NCBI GenBank assembly: GCA_907165135.1
Contig: OU015569.1
Coordinates: 11,346,001 to 11,410,000, forward strand
Length of the DNA: 64,000 bases
Direction of reading: 5' to 3'
From: Oikopleura dioica
Taxonomy: Eukaryota; Animalia; Chordata
Made by a program: the position numbers and the translations under genes
Notes under the pieces: generated by a model
What the model was told of the DNA's origin: nothing
Databases searched by the model: none
What the model saw: only the letters and a program-made list of their open reading frames with translations
In this document: positions 1-64,000 of the stretch, in pieces
Layout of the letters: each line of letters begins with the position of its first letter
How positions within the stretch are numbered: position 1 is the first letter of the stretch

Positions 1-667
1 ACCCTAATTAGCGGAGGAATTGTTGTGCCGCGGCATTGCTCTAATTTAGGCGAAATAATTAATTGACTTGCAATTTATTGAGCCAAAAAGGAGGCTTTAT
101 TGGGTGAAAAGCACGCAGAAGAGGAAGGGACCCACAGATGGCGAAAATAGTAGAATCGATTTTGAACAGGAGGGTGGGCTAGCTACGACAGATTTTTTGA
201 TTAGCCGAATTTCAAATTTAGAAATTCGCAATCTTGGGCCAAGCATCTGAATTTTTCTCGATAAGAAGTTTCTTCTAAAAGAAAGCTAAATCTACCGACT
301 GAGATCAAGGAAGAGAACAATTGTCTAAAAAGATGTAATTTTAGTTTGTTTATTTATCAAAAAAAAGAATAAATAAGGCAGTAGAATATATAAAAAAAAG
401 TGAGTATATGACAGTGAATACATGTGAAGTGCTTTTTTCCAATTAGAATTTTAAAAGTTTGCTTGTTTCTTTTTCCAGTCCATTTTTTTTTCTTAAAATC
501 GTTTTGACATTTCTTGCAATATTTTGTTTGAAGAATTCTGTGTAAAGATAAAATGCATCGAATTTCTGATTGGGCGATGCTCATGCTACAGCGCCACCTC
601 TCTAGCAGCTGATGGAAAAAAGGCATTTTCTAGCCCAGGTTTATAAAGAACCTTTTTTTATCTTTTC

Positions 668-2380
668 CTATTTTTTGGACTTCTTATTCTTCTTCTTCTT
701 TCCAATTTTGAGACTTTTCTCAATGTTGGCGATGGCGGCTTCGTTAGACGTGTACTTCGCGCTCTTTCCCGGCTGAGCTTCGTCTTGCGACCATTTCATG
801 ATTTGAAACTCGAGGCCGTATTTTTCTGAACGAAGTGCTGCATTTTCCTCCATGTTCGCATGCTTCGCGAAGAGAAAAGCCGCGCGCCACTAGAAATCGA
901 GTTCATTTGAGAAACCCATTGAAATCGGCTTACCCTGTCGCGGACTGTCTTCGATTCTTGCAGCAAATAGTGCCTTACATAGTCTGGACCGTAATCGACA
1001 AAAGGCGTCATGTCGTAAGTAGGCACCCATTTGTTGATCGGCCGCTGGAATTTGCCGAGCTCGCAAGGCATCATCGTCACGTGAACGCTTAAAATTTTGG
1101 TCGTCATTTCCTGGGATTTCTTTTACCTGTCGTGGTCGCCATTGTTTCGCATAAACTCGCCCCTTTCTTGGTCAATTTCAACTTTCAAGGTTTGAAAAAT
1201 TAATTCCAACATATTTCAAGTGATTTTTCTACAATTTGAGCTACTTTTTTCAGACCAAAAACCCATAGCAGGCCATGGTAATCCTGGAGCATGAATTCCA
1301 ATCCAAACAATGGAGCCAACTGTTAGTCGAATATCCGAGTAAATCCAGTATTTTGACCCGCCCTTGATAAGTACTCTTAGAGGATTTCGCATTGACTGAT
1401 TGCTTACCGGATGGTCAGGCTTTTCCTCAGGTTTCGAGCAGTGGTTGTATTTTTTGCGGGGATCAGGGTTCATTTCGCAAATCCAGTAGTCTGGCAATAA
1501 CGCAGGGTCTTCAAATTTGATTAAGAGCAGCTCTGAAGATTTGATTTACCTGTGCATTCTTTGAGATAGCGCCACTTTTTGCACTCGACACATTCGACCC
1601 ACGTTCCTTCGGCTTGGAGAACCTCACTCTTCCACTCCTTACCATTCCAATTGCGGCCGTGGAGCTTAATTATTCCGATTCTTCGTTTCTTTTTCCCGTT
1701 GGAAGAAGAAGCATGAGACGCTGTACTGTCGTAGTTTCGGATGACGTTGGTCCTCACGACCCGAGGTGTGTTTTCTGGTTGATTCGATGGTGCAGCTGGC
1801 TCTGTTGATGTCGAGGTTGTCTCTGACCGTGTATCGCGCAAATTAGAAGCCGATTTTTTCTTGTTGTTCGCAGTTTTCATCGGCTTCGGAAGAGGGATCT
1901 CGCTGCCCTGTGTGATTGCAAATGGAATCTTGGAAAAATAGGGTGGCCGAGTTGTTTTACGAGCTCTTCTTGACCCTCTTCTTTTCGACTGCGACTCGTC
2001 ATTGCTCGTGCTTGTGCTTGGTATGTCTTCAGAATTGCTGGTTGATGGAAAAACAGGAATAGGACTTGGCAAAGCCGAAGATGGCGATTGTGACGAAGCA
2101 GCGACTGACTCTTTCGAAAGCTGACTGAAATATTCATCAGCTTTGAGAATGATGACGTCGTCCTCGTCAGAAGAGTCTCTGTGGAATCGAAGTTGACTTG
2201 TGGCTTCTTTAGTTCTGCTCTCATTTTTCAAAGTACTGGTGCTGGTTTTCTTCTTGGAAATCCGCTCTGCACCGACGAATTTAACCGGCGAAACAGCGCG
2301 AGATCCACTATCCCGGCCACTCATTCTCGAGGAGCCCCCTCGTCGAAGACGCTTTGGCTTGATGATCGTGTCTCCTGAAT
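668..2380 (-). CDS. ZCWPW1: ZCWPW1-like protein, 3' exons (zf-CW + PWWP)
   Basis: Spliced exons give WVECVECKKWRYLKECTG/DPALLPDYWICEMNPDP..YNHCSKPEE (zf-CW), then GSIVWIGIHAPGLPWPAMVEID..SVHVTM..KWVP (PWWP), ending at TAG 668. GT-AG introns join in frame. Domain order resembles ZCWPW1/2; exact paralog uncertain. Confidence 0.75.
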
Positions 2381-2689
2381 TTTTAGTTTCTCAAGTTTTT
2401 ATCCTATATCTACTGAAAACATAAATTATCTGATTAAAAATTTCAAATTTACATTGCCCGCCTAAATAATGAGTAATAACTATTTGGGGAATTTTTTAAA
2501 AATACTTGCGGGGGGCAAAAACCGTCGGAAAAAATCACTACCATTATTAATGAAAAAATTCTCATGTTCTTGAGGCTCTTGCTTTACTGATTCTCTAATT
2601 TCTGACGAGTTCATCTTCTTTATCAATATTTTCTCAGAATAAATGAGCGTTTTGGGAATTTTTTGCGTAAAACCGATTCTTGGTCCCTA

Positions 2690-5600
2690 ATTGGCTCGTC
2701 GCTGGCTCAAGCTCACCTGGTTTGCGCTGCGCAGACCATGGCTTGTCATTTTCTCTCGACAACCTGGCTTCATCTTGCGTCCTATTGATGGTCGTGTTGA
2801 AGCTTTCGTCGGCGAGTGGATTGAAGGCGCCGATGTATTGTTTGCGTGGCTTGTCGTCGTCGTCAATGGGGAAGAGGAGGCTGCTGTCCGGCTGCTGCGT
2901 GGAATTAGCGGCGATATCCTAAAATTTAGTTTAGTAAAGAGAAGAGATAAAACGCTATTTTTTCAGAATATAAAGTGACAAAAAAACATTCTCTACTTTT
3001 TGTAGTTCTAAATTGTTGAAACGCTTGCCTGTCTAAAACTGTCGTCTGGAAACAACTTGTTCCACTCTTTCTCGGCCTGTGACATTCTTTTTGGCTGTGA
3101 TTTTTTATCCTTAAAAATTTTATAACTAAGTTGCTTGTACGAAAAAACTACCTGAATATTTTTTTCTTCTGAATCTGTACTTTCGATTGCGCTGGAAATA
3201 ATGGATTGATCCAGTGTCGCCTAAAATGTGTTTCAATGTTGACAAAGGGTTTTCAAATTTACCCCGTTTAAAATTTCCTCGATCGACGGAAATTTCTCGA
3301 ATTGTAATTCGCGATTCTTTTCGACCTTGGCGCCTGACTCTTTTTTCGGACTTTCTGATGCGATCTTCTTCTTCATTGAGTGGCCAGATGATTTTCTTTT
3401 TAGGTAAACTGGTTTCAGTTGTCCTGATCGTTTCTTGGCCGGTTTTTGTGACGAGGTCTTGATTGAGGGAGCAGAGTTTTCTGGAAAGAGGGTCTGCGAA
3501 GTGATCACGCTGACTTGCTGCGATTTGCGCGAATTCTGAGTCGATTTTGGAACTAAAAACTCGTCACTTCTTCGTCGATCATTTCTTCTTTCTTCGGGTC
3601 CCTAAATTTAGTGTCAGTTTTTTCGTTGAATATATATTTCCATACCTTTGAATCAACCAGTTCATCTCCTAGAAGATTGACCGGAGCACTGTGTTCTTCC
3701 AATGAAAAATTCTAAAGAAAAGTAATTACTTTCGAGCTGTTTGGAGAAGTCAATTACCAGTGGATTCGAATGATCGAAGCTTGCAAGTGTATCCGACGGT
3801 TTTGAAGCTGCAGTATCCACCGGCTAAAACGTATTATTTAAGCAGCTCTGTTAATTAATTTTCCGAATTCTTACGTTCATTAGGTATTGGTTTGAAGTTT
3901 GCGCAGGCGCGCTTTCTTCGTTGATTTCAAAACTTTGCGCCTTCTTGAAGATGTCCGCGTGACTTCTTTCTCGCCGTTTCGAACTCGACTTCTTTTTCAA
4001 AATCTTTCGGCGAGTCGGTACAACTGGACTACCATCAACTAAAATTATTTATGTTACTTATACTAGCTCCTACAAAGAATCTTACAAGGTTGGGTTTCTG
4101 GAGATCCAAGTGTTTGGAACTCTTCATTTTCCATTTCCGCTTTTAGCTTCCACTCATTGTCGCTTCCTTGGGACTTGATGTGCTTTATCAACTTCCCGCC
4201 AGCGATTTTCATCTTCTTCACCTCGATACTGTCATCGTGGTTGATGGACAGTGCCTGAGATGTATTTGCCAATTCATGCGCGTTCAGCTTTTCCGAGTTG
4301 ATCTCTTGTTAAATATTCAGATAAAGATTAGTGAAAGCAACCGTTCCTGACATTCCTCTATGTTTTCATCCAGATCATCTTTTTTCTTTTCCGGCGAATT
4401 GCGGAGTTCAGTTTCGAAGTACTTCATCTGACCTGGAGAAAAGACATCGCACTCTCATCAGGAGCTCTAGTGAAGGTTTCGTTGCTCCTGTTTCTGTACT
4501 CGCGGTTCCAAGAAGATCTGATGGGAGACAAGTTAGAAGTCATTGATTCCAAATTTCTGCGCTGGCAATGCTCGCTCATATCAAAGCTTATTATTTCAGT
4601 CAGTTGATTTTTAACAAAATGTTTCTTACTTTTGAGAAGAAGATTGTCGGTTAAGTCCATTTCCGTCGACAAAAGGATCATATGCGCTTTGCTGAGGGTA
4701 GGGATGAGGCTGATATCCTTGAGGATAGTAGGCTTGAGGATGGTACTGCTGAGGGTAGAATTGCTGAGGATGATGGTGGCCAGGATGGTATTGCCGAGGT
4801 TGATACGCCTGGTGATGAAATTCTTGAGGACGGAATTGCTGAGGAGAATACTGCTGAGGAGGAGTCCGTGCTGCAGAAGTTCCTCTCATTCGAGAATTCA
4901 TTCCGAGCAAGAATTGCGTCTCATTGTATTCCCGATGTCGTGATCGCGAGTCCTCATAAAACTGTAGCTCATCTAGATACTGCGCCGCTGGTGTGATGAT
5001 TTCGCCGCAAATGCTCTGGTTCACACTCTTTGCGGCTTCTAGATTCACCTCAGTTTGGGTTTTGTTTTTCGAAGAACCGATGTCTTCGCTGGAAAGAGTT
5101 CTTCCTCCGCGCTGAATGTACTGGTTGATGGTGACTGGCGCTCGGGAATGAGCGCGACGAGTTTTTCGCGGCGGACTGTTGTCAGAAAACGTTCCAGCTG
5201 TGAAAAGGTCCTGTGTTTTTGGGTGGGCATAAGTTGAAATTTAGTGACCACGGGAAAAGAAATTTAAGTTTGACTGAATAGAAGCAATTGAATATGCTCA
5301 CCCCAGCCTGACTCCTCCGAGAGGAGGATGGTTGGTTGTTAGAGTAGTCGTCAGCTGGGAAAAGCCGACGAACTACAGAGTGCGGTCGCTTGATCCGAAC
5401 CGGACGACTCTCATCATCTGATTGAAAAAGCGGACCACTTTGGTTTTGGTTGTTTGCTGCGCTTTGCCGTTGAGAGCGTTTTGCTCTCCGCCCGGGCAGA
5501 AGCGTAGGAACGGGGGCATCTTCATCAATCAGGAGGTCACCTGAGCCGAGCGAAGTACGATCATCGTCATCATCATCGTCAACACGACGATGTTGATTTT

Positions 5601-5819
5601 GATAAACACTATCCCGAAATGGAAGAATCTCCGGCGAAAGTCCATCGTTGACTCTTTCATCACTGCAAAAAAAATATGAAAGCATAGCGAAAAATTTAGA
5701 ATTTCAGCTTGAAGTTGTCTAAATTCCGAAAATTTGCTATCTCACCTTGAGATCAGTGTTGCGTCCATGTCCGGCTCTGGTGTAAATGCTCTCTGATTAC
5801 TGCCAATCTCTCTATCCAT
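2690..5819 (-). CDS. Low-complexity 5' exons, probably the same ZCWPW-like gene, including a QQYHP-type pentapeptide repeat
   Basis: Chain of minus-strand exons with GT-AG borders (ORFs 5182-5685, 5045-5251, 4626-5048, 3233-3508 and the 2690-2917 exon); candidate ATG 5819. Linkage to the CW-PWWP exons is inferred. Confidence 0.5.
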
Positions 5820-6448
5820 GCTTTGGACTCAGAGTTTGATCTGGGAAGACTGACTTCAAAGATGAAAACACGTCCCATGGCCCCGTGTTCTAGAACCAAG
5901 ATATGGATGATGAGACTTTCTGAAGACGATCATCAGTCTACGATACCGTCGCGATCTGAGATATCTCTTTCCGTATTTCTGATGTCTTGACTCCTTCTCA
6001 ATTTTCCTCTTTTGCTTGCTACACATTTTTCGAAAAAAAAAAGAAGAAAAACTATATTATAGTGTAAGAAAATGTTTATTATGTGAACAATGAAAAAGGA
6101 TACAAGAAAAATAAATACCAAATAGCTAAAAAAAATCTCTTCGACGCGCCCAGATTTCTCGCTCGATCGGCCCAGCGGATGGGTGAAGAACGATCTGAAA
6201 TAATTATTCTTTTTGATATGTAAGCCAATAATAAAATAAGCCAATAATTGCAATGGTCGCAAAAATATAAATTTTCGATTTTGATGGAAAATCCCTCTTC
6301 GAGGAATATCATGGTGATGTTTCCTACGAGCAGCCTTATGATCTGGGCCATCGAAATTTCTGATTTTGAGATATGTCAAAAAACGGACGCGTTTTAAGAA
6401 TTTGTGAAAGTTTAAAAATTTCAAATCAACCGTTAAAGTGCACTCTTT

Positions 6449-6656
6449 GACCTACTGTAGGAAATCTGTCACAAATAACACTAGGAAATCTGAACAAAAA
6501 AATTCCAGGAAGTGGTAAGCTACCTATTTCAAATAGGCTATTTGTTAAGAATTAGACGACTTACAGTCAAAAATTATTCCAAAAACGAACCAAGGACTAG
6601 GACTTATCAGTGATAAGTTATCACCAAGCGACCTTATCAGTTATAAATCATCACTC
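6449..6656. repeat. Dispersed repeat, copy 1 (copy 2 at 27954-28578)
   Basis: Shared blocks gacctactgtaRgaaatctgtcac, aagtggtaagc, gacttacRgtcaa..aaaacgaacca and gcgaccttatcagttataaat occur in the same order in both copies. Confidence 0.7.
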
Positions 6657-6837
6657 ACTGTGAATTAAATATTGCGATTTTAATTTTTTTTACGTTTTTG
6701 AGCAAAATCTGTTTATTTGGCCACTGCTAAATTGACCATATCTGTATCTGAATCGCGGTCTTTTACGAATCTTTTTTAAGATTTAATTATAGAAATTCAA
6801 TCATTCTAATACTAATTGGACGAGAATGTTGATACAC

Positions 6838-7040
6838 GAACCTGTGGTGCCTCGGCTTGCTCTGCATCAGCTTGATCTGGCTGCGCTTGTTCTTCGATCT
6901 GCTCTTGTTCTTGGATCTGCGCTTGGTTATCATTTTGCGTTTCTTGATCTTCGTTTAATCATAGAAAATGTCATGAAATTACCGAGTTGCCTTATTCTTT
7001 CTTCTGCAGCTGCCAATCGTGTCTTTAGAATTCCTAATTA
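6838..7040 (-). CDS. Small Q/E-rich coiled-coil coding fragment (orphan)
   Basis: Exon-like GILKTRLAAAEERIRQL followed by EDQETQNDNQAQIQEQEQIEEQAQPDQADAEQAEAPQ; no homolog recognised. Confidence 0.3.
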
Positions 7041-7532
7041 ATATTTTTAGTGGTATTAAAATATTTTGCTGATGATTTACTATTTTTCCAAACTAGTATA
7101 AACAGCTGTGTGATAAAAATGCAACAAAAAAACGCCATGATTTGAAAGCTCAACATTCTAAAAAGTTATAAATCAATAAATAAGGTCACGAATACTTTTC
7201 TGTAAAATAATTAACTTTTTTTTTCAACTAATGTCAATCAATTCTAGAGATTTAAAACGATTTTATTGAAATAGATTAGACAAAAAGCACAATTTATTCG
7301 TGCGGCAAATAATGAAAAACTAATCAGATTAAACAAATATTCTCAGTCTTAATTGCTTTTAATATTCTATGCTAACGATGAATTTCTGACCCCTCAAAGC
7401 TTGCTTGCTTACATTCTTTGATGTTCTCCGTCAGCCTGATACAAGATTGCCAAATAAGAGACCAGTTCCTCCACTTTTCAATTTCACAAGAGTAGTCCTT
7501 GAAAATCCTTTAAAATGATGACCTTCAGCACG

Positions 7533-8597
7533 TGTGGGATGACTAAGTTCGTGGGGACTAGGTTCGTGAGACTAGGTTCGTGGGTGGCTGGCTGGAAAAC
7601 GTGGTTCGTGGGACAAGGTTCGTGAGTTTTTGATTTTATATGTATATTTTTATTTATAATGATTAAGTGTTATTTATATGTATATATTTATTTATATATA
7701 TTTATATATATGTATTGTAATTATATGATCATATAATATAATATTGCTATCTAAATATAGGTTCGGGGGTTTTTGATTGGTTAGAATTTTTATTCTATAA
7801 GGAAAAAATATGTGCGACTAGGTTCGTGGGACTAGGTTCGTGGGTTTTTAATTGGTAATTATTTTTATTCTATAAGGAGAAATTATGTGCGACTAGGTTC
7901 GTGGGACTAGGTTCGTGGGTTTTGAAATTTTTTTATAAGGAAAAGGAGGGTGCGACTAGGTTCGTGGGACTAGGTTCGTGGGTTTTGAAATTTTTTTATA
8001 AGGAAAAGGAGGGTTGACTAGGTTCGTGGGACTAGGTTCGTGGGTTTTGAAATTTTTTATAAGGAAAAGTGGGATGCGACTAGGTTCGTGAGACTAGGTT
8101 CGTGGGTTTTGAAATTTTTTATAAGGAAAAGGGAGGTGCGACTAGGTTCGTGGGACTAGGTTCGTGGCTTTTAAAATTTTTTATAAGGAAAAATGGGTTG
8201 CGACTAGGTTCGTGGGACTAGGTTCGTGGGTTTCTATTCTAAGGCAACCATTGTTATTCAGCGCTAACATAGAAATTCAGTTAAAGAGCCTAGCGGCTTA
8301 TTTTGGGGGGTGGGAAAGTCATTTTTTACCATTCAACTTTACCCAATTTTACAACCCACGAACCTAGTCCCACGAACCTAGTCCCACGAACCTAGTCTCA
8401 CGAACCTAGTCTTCACGAACCTAGTCCCACGAACCTAGTCCCACGAACCTAGTCTTCACGAACCTAGTCTTCACGAACCTAGTCTTCACGAACCTAGTCC
8501 CACGAACCTAGTCGCACCCCCTTTTCCTTATAAAAAAATTTCAAAACCCACGAACCTAGTCTCACGAACCTAGTCCCCACGAACTTAGTCATCAATC
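7533..8597. mobile_element. Foldback-type element built from 14-bp GACTAGGTTCGTGG arrays
   Basis: About 47-bp terminal inverted repeats (gatgactaagttcgtggggactagg...), oppositely oriented internal arrays, ~60-bp higher-order repeats at 7815-8230, flanking direct repeat ccttcagcacg at 7522-7532 and 8598-8608. Confidence 0.85.
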
Positions 8598-8731
8598 CCT
8601 TCAGCACGAGTTACAAATTGAACCAACTATCAACGGTTTGCTGATGCCAGTTTCTGCTGCAAGCAGTAGCACCACCGCTGATGGGAACAGATTCATGCGA
8701 GTTTCGGGTGTTTTTTCCAACTATGCTGCAG

Positions 8732-9263
8732 ACACTTCATAGCTTGACAAGAATGTTCGTCAAGGATCTCCGAGAACGTGTCAGAAAAGCTCAGGTACAA
8801 ATCATTCCCCTCGTCATTCTTCATTTTCAAATTCTAGGGCGAAAGTACCGACTCCGATTTGGTGGAAGGATCGACCGCGCAAAAGCACCGAATAGGCTTC
8901 TTAGAGACGAATTTAAACAAACTTACCACTGTGCACAAGCAATTAGTGAGTGACAACGCAGACCTCAGATGTGAATTACCGAAACTAGAGAAGCGACTTC
9001 GAGCAACAGCTGATCGTGTCCGAAGCCTTGAATGTGAGTTTTCCGGGTCCTTTTCAGCTTTTTTACCGTCGATACTATTTTAGCTGCTATGCGAGAAGCA
9101 AGAGAGGGTGCGCTGAAGGACAGGAGAAAGTACCAGGGAGAAGTCGAGAAAATCAAGGTTTGGCTTTTGAGATTATCGATTCTTGAAAGTGTTCTTTTAG
9201 GAAACTGTACGAGCGCGAAATATTGCCAGGAGAGCTCATCAGGCGAACATTGCCCGACCAGAG
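8732..9263 (+). pseudogene. KIF5: Kinesin-1 heavy chain C-terminal fragment (4 exons, no motor domain)
   Basis: TLHSLTRMFVKDL / [50 protein letters not shown] / DRRKYQGEVEKIK / RAHQANIARP matches the KHC tail; no upstream kinesin exons seen. Confidence 0.85.
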
Positions 9264-11532
9264 GTAAAAATCGACTTCGAAAAGGCTTTTTATCAAAAAA
9301 AGCGAAAAGATCTCACAATTCTAGCGATTTGCCTTCTCTTGCAATTCTGTTCCGATCCAACTGCGCAAGTTTATCTTCAGTTCTTTTTGAAAATACACAA
9401 CTGAACTGTTACAGTATTAGTTTTGGTTTCTTTTTGGAGCAATCCCCTTTTTTCCCCCCCGTTATTTTACTATTTAATCTTTGTCTAGAGCTTTAGCCTC
9501 AAAGGAAAAATTTACAAGTAGTCAAATTTGTGCATTAGAAACGAAGTACGATCAATATCGTTTACAGAGTATTCCGCAACTTTTAGTTACAGTTACATTC
9601 AGGGGAGCCACTCAAACTCTTGCCAAAACATATCTCCAGTGACCGTGGCTATCACCTTGCTTGTTACAGTATCTCTGCCTGTATTAGCATTTGTGCAAAG
9701 CAATTTATTTATCAACAGCATTTTGTATCATGTGTTTTCTGAACATCAGCTCGCCAAAAAAACTTGTTCGGCTTCCCAAAAATTCCTTTTTTTCAATAGC
9801 TTTTTTCTGATCAAAATAAATAACTTGAACTTTAAACTTTTAAACGCATGGACTTGCGCTCAATCATCTAAGACTAAAAAAGATCAATTCTCCTCCATGT
9901 TTGCACTTTTGAGGTTTAGGAAAGTATCGTCCTATCTCTTTTCTATGAACGGTTATTTTCAATTTTAAGTTTTCTCTCTTTTCGAGGACCGTACAAGGTT
10001 AACTTTTAGCGGGCGATATTATTCTTCCTAGGCCTATTTGAATGATGAATTCGTGTTTCTACTCATACAGCCGCCATCAATTGGAACTGTCTTTCCAGAG
10101 CGTGTCTGAATGTCTCCACCAACTGTATTTCTGAGAATATGCTTTAGATTCGGTCCAGAAAGCATTCGATTCACCATTCATTATTCTCACTTACTGTAAG
10201 TTTCCGTTACCTAAGCGAATATGTACATACATGAAACGAAATTGAAGTAAATTGAGAAATAAAAAGCCCTGCTGTTTCTTTGGTAAGCGTTGCGGAAAAA
10301 ATAGAATGAATAAGTGAAAAGATAGTGTTGGAATTCCATATTTTATTGAAATGAACAGTTTAGGATAAAAAAGATGAGGACTAGAAAAAAGATGAATGTA
10401 GAAAGATCGTGGTGGATATATTTGTCTGTTAAAGAAAGTGTGAAAGAAGATGAAAAAGAAACGTCAAAAGAAAAAGTGTAAATCGCTAGGGTTGGCTCAA
10501 AGAGATGAATATTATAAACCGCTAACCCTTGTTCGGTGTCGCCATATAGTCAATGGACTATTCTTCTTGCCTCTTCTGTATTGACTGTATTCAAATTCCA
10601 GCTCGACATATTCTTCGCCGTTGTAATTCTCAAATCCCTAAAAACTTAAATTCAATTTCGATAAATTGAAATCAGGGGAACAGTTGAGCAAAAAATCAAA
10701 ATGTGTAACTCATAGATGTAGCTTGAAAAACTTTTCTAGCTTGATCCCCTTTTCCCATCATTTGCCCGACCGGCTGGAAGCTAAATTCTATACGAAATGT
10801 AATTCAATCTCAAAAATCTCTTGACAAAAAGATATACCTTGAATAAAGATAAGAGTCTGAATTTTCGAATAAAAATATAAAAAAGGTATGTTTTAAGGCT
10901 CATTTCTTCGGAATTGAAGCCTCTTTTAGGCCCATTTTCACCATTTTAGGTCGAGATCACGACTTCGAGCCAATTTTTAAACAAAAAATCTTTATAAATC
11001 CAAATTTTCTCTTGACAAAATGTAGAACTAGGATGGATCTTTACTCTTATGCAGGCGAGTTTTTTCCACCACTTCTATATCCCGAGGAATTGAGCCCTAG
11101 TTAGAGCCTCGCCGACACCCGTACCCTTAAGGGGATCCCCAACGATTTTTCCGAAATCGGCCATTTTTGACCGGCGCTCACGCCGACACATGCTTATATT
11201 TTTCAAAATTTTTTTCATGTATATGTACATTCAACATAGATCTAGTGAAGCGTATCTCAGATTTTTTAAATATAACCACAACTGGCGCTACGGCCCAAAG
11301 AAGGAGAGCATCTCGCAGAAAATCGCGTTTTTGGCTACTTTTTCACCTGAGTCTCAGGTCCTGAGATTACTCCAAAAATTTAGGTTACAGAAATTTTTTT
11401 CCTGCAATTTCTGAAAGTTCTAGCACTAATCTAGTGAAGCGTCTCTCAGTTTTCTCAATTTCCAAAAAATGATTATGTAACAAAGACTATCAAAAAAATG
11501 TACAATTTTGGAAATTTTAACCATGTGAATTG

Positions 11533-11737
11533 CCCTACGACGACAAACAGGAATTTCACCGCCGACGACAATTGTGCCATATATGGCACATTAACTTTAA
11601 CGCGATCTTTTGACCAATAGAATGCCCGAAACCGAACCTTAACCCCAACCAAAACACAGCCCGAAACCTTAACTCGAACATGAACCTAGTCTCAATCCCA
11701 TTTTTGTGCCATATATGGCACATTTGTCGTCGTAAGG
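11533..11737. mobile_element. MITE-like element
   Basis: 15-bp inverted ends ccctacgacgacaaa / tttgtcgtcgtaagg and two internal perfect palindromes tgtgccatatatggcaca; no clear TSD. Confidence 0.55.
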
Positions 11738-12066
11738 TTAAATTATTGAGCACAATTGACTTCAAAGGTGAATTCACGTGAAATCATCCTTTATAACTTA
11801 TGGGTTTTCAGTGAGAGTTCTTGAGCCTTTTTTGAGTCTCGAATAAAATTTCTGAAAAAAGCGCAGCTGCTTTTAAGCATTCATTAAGGGCCTTGATGAG
11901 TGCCACGGGAAATGGCATGGGCACGACTATCGATACCATGTTACTGCCGATTATCCTTATTTTATTGTGCTTCCGGGGACGAGTTCCAGCTCAAAATAAA
12001 GCTACACCAGTTCGTAGATATAAGTAAAAATATTCTTTGAGGAGAATTTATCAAATTTATATTTAA

Positions 12067-12568
12067 GGACCCCCCCGTCATGTTTGACTATTTTCGGGAA
12101 TCGATTCTCTGAGTTCTGAGGATCATTTTTCTCTATTGTCGTAAAATTCTATTTCGACTCTTTGACCCTCAAAATCGACTTTGAAAATCACGATTTTCGG
12201 GCTTTTTTTTAGCTAAATTTGCCCATTTTTCGGCCAATCACCAATCTTCAAACTCTTTTTTCTTAGTGAAACCCTTAAGATATCATCATACACTTGATGC
12301 GGTGCCCTCGACAAGGGTCTCAGCTAAATTTTCAACATAAAAAAATTTTGATCAGTTAAGGTGATCATAATGATATCCATGTTTGAAAAATATTTTTACT
12401 TTAACTTATCGTTGCGACACCCTTAAGAAGCCTATGAGCTTGTTTTCCTTCTGGTGCCCTAGAGCAGCTATCGAGCTACAAAATAATCAAGAAATATTTG
12501 TAAAATCTTAAGGGGATCAACCCGATATCCGTGTTTGAAAAAATCATTATCACATGACGGAGGGGTCC
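12067..12568. mobile_element. TTAA-flanked MITE (Kolobok-like GG..CC termini)
   Basis: TTAA|ggacccccccgtcatgt ... acatgacggaggggtcc|TTAA; internal partial duplications. Confidence 0.75.
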
Positions 12569-13986
12569 TTAAATGATCCTACTCTTGGCGCGAGCGTGAA
12601 AGGCTCCATTCGAGACTTAGTGGTCAAGTAACTTTAATTATAACTTTCTATCCGCAAAAACTAAAAGATTAACTAGACTGCTCTAAAGATGGGAGATTGC
12701 AAGACTTCCTCGAGATTGGACGTTTGCAATAAATTCAGTTCAAATAAATTCGTTGGCAAATTTGAAGAAAACCGTCGAATTGTTTCCACCAGAACTAGAA
12801 ATAGCTCTCCTAAGTATACCCTCCTAAGTAAAGTCCCTTTTTTCAGTATACACACCTCCTAAACCCGCCACTTCCCCCGCTCATAGCATCTACCACGGCC
12901 CCGAAAACAACCGGCTCTATAAGAAATAAAAAATTAAAACTCTTTTTGGAAGAATTTCTTGTATATTTCGAGCATGAGGAATTTGAAGAATCGAGGCAAA
13001 GTACTTTTTAAATGATGAGAGCTTGAGGGAGTAGTGTCGTTTAAGTTTTTTTTGTTCCGCCAGCTGCGCTGAGAAATATGAAACATTGACACGTTGAGAT
13101 TCCTTTCCAAAGAGTATAAAAACGGACTAGGAAATCAACAACGATAGAGCATTTCAGTACTTCTAAGAGCAAAACGTATTTTGCAGATATTTTGAATCTA
13201 CTGCAGGATTTTCAGCAAGAGAAATGGATAAAGTGAGACTTTAATCGGAAAATAAAGAGGCCTGCGTAGAAACCTGTCTCAGGGTCCTGAAAATTTGCAA
13301 CAGTGTTTATTATAGACTATGATTCAAAGCTTTTAGGAAGGATTAGTTTTAGTTCTTTAGGGAGTAGATACGACAGTTGTCATTTGTCGACTCTTTTCTG
13401 AGAAATAAGAATTAAAAGGGGCTGCTCGATTTGTCTCAGCGATCATCTGTGTCTTCTGATTTGCGAAGTTGGCTAGATTTTCGGACTTCGGAGGCGCCTA
13501 AATGCCCTCAAGGTACATGATCAACCCCTGTTATCAATAGTCAAAATGATCTCCAGCTTCTGCGGATCATAAAACTGTATTATACTCTCACCCTACTGAG
13601 CTACAAAAAAGGATAATTGTTAGTGATTTCTGCTAGCTACGAAAATTGACAGCGGTTGCCGATTCTTTTGAATATCGCCATAAATAGATAAAACTTAGTT
13701 TTATCAAATTGACTTAGAGAAACCTTTTCGGCCTAGCGCGGACATTTTTTCAGGGCTCGTGCCCACTTTTGTGGACATTTTTACGAAAATTTGGGACAAA
13801 GAATGTCCACAAAAGAGGAAAATAACTGTAATACGGAAATGACTGGCAGTGTCGAGTGAGAAAATAAGTCAAAAGCATTGAGTGCATTGAAATAATTATT
13901 ACTAAGAAATTATTTGAATGCAAAACTCAGATGCTTAAAACAAATTTTCTAGTTTAAAATCGCTAAAAATATTATTTTTGCTAAAC

Positions 13987-14478
13987 TTACGATGATGGTG
14001 CCGATTGCTGAATTTTTATATCCCAGACTCGTTCCCCAATATAAAACTCTGGGATTGCTCCTCTTCGAGGTCGCGCTCGGGGCTCCTTAAAAATTTTAAA
14101 AGTCAAATTATTATTAATAAATAGACTTACTTCTTCTTCTTTTTCTTCCTGGTCATCATCATCATCATCGGAGTTGTCATCGGTCTGGTCTTCGCTTTCA
14201 GAGTCATCTCGGGCCAAGGCGTCGTCTTCTGGTTGAGGGCCAGGATCGTTGCCCGCTCTTGGATTCAGGAATGGTGCCCGTGGTTGTCGCTTTCTCCAGC
14301 GACAAATCGCCAACGAGGTCAACAAGGTGACCAAAAATATCGCGAGGAGAACCAGGAGAAATCGTGAGGAGGGACCAGGAGAAATCGCGGTTGGTTGCTC
14401 TTCGATCCGCAGCTCCGTCTCGAACTCAGCAAAGGGCTCAGCGGGCTCGCCAAATTGGCTTGATATCATCAAGCACAA
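13987..14478 (-). CDS. Orphan single-pass membrane protein with acidic tail
   Basis: Hydrophobic FLLVLLAIFLVTLLTSLAIC followed by RWRKR and a poly-D/E tract; GT-AG intron near 14090-14130. Confidence 0.55.
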   Translation of the reverse strand: MCLMISSQFGEPAEPFAEFETELRIEEQPTAISPGPSSRFLLVLLAIFLVTLLTSLAICRWRKRQPRAPFLNPRAGNDPGPQPEDDALARDDSESEDQTDDNSDDDDDDQEEKEEEVSLFINNNLTFKIFKEPRARPRRGAIPEFYIGERVWDIKIQQSAPSS

Positions 14479-14931
14479 CCATGAAAAGATGCTGCTGTAA
14501 ACTGATGCTTCCTGAAATTATTTTTAGTAGTGTAATAAATATCTAACGTTGCTAAATACAAATAATGATTGAAAAATAATAAAATTACTTACAATGGGGT
14601 TGTCCATTTCGTTTAACGTGTTTAAAATATCATTACCCAAAATAAACTCATATTCTAGAGATTTTACCATTTTTATAAAGCTTTATTCGCAAATAAAGTT
14701 ATTTTAGCGAATAAAAGCCTCAGAGCAACTTCAACAAGCGAAGTATCAACTGTCAATTGAGTAAAGTCTTGAGCAAAACGCAAGACCTGCTTGCTGCAAA
14801 ATAGAGCAAACTATCTCAAACTTTCTTCTTTCTAGTTCAATTTTCCTGACGACTGAAATTTGCCTTGTTCATTTATTAGTTCATTTCTAACTTATTCATT
14901 TCTACATTTTCCATTACTGTTTTTCTCGCAG

Positions 14932-15242
14932 CAAAATGATTTCGGAAGAAGCCTTCGAATTCATCAACGTTTTCGATGCTAAAAAGAACGCCATCAATAT
15001 GCAGCAAATTCTTAATCACTACGTGAAAACGCAGCCAAAGCGCTCACGAATTTGATCGGGCAGATTGCACGCGATCAGACTGTGCGATACTTGTTGACCA
15101 TGGTTGATGATATTCTTACGATAAACAAGGAGAACATCATGATCTTCCACGAGTATGCTGTTACTCTTGGACAGCAAGCTTGGACTCCCTTCGTTACGCT
15201 TTTGTCAAGACCGGAGAAGTTTATTTGTAATCAAGCCGCTAG
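14932..15242 (+). pseudogene. ATP6V1H: V-ATPase subunit H N-terminal fragment with frameshift
   Basis: KMISEEAFEFINVF..ILNHY / ENAAKALTNLIGQIARDQTVRYLLTMVDDIL..WTPFVTLLSRPEKFICNQAAR; the two halves need a 1-nt shift near 15023; no further subunit H exons seen. Confidence 0.8.
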
Positions 15243-15804
15243 GAAGAAATCAAGGAAGAATATTTTGAGCTTTTATTTAAAAGCCAAAATTCAATAGTCC
15301 CTGAGTGAAGCTAGAATCAGAAACGAGCAAATTGATGAAGTAAAGAAAACTGTTCTAGTCGAGCTTAACGACAAGAACTCTGACTCTTCCTCCACAAAAA
15401 ATTGAAGTTGATTAGTATGTCGTTGTTTGCACTGAGCAATCGTAGATCGGAGCAAATATAAGTTCCGATTGTCCCCGTTTTCATGTCTCATAAAGAGAAA
15501 TGTCGCAGGTAGTGAACTTTAAAAACTTATTAAAAAGGCAATCTGTTAATTTCAATTTTTCTAACATCGCTACAATTGATTGATAAAAAACAATATTTCA
15601 TGTGAGAAAAATTTTTCGGATTTCAATAAATGGTTTTATTTTCAAGCTGTTTCCTGCTTGAGCGAGCTTCCTTTTCATAATACTCCTTTTTTATTTTTAA
15701 GAAAATTTGTAATATAAATTCAAGAAAAAATATGCGTTTTACGCTTAGATCTTCAGTAAAAACAAAACCAAGAGCATCAGATAAAATATAATTCTTTTAT
15801 TCAG

Positions 15805-17636
15805 GGAAGTTATACACCAGCGCAGATTCAAGAAAATTCCGAGAATGGAGCTTCAGAAACCAAGGAAGAAAATAGAAATTCGTCGAAGAAAAAAATAATC
15901 AGGAAGTGGTCTGTTCGCCATGTTTTGTAGTTCGCGAAGGTCGTAGTCGACAAATACAGCGTCCTTTGTACTCTGGACTCGTCCGAGCTGCTCTACGCGC
16001 GTTGCCAAAAATTTCCTATTTTTGCTTATTTAGTATTTATTTGCTCGCTAACCATATTTCAAAGAATCGCTGTCCTAGTCGGCTGTATCCTTGTTGGCGG
16101 AGGAGTTATCTTCTACTTTCTCAACGATGCGCGTCAGCCAATTGATCAGGGAGGAGTTGAGCCGCCGCCTGAAGAAAAGTTGAAATCAACGAAGACTTCC
16201 ATTGATGTTCCCGTCCAGCCGATTTGCAGCAGAGGCGAAGTGCTTGAGCTATGGTTAACGAATGAAACAATGTCGAATATCTTGAATTTTAGCGTTCAAA
16301 ATATCAAAATTTTCTAATTCCAAAGGACTTAGATAATGGTCTAATTATAACCTACCGTCAAAATTAAGGGTGTCACTGCGTTAATTCTGAGAAAAAAAGA
16401 TAATCGAAAAGTGTGAATGTATTTAACCAAATCAAGAGTGGACAGTGCGTATCAGCCTGCGGAGATAAATGCTTAGCAGTCGATTGCTACGTCAGTGGAA
16501 ACGGCTTGGCCATGTGCAAACACATTATCGAAAGTGGAACCAATCCACCAAAGACCTTTACGGATAAAGAATGCGACTTGGAAGGGTATGAATTGCGAAA
16601 TGGAGTTTGCAGCCCGACATGTCCGCTTGAATGCGATGGCAGCGCTTTTTGCAAATTCGACTTTCTTGGGCGACCAGTTTGCACCTGCAAGGTAGGATCA
16701 AGATTTTGGCGACTTATGTTTGGAGAAAGTTTATCTTAAAGTTGAATTAGGAAGGATACAAAATGAACGGCGGCAATTGCGAATTATTTTGCGGATTAAA
16801 CTGCGCTGAAAATGAAAAATGCGGTTATGACTGGATGGGAAAAGAGACTTGCCGACCTGTTCTTCCAGCAACAACAGAAATAACAACGACAACGGAGAAG
16901 AAATGCCAGCCAGGATATAAACTTGCTGATTCGGGCGAATGCGAATTATTCTGTGGCCTAAGCTGCGCTGATGATGAAAAATGCGCTTACGATTGGATGG
17001 GAAAAGAAACCTGCCGACCTGTTCTTCCAGCAACTGCAAAAACACCAACCACAGCGGAGAAAAAATGCCCGGCAAGATACAGACTCGCTGAATCGGGCGA
17101 GTGCGAGTTATTCTGCGGATTGATCTGCGCCGACGATGAAAAATGCGCGTACGACTGGATGGGCAAGGAAATTTGCAAAAAGGTGGAAGCGAAACCGACC
17201 TCGTACGTCCCAAGGTGCGATCTCGATTGCGGCGGCGCACTTGGTCGCTGCGTTTTTGACATGTTCGGAAAGCCGACCTGCAAGTGTAGTGAAGGCGCCG
17301 AGTACCAAAAAGATATCCAAACGTGCATCATGTAAGATTATTTCAAACTCATCAAAAATTTGATTATTTTAGCCCTGCACCCTGCTCAAAAGAATGCGAA
17401 GAAAATGAAGAATGCCAGTTTGATCTTGTTGGTCAGCAACAATGCGTTTGCAAGGGACGGCTATTGAAGAGCTACTTTTTTAGTCTTACAAAAAACATGG
17501 GCAATTTTCATAGCCGTATAAGTCTGGCTACAAAATAATCGACGACAAATGCGAGCTTTTCTGCGGCCGTGAATGCGCGGAAGGAGAGAGGTGTACTTAC
17601 GATTGGATGGGAAAGGAAATTTGTTCCAAAAAATAA
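15805..17636 (+). CDS. Type II membrane protein with tandem Cys-rich (EGF-like) modules
   Basis: TM exon RIAVLVGCILVGGGVIFYFL (from 16065), then repeated C-x-[YF]D-x2-G-x3-C modules (CGYDWMGKETC, CKFDFLGRPVC, CVFDMFGKPTC, CQFDLVGQQQC); stop TAA 17634-17636; 5' end uncertain. Confidence 0.75.
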
Positions 17637-18031
17637 GATGCCAAGACCGCTATTTTCTTCAATCAATTACCGTTAACTTCCTAAATTTCATTAAAAATGT
17701 TATGTCAATAAAATACAATTATCTTCGTCTGATCTTTTTCTGATGAGAATTCCTGCCAACTCTTGAGTGACTTCGTTTTATTGATACAATGTGTTTTTGG
17801 AAGAAAGTGTGCTATCAGTTTGCTCAAGAAGCGAAACACAGTGCGAAGAACCAAGATCGATAGTGTGAAACAACTTGTTCAGCTCGAGTTAATTTGACAA
17901 AACAACAATCACAATTTCGCGGCTAATGATTCCAACTAACATCGACAAAGCGGAAACAGTCCTGACAGCTCCTTGCAAGTGTCAAAGATTTGGTTTCATA
18001 AAATACAAAAAGTGCCTCCACGATTCTCCAC

Positions 18032-18492
18032 CAGAGTTGCAAATTTGCTAAGCTGAGTGAGCTGAGCTGGCTGAGTGAGCTCAGCTCAGCTCAGTGATTT
18101 TGGAAAATGATCTGATCTGCTCAACTCAGCTCAGCTCAGAAAATTTTCACTCAGCTCAGCTCAGCTCAGCTCAATTATTTTCGAACATGATCTGTTCTGC
18201 TCAGCTCAGACAATTATCACTAAGCTCAGCTCAGCTCAATGATTCGAATACAATTTTACTACCAAAAAACAGTAAAAACCAGCTCAGCTCAGCTCTAATT
18301 AGGGTCCGCTCAGCTCAGCTCAGCTCAACTCTCTTAAACAAAAGGTCTGCTCAGCTCAGCTCCGCTCAATGACCTCTGAAAATGTCCAGCTCAGCTCAGT
18401 AACCTCCGAAATAGGCCAGCTCAGCTCAGAGAAATTTTTACTCAGTTCAGCTCAGCTCAGCTCAGAAAAATTAATCAAAATTTGCAACTCTG
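18032..18492. mobile_element. hAT-type MITE filled with CTCAG pentamer arrays
   Basis: 15-bp TIR cagagttgcaaattt, perfect 8-bp TSD ttctccac on both sides. Confidence 0.9.
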
Positions 18493-18987
18493 TTCTCCAC
18501 TACTTTTACTTTCAAGGATTTTCCAGTCGTTTGAAGCTTACTTCCGCTAAGTCCAAGGGCAAAAACTTTCATGCGGTCGAACGGGCCGTCTCGAATTTAT
18601 TTTCTGGGGTACGGTTTTGCTTGGAACTCGAGGAGCAGGGCTTATCCATAAAAATTAATCCGCGTAATTTGGGCGTTGAATTGCTGAAACTCGAGCCCGG
18701 CGGTGCATCCAGTTGGGCCTAGTTCATCCTGATCAAGCGATTTGGGCAAGAGTCTTCACAGGAAGCACCAAGGCGAATTTCATGCTCCGGGACTAAAGGT
18801 ATTAAATGCTCCGCCGCCTCCAAACGTGTCCTTCAAATATTCTTCTTTGATCAAAGCTCAACTTTATTTTTCACCGAATTATAATTGTTATCGTCGAACT
18901 TGATGTCGAAACCAAATACTGTCAATATATTATGATCCTATTGAAAATCCTCGACCGAAAACTGGGCTATTTACAGGACAATCTTAA

Positions 18988-19302
18988 GGAGGGGGTCGAC
19001 GAGAATCGGGATTTCCGTGACCAAAAATGCGGGAAAACCTGATAAGATAGGCAAAATCTGATTTTACTGGTGGATAGAAAAGGCTTGTAAAAATCAGGCG
19101 GCGAAAACTAGAAAAAATTTTGGCGTGAAAAAATCGGTCAAAAATCCCGTCAAAGAAGGGCCATTTTCGCGAAAATGCACCAAAAATGGTCAATTTTTAC
19201 AATTCTGTTCATTATGTAGATTCCAAAAATATAAGATTCATATCCTGACTATGTGTATTAGCGAAATAATGATCACCCCTGAAAAATTCTCGTCGACCCC
19301 CC
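18988..19302. mobile_element. TTAA-flanked MITE (Kolobok-like)
   Basis: TTAA|ggagggggtcgacgagaat ... attctcgtcgacccccc|TTAA. Confidence 0.75.
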
Positions 19303-19995
19303 TTAAGAGAAATCTATGTTACAGTATCGGAGAACAACATAATTTCGAAATAGAATACGCTCTTCAAACTCCTGCCGCGCGATAATATGTCACCCCAGAA
19401 AGTAATTTATCAGCTGTAGTAATCAAAGCCTCGCAAGGATGTTCGACAGTGCTTCGGCTCCAAACAGAAGTAGCGGAAGCTCAACGCAAGATTACGTAGA
19501 GTTGCCGTTTTTTGAAAAAGCGAGAGAGAGAGAAAGAGATTTGGATTATCGTGTCTCATTACGCCAAAAATTGCCACCGACGGAGGGATTTTTTACACCC
19601 TTTTTTCTCGTCTAATTAATTACCTAGCAAACTCGTGAACAAAACGAGTCGTTACGTAGAGAACGGTCACGGGATAACGCCGCCAATTCTACTTTACTTC
19701 GCTCAAGGTGTTGGTGTCGGTCGTCAAGGTAATCGAACTGTCAAAAAAAAAATCTTGAAAAGGGGAAAACGCCACTCATGTTTTGGGATTGGCCCAGTTG
19801 CATTGAAACCGCCCTGCATTGTCTACTCATTTTCTTTTTCGGAAAGAAGCGCGAGCTTGATACGGAGCTGACACACGGACAATACAACAACAAGATTAGC
19901 GAGGCATTATGGTCTTTCTATCCTATTAGATCTTTCTTGAGGATTTATTGAAGCTGGGCACGGAATTCAGCAGATTTTACTTTCACCATTTACAA

Positions 19996-20233
19996 CTGGG
20001 CTCGGCAACCTGTGGAGAAAACCTGAGTCAGGGTCTGAAAGATCTATAATGAAAAGCCGCGTAGCGGCTTTTAAAACGAAGCCGCAAAGCGGCTTCGCCA
20101 GAATTTGTCAACTTTTGAAATAATGAGTTGGTGAAGCCGCTTTGCGGCTTCGTTTTAAAAGCCGCTACGCGGCTTTTCATTATAGATCTTCCAGACCCTG
20201 ACTCAGGTTTTCTCCACAGGTTGCCGAGCCCAG
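19996..20233. mobile_element. Near-perfect palindromic MITE, copy 1
   Basis: Arms of ~100 bp starting ctgggctcggcaacctgtgg; flanks atttacaa/atttacta (8-bp TSD, 1 mismatch). Confidence 0.9.
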
Positions 20234-20980
20234 ATTTACTAATCACGCTTGAATAAAGAGATATGTATCCGATCGCCTTCGCTTTCTTTTCGTTTCTTTT
20301 TTGGCAAAGGAACCAAACACGGAATTAGTATCTCCGAGGCATTCGGCGTCACGCACGTCTGCGGGGCCGTGGCCAACGTCGCCGAGGAAAAACGCCGCCG
20401 CTTTCCAAAAATGGAAACGCCGCGTCAGATGGAAACAATCCAAGAAAGAGAGAACTCAATTTCATGAGTGGACAAATGATAACTCCTCTGGAATCTCTTC
20501 TTTTCTCGTGTGGAATAATAAATAGCTCTGGTCTTGAGTTTGTGCCCAAAAATAGTCTTTTGGAGAAAAAGTCTCAAGATCGTAAACTTATCTACTGCCT
20601 TTTTTACGTTCTTTGTTTTATGGACGAGTTACAGTAGATGCAAGTTCCGATATTATCGTCTGTGGGAGCCATGGGCGCGCGTTTGAAGTTGAAGAGTCTT
20701 AGCATTGAAGTAGCGAACTTTTGCTAATTGGGCGTAACACGCGATGAAAAAACAAAAATGAAATTCTCGAACAAGGCCAAGCCGATCTCAGGATGCAGCG
20801 ATTTGTTGACGCGAATCGTTTTAGGCAGAACATTGCTCTCTTCACACATCTGTGGCCGACATCCAGAATTAATCTCGCCGCTCATGTGAAAAAGTGGCTT
20901 ATTCATGGGAACCATGTAGCGTAATTACTGTCTCTAGACAGCTTAGTTTCTTCAGTGTGAAAATTTGGTACAGTGGCGAC

Positions 20981-21223
20981 CTGGGCTCGGCAATCTGTGT
21001 AGAAAACCTGAGTCAGGGTCTGAAAAGGCTGAAATGAAAAGCCGCGAAGCGGCTTTTTTTAAACGAAGCCGCGAAGCGGCTTCGCTAATATTCTCATTAC
21101 AATCTATGAGAAATTCTGGGGAAATAGCTTCGCGGCTTCGTTTTTGAAAAAGCCGCTTCGCGGCTTTTCATTTCAGCCTATCCAGACCCTGACTCAGGTT
21201 TTCTACACAGGTTGCCGACCCAG
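20981..21223. mobile_element. Palindromic MITE, copy 2 (internally deleted remnant at 21364-21409)
   Basis: Same family as 19996-20233; perfect 8-bp TSD gtggcgac. Confidence 0.9.
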
Positions 21224-22222
21224 GTGGCGACAGTTCAGACCGATTTTTTTTTTTTGATAAAAAGTAAAAATAAATTTTTTAGTTGAGCTTAGTTTTGAGC
21301 AAGAAGAGTAAGTTCAGCTCATACAAAATCCTATGGATAAAGACTAGGATAGGTAGCTAGGATCTGGGCTCGGCCTGACTCAGGTTTTCCACACAGGATG
21401 GCGAGCCCTACTCCTTGCAAATTATCTCCTCTTTCTTGATGTTCAAATTTAAGACACGAGCCAGCAAAGGAAGAGTACTTTATAAAGCCATGTCAAAAGT
21501 AAAGAAGTAAAAGGTACTACAAGTGTGGCCAAGTATCGTATGCTTGCAAGTGGCGTCTGGCGGCTTAATTGCACCGATGATCGATCTTTGCTGAACATTC
21601 ATCACAGATGAAATACGATCCAACTCAAGAGCCCTAACGAGCATCCGCTGCGCTGCTTATCATCCTAGAGAGAAAGCGCGATTCAAAAAATTCAAAATCT
21701 TTCAATCTCGGAAACTAAACTCGGAACAAATTCAAAATCACTTTATTAACCTTCGCGCTCAAGAAATTCCTTCCTCTGATCGAAAATTCAAAATTCAAGA
21801 AAATCTTTATCAATTTTCCACAAAATTCAAGCCCAGTATATATTAGTAATAAGATTTCTGATTGTTAAAAAATCTTTATTTCACTTTTTCTTTCATTTTT
21901 TTTGACATAAATTAATTTAAAAATTCTTAATGAATAAGTTCGATAATTTTATTCATCTTTTGTCAAGGTAAAGTTTTAGGTTTTGACAACTTTCTTATAC
22001 AGTAAACGGAAGAGAGCTTATAAGTTTGATTACTGTAATTGATAAGGGAAAATTACGACGGTGGAATAGGCTGGAGCGGGTGAGCGGACGCAGCGCCACC
22101 TAGCCTGTTGGGGGCGCCGGCGCGACGAAAGAGCAGCTGCACAAAGCCTAATTGGTCACAATTGAAACAAAATATACCAAGAGATCACCTTCAATAGGAA
22201 CTTAATATCTGATTAGTGAAAA

Positions 22223-25200
22223 ATGAGCGAGGCTAGACCACGATATAGTATTGAGCAGATTATATGTCTTCTCGAAGTAAGTAGTCCCTGATGAGTCTGA
22301 TTTTTTTCATTATCGCCAATTCTAGGTGCTAGAGACAAGCCAAAATGGAGAGAAATTACAAGAGTTCCTCATGCGACTCCCGAAGTCCGAAGAGCTGGAG
22401 AATAATGAAGCCATTCTCAAGGCAAAAGCGACCGCTGCCTTTTTCCGCGGCGATTTTCGCGAGCTTTACAAGGTAATTTAACGCTCAGAATGCTCAAATT
22501 TCGCAATAAATATAGATTAATTACTATTTTTGTTAAAAATACAAGGGTCTTCAATTGAAACCCCCTTTTTCTATTCAAATTTAAACACGCTAGAACTCAA
22601 ATTCTGATTCTTTTTGATTAGATTCTGGAGTCAAGACAGTACTCCCCTGCGTTCCACGATCGACTACAGCAATTGTGGTTGAAAGCACACTACATTGAAG
22701 CTGAAAAAGTTCGAGGAAGACCTCTTGGAGCCGTTGGCAAGTACCGGGTCCGCAGAAAGTTTCCACTGCCGCGAACGATTTGGGATGGAGAAGAGACTAG
22801 CTACTGCTTCAAGGAGAAATCACGCGCAGTTCTTCGCGACTGGTACCTCAAATCGCCTTATCCAAGGTAAATTGAAAATTTTTAAGAAAATTTGTATGAA
22901 GCAAAAATAACAAAAGTGACAAATTTGAAGGTTTTAATTGTCTTTTGATACTTGTTTGTGCCTAAATCATCATTTTGGACTTCCCAAGATTCTTGAGTAC
23001 CAAAAGTCAACTTCAATTCTATCGGGAATGCAGCTAGGCAAGCCCAAGATGATGATGATGATAGTGGCCCTTGAAGGGGCACTTGTTGAAAATTATGGAG
23101 AGTGTTGAGGTCAACCTAATTTTAGTCCTCGCGAAAAACGCGAGCTCGCCGAGATGACGGATTTGACAGTCACCCAAGTGTCGAACTGGTTCAAAAACCG
23201 CCGCCAAAGAGAACGAGCTGCAGAAGCAAAGGGAACCACTCTTCGGTACGTACTTATTCGCAATCGCCAAGTCGGGAAGGAGCACGATTTTCATTTTTCA
23301 AAAGCGCGCAAGGAGCGTTTTGTCGTAGGAAAACGGCTAGTGTGATGATATTTCGTCATTCCAAGCGGTCGTCAAAGGCGAAATCGATCCCGTCGTGGGT
23401 ATTGGTAACATTGTCGCCAAAATGTACCTCGAAAAGGAACAAAAAGCGCGAAAACGCTCCCACGGCCTTTTCACAGCGCCTGGGCCGTTTTATTCTCTCT
23501 GACAAAAAAATATGAAAATAATGAAAATGAAAGCAAAAATCACTCATTATACTTAAGCAAGCTCATGGCCACTTTTTTTTTGTTAACATCGCGTTTTTAC
23601 AGTTTCTTATTTTTAGCGTCCAAAATAGATCATAATTAAGGACCCCCCCCCCGTCAACAATTTTCCTCAAAATATCGAAAATTTCAAAAAAACCATATCT
23701 TGGCTTCTTGGTGTTCCTGGAAGTTCAATTTATCATAAAAACTTGTTCGGAGCCTTTTTTGACCAAGAAAAATCTGAAATTTTAGCAAAGTTGGGACTTT
23801 TTCGTCATTTTTCCTCAAAAAGTACGATTTTCAAACGCGATTTTGAGGGTGAAGGAGTCGAGATAGACCCCCAAAAAATGAAGCCTCAAAATCGTTTTTG
23901 GCCCGTAGAATCCATTTTCAGGGTCAAAATTTTAAAATTCTGAAATTTGATTTTTCGAAAAAAGCTGACGGGGGGGGGGTCCTTAAAGAATTATATTAAA
24001 TATAATTGAAGGCTCCTCAAAAACGAACGCTAAAGCGTCAATTACAAATGTAATTGATACTATTTTTTTGCAAATTCGTTTCAAACGGAACTAGCAAGTC
24101 GCACCAAGTGACAAATGCTTTCCGTCTCGGTTAGGCTTCATGTTTTCTTGTATCGTGTTGCTCCGTTAATTAAGACGAATTGCGTTTTTGCAAAAAAGCC
24201 AGCGCTAGAACTGCGTCGATTTTTTGACGACGGAAGGAAACCAAACGCGCAGCCTTCAAGATTATCCGAAACCAAAGCCCAGTGCACTTGGTTATCGCCG
24301 GAGCTATTAAATAGTACCTTTCTCAGCGCAGATTTTTTTTTCGTTCTTCATTTTTTTTGCGCTAGTTCCGCTACACTTCTAAAGTTTTAAGCACTTTTCC
24401 ACTTGTGCATTTCTGCGCGTTTTTTCAGTTTAATTTGAAGTAAGAAATCGCCATTTTCTTTTTTAATTAAGTCATTTTTCTTGGGTGAATGAATTCTAGT
24501 GTGAGAATCACTGCTTGATCGTAATCAGACATGGCAATTTCGCGCATCATTAGACAGATACAACTTGATGAAAAATTAGCTAGATAAAGTCATCTCAAGA
24601 GAAAGTCGTCTTTTTCTTCCCTTGAAGTTTCTTGCCCCTGTAAAAGTAAGCTCACCACCTGTTGTGCTAAAGAAACCGCGAGAGGGAACTGCATGGGGTA
24701 GGGGCGGTTGCAGAGCGGTTTTGGAGTGGTTTTGGAGTGGTCATGATTATTTTCCAAACGAGCTCATCTGCGAAAACTCATTTTCATGTTGGCCATGATT
24801 GTCGCGCGAGTGTCATTATCCGAATTTTCTCCTAAACGTAGTAATCATTATCTGCATTCTTATCTAAGTCAGAATAAATGAAAATTTTTTCCTTGTTAGA
24901 AAACCGCTAGAATTCCCCTCGGCCAGTCGGCGGCTCAAGAATAATTTTCGATGATGTGCTTATACACCCCCGTTTGGATTTTTTCAGACGGTAATGCCCA
25001 ATTGTGGCGGTCAGCACTCGAGCAGTTATCGGCTTAGACCAGTCGAGTCCGACAGTAAGCTCAAAATTGCCCGCGCGTTTTCCCCTTGCTCGAGTGGCGC
25101 TTGCGCTCTGGACCAAGTCGATTTCCCAAATTCTTTTTACAATTTTTTCAGCGTGAAAAATCGTGTTCTCTTTCCGATTTGCGAATTTGATTTTCAATGG

Positions 25201-25676
25201 ATTGAAATTTCATAATGATCTTTTCTTCGCTAATTATTTCCTTCAGTGATGCTGAACTTGGCCACAGCCCAGAGCCCGTTGGAGAGCATGGCGAGCACGG
25301 GGCCGGGATTCATCCGCACGCGCACTTGGGCTGGCCAGCGCTGGATCCGGCCAGTGCGATGGCAGCTTCGCACTTGGGCTACCTTCCTGTCGATGTGCAC
25401 AAGCTGAGCGAGCAAAGCCACCAGCTACTGAAGCACGAGAGCAACGTCAAACTGGAACCCGTCGATCCGCACGCAAAAGAAAACTCTTCGACCGTCCTTG
25501 CGCCAGTAGTAAGCAGCTCCGCGCCAAGTGTCAGCTCCAGCGCCAGCGCAGTCCCGACGCCCGAGCAGTACCACAACTGGATGCTCCAGCACCACTACAG
25601 CAACCCCTCGATGTACCAACACTACCAAGCGCACCAGAACATAGAAGTTCAGCACCCGGCGATTGGCTTTGCTTGA
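22223..25676 (+). CDS. Six1/2: SIX1/2-class homeobox transcription factor
   Basis: Exons 22223-22276, 22326-22472, 22622-22866, 23126-~23245 give [82 protein letters not shown]; ETSY marks Six1/2. Last exon ~25247-25676 is inferred. Confidence 0.93.
23640..23982. mobile_element. TTAA-flanked MITE in a Six1/2 intron
   Basis: TTAA|ggacccccccccgtca ... tgacgggggggggtcc|TTAA; same termini as 12067-12568. Confidence 0.8.
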
Positions 25677-26373
25677 GAACAAGTTTTCTAACTCTTTGAT
25701 TGAGAGATACTCGCACCCTGTTTTACTCATCCTGTTTTTTCTTTTCCCTGAGTTGTGTTTCTTTTTAATTATGTATAGATGACTTTGACCCTTATATTAG
25801 TAATGCGTTAGTTCTGTACATACTCACTTCAATTCGAAACAAAATATATTTCCCATCTTTCAATTCTCCTCGTTGATTTCTTGAGTTTTAAAAAACAAAG
25901 TTGCTACAAATACAAGCAAATCTAGCAAGTCTTTCGCAACAAAGTACAGTTGATCATGGTTGTTTATGGATTTCGCAAGGTTATCAGATTCCAAGGAAAA
26001 AATGTGTTGTGGAAAAATTTGCGCGACATGTGCTGTCGGAAATTGGAGGCGACGTTGTTTGAAAATTAGCTATCGGAGTTTATTTTTGAAGATCGAAGGG
26101 ACGCAACGGTTATCAGATTTGAAATATAACCCGTAAGAACACTCGTAAAATTTGGAGGGAGAGTTCCCGTCAGGAACGTCTTTGTTGATTTCAAATTTTC
26201 TGCTAGTGGTCGCCCAGCTTTTTATATTCTATCAAAAAATCTCTAGAACATGTATTTATTTCATAGCAGCCAAGTAAGCTTTTTCACAGTATGCTTGAAT
26301 ATTTTCCTATAGCTGTAAGTATATTTTAGGATTACATGTTTTACTTTCATAGTATAGCATTATACGAGTAACT

Positions 26374-27352
26374 TTGATTATTTTTAAGCAAGTGCCCCTC
26401 TGCTTAATGGCTGCTCTCTACTGGTCCGGCAAGAAGCCACCACCAAGCCCAACTCCACCCGAACCCATTCCAGCCCCGGATCCCGGCATTGACCTTTGGT
26501 CGTTCTTGATCCACTGGATATTGCCATTTATATTGGGCACAGGCAACAGGTTTTTTTGAGGCCGACATATAGCTTCGGTTTGAAGAATTAGCTTTTATTA
26601 ACTTCGACTCTGTCGTTCAAGGCCGAAAACAAGCGTCACTTTCTTATATTTCAGTTATGAAACATTATATACCTCGAAAGCTTTATCAAGTTTAATAAGA
26701 TAATTGTTATAAGAAGTGAAAAGTTCCTCGTCCTCTTCTAGATTTTCGACAGTATACACACTAACGCCATACTCACCACGTCTGATCTCAATTTTTTCGG
26801 ACAAGAAGCCCTTTTGCCAATCGATTAAATTTTTAATCAGCGTGTCTTCATCGGCGCCACCAAGCAAAATGTTTTCGGGATTTACGCCTTGCATAATGCT
26901 TGCAGAATCTCCACAATTATGCTCATCATGCACATTGTTCCTTTGCTTCGCTTTGTACTAGCGCTCTTTAAAAGTCGAAGATCATTGAATTGATTGCAAA
27001 AATTGCTGCTACTGAATTCGATAAAACAATAATGACATCATAGATACGATTCTTATCATACGACCAACGCTCCACCAATCTATGCTTGCCTCAAAATAAC
27101 CTGTTATAGCAATCATCTTTTTCCTGCCAGCAAAAGTATGGGACGTGGCAACATATGGACTAATCCCCGCTGGAAACCCATGCAGAAACGGAATCGAAGC
27201 TGAAAGCGAAGACGAAAGCGAAGACGAAGACGATCCGGCCCCAGCCCAAGCGCCTGTTCTCGGCACTCAACCAGTTCTCGCCCCTCAACCAGTTCTCGCC
27301 CCATCTCCAGTTCTAGCTTCACCGCCACCACCAGAACTCCCTCAGCAACAGG
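26374..27352 (+). CDS. Orphan Pro-rich membrane protein
   Basis: Exon with PPPSPTPPEPIPAP and hydrophobic LWSFLIHWILPFILGT, joined (GC donor) to AKVWDV..ESEDESEDEDD..(PVLAP)n exon. Confidence 0.45.
26655..26940 (-). pseudogene. Possible degenerate SET-domain C-terminal fragment
   Basis: VSVYTVENLEEDEELFTSY resembles the SET I.IYA.RDI..GEELT.DY motif; upstream GDSASIMQGVNPEN loosely matches GN.ARF.NHS..PN. Confidence 0.3.
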
Positions 27353-27953
27353 TAGTTTAAGCGATTTTTCGAATGCGACGAAATTTTCGAAGAAAATCCC
27401 ACTTCAGAAAGATAATTCTAAAAAAAATTCAGAAATATTTTTTGAATATACAGTAAATTATATACTATAGATTTTTTTATATACTTTAGATTTTATACAA
27501 CTCTATTTGATTAAGAAATTTATTAAGGCAACGCAGCGCGAAAAACGACCACGACGTGGGTCCAGACCTAAATTTATATTGGGCGAAAAAATCTGGGACA
27601 AGCAGACGCGAGCGACCGCCTTCATCCGAGTAAGTTTTTAGCTATAATTTTTGTTTTATATGTTTTCTATCTATTATATATTAATATACTCGAAGATTCA
27701 GTAACAATATTTAAGAGCGATTTATTTAGCAAGAGAGTTTGTTTGAAGCATCGGGAGTTTCGCATTCGAAATAATTTCTTTGTAACAATTATTACGGTGC
27801 AACCCGATATTTCTGACTTACTTTCTCATTCGACACTGCCAGTCACAAATGTCCCGAAATTTTTCATAAATAATCTCTTCGAGAGATTAAATATACCTTC
27901 ATTTATGCGAATTCATAAAAATGCCCAAATAGAAGATCTACCTAATCAGAGAT

Positions 27954-28578
27954 GACCTACTGTAAGAAATCTGTCACTTTTAAATTAGGTGTAATGGTAG
28001 AAAAATCGACCCCATGATGGCCTTTCTTACTTCTAATTTGAGAAAGAATAAGAATCTCCAGGTCGCGGCGATCATTTTGGTACCAAATTCATCGAAATCC
28101 GACTTGGTTTTCGGCATAAAGGTAGCAATTGAAGTCCAAAATTGAGCACTAGAAATTTTCTAGTGCCCGGAAAGGGATGAATACTCCAGCCTTTCAGTAC
28201 GCAAATTGTAGAGCATTTTCTATTCTATCAGAATCTATTCTCGGAAGTTGTGAACAGGGGCTTTAGTGAGAACCAGCGCCGGAGGAAGCTCAAAAAAATG
28301 GAGAAAAATCAAGGCCAATTTTTGCTTCCGTGAACTTAGATTAACGATTTTCCCTCAATTTTGCTTCATTTTTCGAGCTTCTTCGGGCGTTGGTTCTCAT
28401 TAGAGCCCCTGTTCTTAATAATAACATCGGGTTATCTGAACTAAAAAGTTCCCGAAAGTGGTAAGCCACCCAGCTGCTAAGAATACGCTGACTTACGGTC
28501 AAGGATTACTTCGAAAACGAACCAAATACTAGGGCTTACGACCAGGCGACCTTATCAGTTATAAATTGCCACTTGCTC
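27954..28578. repeat. Dispersed repeat copy 2 with nested CAGGGG-ended MITE (28255-28411)
   Basis: Shares blocks with 6449-6656; nested element has ~45-bp imperfect inverted arms caggggctttagtgagaacc / ggttctcattagagcccctg. Confidence 0.7.
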
Positions 28579-28916
28579 CGAATTTCATTATGATTAGAAT
28601 GAAATATCTAATCGTTTCTTATATGAGAGAAAGGAATGAAATTAGCTTTTGCACTCGTTAATCCCCGTTTCTGGCACCAAAGCGCAAGAATTTTTGACTT
28701 TTCTAGCGCTGATTGCTACTCACGCATTTCCCAAAATCCCCCATTTCTCAAATCCTAAATTTCTCGAAATCCCGTATTTCTCAAATCGCCAAATCAGGAT
28801 TCTGCCGATTCAGGATTTTGGGAAGTGCGGGATTTTTATTTCTTTTGAGTTTTTTTCTTGCTTTACCAAATTAAAATTGATTGATCATATAACTTTATTT
28901 TCTTGGCTTCTCCACA

Positions 28917-29260
28917 GTCAATCCCGGCTTCACCAACTTCAATTTTGGCTTAAAAAACTTCGATCCTAGCTTTACAAACGTCAATCCTGGAGGCTCAAAC
29001 GTCATTCCTGGCATCTTCAGCGTCAATCCCGGCTTCTTTCGATCCGATCCGGCCGTCACTTTATTCAATCCTAGCTTCTCAGATGCCAGTTCCGGCTTCT
29101 CAGTTTTCTATTATTGCTTCTTGAATGTCGATCATGGCTTCTCCAAGATTAGATTATTGTTGGAAAAGCCTTGGTTGAAACTTATGAAGCCGGGATCGAC
29201 GTTGAAGAAGTCGGGATCGACGTCGAAGAACCCGGGATGGACATTGTAGAAGCCTTTCTG
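28917..29260. repeat. Degenerate 21-bp tandem repeat in two opposite orientations
   Basis: About 11 units of gtcaatcccggcttcaccaac-like sequence (28917-29150), then ~4 inverted units gaagccgggatcgacgttgaa (29185-29260). Confidence 0.7.
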
Positions 29261-29930
29261 TAGAACGCCAAATTATGAATAAGCGCGTCCATAGAAATGG
29301 CCCTATCTCGAAAACTAGATGAGATATGAAGATCTGAAAAAAGCTGTGGAATCAGCATCAAATAAATAACAAAAATTCTTTTCATGACCTTATTGGACGT
29401 GGCTTAACCCGATCGTTGTTGACACCCTTAAAACCAGAATCTTCACCACTAGATCGTGTGATTGCGACCTGACGGTGGGAGTATTCCTATTCAGCTGCAA
29501 TCAACAAAGAGAACTCTTCATTTTTATGAGTTTTTATCATAAGCTATCATATATTTTTTTCTAATAAGTTCTATTTTTATTTTTGCAATCAACGAGGAGA
29601 GTAAATTTTGTAAATTCATCCAATACTAATAAATCTTCAAAATTTAAAGTTATCCCTTCTAAATCTAGATCTAATATTTGAAATTTTGACATCTCATTTT
29701 AGGAATTCGAGAGGCGCAACAACGAACTTTTCTTGTTAATTGAGTTCGAGGAAGAGTATCGACAAGCACGAGCAGAACCGATCTGGCGCCATCACAGTCG
29801 TATTTCGGGATTTTAGTCTAATAGATCTTTTCTTACTGTTTCTGTTTCCATATTTATCTCGTTGGTTTTTTTATATTTTCTGTGGTTTTTGCTGTTTTTC
29901 GCCTAATAAAAGTTTCATAAAATGCGTTTA

Positions 29931-30319
29931 TGGGGGTAGAAACAGCTTTCTCGATTTTGGACTCTAGCTACATAAAAGAAAACATCAGATTTATTTATGT
30001 TTACAGAATTTCCTCATTAATGCTCCTAAAAAAGCGGTTCAGCTTCACAAAAATGTGAATAAAATTTGTTTTCCTATTACGTGACTCGAGATATTCGAGG
30101 TTGAAAATGTGCGAAAATCGAGAATTTCGCAGAGATGAGTTGCTTCTGAGCCCCATTACCCAAAAATTTGATGATTAAAACAAATTTCGAGGGAGATGTT
30201 CCTAGATCTAAGATGTTTCTATCTAAATATGAAGAAAAAAATTGAAAATCTAAGATTTTTTTGTCTGTAGCGCCAGTCAAAAATCGCTTATTTTCGAAAA
30301 AAAGCTGTTTCTACCTCTC
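29931..30319. mobile_element. Possible PIF/Harbinger-like MITE
   Basis: Inverted ends ggtagaaacagcttt / aaagctgtttctacc with TTA on both flanks. Confidence 0.45.
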
Positions 30320-30589
30320 TTATAGAAAAAGAAGCGACACAAAGACAATTATTCTCCGTTTAACATCTGTAACTAAAAGTGGCCCTCGTTCCATATTGAC
30401 AATATGATATTGTGCGGAATTTGAACCTCGATAGTGAACTCGGCTTTGGCGAGTTCATGCTTTCCATCGGAAAACTCTCTGTAGAGCTCTTTCGACGACT
30501 GGTTGATGTCTCCTATTGTTTCAACAGAAATGTATTTTATGTTTCTAAAAAGTACAAAAAACGATATTAACGTGCTGGATAAAAAATTT

Positions 30590-31900
30590 TCAGGTAGAGT
30601 TTATTTTGCTTGTGACTAAATTTGTCGTTTCTTCCGCGCAGTTTTCTTTCAAATACCTTGGGAAATAAAGATTCCCCCGTCGATAAAAAATAAACGAATA
30701 ATCTTTGGACTCTTCTTCAGTGTTAAACTTTGACATTGCTTTTCCTGGCTTTCGAACATCGAGCTCTTTCACGTGACCAAAAACGCCCGAAAAGTTTTCG
30801 TCGAAATTGGGTCATTCACAAAAGGCATCAGAAGTGACAGAATATTGCCTTAGTCGAATTCTCTTTCAAACGTAAATTCCACCTGGTGACTACTTTGGTC
30901 CCCGTGGTTTAAGGCAAGGTTCATCTCCAAGAGACTCACTGTTTCTTTTTGTCGAGATTAATTTCCTTCACTGTCAATGTCGGCGACACTGTGTCGCTCT
31001 CAGAGTCGTTTTGCTGAGGGAAGATGCTTGGCGCGGGCGTAAAGGCAGCACGTGAAAAACCGAAGAGTCCTTTACTAGCAGAGGAACGCTAAAATTCATA
31101 TAAGGAACGACAATCTAACAAGAAATCTCCGAGGATTCATCTTTTTTGCTAGTTCCTAACATCAGAAACTGACAAAAAAGATGATTCTGGCTCTGAGGTA
31201 AACAACTGTTCTTGAAAAAGAATCAAATTCATTGATTTCTCGCGCTGCGAACGCCATGCCTCCGTCTCCGCATTTCCTTCGCCTGAGCTTGTCTAAGGGG
31301 CTGAGCTTTGACTGAAGTGAAGCTGCAGATCACGCATTCCGCGAAAGTTGGCTATCACGTACTCCGTTTTACGCTTAATCGCCTCGAATTCCCAGTACCA
31401 GTAAGAATCCAGCTGTCCTTCCATATCTATATATTTTCTCCAGCGGATTCCGGATAATGTGTAAAGCGTGCGCTCAGACGAATCTGTCAATGACAACACA
31501 TCTATCTTCCTTTTTGAATTTGCAACTTTACTTTGGGTTTTCAAAAAGCAAGGCACAGAAAACATTATCGGTTCTGCGGAAACCAATCTAATCGTTTTAG
31601 CAGCTTGATTTTCGCGGCGATTTCTCGCTCGTGCTTGACGTACTCGGTCATCTTGAGAACCACATTCACGCCAGCGCAGTCAAACACTGACATAGGATCT
31701 CTCGTAGCTCTGCGATGCATACCCGCCATTTGCAACTAGATTGAGCAGAACAAGAAAGCGTCGCGGGAGATGCTTGAGAGCAGTCTTGGCTCCTTCAATC
31801 AGCGTCTCGTCGATTGCGCTCTCAAGGAATTTCATCGAGTTGTGCGACTCCCAGAAGTAGTTACTTGCGTACGATACTTTTACCGGATTTCCTTCACGTC
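30590..31900 (-). pseudogene. Broken coding sequence of unknown family
   Basis: Protein-like stretches in alternating frames interrupted by stops. Confidence 0.3.
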
Positions 31901-32395
31901 AAGTAAACTCGACAGGGAGAGAGCAAAGCAAAAGTCCATGCCTATGTGTGCTGAAATCACCATGAATCCTTCTGAAACAGTGGAATTTAGTCAGCGCTGA
32001 ACGGAAGGTTAAACATCGGATTTATCTTTGGTGTGTTTTGAAAAGAATTAACAAAGGTTGAATTGATTCAAAAGAAAATGAACCCTTGAATAAATAAAAC
32101 TCGAGTATTGCGAATCTTGGTGAAATGGGTAGCATCAAATTTGCGTAGTATTTTATTTGTAAACCCGAACGAAAAGCAAGTGTAGCGAGGTTATCGGTCG
32201 AGTGCCCGAAAATTACTGATTGTTTGAGCCTTTTTTCGGTTAGGGATGAATTTCTAGAATTATTTTCTTAATATAATTAACACTTTGAGCTCTCAATTTA
32301 ACATATGATTCTGCACTCTTCGTAACATTCTCTCTTCTTTCTCTTTTCAATAATGAAGACAAGTAAGGTCAGAAATATTCAGCAGTTTTATTTAG

Positions 32396-35300
32396 ATGGA
32401 CTATGTTATTGACGAAAGCCTGAAATGGCAGATTGTGCTATCATATCTCTTAGTTTGTGCTCTTCTCGGCCTGATCCTCCAAATTCGCGAAACGAATCGA
32501 ATTAAATCGGAGGTAAGTTTCTCAAATTGTATACTTAAAGTCATATATTTGTCAAGTATGAAATATACCAATTCGAGATGCATAAGCGATTTATGAGCAT
32601 GCATTGGCTATTTATGAGACAAATCAAAAGACATATCGGCATGTATCGAAAGAAGATCACTGACAGAGAGGTAACAGCGATGTAACGAATACAATAATTT
32701 ATTATTATCAGTTCTCAGTATCGATATTTTCTCAAAGATAAAACTATAATTTGATTTAAATTCGATTTTGTACTTGAACAAGCGGAAAAATAAAGAGCTT
32801 CCGCGAAGCGTTGATGGTTCAATCTTTCTTTGCTTAGCTGCTTGCTAAGTTACAGTTAACTTCTGATTTGTGTTCCTGTAAAAGCGATTGAACATAAACT
32901 CTGCAACTTGTACATTTTAAGCAGGAAATATCATTAATTTAGCTTTTGGCCGCAGCTGTTACCTTTGTGCGGCTTTTTTTATTCTCTCGCTGGTTTCAAC
33001 TGTGTTCAATTTTCATAATTTATATTCTTTTTTTCGCTGCCGCCGTTGAATTGAAATTGAAAATTTGAATAGTCAATTCACGCCAAATGAAAAATGGAAA
33101 TGTCAGTTTGTCGACACTGTATTCTAAGAAACGACTTCCTCTCTGTTTTGCTTTACCTTCATTAATTTTACCGAATAATATCTTCTGAATTACCGAACTA
33201 ATTAAATTAAAGTTCGACGATTATTTTTTGGTAAAATCGAAAGCAAAGCGAAGCAAATTCTCCAAGCCTCGCTTTCTGGCGAGTTCGCTAAGCGAATCCA
33301 GATCCCTACTTTATTCATGGATTTTTAAAAATTTTAAAGATTAATTACATAAGGTTCTGGTTAAAACTGTATTGAATTTAGGAGAAGGATGAAACCGATG
33401 ATGAGTTCTTTGAGCCAGAATGGATGCCGGAAGAAGCTAAGGCCATCGAGAACGAAGAGAAAAAGGAGGAAAAGATGGAGACCACCAAAGAGAAGTACAC
33501 CGAGCTTGAAGAGCTCAGCAAGACCGAGCCCATCTGGACGCGAAATCCTAACAATATCTCCAACGAGGAGTACGCCGAGTTCTACAAGTCCCTCACCAAC
33601 GACAGGGAAGACCACCTCGCCGTCAAGCACTTCTCCGTCGAAGATCAGCTCGAGTTCCGAGCCGTTCTCTTCCTGCCCAAGCGAGCTCCCTTCGATCCCT
33701 TCTCGATCAAGCTCTACGTTCGACAAGTCTTTATCATGGACAACTGCGAGGAAATCATCCCCGAGTACCTTAATTTCGTCAAGGGTGTTGTCGACTCGGA
33801 AGATCTTCCTTTGAACATCTCTCGAGAGAATCTCCATCAGTCCAAAATCTTCAAGGTCATCCGAAAGAACCTCGTCAAGAAGTGCATCGAACTCTTCGAG
33901 GAACTCGCCGAGGACAAAGACAGCTACAAAATCTTCTACGAGCAGTTCGGTCGAAACATCAAGCTTGGCATCCACGAGGATTCCAACAACCGAACCAAGA
34001 TCGCCAAGCTCCTCCGATGGAAATCATCCTTCGATGGCGGCGAGGAGCTCACCAACCTCACAGACTACGTCAGCCGAATGAAAGATGGTCAGAAAGATAT
34101 CTACTTCATCACTGGCGAGTCTGTCGATATTGTCAAGAAATCCGCCTTTGTCGAGCGTGTGACAAAGCGAGGCTTCGAGGTTCTCTACCTGTGTGAGCCG
34201 AACGACGAGTACTGCGTCCAGCAACTCCAAGAATTCGACGGCAAGAACATCGTCTCCGTCACCAACGAGGCTCTTGAGCTCCCCGAGGATGAAGAGGAGA
34301 AGAAAAAGTTCGAGGAGACCAAGGTAATAATAATAAAGTTATAATCGCTATCCACTGTAGTCTACTTTCTTGGACTGTCTACGAGTGATAGATACATATT
34401 CTTTAGATCTTACTTACTTGGACTGTATTTTAAGAATTTTTTTAGGACACCGTGAAAACTCCTCAACGACCCACATTCCATAAAGTTAAAAAACGGCTCA
34501 TAAAAAAAACTCCTGATAACGTTCCGAACGAGAAGAAGAAACCGATAAAACATTTTATTCGAAAGAAATCAACGATGCGAGAATCACGATCAGAAACGAC
34601 CTCGACATCAACAGAGCCAGGTATTATTTATTACTCATTATTTAGGCGGGCAATGACATTTAAAATTTTAAATAAGAAAATTTATGTTTCGCGAGTAAAA
34701 AATTGAGAAACTCACTAAAGATTCAGGAGACACGATCATCAAGCCAAAGCGTCTTCGACGAGGGGGCTCCTCGAGAACGAGTGGCCGGGATAGTGGATCT
34801 CGCCCAGTTTCGCCGGTTAAATTCGTCGGTGCAAAGCGGATTTCCAAGAAGAAAAACAGCAGCAGTACTTTGAAAAATGAGAACAGAAGGAAAAAATCAA
34901 CCAGTCAACATCGATTCCACAAAGTCTCTTCTGACGAGGACGACTTCATTATTCTCAAAGCTGATGAGTATTTTAGTCAGCCTTCGAAAGAGTCAGTCGC
35001 TGCTTCGTCACAATCGCCATCTTCGCCTTCGCCAAGTCCTATTTCAGTTTTTCCATCAACCAGCAATTCTGAAAACATACCAAGCACGAGCACGAGCAAT
35101 GACGAGTCGCAGTCGAAAAAGAGAGGGTCAAGAAGAGCTCGGAAAACAACTCGGTCAGCTTCTTGTTCCAATATTCCTTTTGCAATCACACAGGGAAGCG
35201 AGATCCCCCTTCCGAAGCCTATCAAAACTACGAAAAAATCAACTTCTCATTTGCGCGAATCACGGTCAGAGACAACCTCGACATCAACAGAGCCAGCTGC

Positions 35301-35493
35301 CCCAACGAATCAACCAGAAAACGCACCTCGGGTCGTGAGAACTAACGTCATCCGAAACTACGACAGTTCAGACGAGTCCCTGAATGAGGTGAGTTTAACA
35401 GCGAACACTAAAACAGGTCCGAAGTGGGCGAAGTGGGCGATTTTCGCGAGTCTTTGTTTTCTCATTAGTTTTGGACGAAACAAAAGTCTTTGA
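32396..35493 (+). CDS. Predicted chimeric gene: TM anchor + HSP90 middle domain + ZCWPW-derived disordered tail
   Basis: Exons 32396-32512, 32587-32670, 33382-34323, 34446-34620 and 34727-35493 join by GT-AG in phases 0,0,0,1 with no stops. HSP90 identity is certain ([30 protein letters not shown]). Confidence 0.6.
33382..34323 (+). CDS. HSP90: Cytosolic HSP90-derived exon (linker + middle domain only)
   Basis: Intronless match to the HSP90 linker/middle domain; no ATPase domain and no C-terminal/MEEVD domain; ~7-aa deletion after APFD. Confidence 0.92.
34630..35365 (+). repeat. Inverted duplicate of the ZCWPW-like segment at ~1730-2470
   Basis: Same exon ([45 protein letters not shown]) plus homologous upstream intron ttattactcattatttaggcgggcaatg. 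Confidence 0.9.
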
Positions 35494-35774
35494 TATCTTT
35501 ATTTTTTTAAACTCTGCTAATTTGTTTTTTACTTCTCTGAAAATAATATAAACTTTCATTCCATCAATTCGATTGCTTTGTTTGGCTCATTTGATTCCGT
35601 CGCGCCATTCAATAATTTTGTTATTCAATTCAAGTGGACAGTAAACTGATGGTATATTTTGGCATTCTTCGATATTGTTTATTATATCAAATGTACAAAG
35701 CGGGCAAAGAAATTAAATTTTATTTTATCGTGCTCAGAAGTCGTAATTCATCCTTTGTTAGTTCTTCACGAATT

Positions 35775-37480
35775 TCAACAAATTTCTACTAAACTAAAGT
35801 TGATTTTCATTCTTCGAAACTCTTTCCTGGAGAAACGTCGATACTTGGTCCTCTCGACTGGATCGAGCTGACAGCGACTCGTAGGACTTCTTTGATTTCT
35901 TCTTTTTCGCGCAGTTGTCTTTCTTTTTCGCGTTTGATTTCGTTCTAAAGTTGAAGTCAACAATCGAATTTCCAAGCTGACGTCAAAAAAGGGAGCGATC
36001 TTTGTCCTTTTATGAGGTCAGAAAAAGATTTTCACTGTGGCAGTTTCTGAGATCGTTGTCGACAAACTTATCACACCCTGAACTTGGCAGGAAAAGCTTT
36101 CGCCATGTGATTTATCCAAAAAGACAAAAACAGCTTTTGAGCAATATTCACTGAGCAATAAAAAGACACTTCTTATCAACACCTATTTCCGTAAAATACA
36201 ACTTGGCGAAAGCCTAACTGTCGATAACTTAGAAGCATTTTCAACTCTGTGCTCTTTTTGAACTTTTTAATAGAAAGTACCTGATGCCTCGTTTTCAACT
36301 GTTCTTGTTTCATCTTCGCTTGCTGCAGCTCTTTGTGAAGACGCATATTCTCATCGAGCAATCGTTGATTCTCTTTCTCTAAGTCGCGTATTCTTGAGTC
36401 TGTTGCGCCTTCTGTGTCACATCTGAACGGAAAAATTTACGATTTGAAGACATGGAGGAGAACTTAACTTCCGAAATCTCGACTAGAGCTAGTTGTCGAG
36501 CCTCGGCGGGAGTCATTATAACTGCTACTCGGAGATAAATTTTTTAATCGAAAAGTTGAAGTTTTTCTTAATTTTGCAGCTAATTTCATTGTCTTTAATT
36601 TATTGGGACTTCATTTTTTATCTGTTCCTAGTCGAGTTAGCATTGTCGTCTCTGATTCTGGAAGTTAATTCTCGCAATTCAGCTAAACGAGCTGTCCAGT
36701 TTCTGCTCATGGATAGTGCTCCTGATAAATGAGCCGTGTGATCTGTCTTTTAAAAAGTAAACTTTTTCTGTGCGTTTTTGAGTAATTTGCGCTGGGCGAC
36801 CCCGATCTGGCGCAAATGCCCCCCGCCGTGGACTGATTACCTTTGGCCACTCCTATGCTTTTGCAAGGTGACATCTTTATTCGCATTTTCGCGGCTGCTT
36901 AGACTTTTTGGGGTTAACATTGATGATGCTCTTTCATAGTTGTAGATATCAAGAGTCACGGTTTTCTTAGAAATTTTCAATTTCAAAAGAAAGTTCTGTT
37001 GCGAAATTATCAAAGTTGCGATCACTACTTTCAATTTTCGCCATTCAAATGAACTCATAAACAACCGTTACAAAACTGAATATTTGATAACATCAGTGTC
37101 ATTTTTTAACCGTTCCTGCAAGGTATTCCAGAGTTGTTTTCTTTCAGACTTGCAATGACTCTTGTGGCAGCTGGCGAGTTCAAATAGCTATCCTTGACTC
37201 GCGCAATCACGGGCGTCCCAGCTGGAGAGCCAGTTTCGGAGCCAGAATCCAGCTCTACAAATTGCATCAAGTCCCTGTATATCATAAAGCAATTAACACT
37301 ATTTTTAAAACAAGAGGTGGTTTTGGCTCGCCTGACCTAACATTTTAACTCTTAATAAATCAGCGCGCAATTTTCATATTCGCAAATTTATTTCACTTAC
37401 CCATAATTGACACATCGTTGTGGCTCAGATAGGACTGAGTATTTGAAGCCTCATCAGCAATGTCTATTTGCTGAAATCTC
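35775..37480 (-). CDS. Multi-exon coiled-coil/basic protein, unknown
   Basis: Exons with GT-AG borders, e.g. DSRIRDLEKENQRLLDENMRLHKELQQAKMKQEQLKTRHQ; ends uncertain. Confidence 0.5.
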
Positions 37481-38666
37481 ATTGCCAACCGGCCATATTT
37501 TGATCTTCAAGCGGATATTTTTCATTTTAGAGTTCATAACAAATTTCTAAGAATTTCCAAGAAATTTCATATTGAAAAAAATTGAATATCCTTTGCTTGT
37601 ATTTCTACTCATTTTCGCCCTGCTCATCTTTTTTTTCTCTTACTTTTTGGTGCTCCTCAGATATTTAATTTTTTTTTTGAAAAAAGCTGCTCAGCAATGC
37701 ATCTCTCCGCAGGGCCCACTGTTTGCTTTTCAAATCAAACCGAAACATTTTTATATGATTAAAATCAGACTCTTTGCTCGCGCCTTCATAACACTGGGCA
37801 GGCAAAAACCGTTTCCTCTGGTAAGTTATTCTTCCTTGATTGCAAATGATAAAAGAAAAAGTATTCAATAGTAGTTTTTGTTTTATTTAGAACTGAAGAC
37901 TTGAGATGTATAAATTGTGGTACTTTTTCGATATTTGCCAATAAACAGCATAGAACACGAGAAAATTTGGACTTTGAAAATTTGCATTTTTTTATAAAGC
38001 GCATCACAATGTAATGAAAGAATAAATAAAGAAGTAACAGCTCCTCTTGAGAAGTTGAAGCTAATTCAAAAAGGTTAAAGATAAAGGTACATTTTCGAGG
38101 GCTTTTCCGCTGCTCTGTCGGTTGTTTTTTGATGAGCGACAGGAGGGATTAGAAAAGAGAGAGAGAAAGGGTCGTTTCGGCGAGAGAAAATCTCGCTTTA
38201 AATATCATCAACTTTGGAGGAAGGATCAAAGTCTCTGCTTAAAAATATGGTGCGGGAGAGAAAGAGGGAGAAGAAATGTCAGTGTGGATTTGCCCTAATT
38301 CGCCGATGAAAGGTCAGAAAACGAAGATAGAGGTACCAGAAGTGTTGCTAACAGCCTTCACATGAGCCCGCATTTGGCGGCTGTTGTCTCTTGGAAAGTT
38401 TGTGATTGCCTCTCGCGCAAGAAAAAAAAGGGGCTAAACCTTGATGAATCCTTTGTAACATATAAGAAAAGATAAACAGGCTGGCAAGACCTAGGAAATA
38501 GAAAAATAAATTTGGCAATGACCAGGGAAAAGTAACGGACGGTTAACAAAAATAATTGTAAAGATAGGATGATTGTTTAAAAACGGCCAAAACCAGTTGG
38601 TTTTTTTCAGAGGCTGGTCACGAGACGGGTTCACCCAAAAGTTCATTGAAAGGAAGGATCATCTGA

Positions 38667-41600
38667 TCACTGGTAGACGTTGGAAATATTGAGCGGCGCC
38701 ATTAAGGGTTGATTCGACATGAGCGACAGTTGCTGCGACTAAAAGAAAAGATGGCTTCGTATTCCTTCATTTTTTAGAGTACCTGAGCGATATAGTTTTG
38801 AATATCATTCGTGCTCATTGTTTGATAATTAAGACCGTTTCTGCTGGCGTCCGTTCCAGAGGAATTGGCCCCGACGGCGTTGGTCAGCGCTGCCGCCGCC
38901 GGGTTGTAGTGGATGGCGCCGTAGTTGCCAAAAACTAAAGAAAAGAGGATGAAAAGTGGAACTTGGAGAAGCAAGTGGCGTACGTGGTAGATTGGTGAAT
39001 TGATAGGACATCTGGCTGGATAGCATCGGGTTCAAGTAAACCCCGGGCAAGCCTAAATTGAATAAATTAAGTGGCGCTTTCAAGCACGTAATTGAAGGGA
39101 GAAATCTCTCCTCCCTTCAACCAAGAAACGATAGAAACACTACGCTAAGTGAGACTACTAACCAAAGTGAGCAGGTTGGCTACCTTGTACTAAAAAGGCC
39201 TGATTTGCCATTCTCTTTTGTGACTGGTTGGGCATCATCACATCCTTAGGCTGTGCCTTTTTGCACTCGACCTGCAAGAAGCAACTGGTTAATCCTTCCT
39301 TTTCAAAGCTTCCCTAACTCAACCGGCAGCAGCTTTTTTTAAGATTTACAATAAAAGAGGCGATTGCTATTTTTGGAAGCCCCGAAATTTCATCCATCAA
39401 ATGGAGGAAGCTTCCTTTTCATGAATTTTTACGAAGTGGAAAATCGAAAAATTATGATCTCTAATTAGAGCGCAAAAACTCGAGATCTCACCAAGGATTT
39501 TTGATCACGTGGTTTTTGAATTATCATTGCTTCTGATTAACTTTTGATACAATCATTATTAGGGCCGATAGCTTGCCGCCCGTAGGGTCAAGCAGACAGC
39601 CCGCTTGGACCAAAATTTTAAACTGGACCCGGGAAACGATTGCGGGCAAGAAAATGTTGATAGCGGCAAGTTTTTACCAAAAGATCTCCTTTGAATTATT
39701 TGAAAGACGTTCTTTTTTGCCCCTAAAATGTTGGTAAAAACTTCTGTCATGAGCTTAAATTGTTGATTCGGGATGAAATGGGGATAATTTCAAAGTCTTG
39801 ATTTATAAGGAGACAACAATTAAGAGCACATGACTGATTTTTTAGCATCATTCTAGGACATGAAATTTTTCCTACAATTTAGGGGAGATCTTTTGGTAAA
39901 GAAACGTCTATTCACCGTAAGCAGGCAATATTTTTTTTTCAAAAAGAACCAGTCATAAATATAAATAATCTAGCTAGAGTGAAAAAACAACGTCTACGTA
40001 ATTAAAATGATCAGCAAGCAAGATCAGACGGTCATCGTCGCGATCATTTGCCAAAATCAATTATTCTGTGAGCGCCACTAAGTGTGCTACCGGCTGGTAA
40101 TAAAGCTACAGTAAGATAGGAGTAGTATACATACAGTTTTGTTGTTGATTTCGTGGTAGTGGATCTCCACTACGTTTTCAACAGCGTCCTCACTGTCAAA
40201 AGTGACGAAACCGAAGCCTCGGTGGCGATTTGTCTGCCGGTCGAACATAAGCATCGCTTCTTCCACCTACAATCAAGTGTTACAGTCAGTTTTTGCCCGA
40301 AAATTCTCTTCAAAAGAGACTCCTAAACATTGTAGACTAGAAATCGGTGTAAGTTAGGGTTGGGTTAGGGTTAGTATGAAAATTTAAAATTTGAGCCCAA
40401 AAAGATCGATTTTTTGGATTTATTTGGTGCTCAGAAAATTGACAATCTTGGGCCAAAGTTTCAGTGCTGAACTGCGAATTTTAATTTCAATGTCTGGTCG
40501 ACAATTTACGCGAGGGCTTTCAGTATTAATAGAATGTAGTCCCTACCTTTCCGTATTTCGAGAAGTAAGCGGTCAGGTCCGCCTGAACAGTAGAAGCAGA
40601 TAATCCACCGACGAAAATTTTCTTTGTTCGTGTCACCATCTGAAAAATTTTTCAATACACGAAAACGAAAACGAAAGAAGAAAGATCGTACATGCACCAA
40701 AAAATAGAGCCGTAAGGATGCACCAAGTGGCAGTAAAATTGTGTAAAATAGAAATTCTGTTTATTCAAAGTGATTTATAACGAATTCGCTGCTTCAAAAT
40801 CGCAGAAAAAAAACGGGTGCTCGAAAAAAAAACGATAAATCGGCCTGCTGTTTCAAATTTGGACGAGATGGAACATGCCCCGGACGAGGACTTATGGGCT
40901 AATCCGGCCTTGCTTATTTGATCCAAGACAGGCGAGAGAGAGGTTTGATCAAGGAAAGAGGTACTACACATAAAAAGCGGGGTTACGTGGCCCATGTATG
41001 CCAGTATAAAAAGCGTTTATAGTCCTGGGATTTTTTTCGCGCTGCGAAAATCAAATTCCAACAAAAAGGAACTTGCATTATTTTCAAAAAGAAAACGCCG
41101 AGACAATGAAAATTTCGGGTCCTATTGAAAGTTGAAGTTGGTCATAGCAATTAACTCCTGAAATGGAGGCTATTTACGGCTTTCCCGTGCGTAAAATCGC
41201 CCAAAAAAAAAAGTTTCAAGACAACAAAAGCGATACAAGCAGTGTAAGCTACAATTCACAAACGAGGTTCAATTCAGGTCGAGTCAGGAAATCTATGATA
41301 AGTGGGCTCAATTATCAATTTACCTGCTTTTCGGAGCTGTCGTACATGATGAGGAGTTAGTCTCTTTTACTCGCGAATTAGTGAACAAAAAAGTTGACTT
41401 TTTGGATTTTTTTTGAGAGGTTTTGTTTTTTCCGAGAATTCTCTTTCTAAGAGTGAAAATGTCAAAATGACTATGAAGAAGGAAAATGTCGATAGAAGAT
41501 GTGAGAGCGCAGTAAGAGCGGTGGCAAGAGCCGTGGCAATCAGCGCGCTCAATGGCGCCTCGCGAAAAGAGAAAAAAATGCTCACATCTCCACCAGTTAG

Positions 41601-44270
41601 GGGGGCAGCCATAAATTATCCGACGACTTTTGTCGGACACGTTATCATTACACTGCTAATGTAAAGCCCGCATCCAACATGACACACATCCGCCTTTGAG
41701 AAAGTAGTTTCTTGCTTACCTTTGGCGTGCACTTCTTCGGGAAGGCGACTTTCGGGTCGATCTGAAACAATATGTTACAGTAGTAGAAATGACTGTAGTT
41801 TTTGTTAATCACAAATGCTAAGTTTTGAATAAGTGGCCAAAAAAAGTATTGACATTGAAAATAAGTGTGCTCTAAGCGAGCCAAACTCGCAACAGTTTAG
41901 GCTGAAATTCCAATTTTCGGATATTAATTTTGGAAAAATCTTCTTTAGTAAGTAAAACCTTGCGTGGATCCTTCTGACTAGCAATTTATGCAACCCTACT
42001 TTGATCAAGTTCTTGGGAATCAAAGCTCAACGATGGCGCAGCAAGGACTACCTCCGGAAAAATGGACTCAAAAATGACTAGAGATTAACCATCTGAAATC
42101 GTAGGAAAAATGAGGATTAAATTAACGACCCTTATTCATCAGTTATGTTCTAACTGTTATAATAAGCTGCATCAGTGCAAATGCAATTTATTGCTTACCA
42201 TTTTTTCGTCGATTTCATGTCTTCCTACCGCTAGAACGGCCTCAATAGCAGCGGGATCGGCAAAAGTGACGAATCCAAAGCCCCTGAAAAGAAAATGAGT
42301 AAATCGAGAACGGATTTCGGGATTCTGCAAACAGCTACTGTAGCCGTCATAAACTGCAGAAGGCAGTTGCGCGAAATGCAATTACAAGAGGGACCGGCGC
42401 CCAATTCTTGCAATAAAGGGCGATGTCTCGCATGATCAAACTCCAGGGCTGTGACAGTTTAATTTTTTACACAACTCCCAGCAGCCTTCATTAACCTCGT
42501 AAAAACCACCCTCAACAGGAGAGAAGAGGGGCAACAATAGAATTTTTAGGCGCAACTGTAACAATAGCGAAAAATCGCAGTCTGCGATTTCTGAAGATTA
42601 ATTATTTGCTGCGAAAAAGAAAAGAAGACGAGATTCACTTACCGTGACCGTTTTGTGTTGGGATCCTTTTTTGAGAAGTTTCGAAAGCTGCAATGTCAGA
42701 GGGCAATAAAATGCAGAGCATAGTAATTGCCATCTTTCAAAGCCAATTACAATTTGTAAAAGCGAAAGTAACAATACCAGCTCTTGTAAAATTAAGCATT
42801 CTAGCGCGGGAATAATAGAATAAAGAAATGAAACTCTTCCTTCATGACCATCGCTTCTTTGAGCTCGCCAAACTTGGAAAAGTATTCTTTTAGACTTTCT
42901 AAATGATTGCGTCCATGTTAATCGACAAAGGTCATTGCATTCGACATTTACCGGTTGTAGTTTGCCATGAGAGTCCGCCGATAAACATTTTCCTAAATAA
43001 AAGAAATAAGAGTAAACAACAGAGGATCAAAATCTAGTCGAGTTTGTTTGGTGCGCTTGTCGCGCTTTTTCGGAAATAATTATCTCCGACTTCGGCTCCG
43101 AGTTGCATCAACAACGAAAAAGAGATTGCCAATTTCGATAGATTTAGAAATAGAAGGAAACAAATAATAATTTCCGCCTTCTTTTGAGATTTGAGATTGC
43201 CTTATTCTCTGGCCCAAATCGTTGATCAGCTCTTTTCCCTGCAAATTTTGAAGCTTATTTGTGTTAAAACCTTTTTCGTTTGCCCGGAAAATGGAGCTAT
43301 TTGCATCTCAAATTCTCGCAGGGAAAAACGATCCAAAAGCCAACCTGTTTTTAAATGGTATGGAAATCAGGATTCCGATTCCGGCTGAGCAATGAGCGGT
43401 ATTTGAGCGTGAGCGAGCGGAAGGATGTATTTAACTCTGCGGCTTGCGCGGCTTAAATTTATTTTCAACTCGAAGCCGCAAGCGGCCATTCGAGTTTTGT
43501 TTATCGCTCCGCTCGCTCAAGCTCAAACATCGCTCATCGCTCAGCCGAAATCAGAGCCTTGATTCAATTACCATAAGTTATGGTCCATAACTAATTAATT
43601 TTAGAAAATTCATATTTTATATCAGACAATAAAAGATCGCGAAATGACTGTTTATTTAAAAGAAAGCCACTACAAAAGCCCAATTCACTCGTTCCGGTAC
43701 TTTTGCTCAGAGACAATGAGCAGCCAGCTTTTCTGGAAATATCAGAAACAAACAGTTTCTTTGTTTCGCTGAAGCAGCCTCCTCGTGACCCTTGTACGTA
43801 TCGAATTTGATGAGCTAATAATTACAGAACTATGGTTCGTTCGGCAGAAAAATTGAAAATTTTCAATTGGAGCGAAATAAGCGAGATTACCACAAGCACT
43901 AGTTCCTTGTTTGTGGCGCTACTTGAAGAGTCTAAGACAATGGCTCACCGACAGGTGCAGCGTTTTCGAAGTTCGAAAATTATTCACACGTTTTTTTTTC
44001 GACTAACAAAAAAGTACTTGCCCCTTTCTTTCTCGCTTACCCAGGTTCGTGGTCGGAGTCTGTCGAGTCCGTCGACTGTACCTCGACATTCTCCAGTTCC
44101 AAGTTATCAGTACAGTTGACGGAAGAATTTCCTAAGACGAGAGCAGAACAGCCCAGCTGATCTGGTTCTGCTTTGAAGGTTTTTGAAGCTGGCCCGTTTT
44201 CATCGTCGAAAATGATTCCCATTTCGGAAGTTTGGCTTGTCGGAGAGTCAAGAGTCCTCGTTGATTTCAC
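38667..44270 (-). CDS. MSI: Musashi RNA-binding protein (2 RRMs)
   Basis: [84 protein letters not shown]; stop TGA 38667; start uncertain. Confidence 0.93.
43366..43562. mobile_element. Palindromic MITE in a Musashi intron
   Basis: About 55-bp imperfect inverted arms (ccggctgagcaatgagcg.. / ..ctcatcgctcagccg); interior gcggctt/aagccgc motifs as in the 19996 family; no TSD seen. Confidence 0.7.
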
Positions 44271-45704
44271 TTCAGCTCTGTTTCTTTTCCCCTCGCTTTT
44301 CTCTCTGATTTAGACTCTAAGAAGCAGCAGAAGATTCTTGATTTTCCGGAGATTTTCTTGGAAGTGATGGTCTTTGCTCGTTTTCTTCTTTTTCTAATGC
44401 TGCGTTTGGGGCCGAGTGCGTCGTTCTCGGCCCAGTTGAATGGCCTCTCCTCGTGCTTTGTTATCTTTTGTGCGAGAAGGCTTCACAAAAGAGTCCGAAA
44501 ATTTTTCAGCTTTAAGATTTTTGTCTTATTTAGGTTAATGCAGCTCAAGGGTTAAACTTTCTTTGCTAACTGGCGGGATCAGCCATCTATTGCAAAATGC
44601 GCGGCGCAGCAGGGGACAGAAGATGTATCTTCTTTCTTGTTTTTGCCGAAGTTAAGGTGATTACCCCTCCTATCGCTGCTCTACTTAGGAAAAACACGTA
44701 CTAATGCACACGGCACGCGGCTTTGATTCTTTCTGTTTTGATCGTCCCTTTTTTTTCTCGATTAGAAATTTGATCGAATTCGGTGAGATAGATACATGTA
44801 GACACTGACAATGGACAGTGTGTGCTTGTGTGTGCCGAATACTTAAGGCCCCTCGTAATATAACGGAAGCAAATATTGAGATCGACGTGATTTTGGACAC
44901 TTTTTTTTAACGATTATTAGCAAATTTGAATGCTTGTTAAATCGATAAGCTATAGTAGTCGCCCATTTCTGGAGGATAAAAATTTTGAATTAGGACTGGG
45001 TCCGCTTGTAAGAAAGATACCTCCTACTGTAGTGATTACAGTAGCTTTTGTTCACAATAGTATTGCTAGTCTCTAACAGATTCATGCTCTTACTCGCGCT
45101 GAATAAATGAATTCGGACTCTTTTCTTGCTCATTTGCTCTTTCATGATCTTTTTGTTGATAATTTCATCGTATATTTTTTCAGAGTGCGTGTATTTTTTT
45201 TTTATTTATTTGCGTGCGAATAATTTCGCGTGAATAAATCTGCAGCGCGGTGTAAATGTATTTGAAGTGGGCGGTCTAGAGCTTGTCCGATTGTCCGATT
45301 TTAGCAAGAGCTTTTCGTTCTCCCCGCTCGGGGCAAAAGTACACGCACAGGAGACACGGACGGGATAAACTCGGGGATGAGCTGCATTCCGCACTGTAGT
45401 TCAGCGCAGTTTTAAAAATGCCCCGACCGAATTAGAGCCGATTATCTGGCGCGGAAGATAGAATGGAGTTTGGATGTTGCAATCGATCTGCCTTCCTGCT
45501 GGCTAATAAGTTGGACGTTTCTTAAAGAACCTGATTTAATCCGTTGATTTTTCAAAAAAGACGTTTGTGCTGAAGATAGTAATGATCTCGATTTACTTAG
45601 ATGTCACTTGAAAATGCGAAAATTTCCCACAATGTCATCAAAATTGAACACAAAGTGGAGGGACTTGTAGCTTGCTTTTCCCCAAAATTTTATTCTTTAT
45701 TTAG

Positions 45705-48700
45705 ATCATCATCGAGGAATGAGAAATCATGACTGGTGTACACAAATGAAGTGGTTATTATGATTTACAGAGTAAATATTCCGCGGAATGTAAATTTGCT
45801 TGGAGAGCGATAAACTGGTTCATCTTACATTCGCGTAGATTAAAAAATTCTTGAGAAAAATGACACAAGGAGCTTGAAGAATCAATAAGAACTAGAATGG
45901 AGACTCATCAGGGAGAGCTACTTTATGGAACCAGTGGAAAATTCGGTAAATAGAAATCCTTTTTCGCGCTCGTTTGTTTTACCAATAAACTAAGATATTG
46001 ACAATTGCTATCTAGGAAAGTATTTAAAAGTCCGCGGCGATGATCCGGCAGAGGCTTTTTGGAACGTGGCAATTAGCTCTTGGGAGCTAAAAAAGCCAAA
46101 AATGATCATTTCCGTTGTCGGTTCTGGCGCGAGTTTGAAACTGAGTCCCGTCATTCGCGAGAAATTCGGCCGCGGTCTAATCAATGCTATCCTTTCTTCG
46201 AACGCCTGGGTTTTAACTTGCGGAACGAATGTCGGAATCGCGAAAGAAGTTGGCAACGCCATCGCTAAATACGCACTCGGCTGCGCCGACGACATCAACT
46301 TGATTGGCTTCGTCGGTTGGAACACGCTCAGCGAGTTCAATCGCACTGGAATGGAACAGAACCCGAACAGGCGACATCCTTACACAGCCACTGGCGACGT
46401 CAGAGCATTGGACCCACATCATCGTTTTCAATGTTTCGTCGATCACGGCGGCCTGGGAGAGCATGGGAAAGAAATGACTTACAGAACCCGCGTTGAGAAT
46501 TTTCTCCGAAGCAATCCAGGCGAAGAAGTGAACATCTTCTCCGTTCCAAAGTATCAAGTGCCAACAGTGTGTGTAGTCGTACAGGGTGGATGGACCAGCT
46601 TGAAGAAGGCGTACAAAGCAGTTATGGAAGGAATTCCAGTGATTTTGCTCAAAGGATCAGGTGGCTTCAGCGACGTTATTGCTGAAGCATTGGACCTCAA
46701 AATGGACCAAATAACGCCAGCGAAGGTGATAGAACTGATGGAAGAAAACGATCTTGGCGGCAAAACAAGCGACATTACCGACATCAAAAAGTGGACACGA
46801 TGGTTGCTGAGCATGCTTCAGTACAATATTATGTTTGACGGAAAACTGATAAACGTCTTTTCTTTCTCAGGCAACTCGGATAATTTCATCGATAAAGCAA
46901 TTTTGAATGCTATTCTTTCGCTCGAAAAATCACTGGCGATGAAGATTTACATTTGCATGGCTTGGAATCGACCGAAAAAAGCACGAGAAATTTTGGAAGG
47001 CACTGACGAGATTGAACAACTAGCGCCCAAAGACAGACGAATTCTCTTCCGAACCTGCATTCTCATGGATAGGGTAAAGTTTATGGAGATTTTGTTCGAC
47101 TTTGACATTGTCAATCGCTCGTTTTTAAACGCGATGAGGTTGGATCCAAAGTATGGTCAGATGTTGGTGCGCTTTTACCGCGAGACACCGCAGTCTGAGT
47201 CGCCCGCTTACACACTTTGGGCAAGGCATCTTCCAGGAGAACAGGTCACCATTGCAAATTTGGCGAACTTTGAAAATATCATCTTCAAAATGGATGGTTA
47301 CATATCCTGTTACGACATCGACCAAATGACTTTCAAGGGAATCGAGCCATTCTATCCGATGAGGGACTTGTTCTTCTGGTCGCTGCTTATGGGTCATTTT
47401 GAAATGTCTTTTGCCCTGTTTTCTAATGTCGATCTTGGCCTCACTGCTGCCCTAGCTGGTATTAGAATTCTAAAACGGTTGGCAGAAAACTGCGACAATG
47501 AGACTTTTCTGGTGCAAATCGACGAGTACTCGAGAAAATTTGAACTGGCGGCGAAGGGAATTCTGGACAAGTGCTATGAACACTCCCGCCAGGATGTAGT
47601 GCGGCTTTTATTGAGGAAGGTGCCGCATTTCGGCGATGTGAAAATGATCGATTTGGCGATTGCTGCTGGTTCGCGCCTTATCAAAACGCATCCTGGCGTA
47701 CAAATGGTTACTGCCTGCGCCTGGCAAGGTTCAATGGGATCATCAACCAACTGGTCGCGCATTCTTCTTGGACTCGTCTTCCCGCCTATTTTGCTGTGGA
47801 AAAAGTTTATTACATTCTACTATTCTGACGACGTTGTTCTGTCGGACTCGGAGAGCATGCTTTTGGTAGCAGTGGCGGCGGAATTGCACGATTTGCGCGC
47901 TCCTTCTGCGATGATGGATCAGACGCCGCAGCCAACTAGGAGTACAAGTATTCAGATGGAAAAAGTAGTAACCGACGGAGATTCAATTATGGGCGACGAG
48001 GAGGATACGAAGCGTCTTATGGAGCTGCGAGAAGAAAATGAAGACGATGACGTTTACATCGAGGACGGTCTCCCTGTGAATTTAGTCGAGCCCTCTTGGT
48101 TCATGCGCTTAGCTCTATTCTATTCCGCACCGCGAGTGATCTTTACGACGCACAATATCTCATTTGCTATTTTTCTTACTCTTTTTGCGCGTGTTCTCCT
48201 CCTTGATTTCGGGACGACGCCTTCGTGGACAGAGTGGGTTCTTTCTTTTTGGGTATTCTGCTTCGTCATCGAAGAAGTCAGACAGATCTTTGAGGCGCCT
48301 TCGATCTCCAAAAAGCAAGGTGCGTTTTTACACTATATTCGAAAGGGATTGATTGAATGGATAACTGACAGCTGGAATATCATTGATTTATTCGGCTTTG
48401 TTACATTCTACGTCGGCTTTTTCATGCGCTTCGTGACAAAGGAAGAGCTGCAAGAATGCGACGCTTACATGATCTACCAAAACGAATCAAGCTCGTGCGA
48501 AGAAATGAGCGTTGACAAGAATATGTACTGGTCGCACGGGCTGATGTGCATCAGCTTCGTGCTCTACTGTCTTCGGTTGCTGCACATTTTCACCATGAGT
48601 CACAATTTGGGCCCGAAGTTGGTCATGATCCGGAAAATGATGAAGGATATTTTTGTCCTCCTCTCTATTTTGGCCGTCTTTATCATGTGTTACGGAGTTG

Positions 48701-50603
48701 TTTCGCAAGCCTTGCTGTATCCTAATCACAACGATGTCCTTTTTACTTTTCGGCGAATGTTCAGGAGAGCGTATTTTCACATTTACGGAGAACTGTTCCT
48801 TGAAGAAGTCGAATTCATTCCGGATGTTTCCGAACTCGAATGTACCTACAGTCCGTCAGAAACAGCCGAAGATGGAATTCCAAGATGTCCAATTGCCGAT
48901 AGCTCTGATCACATGCCACTCGTTCCAATTTTCATGGCCACTTACATGATCATTGCTAATGTTCTTCTGCTCAATCTTCTGATCGCTATGTTTGCCAAAA
49001 CCTACGACAAGGTTGAAGAAGAAGCTGAAGAGGTCTCAAACTATTTACAGTACGAGCTGATCATGGAATATTACACAAAACCGCCTCTTCCAGCGCCCCT
49101 CAATTTTATTTCCATTATTCACAGAGCGATTTCAAAACGAATGCATAACGAGGACGACCAGTCTGATTCCAAGTCTCGCTCATTTTTCAACAGTGGCAGC
49201 ACAAAACTTCTTGCATTGGAGAAATGGGGCACCGACAGTTATTTCAACGAGATTAAAACAGAAGAGCTGGCGCCTGTTCGCGAGTTGATTCAGAACTTGG
49301 AAGACACTGTCGATGAAAACCGAACTCAAGTCATCAATCAGTTCGAAATTGTTGGAGCCTCGCAAGACGCCTTTCAGTTTATGATGGAACAACATTTCAA
49401 GCAAATGTCGGAAACGATGCGTTGGATGACCCAAGCGATGGTTCAGAGCGACATCACTGTATCTGAGGGAGATTATGCCGGGCCTCCGCCGAATATTCAA
49501 GTAAAAATGACATTATTTTATCAAAAATTAATACTTGCTAGATTCCTCTCAATCTGAGGCAAATTTTATCAAACGATTCGAAGCATAAAAATCACAAAAT
49601 GGCTCGCGCTCCTTTCTATGTTCTCCATGCGGGAGGAAAGATCCGACGCTTTCCGGTACCTGACGCTAGAGTCTCGTGGCAAACTGCTTATCCCTCTTAC
49701 GATCCGGAGAAATACTCTCAACCTGACGCTTCGTCGACTAATATTGACAAGCTTACTGATGAGGAAATGGCGGATATAAGAAATCCGGTCGGCCGAACCG
49801 GTATTTCGGGAAGAGGAAGGCTTCAAACTTTCGGTGAAAATAGACAGTAAATTGAATAAGATTTTGTCAGAATTCTTCAATGATTTAGGCTGATTTTACT
49901 GGTTTGGCGATGGCTGAATGATGCAGACGGTGAAAATGTGACCACGGGTGGTCAAAATATGATTCAAGTTCTCGCCATCAGGTAGAGTAGTTTGAGAGTT
50001 TACCATTCATAAAATATATTTTGTAGAAAAACAAGATATCTCCAGTGGCAGTTGCCGAAAGTATTCGCAGATGACGAAGTTGACTTGCCCGTGCAATTCA
50101 GGTAGCATCTCTTTTGTGCTTAACAATTACTGTTGTGTAGGGCGATGTTTTACGAACAGTGTTTCGGAAGAGGAACAATGAGCGAACATGTCAGGGAAAA
50201 TTTCAACTACATGTTTTCGGAATCAAACGAAGCGTACATGTGTCCACTTCATGAAGGTACTCATCTATGTCTCCCTTAGGTAACGCCTTTTAGACTACAT
50301 CGACGATCATAAGAACACGGATAATGCATGGGTCCACGGCACATGTGTCGCATTTGAGCTGAACTTCGAGGTGGATTTTGATACTTCCGAGGAGATGAAA
50401 AACAACGAGCTTCTTTGCACTCTCAATGGCTCACCAGGCGGAGTAGCAAGCTGGATCACAATCACAGGTACCTGCTTACTTTCTCTCTGACAGAAAGGCG
50501 AAATTCTATTCTAGACGGGATCAAAATCTACGAGCCACACCTTCACTTGATCGAACAACTTGCTGATCGAGAGTGCGCCCATTTTGCCAGAAAAGTAGAA
50601 TGA
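45705..50603 (+). CDS. TRPM2: TRPM2-like cation channel with C-terminal NUDT9-homology domain
   Basis: MHR regions, S2-S3 EEVRQ/WNIID, pore HIYGELFLEE, S6 NVLLLNLLIAMF in one exon 46017-49500; five short 3' exons give RFPVPD.RVSW, NPVGRTGISGRG, YIDDHKNTDNAW; stop 50601-50603; 5' start uncertain. Confidence 0.9.
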
Positions 50604-50913
50604 CGGTCTACTATATTTAGAATAATTAAAAATCATTATTGATGCGAAAACCCTTTTCTACCTGAAATGAACAATAAAACCGACAATGTTCATCACTAGA
50701 ATGTCACTAAAATCGGAAACAAAATTGTTGAATGGCGCAATAGAATCAATTGTCAATCGAGCCAATCAAAGCAACCGAATTGATGGAATGGATTCCATTC
50801 AATGGAAGTTTATTTTATTTTCAGAGAAGTAAAAAACAAATTAGCAGAGTTTATAAAAATAAAAGAAATAATTAGAAATCAAGAGTAGAAAAAGTGGGTT
50901 AAAATGTGGAAAG

Positions 50914-53900
50914 TTAGGATTTTGAGGCTCTTTTGACTTTTTGGTGGAAGTTGGCCATTCTGATTTGCTTCTTGAGTCGGTCTTCCTCGATGTCTCGGTA
51001 AAAGGTTGATTCGTTTTCGCGGACTATCGCTTCCTGAATATATAATATCTCAAAAGCAAATATAACTACTAATAACTTACGTGAAGTTCTTGAATTTCGC
51101 CTTCAAGTTGACTTCTCAGCGCTTTTTTGACCTTGTCAAGCTGCCGCTTACTGTCTTTTTGGCTGGCTTTGATTTGCTCCTTCTGTTCTCGCATCTCGTC
51201 AGCCAGAAGTTCGAATTGATTGCTGTAGTGTGTCTCGATCGCGTCGAGCTCTTTCTGGCGTGCTTCATCCTCTTTTGCGCGCATTTCTTTCGCATATTTT
51301 CGCAGTTCTCGAATTCGCTCCTTTTGGATACTCAATCCCTCGTTGAAGATCTCTTTCAGCATTCTCTCCTCTAAAACACCAAGAGTTGAACCTCGTTTTG
51401 CTTGTTACATAATGCTACCTTTGTGGCGATGAGAAACGAGCGTTTTCTTGAGCCCGGTTTTGTACTGCTCGAAGTATCGCTTGATTCTAGCGTTGTTTTG
51501 GCGCTTGACTTGGACCTCGCGTTTGAACTGGTTTTCTCGCTCCTTGTTCTCCTTGATTTCGCGAATTCGCTTGTCAGCTGCTTCTTCCTTCGCTTGGATA
51601 TCGTCTAAATATTGATTTATAAAGAATTTTAATCAAGTTTCGTCGTACTGAGAAGAGCTTGACGCTGTTTGAGACTTGAGATTCTGTTGTTTTTCGTTCT
51701 AAGCCGCTGATCGTACTGATGCTGTTCCTTGTGCAGCAAAATCGCTTGCTGCTCTTGTTTGTCACAGAGTCGTTTAATCGTCGCCTGATCGAGTGAGACT
51801 GGAAGCTCATCAATAATTGTCTGTTAATGGATTGAAAAAGGTGGAATAGTCTTCTATGTTATCAACAAAAGGTGGCAATAGATATAGATTTCAAGTACAA
51901 AGCTATAGATCTCGGTCAGATTCAAACCATTCCTTTAACATATCTCCAGGACCAATGTTCAGTTGTGGTCTACGCACGACCTTAGTCCTCACCGGCTTTG
52001 ACACTTGCTTTGCTCGTTGTTTTTGAACCCGTGGTGCCGATCTACCAGATGGTACTGGACAAGGAGCACTATTCAAATCGACCTCTTCGATTCTAATAAT
52101 AGATATTATCACGAACAGAACCAGATAGAGTCTAACCTTGGGGATATTTCGGACTTCATCTGTTTGATTTTTTCTTTTTCTTTCAGCTCCAAATCAAGGA
52201 GTTGCGCTTCCAAGTCTCCAGCGTACAGTTGCTGCTTCAGTCGCTCAAGTGCTTCTTCTCGCTCGAGGACATCCCTTTTGAAGGTTTTTTCCGGACGCTC
52301 TTTTAGCTTTTTGCTGGTTCTTTTATTCGGATAGAGATCTTCCAGGTCGGTGCTCAGACAAAGATTTGCAGTTTCTTCCGAATCGGTTCGACTTAATTCG
52401 TAGATTTTCTTTTGATGCTCAAAGTCGTTTCTCGCTTGTTTTGACTTGTCGACCGTGTTCTTCAACGAGTTTAGAATTTGCGCGATAGAATCAGAGTCGT
52501 TCTTGTCCAGAGTCGGTGCTTGACCGACTCCGAGTTCTTCATGATCGGAAATAGCAAGTGAGGAATCCAACGAAACGTATTTTGCGGGAGTAACTGGAAC
52601 GGGCATAGGCGGAGTTCTCTGAGCAGGAAGCGGTGAAGATGGCGCGACTTCTCTTGGTGACACCGTTGTTGTGGCATTTTGAATTTCTGGCTCAACAAGG
52701 GTCCGTTCTTCTTCCTCATTTTCTCCGTCTTTTTCAACGATGGCGCTTTCGAATCTCTCAAGCGTGTTTGCGGTTGAATCTCGTTGATGCCTGAGTTTCT
52801 GATTGGAGACGGATGTCCTTGTGTCTTTGGAGGTTTCTGTCCACTCGACATCGTTGACCGTGAGATTGTTCTGCGAGACCATTTGTGGCTTTAGTGTGCA
52901 CTGATTCGACTTTGTTTCTTTGATGCGCGATTCGATTTTGCGCATGAGCGAGGGTTTTGAAGAATCCGTCTTGTGACTGCGCGATGAGTCGATTTGCTTG
53001 ATAGGAATGTCGACAGAGACGATCTCGGAGCCAGAAAAGGAAGAGTTTACCACTTCAGGGAAGCGAGATCTTGGACCGTCATTTGTGGAAATATCTGGAA
53101 TCGGACTGAAAATAAGGATTAGGATTGATCTCGCGATTCAAAATTAGAAATAAAGGCTGACTTTTCGATGCAACTCTCGGGGGCGCCCTGGTTTGGTGGA
53201 CCAGGACGTGGTATGGGCACAAAAACTCCTGATTAATCCAGGGGATGTGCTCGAATCCCGAGCCAGACTTGGCTTTGAAGCATAACTTCAGGTCAAACTT
53301 TAAAACAAACAAACTCATGCCGGCCCTACAAGAGTTCTGTTGCGGGTCCTTGCATCGATCGATGGAGGGAACTACAACAGAACCAACAACATTGAAGCAG
53401 CTTTAGGATCGTGCCCGAAAGGTCAGCTCGCGCTGACCGTCACACGGTCACATAAAAACCCCAAATGACGATGAGCTTCACCAGCTCGGGAGGTTCTTTC
53501 GGGTCCCCAAACTAAAGGGACAAAGGGTGATTACGCAGCCTGGCCAGCTGCGGAAAATCTAGGGAGTCCCACCGCCGCCCGAAAGTTTTTTATTTTAATA
53601 ACAAAGAAAAAGAAAAAACTAAGTACCTGAGCGGAAGTTCAGATTCCTCAAGCGCAAATTCGTGCGGCGTTTCTTGCAATCCAAGCGTGTTGCCACTCTC
53701 GATCTTCATCAATTCTTCCGTGTCACAGCTTTCTGTATTGTGTTCTTGTTTTTCGAGCAGCGATTGTTCGTCTTCAGAGATGTCTAAAACGCCAAGGAGA
53801 ATTTCAGCGAGATTGTAGAGACTTTCGTTGTCTTTATCCATCAACGCATTGGCGGTTATGTGGTCGAGTTTGCTCCCGATTGTCTCTTCGAGAGAAGTAA

Positions 53901-54093
53901 TGATGTAGCGAAGGCATTCATGGTGGCCTTTCCATTCTTCGTCTGGTACTACAGGTGGGTCAGAATCGTTTGTTACCGCTCGGTAAATCGCAATCAACAG
54001 CTCCGGGTTGATCTCAGCCGAGCTTTTCAAGTCAATAGCCACCTTCAATCGCACCAGAAGCAGGTTGTACATTGACACACATGACTCGAACAT
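50914..54093 (-). CDS. CEP95: Centrosomal protein CEP95/CCDC45-like
   Basis: N-terminal LDHITANALMDKDNESLYNLAEIL and C-terminal LKEIFNEGLSIQKERIRELRKYAKE..AIETHYSNQFELLAD match CEP95. Confidence 0.8.
53174..53585 (-). ncRNA. Putative structured RNA of unknown class in a CEP95 intron
   Basis: GC-rich; the two ends pair (53174-53185 with 53573-53585) and enclose at least 8 hairpins or helices; strand inferred from G-U pairs and a GCGA loop. Confidence 0.5.
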
Positions 54094-54231
54094 ATTGCAT
54101 CTGAAATCAATGGAATCAAGGATGAGGATCTAACTGGCACTGATTTGACAATTTTCAGGAAGAAGAGGGACATTTGAAGATTAGCCTTTTTGACACGTTG
54201 AAAAATCTTGAGGTACATATACGAATAAGAA

Positions 54232-55711
54232 TTATTTTTTCGGGGCGATTTTTTGCGAAATATGCTTAGTTACTAAATTATCGTTGAGTTGTAGTAAATG
54301 GAGACCACCAGCGGATATTACTGCGATGTCTTGCAAACCATCGCCCGTCTGAATATTCAAATTAGCAGATGATTTCAAAGATGAGTTTATTACGAGATCG
54401 AAGGAGCGTATTTGTAGCACGGGCGTTCGGAATTTGCGCTGCCATTGTTTAACACAATCGTGGCCTTCTATTTTGTAAGTCAAGAGCATTCGCCCAAAGG
54501 TCCCAATACAAAAGCCATGTCCATCTATTTCGCAGAGTTAGATGTTTATGAATGAGCGGTTGTCTTGTTTACCTAGTCTTTCAATGGGAGAAATAGACGT
54601 GACGGCGTCGTGATTCATCGAATCCTCGACCATGATTCCTTTGCTAAGGCCGTTGACATCGTAGTCGAAGTACATCACCGCGCCTTCCCAAGTTGCAGCG
54701 ACTAGTAAATGACCCGGAGCGACGAATGTTACTTGCGCGATGGGAGCAGAAAACTTTCTGACAGAACGATTTAACCATGATTTCGCACTCTGTTGACTTA
54801 CCTGACATGTTCTTCTTTAGCCTCCGCCCCGTCACTATCGACTTTCACGACAGAAAGACTGAGAGTACCATCTTCATCCCCGGTGCATGTATAGCGCAAA
54901 CCGAGGGCTCGATCGAACCAGATGTCCATCGCAATTGGAGGTCGGACCTTTTTGCTCTTGTTTTTCAACTGGAGTTCGGGAAACCATTTGTCCATCTTGA
55001 AAGTATCGAGTTGGTAGAACTGCTTGGATCGATGCTCGAAAACGCCGTAGCCTTGGTTCGACAGCATTATAAAAACATTTAGATGCTCGCCTGCATGCTT
55101 TTGGATCAGCCAAAGGAATGTTTGAAAATCAGCGAAATTGAAAGGCAACTGCAATAAGATAATGTTATAATAAGACAACTAAACCCTTTCGCATTCCCTT
55201 CCCTGTAAGGTATTGCTTCGTCAGGAAGAGTGATAAAGTTAATCAACTCTCCGATTCTGTTAGACGGATCTTTTTCAGTCCCAAGAAGCGCGTTCTCGTA
55301 AAAGTTCACCGAGGTTTTGTACGTATGCGAGTTTGGATTTCGTTTCGTAAACAGAACGCCGACGATGATATTCTGGAGATTTCCCTCCCGATTGAGATCG
55401 AAAGTGCCAGTTGATAGCGAAGTTATTGTCGTTGAGTTGTCAGAGAGGTATTCCATGTCAAGATCGAACAAAATGTTGGAGTCCCAGCATTTCACCGCGC
55501 CGGGCTTGGATTCGATCAACTCGTCGGAGTCGAATTCCAAGCTAGATACTGAAGAAATTTAACTTACCTTACGCCCTTTTTCTGTACCTCGATGGGAGTC
55601 GGCGACAATGAGTTGCCAGGGAAGCGAGTCTCTGTAGATCGTGGCGACACCAAACGGAACTGCATTCATTTTACAAAAGTTCATCTCGAAATACTCTTCC
55701 TCGTCGCACAT
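54232..55711 (-). CDS. KPTN: Kaptin (KICSTOR subunit)
   Basis: LLTYK..QWQRKFRTPVLQIRSFDL/TGDGLQDIAVISAGGLHLLQ and ELINFITLPDEA match kaptin; ATG 55711, TAA 54232. Confidence 0.8.
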
Positions 55712-55940
55712 TTTCAAAAGAGACTCTCTAATAAACGATTTTGATTGAAAATACGACGTTGAACTTTTCGAATGAATAGATAGGATTAATGTCTTGCGAA
55801 TAAAGCACAGAAATAAGAAGAATATGTTGTTTTTTATCGGGTAGAAATAGAATATCAAGAGTACACAGAACACGAATTAAAAAAAGAAAGAAAGAAGCAA
55901 TAGAAACAATAGAATAGTAGTTAGATAGATAGAATGAATA

Positions 55941-57405
55941 TTAGCGTTTTGGGCGTTTCATTGGTGGGGATTTTGGGCGAAGGCGCTCGATTTCCTCGGT
56001 GGTGACGACGAGCGGGTTGTCTTTGAAGTGCGATTTATATACTAGAAGAAGGCTTGAAAGACCTGGAGTTGTTTGAAACGAGTACCTGTAGGGCAAAAGT
56101 TGGAATTGGTGACTTTGGGGCCGACAGTTAGCCAGCCTGGGCGAATGTACGAATCACGGCCGAAGAGGTGCAGTCGTCGACGACCAAGACAAAAACGCTC
56201 CACAATGTCCAGCAGCTCGTGTGGCTAGAAAAAATATAACTTGCTTTATAAGGGGCGTGTTTTACCTTTTCGTCGTTGCCGACTTCGCGTTCTTCGTCAA
56301 TGAGAAGATCGATGTCGATATTGGCGTGGATGAAATCGCCGTCGGTTGCTCGACGGATGATGCCTTTGATTCCCATAAGACAGTGCTCCTTCAGCCGATT
56401 GAAGATGCCAGTTGGTTGCAGCGGCTTTTGGCGCACTAGAATCCTTAGAACATCAGAACTATAGCCTGAGCTAACCTCTTGTGTGGTTAGTCTTGATCCA
56501 GCAAATGTCCTCGCAGCGCCTGAAGCCCCATTTCTGAAGGCATTGTCGTCCGAAATCGAGACCAGCTGTGGAGCCACACCAGAGGAAGACGAATCCTCGT
56601 GGCGCCGAAATCGCCTCGATGTTCAATTTCATGATGTCCTCCCATTTCCAGTTGTCGTCACTTGAATGCTCGTTGAAATAGAAAGTCAATCAATGAACAA
56701 ATTAGAACCTTAGGGCGGTCGTCTTGTATTCTTCCAAGGGAGCGTCGATCACGATTGAATCGAACTGGCAATCGAGATCTTCCAGGTTGTAGCTTCTTAG
56801 ATCAACTGAAAGAAATATTAGGAGAGGTCGAAACGCAACGCTAGAAAGTAACCTGAAAAGTAAGTGGGTGGGCAGTGGCTTTTTGAGTTACTTCGTGTTT
56901 CTTGTCGATTAACTCTTTGATCTTTGGATATTCAGCGAATCGCTTCTCCATTGACACGTCTCGGATGTAATTCGCCGGGTACTGGCCTGTATCGATGTAG
57001 TTCTGACAGTAGTCATTGTGTGGATTCAATGAGTTCGTCCCTTTCAGAAATGTCGACGTATCAGTATACTTTGGAGCCTAAAAGGTATCGGTGAATATCA
57101 AGACTGGAAGTTCTCCTCATCTAGCAGAAGAAGAATGGCAAATTTATTGAAGAAAGACTAACCGATTTGACTGAAGTAGCTTCCTCCTCAACTTCAGTCT
57201 CTTTCTTCTCAGTCTCGCTTTTTTGAACCGATCTCGTCTGCTGGTCTAACTTGGAGTTGAGAACCGAATTGAGCTCATCTTCACTTATTTTGACAATAGC
57301 GTTCTCAGGCAGCATTAAAATGAGTTTTACCTTTTCAAGCCTAGCGTAGTAGCGAGATCCTTCCGTCGAGCTGCCGATTTTTCCCTCAGTCGTTGCATCG
57401 ATCAA
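55941..57405 (-). CDS. METTL14: m6A methyltransferase non-catalytic subunit METTL14
   Basis: [87 protein letters not shown]; start uncertain. Confidence 0.95.
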
Positions 57406-57602
57406 AGATCTTCTTGAGCCAGTGAGATGCTTCTCTTCAATCCTTTCTCATGTCCACCCCATGTTTACTTAAATTCGGAAATCAACGAGGAAAGAAATAG
57501 GAAAATAAAGAAATAATATTTTGAAAAACGGAATGAAAGAAGGAAAAGAACAGTGGAGATAGTTTTTACAGAAATAAGAAGAAAAATAGAAAATTAAAAG
57601 AG

Positions 57603-60600
57603 TCAAACAAAGCCAAAATGTTTGATTTTGAGCGTCGAAGCATTTTCGGGAGTAGGCTGGGCAGGAGGCGGCTTTCCCTTTCCATCCCCTTTTTTGCGCT
57701 CCTTCGAATTCCGAGCTGAATTTGGTATAATTGTGGCTGAATAGATCTGTTCAAGTTACCGCTTATGTGCTTCATAAATCGCTGGATTGCAGGAGGGTCA
57801 TCTTCGCTGTCAACATCTTGGTGATCGTCATGTCTCTCATCTCGACCGTCGTCTTCACCAGGGGATTCCATCATTTCATCAACTTTTTTCGACGCCTCGG
57901 ATGCCAATTCAAAGTCCTTGAATCAATGATTAATATTTTCATTTCTCATTTAGAAATGAACAACCTTGTAGTGAAGGGCCATGTGATGGATGTCGAGAAA
58001 TAGATCTTGCGCTCCAATGTCCGTGGCAAGCAAGAACGCTTTTTGTAGTCTTCTGTGGCGCAGCAAATGATGAAGAAATCTGCGTGCGTAACGAACGACG
58101 TGATCTCTGTACTCAATCACAACGAGGTCGTTGATGGCTCTCGTTGGAGCATAGAACGACGCCAAGGCAGCTTCGAGTTGTGTCTCGGTCGTGTAGTTCA
58201 ACGGCTTGACGATCAACGCGTCACAGATGGTAGTGAGGGAGGCGTAAGCGACTCCAGGACAGGGATCCGAGATTTTGTCGTCTGGACGATCGCCCACTTT
58301 TCAGGCGCGATTTGAGTTATCGCGCAGGAGCTAAAATTCTGATCGCGCGCTCAAATGCGCAGCGTTTAGGCGCGATGGCAAAAACTCGCTCTCTCGGTGA
58401 TGGGGCGATGAATTTCGATCGCGCAGCCCCATCAGGCCGACAAAAAATACTCGCGCGTTCAAATGCGCAGCGTTCAAGCGCGATGGTATAAACTCGCTCT
58501 CTCGGTGAGGGGGCGATGATTTTCGATCGCGCAGCCATATAACGCCGGATACTCACACGCTTCAAAATGGTCGAAAATCTGCCGAGCGGGAGTGCGATGG
58601 TGGCGCTTGGTTTCAATTTTGCCGACCTAGTCGGCGCACGAATCAAATGATCAGCGTGAGATTGCTGACTAAGTTGACCGATTTTTTTGAAAATGGAATT
58701 GTCCATCTCCTCATAAGAGAGCCGACAAACAAAATGTAAATTTGTACTGACCTCCCGCAACGTAACCTACAAATAAGTCGTGCTAATCGCTGAGAGTGAC
58801 TCTTGGCACCGGAAATATGCGTAAAATCTGACTATTTATCAAAAGAAAAATTTTTAAGGTAATTGGATTCTGATGTTAAGCCAACTTATGACTGAAAAAT
58901 ATATTTTTATTGGTTTTTGAACATGCAGATTTCGAAAATTTCATAAAAATTATAAATATAATGATTATAAATTATAAATAATCCAATTGGATATATTGAA
59001 ATCGCCTTATAAATGCTTTTTCTTCTTCTAATTTTGGCTATACATCACGCGCCATCGTTTAATCGTGTAGCTTACTCCAAAATGACAGTGTTTTATCGAG
59101 TATCAAGGGGTCCCCCCCATGTTGAAATTTTCATGGGCGAAAATATGGTGTCGCGCACAGCCAGGGTGGCCGAAAATAAGTTATCGCGCTCTCGGGCCCA
59201 CCGCGATGAATAATCATCGCTCCTGAAGCGCGAGGGCGCAGGGAAACCATCGGCATATTTTTGACTAATCCAGCCCGCCGATGGGAATTTTTCGCGCTGC
59301 GCGCCTAGGAGCGAAAATGATTGTCGCGCGCTGAAGAGGAGCGCTAGGTGCGCGATCGTCCAGACGACAAAATCTCGGATCCCTGCTCCAGGAGCCATGT
59401 TCCAATTAATTGAGTACAAAACTTTGATGGCTTCTTGGAAGTTGTCGTTTTTAACGTGACTTTTGACAAGCGACAGTGCTCCAGATTCCTGTCTCCCGAC
59501 AGTCAACGAGACGAGAACCAGTGGCTGGCCGAGGGAAACGACTTGTATTGGGCTTAATGTGTATAAAAGTCTTAATTATTCCATATGTTCTTTATTAAAA
59601 ATCTTTTATTAAGAATCATTGAAGCCCTAACTAGAAGTTGCTTCGACGACAGCCATTTCAGGTGTTTGAGCATAATCGTATGGGTGGAATAAACCGTGCC
59701 GCCAAGTTTGAGAACAGACTGCTTATCAGAAGATCCATTAATAGTACTCAACTCGATACAAGTAAGGCCAACGTCGAAGAACATAACCTCTCCATTGCGC
59801 GAGGAAACAGCAAGAAAATGGCTGCCCGGATGCCATGACAAAATACTCGGCCGAACTGGGAGATAAACATGCTCTGCCGAGTGTGTCTTCGTATCAAACA
59901 CAATCAGCATATTATCAGAACAGCCAAAGCAAAACTTTTCTTCGTTCGGGCTCAATTCGCACACAACAACGGAAGATTTCATTTGGATTTCGAGCTCGTC
60001 AACGATCTTCAACCCTTGGTTAAGCTTGATCGAATAGAGGGTCATGCGAATATTTGTTGGATTCACTGGGTCGGGAATCTCAAGCAGCCAGAAGGAATCT
60101 GCATTCAGCTCAGAAAAGATGACGTCTTGAATTAGGGAGTTGAAGGGAACGCGCGCGACGATTTCAGAATTTCCGGAATGAGAGATGATCATGAGATGGC
60201 CTCGAGCTCCATCTTCAATTCGCTCTGACCAGTACACCGCTGAAAACGATCCTTTCGTCCGGATACAAGCGTTGTCGGGCATGTCAACAATGTACAGCGG
60301 CTCTGGAGGAGAAATCTGCCGGTGCAAATCGGGTGGAATGACAGAAATCCGCGAGCCAGATAACAGGGAGACAACGTACTTTTCGCTCACTTGTGCGACA
60401 TCAACTGGATCGGAGGAATGCTGGATAAATTTGTCCTTCTTTGTTATATTGTCTATGTCGTTGTTGCGGAGAGAGAAACTGACCAAAGAGCCATTGGAAA
60501 ACATCATCAAAACGGAAGAGTCAAGAGGTCGCGGTAAAATAGACAAGACGCGATTTTGAGTGAGAAGGGCATTGAGTTTCTGAAGCCGATCTCGATTTTC

Positions 60601-60735
60601 TTTTGATAAAGACCAAATTACTTCTTTTCTACTTCGAGTCCAGTGCTCGCGCATTTCGTGGAACACACTATGCTTCATAGTTGGCTTCTTCGGGTGATAG
60701 GAATTAAGCGCGATATTTGCATCTGATTTAAACAT
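57603..60735 (-). CDS. WDPCP: WDPCP/Fritz planar-polarity effector, interrupted by a transposon
   Basis: WSLSKENRDRLQKLNALL, LSWHPGSHFLAV, LASFYAPTR..YRDHVVRYARRFLHHLLRHRRLQKAFLLATDIGAQDLFLDIH, C-terminal LKIKHFGFV*. Confidence 0.9.
58260..59385. mobile_element. Non-autonomous hAT-type element in a WDPCP coding exon
   Basis: Perfect 34-bp TIR cagggatccgagattttgtcgtctggacgatcgc; perfect 8-bp TSD ctccagga (58252-58259, 59386-59393); subterminal gcgcgat motifs and a ~120-bp tandem duplication. Confidence 0.95.
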
Positions 60736-61286
60736 TTAATAAGACTCTGCTCCTGCCAATCAATTAATTCTATTACAACTCGTAATTTACTTGTTATGAA
60801 TAACAGTCATGCTAACCTGACGAATTAAAGACTGACTCCTCTTCTGACCAACAATGGAATGAAACAGCAAAGGACATGAGTGTGTTTTCTAAAGGCGATA
60901 TTTTTTATTTACATTTTTCCAGTAGAAGATTCTTTAGTTTAAACCAGGGGGAGGTACTGAATATGGGGTTTTGGGGGTATTCAGCCAAAAGAATATCAGC
61001 ACGTGTCTACCCTAGGTTTAGACCGACAGAGAAAAGAAAAACACATGTTGAACTCTGATTTCCATATTATTATAACTGGCAATGATGTGTGTTTAGAGTT
61101 GTGAGTAGAGGCCCTCTACTAGAGATTATAGAATTGAAGTTCGGATAAGAGCAAAAGTGGGGTCAAAATATAATTTTATCCGTAATGGAATCCGAATTGG
61201 ATTATCCGGATGGAATCCAAGAAGTATCAAGTTCAAAAAATAAAAATTAAAATCTATATACAGTCAATAGAGCAGTATTCTGAGAG

Positions 61287-62950
61287 TTAATTCTGCTTCA
61301 ACGACGGCCAATCATTCGCCAAGATCCGTAGCATTTCATCTGCCTCTTCATCCATCTTGCAGGTGGGAGGAGAGGCCCGTTCTTGGTCCTCGATCGAAGG
61401 AATCGTCATCGTCTGAGGAGCTGTTGGGAATGGTTGGATTTTTGCTGGATTCTTTACATGGCTCGACATGATTAAGTTGTTTGAACCGGCCTCAGATCCT
61501 AATCCAGAAGGCTGGCCATTCGCTGAACTGGGCTTTGGAAGTATCTTATGATCAGCTCTGGGCAGAATTGGACAATGCTGGACAATTGCCTGATGATTGG
61601 GGAAAATTACAGGCGTATTTTGAAGGTAAACAAGGGTGTAAGCAGTTTCTAGAGTTTGCTGAGTCACTGCGGAAACGGGAACGAGCTGGTGAGCTTGAAT
61701 CTGAGTTGAGGCGATTCCTGGGGCATGTGTAGAAGGAATCACTTCCTGTAGAATAACTTCTTGTTCTTCTTCCCTCTGTGCTTCTGCAACTGACTGTTCA
61801 GCCTCGCTAAATGTCTCTAGACTCGTTTCTTCGGCAGTTGTTATGTTCTCCTCTTCGACTTCATCTGATTCAATGATCACTTCGGAACAGACATCGTCGA
61901 TGTCTATCGATGGTATCGAGTCATTCATCGTCTCCACGAAATTTTCTGTTTTCTCAGAGCAGCTCTTACTCTCTCCGTTGCCGTTTGTTTGGGCCACGTC
62001 TAGCAGCGTTCCCTGAAGAATAATCGGCGTAGGAAGATGCTGACATTGTAGCATAGGTCCTTGGCTCTTGAGAAGTTTGTTCTGGGCCTTCAGTTCTTCC
62101 CTCGCGATTCGTTTCGCTTCCTTCGCGGCTTCTTTCTCCGCCTTCTTCGCATCCTTCATTGCCTGCTTCTGCAATCTTTTCTGTTCCTTCTGAGCTTCTC
62201 GCTCTTTCTTTTTCAACTCTCGTTCTTCCTTTCGTAATTTCCCTGTTTCAGTATTTTCCTTGGCCAGTTTTCTTTCTAAGAATAAGCTTTAAAATTCGCA
62301 AGTATTCAATCTGAAAGTACCTTTTTTCTCATCTAAGGTTTTGTTCTCAGCAGCTGATTCCTCAAGCATCATCCTTTGCTTAGCCGCACGAGCTTCTTCC
62401 CCGATTTTTCGGAGCTCTGGATCGGCACTCGTGAAACAAGCCACATCGTAAATGTGTCCATTGAATGGCGAATGAAGATGCTTCAGCAGTGTTGCCTTCG
62501 ATACGTCTTTTTCAAGGGTATTTAACTGATAAAAAACATGATTATAGATTCATTTGTATGAGAAGTCCCTACTTAGTTTGTTATAGTGTGCATTACAGTT
62601 TGACCCGTTCATTTACGCTCGCAAAGATTGCATTTCCAATGGCTCGAGTTTTCAATTTGAGAACCAAGTACGTCTTCAATTTTCTTCGTCGGTTCATCTG
62701 GATCAAAGTCGCACTCCTTCATGTGTTTCCCAAGTAGAAATGCGTTCTTGAACTGAAATAAAATTAGTGTTGAGTAAAGATTGATTACTTTCACCTCGAG
62801 TTCGCATTTCGGACAAGCGTAAATTCTGAAGGGTCGCCTGTGCTCGAAATGAAAGTCTTCGTCGTGGTTTTCTTTTAATTTATGAATGATTAATTCTTCG
62901 CCCGTAAGAAACCCAAGTTCGCAATCTTTATACCGACATATAAAGTCCAT
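61287..62950 (-). CDS. C2H2 zinc-finger protein with charged coiled coil and low-complexity tail
   Basis: FICRYKDCELGF..IIH, YACPKCELE/FKNAFLLGKHMKEC, WKCNLCER; large last exon 61287-62216+. Confidence 0.7.
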
Positions 62951-63086
62951 CTCTTTTCTAAAAAGAAAGTAAAACGTCAGAAAAGATCTTCCAAAGTCTC
63001 TTCGAATCGTTTGTACAGTAACTGTTACAATCACAGTAATGGCAGGAGAATGAGTCTCTTTTTTTCTTCAAAACAACGTTCATTTT

Positions 63087-63583
63087 TTACTTTTTCTTTT
63101 TGTTGTTTTCTTTCTTTTTCTTTCCGTACTCTTTTATCTCGTGCGCAACTACTCTCTTCGCTGCTTGAGAGTCAACCCTCAGCCGCTTCTTCTTATCTTC
63201 AATATCTGAATAAAACGCGCATCAATGCCTCTCCTTTCCACTTTCCCAGCCTAACCTTGGGCCTTTTTCATGCTGACTTGGACTCTTTGGAGCTCGTCCT
63301 TGAGCGCTGTCTGTTTCGGATCGACGCCATTGACGGTGTTGTAAACCCAGGCCATTGAATTCATTGTGTAAAGCGATAACAGATCTAATTTGGCCTGCTC
63401 CAACGGTGGGAGCTTCTTCACTTCCTCTTGTGATAGCTCCGTCAGCTTTGTAACCTCTATATTTGAATGAGTCTTAATACTGACTGTTTCAAAAGACTGA
63501 CCTTTCATAATGCCGTCTAAACTAGCTTCAAAAGCAGAGCAGCTGGCTTCGATTTCTTTTGGTAGACTATCGCTCACTTCCAT
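63087..63583 (-). CDS. C1D: C1D / Rrp47 nuclear exosome cofactor
   Basis: LPPLEQAKLDLLSLYTMNSMAWVYNTVNGVDPK..LKDELQRV + second exon DIEDKKKRLRVDSQAAKRVV. Confidence 0.9.
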
Positions 63584-63831
63584 TTCTTTCTCAACTTTCT
63601 GAAAATCAAAATGGTACAGGTTGCTCGCATTTTTTTCAATTACTATGGATCGGATTTAATTAGATAACATCTGTAATAGCACTAACTGAAGAAATGAAGT
63701 TTCTAACATATCCAACATGAGTGTATAGTTTCGTTGTGGAGGACAGAAAACTGTGGAACTAGACAATTGTTTTTTTTTTGTAAAGAAAAATGAACACGAA
63801 TTGCACAGAATGGAGAAAGAAATAAACACGC

Positions 63832-64000
63832 TCAGCGGAGAAGAAGATTGACGACGGCTTTCGGGTTCAAGGAATTCAAGTCTTTGTAGGTCTGCCCGGT
63901 GCCGATGAAGACGATTGGCTGCCCGGTTGTGTACGTCATGGAAATAGCGGCACCGACTGAAATTGGTGAGTATGGACGTTCTTGTGTGTTACTTTACCTT
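63832..64000 (-). CDS. SRPRA: SRP receptor alpha, 3' end
   Basis: [42 protein letters not shown] across intron 63957-63997. Confidence 0.9.

Follow-up and report, generated by a model that had tools for sequence, protein, structure and literature searches.

A predicted young chimera in the Okinawa lineage of Oikopleura dioica: an HSP90 middle-domain copy in frame with an inverted piece of a CW-finger gene

The window, the whole 64,000-nucleotide stretch that was analysed, belongs to the X-specific region (XSR) of Oikopleura dioica OKI2018_I69. An earlier note had read one locus in it as five exons joined by GT-AG introns in matching phases into ~690 open codons, and this description holds: every exon is stop-free in the stated frame, the chain amounts to 694 codons and a stop, all four introns are GT-AG, and the phases are 0/0/0/1, with the codon G/GA split between exons 4 and 5. 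These phases are arithmetic on exon lengths, the exons having been handled separately. The proposed exons, together with the last exon of the public model, are:

32396-32512, plus strand: proposed exon 1; 39 open codons with an ATG, a 20-residue hydrophobic segment and a GAG/gtaagt donor; an orphan
32557-32670 (public model) or 32587-32670 (earlier note, 28 aa), plus strand: proposed exon 2; both versions in frame; an orphan
33382-34323, plus strand: exon 3; 314 open codons; HSP90 charged linker and middle domain
34446-34620, plus strand: proposed exon 4; 58 codons and 1 nt; the same in P0001
34727-35493, plus strand: exon 5 of the earlier note, in the frame of the parental CW-finger gene; 2 nt, 254 codons and a stop (TGA 35491-35493)
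35204-35345, plus strand: last exon of g16670.t1, in another frame than the parental one; the C-terminus of P0001 matches ORF 35163-35345

The locus is already present in the public annotation as g16670.t1 (protein P0001, 499 aa), an AUGUSTUS model; the public gene models were made by AUGUSTUS with hints (PMC8008620). No mention of g16670 was found in the literature. Exon 1 is identical in the public model and the earlier chain, and P0001 matches all of exon 3 at 100% identity. The two models disagree at two of the four introns: intron 1, where the public exon-2 acceptor at 32556/32557 gives a typical 44-nt intron and differs from that of the earlier note; and intron 4, with its different last exon. 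A strong donor, GAG/gtgagt at 35388/35389, lies inside the exon 5 of the earlier note, which reads through it.

The third exon contains a stretch copied from another gene; two of the changes in it are listed with it:

33447-34324, plus strand: HSP90-copied stretch; 90.8% nucleotide identity to the chromosome 2 HSP90 gene g6116 (blastn against positions 3969-4867 of the parental sequence L001)
33604-33606, plus strand: AGG (Arg) codon, TGG in the parent; stands where NDWEDH has its invariant Trp (W312 in human beta, W300 in yeast)
33700-33705, plus strand: site of a 21-nt in-frame deletion; 7 residues of the FDLFENKKQKNS loop are gone (human beta 345-351)

An existing HSP90 gene had been proposed as the source, and g6116 can now be named as that gene. 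The copied piece is 878 nt long and lies wholly within a single internal exon of the parent (L001 3469-4905), so that intron loss cannot be scored as a sign of a retrocopy. At the protein level copy and parent are about 92% identical, and the parental span, from residue ~247 to residue ~545 at ...FEETK, takes in the charged linker and all but a little of the middle domain. The assignment of all 314 codons of exon 3 to HSP90 is right for 33447-34324 and fails for the first 22 codons, which have no parental counterpart in the alignment to the chromosome 2 gene. Both breakpoints of the piece fall in GA-rich, Glu/Lys-coding hinge DNA of the parent, and the homology stops exactly at the proposed AAG/gtaata donor of exon 3. 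The flanks show no homology to parental introns, and no poly(A) follows the 3' junction.

Exon 3 matches the Pfam HSP90 profile (PF00183) at positions 53-359 of 518 (E 6e-129) and aligns to human HSP90-beta residues 240-557. The HSP90-derived piece aligns to the middle-domain crystal constructs 1hk7 (yeast) and 3pry, taking in residues 1-269 of the 288 in 1hk7. No other protein more than 91% identical to exon 3 was found among the 173-550 aa candidates visible to the search. In human beta numbering, changes in the copy include W312R, G325D, L343P with deletion of 345-351, and R359Q. The reported DWEDH to DREDH change is thus real at the codon level (33604-33606), and it strikes the client-responsive Trp of HSP90 (PMC5902578). 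In the NISRE-x-L-Q-Q segment a Q has become H, and the Arg of NISRE is kept. Of the 24 replacements, 21 lie in columns whose conservation across 80 HSP90s is 95% or more, a class that makes up 82% of all columns. HSP90 replacements therefore strike invariant columns at the background rate, and there is no sign of HSP90-type constraint.

The tail of the predicted product has a different source, within the window:

34625-35373, plus strand: inverted copy of part of a CW-finger gene; ~100 nt of intron with its acceptor and a 647-nt Ser/Lys-rich exon; inverted-repeat arms 92% complementary
1721-2482, minus strand: source segment in the CW-zinc-finger gene; 3' end of an intron and an exon
34576-34620, plus strand: direct duplication (45 nt, 91% identity) of 35252-35296; it keeps the frame of its source and ends at a CAG/gtatta donor

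This piece of ~750 nt stands in opposite orientation to its parent, about 32 kb away, in agreement with the origin proposed earlier. Its copied piece of parental intron, acceptor included, corresponds to 34625-34726 and is 78% identical (106 nt, short for a comparison of rates); as the piece contains intron sequence, it was copied as DNA. Between copy and parent, pairwise dN/dS is 0.51 and there is one indel, of 9 nt and in frame. The claim that two exons came from a ZCWPW-like gene stands for the last 45 nt of exon 4 and for exon 5 up to 35373. It does not extend to the first 130 nt of exon 4 or the last 40 codons of exon 5, for which no source was detectable. In the parental gene, the CW finger is encoded as two zf-CW halves in adjacent exons (18.7 and 22.3 bits, Pfam), at about 1430-1600, with a GSIVW...LPWPAM motif visible in ORF 1216-1497; scanning the downstream ORFs exon by exon against Pfam gave no PWWP match. 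The finger is outside the copied segment, which stops before it, and the chimera has no CW zinc finger, exons 4 and 5 giving no Pfam match.

The 5' exons are of another kind. Exon 1 has no Pfam match, no relatives were found for the N-terminal 77 aa of P0001 (exons 1-2), and these exons have no copy elsewhere in the window. An intron of 711 nt, long for the O. dioica genome, is predicted between exons 2 and 3. In the 20-residue hydrophobic segment of exon 1, the C-terminal flank is the more positively charged. The N-terminal membrane anchor predicted from this segment would depend on a single orphan exon of 39 codons, set in AT-rich sequence.

If these pieces were assembled as their anatomy suggests, parts of other genes would have been captured ectopically at a single site. 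The first would be an 878-nt internal stretch of HSP90 coding sequence, cut in two GA-rich, Glu/Lys-coding hinge regions; the second, a 750-nt inverted CW-finger stretch comprising an intron end and a disordered Ser/Lys-rich exon. The 45-nt local templated duplication, with some filler, would complete the mosaic. Error-prone break repair with template switching is a candidate builder of such a patchwork, and O. dioica has lost c-NHEJ, uses MMEJ and has an extremely scrambled genome (PMC11067885). The juxtaposition of short and long ectopic pieces is like the templated insertions and MMEJ patchwork described in O. dioica (PMC11067885, citing Deng et al. 2018), as are the 45-nt copy of sequence 676 nt away and the breakpoints in repetitive, purine-rich DNA; unlike typical templated insertions, the two main pieces (878 and 750 nt) are much longer. 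Pfam scans of the GC-richer 30.7-32.0 kb interval and of the downstream sequence found no further captured gene fragments. Transposon-mediated capture was considered and rejected for lack of evidence, no terminal inverted repeats flanking the block. Elsewhere in the window, a hAT terminal repeat at 58.3/59.4 kb has no other copy.

The age of the HSP90 duplication can be bracketed by comparison with other lineages. Six derived sites common to both Okinawa-type parental haplotypes are absent from the copy, which places the duplication before the split of these two haplotypes; the outgroup comparison places it after the split from the Atlantic-type lineage. Exact and degenerate scans of JGI metagenome and metatranscriptome contigs, in which only abundant transcripts assemble, gave no match to the copy-specific deletion junction; an Okinawa-type HSP90 cDNA contig (P0122) is present in that collection. 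The view of the locus as a young in-frame mosaic is upheld, and we classify it as a young lineage-specific chimera of the Okinawa lineage of O. dioica.

Whether this chimera is a gene turns on expression and constraint. With two outgroups, the copy branch carries 24 non-synonymous and 23 synonymous changes and the parental branch 0 and 14. Copy-branch omega is 0.27 by the Nei-Gojobori method and about 0.6 when set against a neutral model of matched mutation spectrum, in which simulation predicts 29.8 +/- 2.9 changed codons as compared to the 24 observed (P=0.03). The comparison of dN/dS between the HSP90 exon and its parent, which the earlier note had named as a check on a functional chimera, thus leans towards constraint, subject to an ascertainment bias: the locus was chosen for its open frame, which inflates ORF-based P values, and the N/S signal alone, conditional on the open frame, is about P=0.06. 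As the frame is unbroken and non-synonymous changes run at about half the neutral level, there is an even chance that the locus is a weakly constrained young protein-coding gene, in which the HSP90 middle domain would be a drifting passenger or scaffold and not a chaperone. What selection favours seems to be mainly an open frame.

The same mosaic may, somewhat more doubtfully, be a non-functional pseudogene: debris of break repair, open since it is young. The gene model, down to its orphan exons 1-2 and its exon 4, would then be an invention that connects two open fragments. The anatomy of the model is consistent with this proposal. Every donor lies exactly at a patch junction, exons 1 and 2 are orphans, the two available gene models disagree, and neither a related protein (among the 173-550 aa candidates) nor a JGI contig was found elsewhere. 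So is much of the pattern of change. HSP90-invariant residues are struck at random (21/24 versus 82% of columns), and the replacements are as radical as expected under neutrality, with a BLOSUM62 mean of 0.12 against a neutral 0.00 +/- 0.28 (P=0.33), so that conservativeness gives no signal of selection on the fold. G>A and C>T dominate the mutation spectrum of the copy, eroding the parental codon bias. The openness of the CW-derived exon is uninformative, as its probability of having no stop under neutrality is about 0.2-0.5, and is expected by chance.

Other measurements count against a pseudogene. In the spectrum-matched neutral model, the probability that the HSP90 piece has no stop is 0.12, and it falls to 0.007 when no more than 24 replacements are required as well, both values being subject to the bias stated above; the intact frame across sources that the earlier note had pointed to is, in these terms, kept better than the neutral model predicts. 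In non-coding DNA of the Okinawa-type lineage there is one indel for every 10 substitutions, and 10 of 13 indels have lengths that are not divisible by 3. From this measured ratio, ~2-4 frameshifting indels are expected in the HSP90 piece and 0 are seen; the ~1.5 kb of copied exon has only two indels, of 21 nt and 9 nt, both multiples of 3. The ratio of non-synonymous to synonymous changes is divided along the HSP90 piece: 11:2 over the first 93 compared codons, in favour of a pseudogene, and 6:17 over compared codons 93-229, against it. We also know of no tendency of the compact O. dioica genome to keep old junk, which is counted against the pseudogene. Taken in aggregate, the weakly constrained gene and the mosaic pseudogene come out about level.

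The domain content limits what a product could do. The HSP90 middle domain is present (PF00183 53-359; alignments to 1hk7 and 3pry). No HATPase_c match to a GHKL/Bergerat ATP-binding domain was obtained for any exon (Pfam), and the C-terminal dimerisation domain and MEEVD are absent, the HSP90 homology ending at parental residue ~545 and the downstream exons having no HSP90 match; the earlier statement that neither ATPase nor dimerisation domain is encoded is correct. Family-invariant functional residues are not retained (W to R, Q to H, the 7-residue loop deletion). HSP90 chaperone activity is excluded for the predicted product, since it has no ATP-binding domain and no dimerisation domain and its invariant residues are hit at random.

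A more specific version of the weakly constrained gene is unlikely. Here, break repair would have excised a complete, foldable HSP90 middle domain at two hinge-coding repeats and given it a membrane anchor at one end and a disordered tail at the other, yielding an X-linked, lineage-specific, selected, non-chaperone gene, for example for a tethered scaffold or a co-chaperone sink. The holdase or co-chaperone decoy suggested in the earlier note is more improbable still. In this form, a transmembrane-anchored middle domain would face the cytosol and hold clients or titrate co-chaperones such as Aha1, a topology consistent with the hydrophobic segment of exon 1 and its more positive C-terminal flank. 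The middle domain is nearly complete and independently foldable (1-269 of 288, 1hk7), and the conserved NISRE segment keeps its Arg. Against these points, the client-responsive Trp is now Arg (PMC5902578), the loop next to it is 7 residues shorter and has acquired a Pro, and a Q of NISRE-x-L-Q-Q is H; HSP90-type constraint is not seen, the anchor exon is without relatives, and the 711-nt intron precedes exon 3. Expression of the HSP90 piece alone, as a single-exon ORF (ATG 33424 to TAA 34344, 306 aa) or a non-coding transcript beside unrelated CW-derived debris, is very improbable: the complete ORF would make splicing unnecessary, and the AG at 33380-33381 could be a trans-splice acceptor in the trans-splicing O. 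dioica, but an out-of-frame ATG at 33389 is upstream of the in-frame ATG.

To our knowledge, no animal rearranges its genome at a more extreme rate than O. dioica. If expressed and constrained, the locus would be a concrete, datable case in which rearrangement made a new protein-coding gene, by exon shuffling that cut a domain precisely out of a core chaperone; if selected, it would be an example, dated to about 10 Myr or less, of genome scrambling making a gene. If not expressed, it would be a caution that a gene model in the public annotation of this assembly can carry an 'HSP90' domain and yet be a by-product of repair.

Young chimeric genes made from pieces of genes include jingwei and Sdic in Drosophila and the Pack-MULE and Helitron gene-fragment chimeras of plants. 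Like these, the locus fuses unrelated parental fragments in frame, is lineage-specific and has elevated dN/dS; unlike them, it has no visible hallmarks of retroposition or flanking transposon ends, and is known here from sequence alone. Mammals have HSP90AA/AB pseudogene families. In common with such fragments, the locus is a partial ectopic copy, with decaying codon bias, of a chaperone gene whose expression is very high. In contrast to them, its frame is intact at ~5% copy-branch divergence, the only indel in the HSP90 piece is in frame, and the piece continues in frame into an exon from another gene and has a coding annotation. With cytosolic HSP90 (g6116; human HSP90-beta; yeast Hsp82) it shares charged-linker and middle-domain sequence, and it differs in having no N-terminal GHKL ATPase, C-terminal dimerisation domain or MEEVD and in its lost constraint on invariant residues. 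Whichever reading is correct, the protein is not to be counted as an HSP90 paralogue.

The anatomy of the chimera is real. The locus is already public, as an unnamed gene model, since the NCBI protein Oidioi.mRNA.OKI2018_I69.XSR.g16670.t1 (P0001, 499 aa) matches exon 3 from end to end at 100% identity. This model, built by AUGUSTUS with RNA-seq hints (PMC8008620), maps to the X-specific region (OU015569.1) of the Okinawan O. dioica assembly GCA_907165135.1; its coordinates place the window at 11,346,001-11,410,000. The in-frame five-exon chain proposed in the earlier note (32396-35493, +) holds: its exons of 117, 84, 942, 175 and 767 nt are each stop-free in frame, and its introns are GT-AG throughout. 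By arithmetic on the separate exons, the phases are 0/0/0/1, with a split codon G|GA, and 694 codons precede a TGA at 35491-35493. P0001 has identical exons 1, 3 and 4, but its exon 2 begins at 32557, which leaves a 44-nt intron (typical for the species) and adds 10 residues, and it ends with an exon at 35204-35345 that is read in a frame other than the parental one. A strong GAG|gtgagt donor (35388/35389) lies inside the final exon of the longer chain.

The parent of exon 3 is the chr2 HSP90 gene g6116 (P0123, 711 aa). Window positions 33447-34324 align to 3969-4867 of the parental DNA (L001) at 90.8% identity with one 21-nt gap, entirely within a single parental exon (L001 3469-4905). The 5' breakpoint lies in GA-rich DNA coding ...ENEEKKEEK, and the 3' breakpoint is exactly the proposed AAG|gtaata donor. 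Because the flanks resemble the parental introns on neither side, retroposition and DNA copying are indistinguishable. The piece encodes the charged linker and nearly the whole middle domain, aligning with human HSP90-beta 240-557 and with residues 1-269 (of 288) in the yeast construct 1hk7. All 314 residues of exon 3 had been ascribed to these regions; its first 22 codons are not HSP90-derived. The public model aside, the best relatives of exon 3 among the visible candidates of 173-550 aa are true HSP90s, at no more than 90% identity. Two scans of JGI contigs gave no match to the copy-specific deletion junction. Taken as indirect checks on expression, both negatives are weak. The JGI collection includes an intron-less Okinawa-type HSP90 contig (P0122), so abundant mRNAs of the lineage are present. 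Absence of the copy from the protein collection says little, as Okinawa RNA-seq assemblies are seemingly missing from it and P0123 itself is without a Logan source.

The 3' part has another source. Positions 34625-35373 are an inverted copy (92%) of 1721-2482, containing a Ser/Lys-rich exon and, ahead of it, the last ~100 nt of a parental intron together with the acceptor. The source gene encodes a split CW zinc finger, short of which the copy ends; exon-wise Pfam scans of its downstream ORFs did not confirm a PWWP domain. Exon 4 ends in a 45-nt duplicate of 35252-35296, with the frame kept. Derivation of exons 4 and 5 from this gene, previously called ZCWPW-like, therefore stands for exon 5 up to 35373 and for those 45 nt. 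No source was detected for exons 1-2, the remainder of exon 4 or the final 40 codons of exon 5, and no transposon ends were found flanking the chimeric block. A ~150-nt interspersed repeat (35498-35645 and 50718-50863, -; copies ~79% identical) begins directly after the TGA.

The HSP90 part of the chimera is no longer a chaperone. As the earlier note held, its exons contain neither the ATPase nor the dimerisation domain, and the reported change of DWEDH to DREDH is a W to R replacement. This removes the client-responsive switch Trp of HSP90 (human beta W312, yeast W300; PMC5902578). Other replacements include G325D, R359Q, L343P accompanied by loss of residues 345-351, and, within the NISRE-x-L-Q-Q segment, a Q to H change. 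In an alignment of 80 HSP90s, 21 of 24 replacements fall in columns at least 95% conserved. Mean conservation is 0.951 for replaced columns and 0.952 for all columns, such that HSP90-invariant columns are struck at the background rate. When tested, the replacements were not more conservative than random mutations of the same spectrum, which is mostly G>A and C>T (28/47) and erodes the parental codon bias.

Nei-Gojobori omega is 0.14 pairwise and ~0.27 on the copy branch; this last figure exaggerates constraint because mutability is highest at the GC-rich third positions. In a neutral simulation scattering the observed substitution types randomly over the inferred ancestor, 29.8 +/- 2.9 changed codons are expected and 24 are observed (P=0.03). 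The probability of no stop in the HSP90 piece is 0.12 and the joint probability 0.007; conditional on the open frame for which the locus was noticed, the N/S signal alone gives P~0.06. Non-coding DNA of the lineage carries 13 indels per 130 substitutions, 10 of the 13 not multiples of three. At this rate the HSP90 piece should have acquired ~2-4 frameshifting indels and shows none, although coding-like DNA is poorer in homopolymers than introns are and hence has a lower neutral indel rate. Copied exon sequence totals ~1.5 kb and has indels of 21 nt and 9 nt only. Along the HSP90 piece, N:S is uneven.

Non-synonymous to synonymous changes (N:S) along the HSP90 piece, in segments drawn after seeing the data
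Compared codons 0-92: N:S 11:2
Compared codons 93-229: N:S 6:17
Compared codons 230-291: N:S 7:4

Taken in aggregate, these sequence comparisons give about an even chance that the chimera is a new gene under weak constraint, selection acting chiefly on the open frame. A well-preserved mosaic pseudogene is a tentative alternative, somewhat short of an even chance; the CW-derived exon would stay open with a probability of ~0.2-0.5 under neutrality, making its openness uninformative. The membrane-tethered holdase or co-chaperone decoy first suggested is the least supported reading and very unlikely, because the features supposed to contact clients are exactly those lost, and the anchor exon, an orphan, has no support.

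Several other features lie in the window. Tandem 162-nt coding repeats at 16772-17624 (80-83% identical) carry the Cys-rich module GxCELFCGLxCAxxEKCxYDWMGKExC, and their product is probably a repeat-domain secreted protein. Two near-palindromes of ~230-250 nt, ~1 kb apart (19991-20238 and 20981-21221; arms ~75-110 nt, 93-96% complementary; mutual identity ~88-90%), resemble a pair of MITE or foldback elements. Tandem repeats of 62-75 nt form an array at 7758-8586, and the unit recurs in inverted orientation at 8487-8586. The hAT-like element noted earlier has confirmed 38-nt terminal inverted repeats (58260-58297 and 59348-59385, 97% complementary), with no further copy of the terminus within the 64-kb window. 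An unannotated stretch (36176-36361, -, and surroundings 35800-37300) separates the chimera from the RRM gene and contains a coiled-coil-like ORF (…RLHKELQQAKMKQEQLKTRHQ…) with no Pfam match.

Changes were polarised with two outgroups: a contig of the Atlantic-type O. dioica (L003) and a cDNA from another appendicularian (L005). On this basis 24 non-synonymous and 23 synonymous changes fall on the copy branch, against 0 and 14 on the parental one. Six derived sites are common to the reference parent and L006, another haplotype of the Okinawa type (ENA metagenomes), and are absent from the copy; the duplication is therefore older than the split of those haplotypes. It is younger than the split from the Atlantic-type lineage, ~25 Mya (PMC11067885). 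With the parental synonymous branch (0.08) scaled to ~0.21 per lineage, the event would fall roughly at 10 Mya. Between the CW-derived exon and its source, dS is 0.138 and dN 0.070, which would imply a similar age. L006 and a further ENA metagenome contig, L007, encode an Okinawa-type HSP90 whose aligned part is 100% identical to the reference protein; they diverge by 10.4% in non-coding and 4.2% in coding DNA, which suggests another deep lineage, inside the Okinawa type or alongside it. An HSP70 gene directly follows the parental HSP90 on the same strand (L001:3001-8684), as in L003:1501-4468; this pairing has therefore outlived genome scrambling.

The chimera is thus a young, lineage-specific patchwork. 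Error-prone break repair would most likely be its source, an origin in keeping with the O. dioica genome, where classical end joining has been lost and the pace of rearrangement is a record (PMC11067885).

Follow-up and report, generated by a model that had tools for sequence, protein, structure and literature searches.

Why does a CEP95-like gene of Oikopleura dioica, in a genome of tiny introns, carry an intron of 521 nt, and what is the GC-rich block inside it? The intron lies on the minus strand of the window, i.e., the whole stretch of 64,000 nucleotides analysed here (GenBank assembly GCA_907165135.1, contig OU015569.1, positions 11,346,001 to 11,410,000). A reading of this DNA made from the sequence only had placed it at positions 53106-53626, which is borne out by the donor CAG/GTACTT, the acceptor TTTTCAG/ and an exon junction that preserves the frame. 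The upstream exon of the host gene encodes a DUF5745 domain (E 3e-7). The GC-rich block is a gene in its own right rather than a feature of the intron that hosts it, and the odd length of the intron is thus explained by its role as the carrier of a nested gene.

The reading that we favour, with a probability of about 0.55, is that the block encodes a host-retained, SINE-related non-coding RNA with a tRNA-type head, a fold of ~410 nt and predicted transcription by RNA polymerase III (Pol III). The gene would be independent, span positions 53140-53596 of the plus strand and run antisense to the host intron. Transcription is predicted to start at ~53172-53180 from a tRNA-type internal promoter, composed of an A box (53189-53199) and a B box (53248-53258), with the help of a TATA-like box further upstream, and the T6 run at 53586 would terminate it. 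The resulting RNA of ~410 nt would be closed by a terminal helix (P1) and comprise two 5' hairpins laid over the promoter boxes (H1 and H2), a variable middle, a core of 57 nt and a three-tier 3' hairpin. The features are the following, where L003 and L004 are homologous loci and X5 is a related lineage:

53106-53626, minus strand: host intron of 521 nt in the DUF5745-bearing, CEP95-like gene, defined by splice sites and frame, with the RNA gene nested antisense inside
53140-53173, plus strand: conserved upstream promoter region, alignable to L003 and L004; beyond it, the flanks of those loci are unrelated
53148-53155, plus strand: TATA-like AAATAAAG within this region, ~25 nt upstream of the unit
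53163-53168, plus strand: T-run/CG motif within the same region
53174-53590, plus strand: predicted Pol III transcript of ~410-417 nt, from the fold (z -4.9), the ends of the homologues and the plus-strand wobbles
53174-53185, plus strand: 5' strand of P1, pairing with 53573-53585
53183-53209, plus strand: hairpin H1 of 9 bp, with the A box in its 5' strand and loop
53214-53253, plus strand: two-tier hairpin H2, the 3' strand of which overlaps the B box
53259-53406, plus strand: variable middle with local hairpins (e.g., 53334-53383), from the fold, the alignment and X5
53407-53449, plus strand: hairpin adjoining the core, a hairpin in every homologue and different in sequence in each
53454-53510, plus strand: core of 57 nt, with 49 of 57 columns invariant in four homologues
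53454-53472, plus strand: A-rich single strand of the core
53473-53482 with 53488-53496, plus strand: core hairpin of 9 bp, extended by 53469-71/53499-501 and followed by the rest of the core (53497-53510)
53517-53570, plus strand: three-tier 3' hairpin (outer 53517-21/53566-70, middle 53525-28/53557-60, inner 53534-39/53547-52)
53573-53585, plus strand: 3' strand of P1, from the minimum free energy (MFE) fold and the homologues
53586-53596, plus strand: Pol III terminator T6 A T4, directly 3' of P1

Homologues of the block are found at three distinct marine-metagenome loci, termed L002, L003 and L004, which lie in unrelated gene contexts, contain no CEP95 exons and occur in either orientation relative to the neighbouring ORFs; L004 adjoins an EGF-repeat exon. 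In L003 and L004 the homology comprises the unit alone, from ~36-45 nt upstream to ~15-20 nt downstream, and the flanks are unrelated. L002 differs in its 5' part and shares the core and the tail with the window. The homologues are 387-415 nt long, and their ends match those of the window unit. The exact core 21-mer occurs at four loci in 241 million metagenome records and yielded no match in viral contigs or genome contigs, while neither a covariance model of the 3' domain nor a core search allowing 3 mismatches revealed a second copy in the 64-kb window. In X5, ~8 further contigs carry the core in other contexts, so that the element, by its sequence, is a member of a small, larvacean-specific, multi-copy and SINE-like family, in which the core is common and the other modules differ. 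A tRNA-headed SINE is the probable origin of this family. Head modules are present in 1-2 additional X5 contigs. The sequence-only reading mentions neither this family nor the A and B boxes.

X5 also harbours the orthologue of the window copy. In a search for orthologues with the host exons taken one by one, the exon ORF 53593-54093 (minus strand) returned no match, nor did a spurious ORF across the core in L004. The orthologous RNA differs by 12-17 substitutions and 0 indels in 319 nt (4-5%), versus 18 substitutions (~26%) as well as 9 indels in the flanking intron, compared over 70 nt (Fisher p 8e-8 to 2e-6), and the host exons differ by 2-5%. The middle at 53259-53406, for which no alignment to L003 or L004 was possible, is almost unchanged in the orthologue. 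The patch 53396-53440 is 18% diverged, and an X5 paralogue carries a different 6-bp hairpin at the site of the 53407-53449 hairpin. The window copy is maintained by purifying selection, and it is on this ground that we read the element as a host-retained RNA likely to act in trans, with the invariant core as a putative protein-binding or catalytic platform.

The block folds better than its shuffles, as had been expected from the sequence, with a z-score of -4.9 on the plus and -3.3 on the minus strand, and the corresponding values are -4.0 in L003 and -5.2 in L004. The G-U pairs had been taken to favour the minus strand. This assignment is reversed by the MFE, which is 5-13 kcal/mol lower in the sense than in the antisense direction in all three full-length sequences (window, L003 and L004), and by the core hairpin. 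There, all 12 pairs are maintained (100% paired), and the five variable ones change on one side only and exclusively to G-U wobbles. As these changes yield wobbles on the plus strand only and A-C mismatches on the minus strand, they point to the plus strand as the sense strand.

Covariation was assessed on three full-length sequences and one partial sequence, and with these thin statistics H1 and H2 of the 5' domain have 95% of the cells paired versus 29-43% when slid, including 3 pairs changed on both sides, in an alignment made without fitting to structure. In the 3' domain, the alignment of which was fitted to the model, 88% of the cells are paired versus 34-49% when slid, and the covariation score exceeds that of 500/500 shuffles. 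The three-tier 3' hairpin retains the same architecture in four homologues with largely different stem sequences; the model-based alignment left this hairpin unregistered in the window, and the wholesale exchange of its stems was tallied manually by script. In P1, CUYUCG/CGAAAG is invariant, and the adjoining G-C pair of the window corresponds to G-U in L003 and L004. Further candidate contacts are a pairing of 53180-85 with 53503-08 and one between the H1 loop and the core.

Among the helices proposed earlier, the terminal pairing 53174-85/53573-85 as well as 53187-92/53200-05, 53334-42/53375-83, 53421-27/53432-38 and 53535-39/53547-51 recur in the MFE fold and are conserved where the homologues align. 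Others have to be redrawn. The long-range helix 53215-20/53411-16 competes with the conserved two-tier hairpin 53214-53253, which shows compensatory changes; 53473-77/53484-88 is better represented by the 9-bp helix 53473-82/53488-96, where all five variable pairs stay paired; and 53503-07/53517-21 clashes with the conserved three-tier hairpin 53517-53570. A supposed "switch" pairing (53156-66/53417-27) draws on bases upstream of the predicted transcript.

The signals at either end suggest that the block is built to be read by Pol III from the strand opposite the host gene. The A box matches at 7/9 positions in the window, 8/9 in L003 and 9/9 in L004, the B box at 7/9, 8/9 and 8/9, respectively, and the two are spaced by 48-51 nt and located at +16 and +75-78. 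A pair of boxes as good was obtained in 0/2000 shuffles of L003 and L004 and in 17/2000 of the window, whose own boxes are weaker than those of the two homologues. ARAGORN reported no tRNA and the Rfam tRNA model no cloverleaf. Upstream, the motif ATAAGCATGA is retained just before the equivalent of 53172 in one X5 paralogue contig. Downstream, the T-run at 53586, already pointed out as a possible terminator, is followed up in the homologues: a run of T4-T5 stands at the equivalent site after the same conserved end in 3/3 homologues with a 3' end (L002, L003 and L004), such that in 4/4 loci with a 3' end the 3' strand of P1 would form the end of the RNA, with T4-T6 immediately after it.

Words of the stretch are present in three marine metatranscriptome studies. 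In two studies metatranscriptome contigs cover only the 3' part (53440-53583) and do not reach the flanks, and contigs from RNA libraries may include DNA. The one raw RNA run analysed (oligo-dT, from a diverged lineage) contributed 13 reads.

The main rival to a host-retained RNA is an ordinary tRNA-derived SINE copy or source gene that inserted in the CEP95-like intron, and whose structure and core would serve retrotransposition, being recognized by the reverse transcriptase of a LINE or a Penelope element, and would have no function for the host. We regard this as possible rather than probable. The dispersed members and the tRNA-type head with its A and B boxes render a SINE-like origin likely, and modules that vary between members, as in L002, suit a SINE as well. 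Larvaceans are known to possess SINEs (PMC8008620, citing Naville 2019). In O. dioica they have been reported to occupy <0.1% of the OKI2018_I69 and 0.6% of the OdB3 assembly, and they dominate in other larvaceans (PMC8008620).

An origin from a SINE is one thing and an ordinary SINE copy another. The ~36-45 nt upstream of the unit, with the TATA-like box and a T5 run at which Pol III would stop, lie outside the predicted transcript but are shared by copies in unrelated contexts, which argues against RNA-mediated copying, since this would not carry such sequence along. Inspected by eye, the terminator is preceded by neither an A-rich nor a simple-repeat tail, the borders of homology in the window, L003 and L004 show no duplicated target site, and the unit borders bear no convincing terminal inverted repeats or target-site duplications. 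Moreover, the 5' and 3' ends of the element pair, its copy number is low, given the four loci with the exact core 21-mer, and the divergence of the orthologous copy is 5-7 times below that of the intron around it, a difference for which family-level selection on a mobile element provides no explanation. The possibility of a transposon in many dispersed copies with target-site duplications, raised from the sequence at the outset, therefore stands in part: there are several dispersed members with a tRNA-type head, but neither duplications nor an A-tail are seen by eye, and the locus is constrained.

A similar balance results from a comparison with SINE families. TRNA-derived SINEs with a conserved central domain comprise the CORE-, V- and Deu-SINE types. 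Like these, the Oikopleura element joins an A/B-box tRNA head to an unrelated body, and a short central block is near-invariant while the remainder diverges, the heads differ, the core is common and the copies are dispersed. It differs from them in that its ends form a terminal helix with the terminator right after, that an A-rich or repeat tail is missing, no duplication was seen and the copy number is low, and that the untranscribed promoter is conserved between the copies and the orthologous locus is under purifying selection. The route from a SINE to a host RNA that we propose for the element has precedents. BC1, BC200 and 4.5SH/4.5SI are mammalian host non-coding RNAs of 90-200 nt, which are derived from tRNA- or 7SL-type retroposons and transcribed by Pol III; they bear no sequence relation to the Oikopleura element.

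The favoured SINE-related host RNA also has to be set against the known Pol III RNAs. A search of Rfam with the whole window at gathering thresholds, and with the element and two homologues alone at E<=10, returned noise only, in agreement with the earlier view that no known family is involved. It is very improbable that the block is a highly diverged version of a known essential Pol III RNA. The best candidate would be 7SK, because it is undetected in O. dioica: in a homology search that included RNase P and MRP, only 7SK and the lost minor-spliceosome snRNAs were missing among the surveyed families (PMC5006418), which implies that RNase P and MRP were found. The block would indeed suit a 7SK-sized Pol III RNA in its length (~410 nt), its terminal U-run and the presence of a TATA-like box upstream. 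Yet the 7SK model RF00100 and the arthropod 7SK model, like RNaseP_nuc, RNase_MRP and SRP, remained unmatched up to E=10 in the window and two homologues, and neither an internal promoter of tRNA type nor a family of several copies with differing modules would be expected for such an RNA. In 7SK a 5' hairpin with a repeated GAUC motif binds HEXIM (PMC2995076, PMC5389472). The Oikopleura element lacks a conserved GAUC/GAUC hairpin, as the GAUC sites of the window, L003 and L004 differ in place and are not homologous. 7SK associates with HEXIM, LARP7 and MePCE, and its 3'-terminal hairpin and U-tail are bound by LARP7; the 3' end of the Oikopleura RNA, in contrast, would be the strand of a long-range terminal helix and not a local 3' hairpin, even though size and Pol III-type end are similar.

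As for RNase P, the core weakly resembles CR-V (7/9 specified positions of the consensus, a lead only). In RNase P and MRP RNAs CR-V is located near the 3' end and forms the P4 pseudoknot with CR-I, but the stretch lies ~130 nt from the 3' end, and by inspection the candidate P4 pairing is lost in the window. RNase P/MRP RNA is not supported: the candidate pairing of CR-I with CR-V is not maintained across the homologues, and the models gave no match at E<=10 in the window and two homologues; nor do the homologues keep a P4-like pairing between the core and a GAAAG(Y)UC stretch of H2. Telomerase RNA, which in its Pol III type (ciliates and plants) has a single-stranded template complementary to ~1.5 telomere repeats, was discarded, as no permuted CCCUAA of template length was seen by eye in the RNA. 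The telomere repeat of O. dioica is TTAGGG (PMC8008620). A single-stranded stretch of the core varies between homologues (CCCC, CCGC and CCGU), and the layout resembles ciliate telomerase RNA in its succession of enclosing helix, hairpin, single strand, hairpin and long 3' hairpin. A metazoan SRP RNA, with its Alu-domain loops and helix 8 motifs, is not supported, as no SRP model matched at E<=10 in the window and two homologues. A hammerhead was rejected: the homologues contain CUGACGA with no GAAA after the next helix, and the window lacks the C. Vault RNAs are Pol III transcripts of ~90-140 nt with A and B boxes, upstream TATA-type elements and ends that pair. The element resembles them in its hybrid promoter, a terminal stem by the U-run, a variable interior and few paralogues per genome, but with 387-417 nt, ~330 nt instead of ~15-20 nt after the B box and no match to the Rfam Vault model, it was not assigned to this class.

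Finally, a cis-acting structure in the host pre-mRNA, which would loop out or regulate the unusually long intron from the minus strand, is scarcely credible: the ends of the block pair, an upstream U-run and a downstream A-run could lengthen the stem on either strand and the fold of the minus strand, too, is better than that of its shuffles, but the homologues reside outside CEP95 introns at unrelated loci and in either orientation to neighbouring ORFs, with a sense opposite to the host, the one-sided changes would leave A-C mismatches in a minus-strand RNA, there is conservation of both promoter and terminator, and the element contains a T5 run on the minus strand (though irrelevant for Pol II), so that the "splicing-control structure" once suggested gives way to the other early suggestion, a new or highly diverged non-coding RNA, now seen as the conserved gene of a structured RNA, which carries Pol III signals and matches no Rfam family.

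Beyond the favoured reading of the single locus, we tentatively consider an undescribed larvacean family of abundant Pol III RNAs of ~300-410 nt, which would combine a tRNA-derived head, a closed multi-domain fold and the near-invariant 57-nt core with host-level selection per locus, perhaps as a new RNP scaffold or ribozyme-like RNA. Among animals, O. dioica has a genome that ranks with the most reduced and the fastest-evolving, and the non-coding RNAs of the species are poorly known. The locus represents a conserved and structured RNA, probably abundant and predicted to be made by Pol III, which both current annotation and Rfam have overlooked, and which would be either a SINE turned host RNA or a new RNP component. 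It is concrete and testable, as ends, promoter boxes, core and helices are predicted. If the reading is true, an undescribed RNA family perhaps fills a vacant role in a stripped-down genome, such as that of the undetected 7SK.

The window derives from Okinawan Oikopleura dioica, and the element, a ~410-nt RNA gene candidate (53174-53590, plus strand), lies within a minus-strand intron of 521 nt (53106-53626). This intron is real, because splice sites are present and the reading frame stays continuous when the flanking exons are joined: the upstream exon ends at 53627 with the donor CAG/GTACTT, and the next exon runs from 53105, after a TTTTCAG acceptor. As the sequence-only reading had held, the block fills nearly the whole intron. 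The upstream exon matches Pfam DUF5745 (E 3e-7); the host gene is CEP95-like, a name taken from that reading.

The orthologous locus is contained in X5, a DNA run from a related organism. Between the window and X5, the RNA (53174-53492, 319 nt) differs by 12 listed substitutions (17 at most; 4-5%) and no indels, as against 18 substitutions (26%) and 9 indels in 70 nt of flanking intron (Fisher p 8e-8 to 2e-6); the exons differ by 2-5% substitutions. Eight of the RNA changes cluster in a 45-nt patch (53396-53440), leaving a divergence of 1.5-3.3% over the other 274 nt. Neutral decay of an insertion would bring its divergence to that of the flank, whereas the element behaves like an exon; the orthologous locus is clearly under constraint.

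Parts of the element on the plus strand, with conservation as seen in alignments of homologues:
Upstream region, ~36-45 nt: conserved; includes the TATA-like element AAATAAAG as well as a T-run
5' end: conserved CUYUCGGGG
53174-53185 with 53573-53585: terminal helix P1
53183-53209: hairpin H1
53214-53253: two-tier hairpin H2
Middle region, ~200 nt: not alignable among homologues
53454-53510: core of 57 nt, invariant in 49 columns, among them a 28-nt run identical in 4/4
53517-53570: three-tier 3' hairpin, in a 3' region of variable sequence
3' end: conserved CGAAAG, directly followed by T4-T6
Downstream of the terminator: similarity extends for ~15-25 nt

Parts of the stretch are present in public runs of 12 studies, including marine metagenomes and three metatranscriptome studies, and four runs were mapped to 52900-53900. 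In X5, four segments (53172-53211, 53251-53289, 53444-53511 and 53546-53591) are also covered by additional short contigs whose surrounding sequence differs. Coverage in this run rises from a baseline of 47 to ~430-500 over the core, corresponding to roughly 8 more core copies. Metatranscriptome contigs are confined to 53440-53583 (two runs compared), and one raw RNA run (oligo-dT primed, diverged lineage) gave 13 reads. An exact core 21-mer matches four JGI metagenome contigs, of which L001 represents the L003 locus, while L003, L004 and L002 are distinct. By BLAST, the window has the element alone in common with these contigs, and neither host exons nor flanks; likewise, L003 and L004 have 468 nt in common at 78% identity and nothing beyond. 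An EGF-repeat exon adjoins the element in L004, and so the contigs are animal. L003 also holds a weak box C/D snoRNA-like match (2398-2473, minus strand; SNORD5 model, 21 bits, E 6.6) with visible C and D boxes.

On the plus strand, 53176-53592 folds at -159 kcal/mol compared to -129 +/- 6 in dinucleotide shuffles (z -4.9), with a centroid nearly identical to the MFE structure; the minus strand also folds better than its shuffled controls (z -3.3). The sense MFE lies below the antisense by 5 (window), 10 (L003) and 13 (L004) kcal/mol. Moreover, pairing in the core hairpin is 100% across its 12 pairs, and the 5 that vary do so only from C-G to U-G or from A-U to G-U. Such one-sided changes are neutral for a plus-strand RNA and would give A-C mismatches on the minus strand, which together with the lower MFE indicates that the RNA is probably plus-sense and contradicts the minus-strand orientation favoured earlier. 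On the minus strand, five consecutive Ts (53223-53227), inside the element and behind a small hairpin, would terminate Pol III if that strand were transcribed.

Within the 5' 90 nt, tRNA-type A (TRGCNNAGTGG) and B (GGTTCGANNCC) boxes are positioned at +16 and +75-78, counted from the conserved 5' end. They match at 9/9 and 8/9 positions in L004, 8/9 and 8/9 in L003, and 7/9 and 7/9 in the window; shuffles did as well in 0/2000, 0/2000 and 17/2000 cases, respectively. Neither ARAGORN nor the Rfam tRNA model finds a cloverleaf, and the boxes are embedded in other helices. With a TATA-like box ~25-30 nt upstream and a T-run at its end, the unit has the layout expected of a hybrid-promoter Pol III gene. 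Pol III would be expected to stop at the upstream T5 present in L003 and L004; the conserved sequence upstream is thus presumably promoter rather than transcript. The upstream T-run (53163-53168) and an A-run past the terminator (53605-53616) are mutually complementary and conserved wherever the flank is present (window, L003, L004, L002); possible roles are termination that insulates both strands, or an additional stem formed in read-through or host transcripts.

In a plain MAFFT alignment, H1 and H2 of the 5' domain have 95% of cells paired, compared to 29-43% with partners slid, and 3 pairs changed on both sides. In an alignment fitted to the model, the 3' domain has 88% of cells paired versus 34-49% slid, and its covariation score exceeds 500/500 shuffles. 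All homologues form the three-tier architecture although most of the stem sequence differs; the window deviates from the other three homologues at 6/6 inner pairs, and all of these still pair. At the loose ends of X5 paralogue contigs, still other stems are replaced: in one the H2 loop is unchanged, another carries a different hairpin directly before the core. Several helices proposed from the sequence (53215-20/53411-16, 53473-77/53484-88, 53503-07/53517-21) and a supposed switch (53156-66/53417-27) compete with the conserved helices or fall outside the transcript. RNAalifold prefers to pair the G-run after P1 (53180-53185) with the invariant GUCCCC of the core (53503-53508), A-U in L003/L004 and G-U in the window, in competition with a previously proposed P1 extension. 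A tertiary pairing of the H1 loop with the core (53192-53199 with 53459-53465) is possible: a G in the H1 loop of the window and L003 faces C in the core, and in L004 the two positions are A and U, a single compensatory event.

Rfam gave no match even at E 10 for the element alone and two homologues, in line with the earlier failure to name a family. The layout is reminiscent of ciliate TER, yet telomerase RNA is rejected because inspection by eye finds no template for the O. dioica telomere repeat TTAGGG (PMC8008620) and homologues vary in the single-stranded stretch of the core. 7SK was sought and not found in O. dioica (PMC5006418); its defining GAUC-repeat hairpin (PMC2995076) is absent here, and promoter type and the multi-copy family also speak against it. 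For RNase P/MRP, no P4-type pairing kept across homologues was found; of the families surveyed in PMC5006418, the only ones named as absent are the lost minor-spliceosome snRNAs and 7SK, implying that RNase P and MRP RNAs were found.

No second copy of the element was found within the 64-kb window, which harbours other repeats: dense arrays of a 14-nt unit with a ~62-nt higher-order period (7538-8608), in two blocks of opposite orientation that form inverted repeats with arms up to 100 nt; two related foldback elements (19991-20238 and 20981-21221; arms of 110 nt, 96% complementary and 28 nt apart, and of 80 nt at 93%), which look like MITE or foldback copies; an inverted duplication of ~660 nt at 92% identity, 32 kb apart (1721-2387 and 34714-35371); and CAGCT-type simple repeats broken by short spacers (18058-18480).

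SINE families with a conserved central domain combine a tRNA-type head and an invariant central block common to their members with otherwise differing modules and dispersed copies. The element family displays all of these traits, and larvaceans are known to carry SINEs (PMC8008620); a mobile SINE or a SINE source gene is the main, though less likely, alternative. A plain retroposed copy is at odds with promoter sequence outside the transcript being conserved between copies in unrelated contexts, with borders that by eye show no A-tail, repeat tail or target-site duplication, with the low copy number and with the clear constraint on the orthologous locus. Based on these four points, we favour, with a probability of roughly 55%, a host-retained Pol III ncRNA gene of SINE-like origin.

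What the first reader, a model, noticed from the sequence alone, without database searches (positions are those of the whole stretch)
58252..59393. hAT transposon inside a WDPCP coding exon that could be removed as a new GG-AG intron
Removing the element plus one TSD restores NWNMAPG-VAYASLTTIC, collinear with WDPCP, so a conserved exon was hit. On the coding strand the second TSD copy ends in AG (tcctggAG), supplying an acceptor, and the TIR begins CAG|GG. Splicing 59382-58252 gives GCA GTC GCT, in frame with one extra Ala. GG donors after exonic AG appear elsewhere in this window. This may be a snapshot of transposon-to-intron conversion (introner-like); otherwise it is a truncating allele of a conserved ciliogenesis gene.
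Basis: partly seen in the sequence, partly recalled or inferred. Interest (0 to 1): 0.8.

Follow-up and report, generated by a model that had tools for sequence, protein, structure and literature searches.

The report
Young transposon inside Oikopleura WDPCP exon
A recently jumped 1.1-kb DNA transposon sits in a highly conserved coding exon of the cilia gene WDPCP on the X chromosome of the sequenced Okinawan Oikopleura dioica male; it could be spliced out as a GG-AG intron, but nothing here shows that it is.

Summary
The window is Oikopleura dioica OKI2018_I69, X-specific scaffold. A 1,126-bp non-autonomous element (38-nt inverted ends, perfect 8-bp duplication CTCCAGGA) splits a WDPCP/Fritz exon between Pfam Frtz positions 441 and 447. 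Related lineages have the empty site: one mRNA contig and three genomic contigs.

The insertion is young:
- All 14 ends and 7 duplications of the family are perfect.
- The nearest copy is 99.1% alike.
- The downstream exon shows 26 synonymous and 0 replacement codon differences from a sister lineage.

WDPCP is single-copy, and the X-specific region is haploid in the sequenced mature male, so this was his only allele.

The GG-AG reading is arithmetically right (+1 Ala) but unproven. At least 23 other in-frame G*-AG pairs exist near the ends. The published gene model uses a different GT-AG path. No RNA from this lineage could be reached.

Three or four of the seven copies lie in coding exons. 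One end-to-end splice would leave 33 nt in frame at any site.

My reading is a recent disruptive allele (about 0.5).

The scan noted two similar exon or splice-site transposon insertions elsewhere in this genome.

The parts
58252..58259 (.). Target-site duplication, copy 1 (CTCCAGGA; TCCTGGAG on the coding strand).
58260..59385 (.). Non-autonomous hAT-like element, 1,126 bp, with no match to any of the 4,227 Rfam families above chance. Its internal open frames were not scanned against protein families.
58260..58297 (+). Left terminal inverted repeat. It contains a CAG|AC acceptor on the coding strand (AG at 58283-58282), which the published gene model uses.
59348..59385 (-). Right terminal inverted repeat. 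On the coding strand it begins CAG|GGATCC. The proposed GG donor is at 59382-59381.
58343..58547 (+). Two subterminal direct repeats of about 97 nt, 108 nt apart, 89% alike.
59386..59393 (.). Target-site duplication, copy 2.
59386..59552 (-). WDPCP exon, part upstream of the insertion (...VSLGQPLVLVSL...YSINWNMAPG). Its 5' boundary is uncertain: 59552 or 59541.
57965..58259 (-). WDPCP exon, part downstream of the insertion (VAYASLTTICDAL...MALHYK). It matches Frtz profile positions 447-538.
59096..59098 (-). First in-frame stop if the exon is read through into the element, after 96 element-encoded codons.
59632..60722 (-). WDPCP large exon (beta-propeller part, Frtz profile 186-371). The published model leaves it early at a GT donor, 59747-59746.
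60817..60877 (-). WDPCP first coding exon (MSFAVSFHCWSEEESVFNS), followed by a GT-AG intron at 60816..60723.
57603..57916 (-). WDPCP last two exons (57916-57760 and 57715-57603), separated by GT-AG introns of 48 and 44 nt.

Best explanation
A young, non-autonomous hAT-like DNA transposon has cut-and-pasted into a strongly constrained coding exon of the single-copy, X-linked WDPCP (Fritz) gene of Okinawan Oikopleura dioica.

**Shown**
- The insertion is real, derived and recent.
- It was the only allele in the sequenced mature male.

**Inferred**
- It is primarily a disruptive allele. Read-through adds 96 foreign codons, then a stop, and loses the most conserved C-terminal third.
- Such an allele would be tolerated in a 47-generation laboratory culture, or would be a fresh mutation.
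- It is not yet an established intron.
- Any rescue by cryptic splicing at element-borne sites is possible but undemonstrated.
For: - **A true transposition.** Perfect 8-bp TSD and 34-nt identical ends. The orthologous site is empty in an mRNA contig (L031/P0002) and in three genomic contigs (L032-L034/P0005), which overlap by exactly the 8 nt of the TSD.
- **Youth.** All 7 full copies have mismatch-free 34-nt ends and perfect TSDs. The closest copies are 98.5-99.1% alike and lie within 1.16 Mb on the same scaffold.
- **No decay of the gene.** Exon 3b has 26 synonymous and 0 replacement codon differences against L032, and 60 against 1 for L031.
- **Read-through stop** at 59098-59096.
- **Single copy.** Only this locus matches PF11768 in the genome.
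- **Hemizygosity.** The scaffold is XSR. The assembly comes from one fully mature male of culture generation 47, and sex-specific regions are haploid in males.
- **Published model.** XSR.g16675.t1 does not use the GG-AG junction.
- **Intron size.** Introns here are normally about 49 nt. Those I mapped were 41-103 nt. The proposed intron is 1,131 nt.
Against: - A hemizygous male reached sexual maturity with this allele although the gene is under very strong purifying selection, and its CPLANE partner Fuzzy is retained. That would be easier to understand if some functional mRNA were made.
- Three or four of the seven family copies sit in coding exons.
- O. dioica splices about 11% non-GT-AG introns.
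- The element's CAG|GGA start fits the 'AG before, A after' context reported for its GA donors.
Confidence: 0.5

Rival explanations
1. The element is removed as a 1,131-nt GG-AG intron (59382..58252), using the donor CAG|GG supplied by the inverted end and the AG that ends the second TSD copy. The product is WDPCP with one extra alanine.
For: - The junction is in frame and stop-free...NWNMAPGAVAYASL....
- The donor context AG|GGA resembles the reported O. dioica non-canonical donor context.
- About 11% of introns in this assembly are non-canonical.
- The carrier male was viable and hemizygous.
- A GG-AG solution is also among the few in-frame options for the neighbouring intron of the same gene.
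Against: - No RNA evidence.
- It is one of at least 23 in-frame G*-AG pairs near the ends.
- An AG-ending TSD is expected in about 1 of 16 insertions by chance (my estimate).
- Positions +4 to +6 of the donor (TCC) do not match any donor I mapped.
- The intron would be about 20 times the usual length.
- The RNA-hinted public annotation did not call it.
- The extra residue falls in a stretch that is identical across lineages.
Confidence: 0.18
2. Splicing between sites carried by the two inverted ends: donor CAG|GG in one end, acceptor GTCCAG|AC in the other. This leaves 3 + 22 nt of element plus the 8-nt TSD, 33 nt in all. It is in frame at any insertion site and adds 11 residues here (MAPG-ADDKISDPCPG-VAYASL). 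Other in-frame cryptic pairs are included in this rival.
For: - The 33-nt remnant is stop-free in the three exonic copies tested: WDPCP, the MON2-like gene and the giant repeat protein.
- The same CAG|AC acceptor is the one chosen in the public gene model.
- Three or four of the seven copies are exonic.
Against: - No RNA evidence.
- A 25-nt piece open in all three frames is expected by chance about one time in three (my estimate).
- With only seven young copies, the lack of exon depletion can simply reflect youth.
- An 11-residue insertion in an invariant segment may not be functional.
Confidence: 0.15
3. The published gene model is right. A GT donor inside the large exon (59747) is joined to the AG inside the inverted end (58283-58282). 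This skips about 91 conserved residues and adds 8 codons of end plus TSD.
For: P0001 (XSR.g16675.t1, 540 aa) matches the window exon by exon at 100% with exactly this path. The annotation used RNA-seq intron and exon hints.
Against: - It deletes Frtz profile positions of about 345-441, which are conserved in the 612-aa orthologue P0002.
- AUGUSTUS will pick any frame-keeping GT-AG path when an exon is broken.
- Whether a hint supported this intron is unknown.
Confidence: 0.12
4. Assembly artefact: the element is not really in the exon.
For: The assembly is Nanopore-based with an estimated 1.3% error rate.
Against: A perfect TSD that exactly matches the single copy at the empty orthologous sites is the signature of a true transposition. 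Coverage was 221x with Illumina polishing.
Confidence: 0.03

Closest known systems
Maize Ds and dSpm elements spliced out of exons (wx, adh1, bz alleles; Wessler and colleagues, late 1980s; from my own knowledge, not checked here)
   Same: A non-autonomous cut-and-paste element (Ds is hAT) lies in a coding exon. Its termini offer donor sites, and nearby AGs serve as acceptors, so a partly functional mRNA can be made.
   Different: In maize the splicing was shown by cDNA. Here nothing is shown. The proposed donor is GG, not GT. The host is an animal with a permissive major spliceosome.
Introners: DNA-transposon families that generate introns (Micromonas, Aureococcus, dinoflagellates and others; reviewed in PMC11282704)
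   Same: It is an element with TIRs and a TSD, in which one splice site would come from the element and the other is co-opted from the TSD. That is exactly the scheme drawn for Micromonas IE1.
   Different: Introners are short, number hundreds to thousands of copies, and are known to be spliced. This family has 7 copies of 1.1-1.5 kb, and splicing is untested.
MITE-derived non-canonical introns of the larvacean Fritillaria borealis (Henriet et al. 2019, as summarised in PMC11282704 and PMC13326754)
   Same: The same animal class. Introns with TIRs and TSDs at species-specific positions are removed by a modified major spliceosome.
   Different: Fritillaria introns are mostly AG-AC or AG-AT and are fixed in large numbers. 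Here the boundaries would be GG-AG, and the insertion is one young allele.
G*-AG non-canonical introns of Oikopleura dioica (11-12% of introns; GA-AG most frequent)
   Same: The proposed donor has G at +1, a non-T at +2, an exonic AG before it and an A at +3. The acceptor is AG.
   Different: The known ones are short, established introns. I found no published GG-AG statistics in the papers I could read. Denoeud 2010 was not held.

Membership tests
hAT superfamily (non-autonomous member) | 8-bp target-site duplication | tested here: met
   All 7 full copies have perfect 8-bp TSDs, each different.
hAT superfamily (non-autonomous member) | Terminal motif 5'-YARNG (criterion from my own knowledge) | tested here: met
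   Both ends read CAGGG.
hAT superfamily (non-autonomous member) | An autonomous partner with the same ends that encodes a hAT transposase | tested here: inconclusive
   - The first 23 nt of the end occur only 15 times in the genome (7 pairs 1.1-1.5 kb apart, plus one solo end), so there is no long copy.
- hAT dimerisation-domain ORFs exist (9 matches), but the three loci compared share no similarity with the element.
- Only three of those loci were compared.
hAT superfamily (non-autonomous member) | Weak target consensus nTnnnnAn (criterion from my own knowledge) | tested here: not met
   T at position 2 in 4 of 7 TSDs. A at position 7 in 0 of 7.
WDPCP / Fritz (Pfam PF11768) | Frtz profile match above the curated cut-off, collinear across the break | tested here: met
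   - Scores of 61.8 and 115.8 bits against a cut-off of 26.2.
- Profile positions 186-371, 397-441 | 447-538.
- The orthologue P0002 (612 aa) is uninterrupted.
Spliceosomal intron (G*-AG type of O. dioica) | G at +1 of the donor, AG acceptor, and the frame kept after removal | tested here: met
   59382..58252 gives +3 nt with no stop. There are 22 other such pairs near the ends.
Spliceosomal intron (G*-AG type of O. dioica) | Actually removed from RNA | not testable with these tools
   No transcript or contig of the Okinawan lineage other than the annotated model was returned.
Introner family | Many near-identical copies that are introns in unrelated genes | tested here: not met
   There are 7 full copies. 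Three or four lie in coding exons, one in a 3' flank and one at an exon end. None is shown to be spliced.

The most novel reading that the evidence does not exclude
This small, currently active hAT-like family may be tolerated in coding exons because its inverted ends carry a matched splice pair (CAG|GG ... GTCCAG|AC). With the 8-nt TSD, that pair always leaves 33 nt in frame and open in all three phases. Particular insertions such as this one could then be trimmed further, to +3 nt, by an AG in the TSD. That would make it a live transposon-to-intron pathway in a chordate already known for massive intron turnover.
Probability: 0.12. Interest if true: 0.75.

Novelty: new member of a known kind. 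Interest (0 to 1): 0.42.

Why it matters
Oikopleura has replaced most of its ancestral introns, and where the new ones came from is still argued. In its relative Fritillaria they came from miniature transposons. Here an active cut-and-paste family has landed in coding exons of conserved genes. One insertion is hemizygous in a viable adult, in a species whose spliceosome accepts G*-AG sites.

That makes the first step of intron birth directly testable with RNA-seq that already exists for this culture. The +3-nt and +33-nt products differ from the empty allele, so they can be told apart.

If no splicing is found, this is an ordinary young loss-of-function insertion. It is also a warning that the public model for this gene (XSR.g16675) contains transposon-derived codons and lacks about 91 real ones.

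Tried and rejected
- **Transcripts or other individuals of the Okinawan lineage.** Word searches with the large exon and with the downstream half-exon returned only the annotated model, plus more distant lineages that all have the empty site.
- **How RNA-hinted annotation treats another exonic copy.** For the giant repeat gene, the representative search gave only paralogue-level hits (29% local identity to the best, P0011). The last word search gave nothing above 36% identity. The model is either longer than the length window or absent, so the result is uninformative.
- **Exact 19-mer of the upstream flank plus TSD in JGI metagenome contigs.** Two chance matches, unrelated sequence.
- **Autonomous partner.** No long copy with these ends. 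The hAT-domain loci are unrelated in sequence.
- **Rfam and tandem-repeat scans of the element.** Nothing of note.
- **Local RNA folds of the two junctions.** No better than shuffles: z -0.18 and -0.75.
- **Second WDPCP copy or alternative haplotig.** None.
- **Somatic excision restoring the gene.** Rejected as a main explanation, because excision would leave the 8-nt duplication and shift the frame (inference).
- **Denoeud 2010.** It could not be read.
- **Joined sequences.** I sent no joined (excised or spliced) WDPCP sequence to any search or folding tool. Exons were searched one by one by reference. Frame checks on the excised sequence were done only inside scripts.

Full report
**Where this is.** The large exon next to the finding finds an annotated protein, Oidioi.mRNA.OKI2018_I69.XSR.g16675.t1 of Oikopleura dioica (P0001, 540 aa, on a 12,959,145-bp record). 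Every piece of that protein matches the window at 99-100%. The window's genome has 64,281,565 bases in 19 contigs, as the OKI2018_I69 paper reports: 64.3 Mbp in 19 scaffolds. So the window is the X-specific region (XSR) of the Okinawan O. dioica reference. That reference was assembled from one fully mature male of laboratory generation 47, and the paper states that sex-specific regions are haploid in males.

**The observation.**
- The 8-bp CTCCAGGA is present at 58252-58259 and at 59386-59393.
- Between the two copies lies a 1,126-bp element. Its ends at 58260-58297 and 59348-59385 are 38-nt inverted repeats, 97% complementary, with the first 34 nt identical. That 34-mer occurs nowhere else in the window and in none of 100 shuffles.
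- WDPCP is on the minus strand. Taking out the element and one duplication restores a single open frame...YSINWNMAPG|VAYASLTTICDAL..., with 60 codons before and 103 after the junction.
- Pfam's Frtz model (PF11768) matches the upstream piece at profile positions 397-441 and the downstream piece at 447-538 (115.8 bits). It matches the large upstream exon at 186-371.
On the coding strand the duplication reads TCCTGGAG and the element starts CAG|GG. Joining after 59383 to 58251 gives GGA GCA GTC GCT, which is +3 nt and one extra Ala.

**The insertion is derived.**
- A 5.3-kb JGI metatranscriptome contig (L031) encodes an uninterrupted 612-aa orthologue, P0002, 78% identical in the large exon. It reads ...NWNMEPGVAYASLTTICDAL....
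- Three genomic contigs from environmental assemblies (L032-L034, about 88-91% DNA identity to the flanks) run straight through the site.
- Their alignments to the two flanks overlap by exactly the 8 nt of the duplication. Their product P0005 begins MAPGVAYASL.

**The insertion is young, and the gene shows no decay.**
- The genome holds seven full copies (1,120-1,542 bp) and one solo end.
- All fourteen 34-nt ends are mismatch-free and all seven 8-bp duplications are perfect, each different.
- The interiors differ by 1-6% in aligned positions plus indels.
- This copy is 99.1% and 98.5% like two others. All three lie on XSR within 1.16 Mb, at C2:10245242, 10296311 and 11404260. That pattern is expected from local hopping of a cut-and-paste element.
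- The half-exon downstream of the insertion differs from L032 at 26 codons, all synonymous. It differs from L031 at 61 codons, 60 of them synonymous.
- So this is one of the most constrained parts of the protein, and it is untouched since the insertion.
- PF11768 matches only this locus in the genome, so there is no second copy or alternative haplotig.
- The CPLANE partner Fuzzy is also present.

**What the element is.**
- It gave no match above chance to any Rfam family, and I did not scan its internal open frames against protein families. It has two subterminal direct repeats of about 97 nt.
- The 8-bp duplications and the CAGGG terminus fit hAT.
- The weak hAT target consensus is not seen.
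- I found no long copy with these ends.
- The genome's hAT-dimerisation-domain ORFs share no sequence with it in the three loci I compared.
- 'hAT-like, non-autonomous' is therefore the most I can say.

**What happens to the transcript.** Read straight through, the exon continues for 96 element-encoded codons to a stop at 59098-59096. That loses the conserved C-terminal part. Whether splicing rescues it could not be tested. No transcript or contig of the Okinawan lineage other than the annotated model came back from any search.

- It leaves the large exon early at a GT (59747-59746).
- It re-enters at the AG inside the left inverted end (58283-58282).
- So it lacks about 91 conserved residues and carries NDKISDPCPG, encoded by the end plus the duplication.
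- The annotation used RNA-seq hints, but whether this intron had one is unknown. A gene finder will take any frame-keeping GT-AG path around a broken exon.

**How special is the GG-AG pair?**
- Allowing any G at +1 and any AG, I find 23 in-frame, stop-free pairs within 30-70 nt of the ends of this copy.
- The donor CAG|GG is a fixed property of the element. Given it, the chance that a random duplication ends in AG on the coding strand is about 1 in 16 (my estimate).
- None of the other exonic copies has that arrangement in frame.

In favour:
- O. dioica has about 11% non-GT-AG introns in this very annotation.
- Its GA donors are reported to sit after an exonic AG and before an A, which CAG|GGA matches.

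Against:
- Introns here have a median of 49 nt, and the ones I mapped in this operon-like run are 41-103 nt. The proposed intron is 1,131 nt.

For the neighbouring WDPCP intron, the orthologous mRNA junction would require GT-AA or TT-AG in the window. The in-frame G*-AG options there are two GG-AG pairs, one GC-AG and one GT-AG. A likely GA-AG intron lies in the third gene of the run.

**The family as a whole.**
- The C4:8763312 copy splits an open frame of 78 + 56 codons. The Mon2/Sec7 HDS domain starts three residues after the junction.
- The C5:8931520 copy splits a single open exon of about 1,972 + 4,746 codons. It belongs to a giant GCC2/GCC3, ephrin-receptor-like repeat protein.
- The C2:10245242 copy lies five codons after an ATG of an ankyrin-repeat gene, also on XSR.
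- One copy lies six codons before the end of a WD40 open frame, where the duplication contains GTAAC.
- One copy lies about 140 nt downstream of an open frame, and one is unclear.

So three or four of seven copies are in coding sequence. This is no depletion in a genome with one gene per 3.7 kb. With copies this young, that may only mean selection has not yet acted.

One feature is common to all copies. Donor CAG|GG in one end and acceptor GTCCAG|AC in the other leave 3 + 22 nt, which with the 8-nt duplication makes 33 nt. That is in frame wherever the element lands and is stop-free in the three exonic copies tested. A 25-nt piece open in three frames is not rare by chance, so this is a lead, not evidence.

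**Verdict.** The thing is real: a recent hAT-like insertion in a conserved exon of a single-copy X-linked gene, carried hemizygously by a viable adult. Weighing the evidence, I give:

| Reading | Probability |
|---|---|
| Essentially disruptive allele, tolerated in culture or newly arisen | about 0.5 |
| In-frame splicing rescue, all routes together | about 0.45 |
| - the end-to-end pair or another cryptic pair | about 0.15 |
| - the published model's path | about 0.12 |
| Assembly artefact | about 0.03 |

The kind of event is known:
- Exon-inserted Ds and dSpm elements are spliced in maize (my own knowledge).
- Introners co-opt a TSD for one splice site.
- Fritillaria's introns derive from MITEs.

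This is therefore a new member of a known kind. Its value is that it makes the first step testable. Two earlier notes of this scan (s1-322916, s1-393153) describe other young transposons at an exon and at a splice donor in the same genome. I did not test them.

**Limits.** I submitted no joined (excised or spliced) sequence to any search or folding tool. Exons were searched separately by reference. Frame checks on the excised sequence were made only inside scripts.

Noticed in passing
window 59542-59631 (minus strand), WDPCP intron before the hit exon: The orthologous mRNA (L031) joins ..CTA|GTC GTT... In the window that would need GT-AA or TT-AG boundaries. The in-frame G*-AG options are GG-AG 59626..59553, GG-AG 59627..59542, GC(59641)-AG(59553) or GT(59647)-AG(59553). 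The boundary sequence is conserved in L032-L034. This looks like a non-canonical intron or a lineage-specific shift of splice sites.
   Followed up: partly
window about 55150-55201 (minus strand), third gene of the run: A likely GA-AG intron (AGG|GAAGGG ... TTGCAG|TTG). The homology-predicted acceptor of the L031 mRNA has no AG in the window, so the Okinawan protein probably carries 13 extra residues (LPFNFADFQTFLW).
   Followed up: partly
L031 (JGI 3300009606, Ga0115102_10043629), 1-5289; window 54235-60877: A 5.3-kb metatranscriptome contig carries Frtz, an MT-A70 methyltransferase and a third ORF with no introns, in the same order as the window. It is a polycistronic (operon) transcript of a related Oikopleura.
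   Followed up: partly
G000:C5:8917274-8938986 (L049-L051): A single open exon of about 6,700 codons encodes a GCC2/GCC3, ephrin-receptor-like cysteine-rich repeat protein. It is interrupted at C5:8931520-8933061 by a 1,542-bp copy of the same element. Element plus TSD is 1,550 nt, so the frame shifts.
   Followed up: partly
G000:C2:10245242-10246447, 10296311-10297439 and window 58260-59385: The three most similar copies (98.5-99.1%) all lie on the X-specific scaffold within 1.16 Mb, as expected from local hopping. The copy at 10245242 lies five codons after an ATG of an ankyrin-repeat gene.
   Followed up: partly
G000:C1:636914, 641782, 732634, 737494; C4:380299, 393172; C5:13847453: Seven near-identical 177-codon open frames carry a hAT dimerisation domain. 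They sit in repeat-rich units about 4.9 kb apart on C1. They have no sequence similarity to the element studied here.
   Followed up: partly
window 58260-58281 and 59632-59747: The public gene model XSR.g16675.t1 includes 22 nt of transposon end plus the TSD as coding sequence, and omits about 91 conserved WDPCP residues. It is probably a gene-finder workaround for the broken exon.
   Followed up: yes
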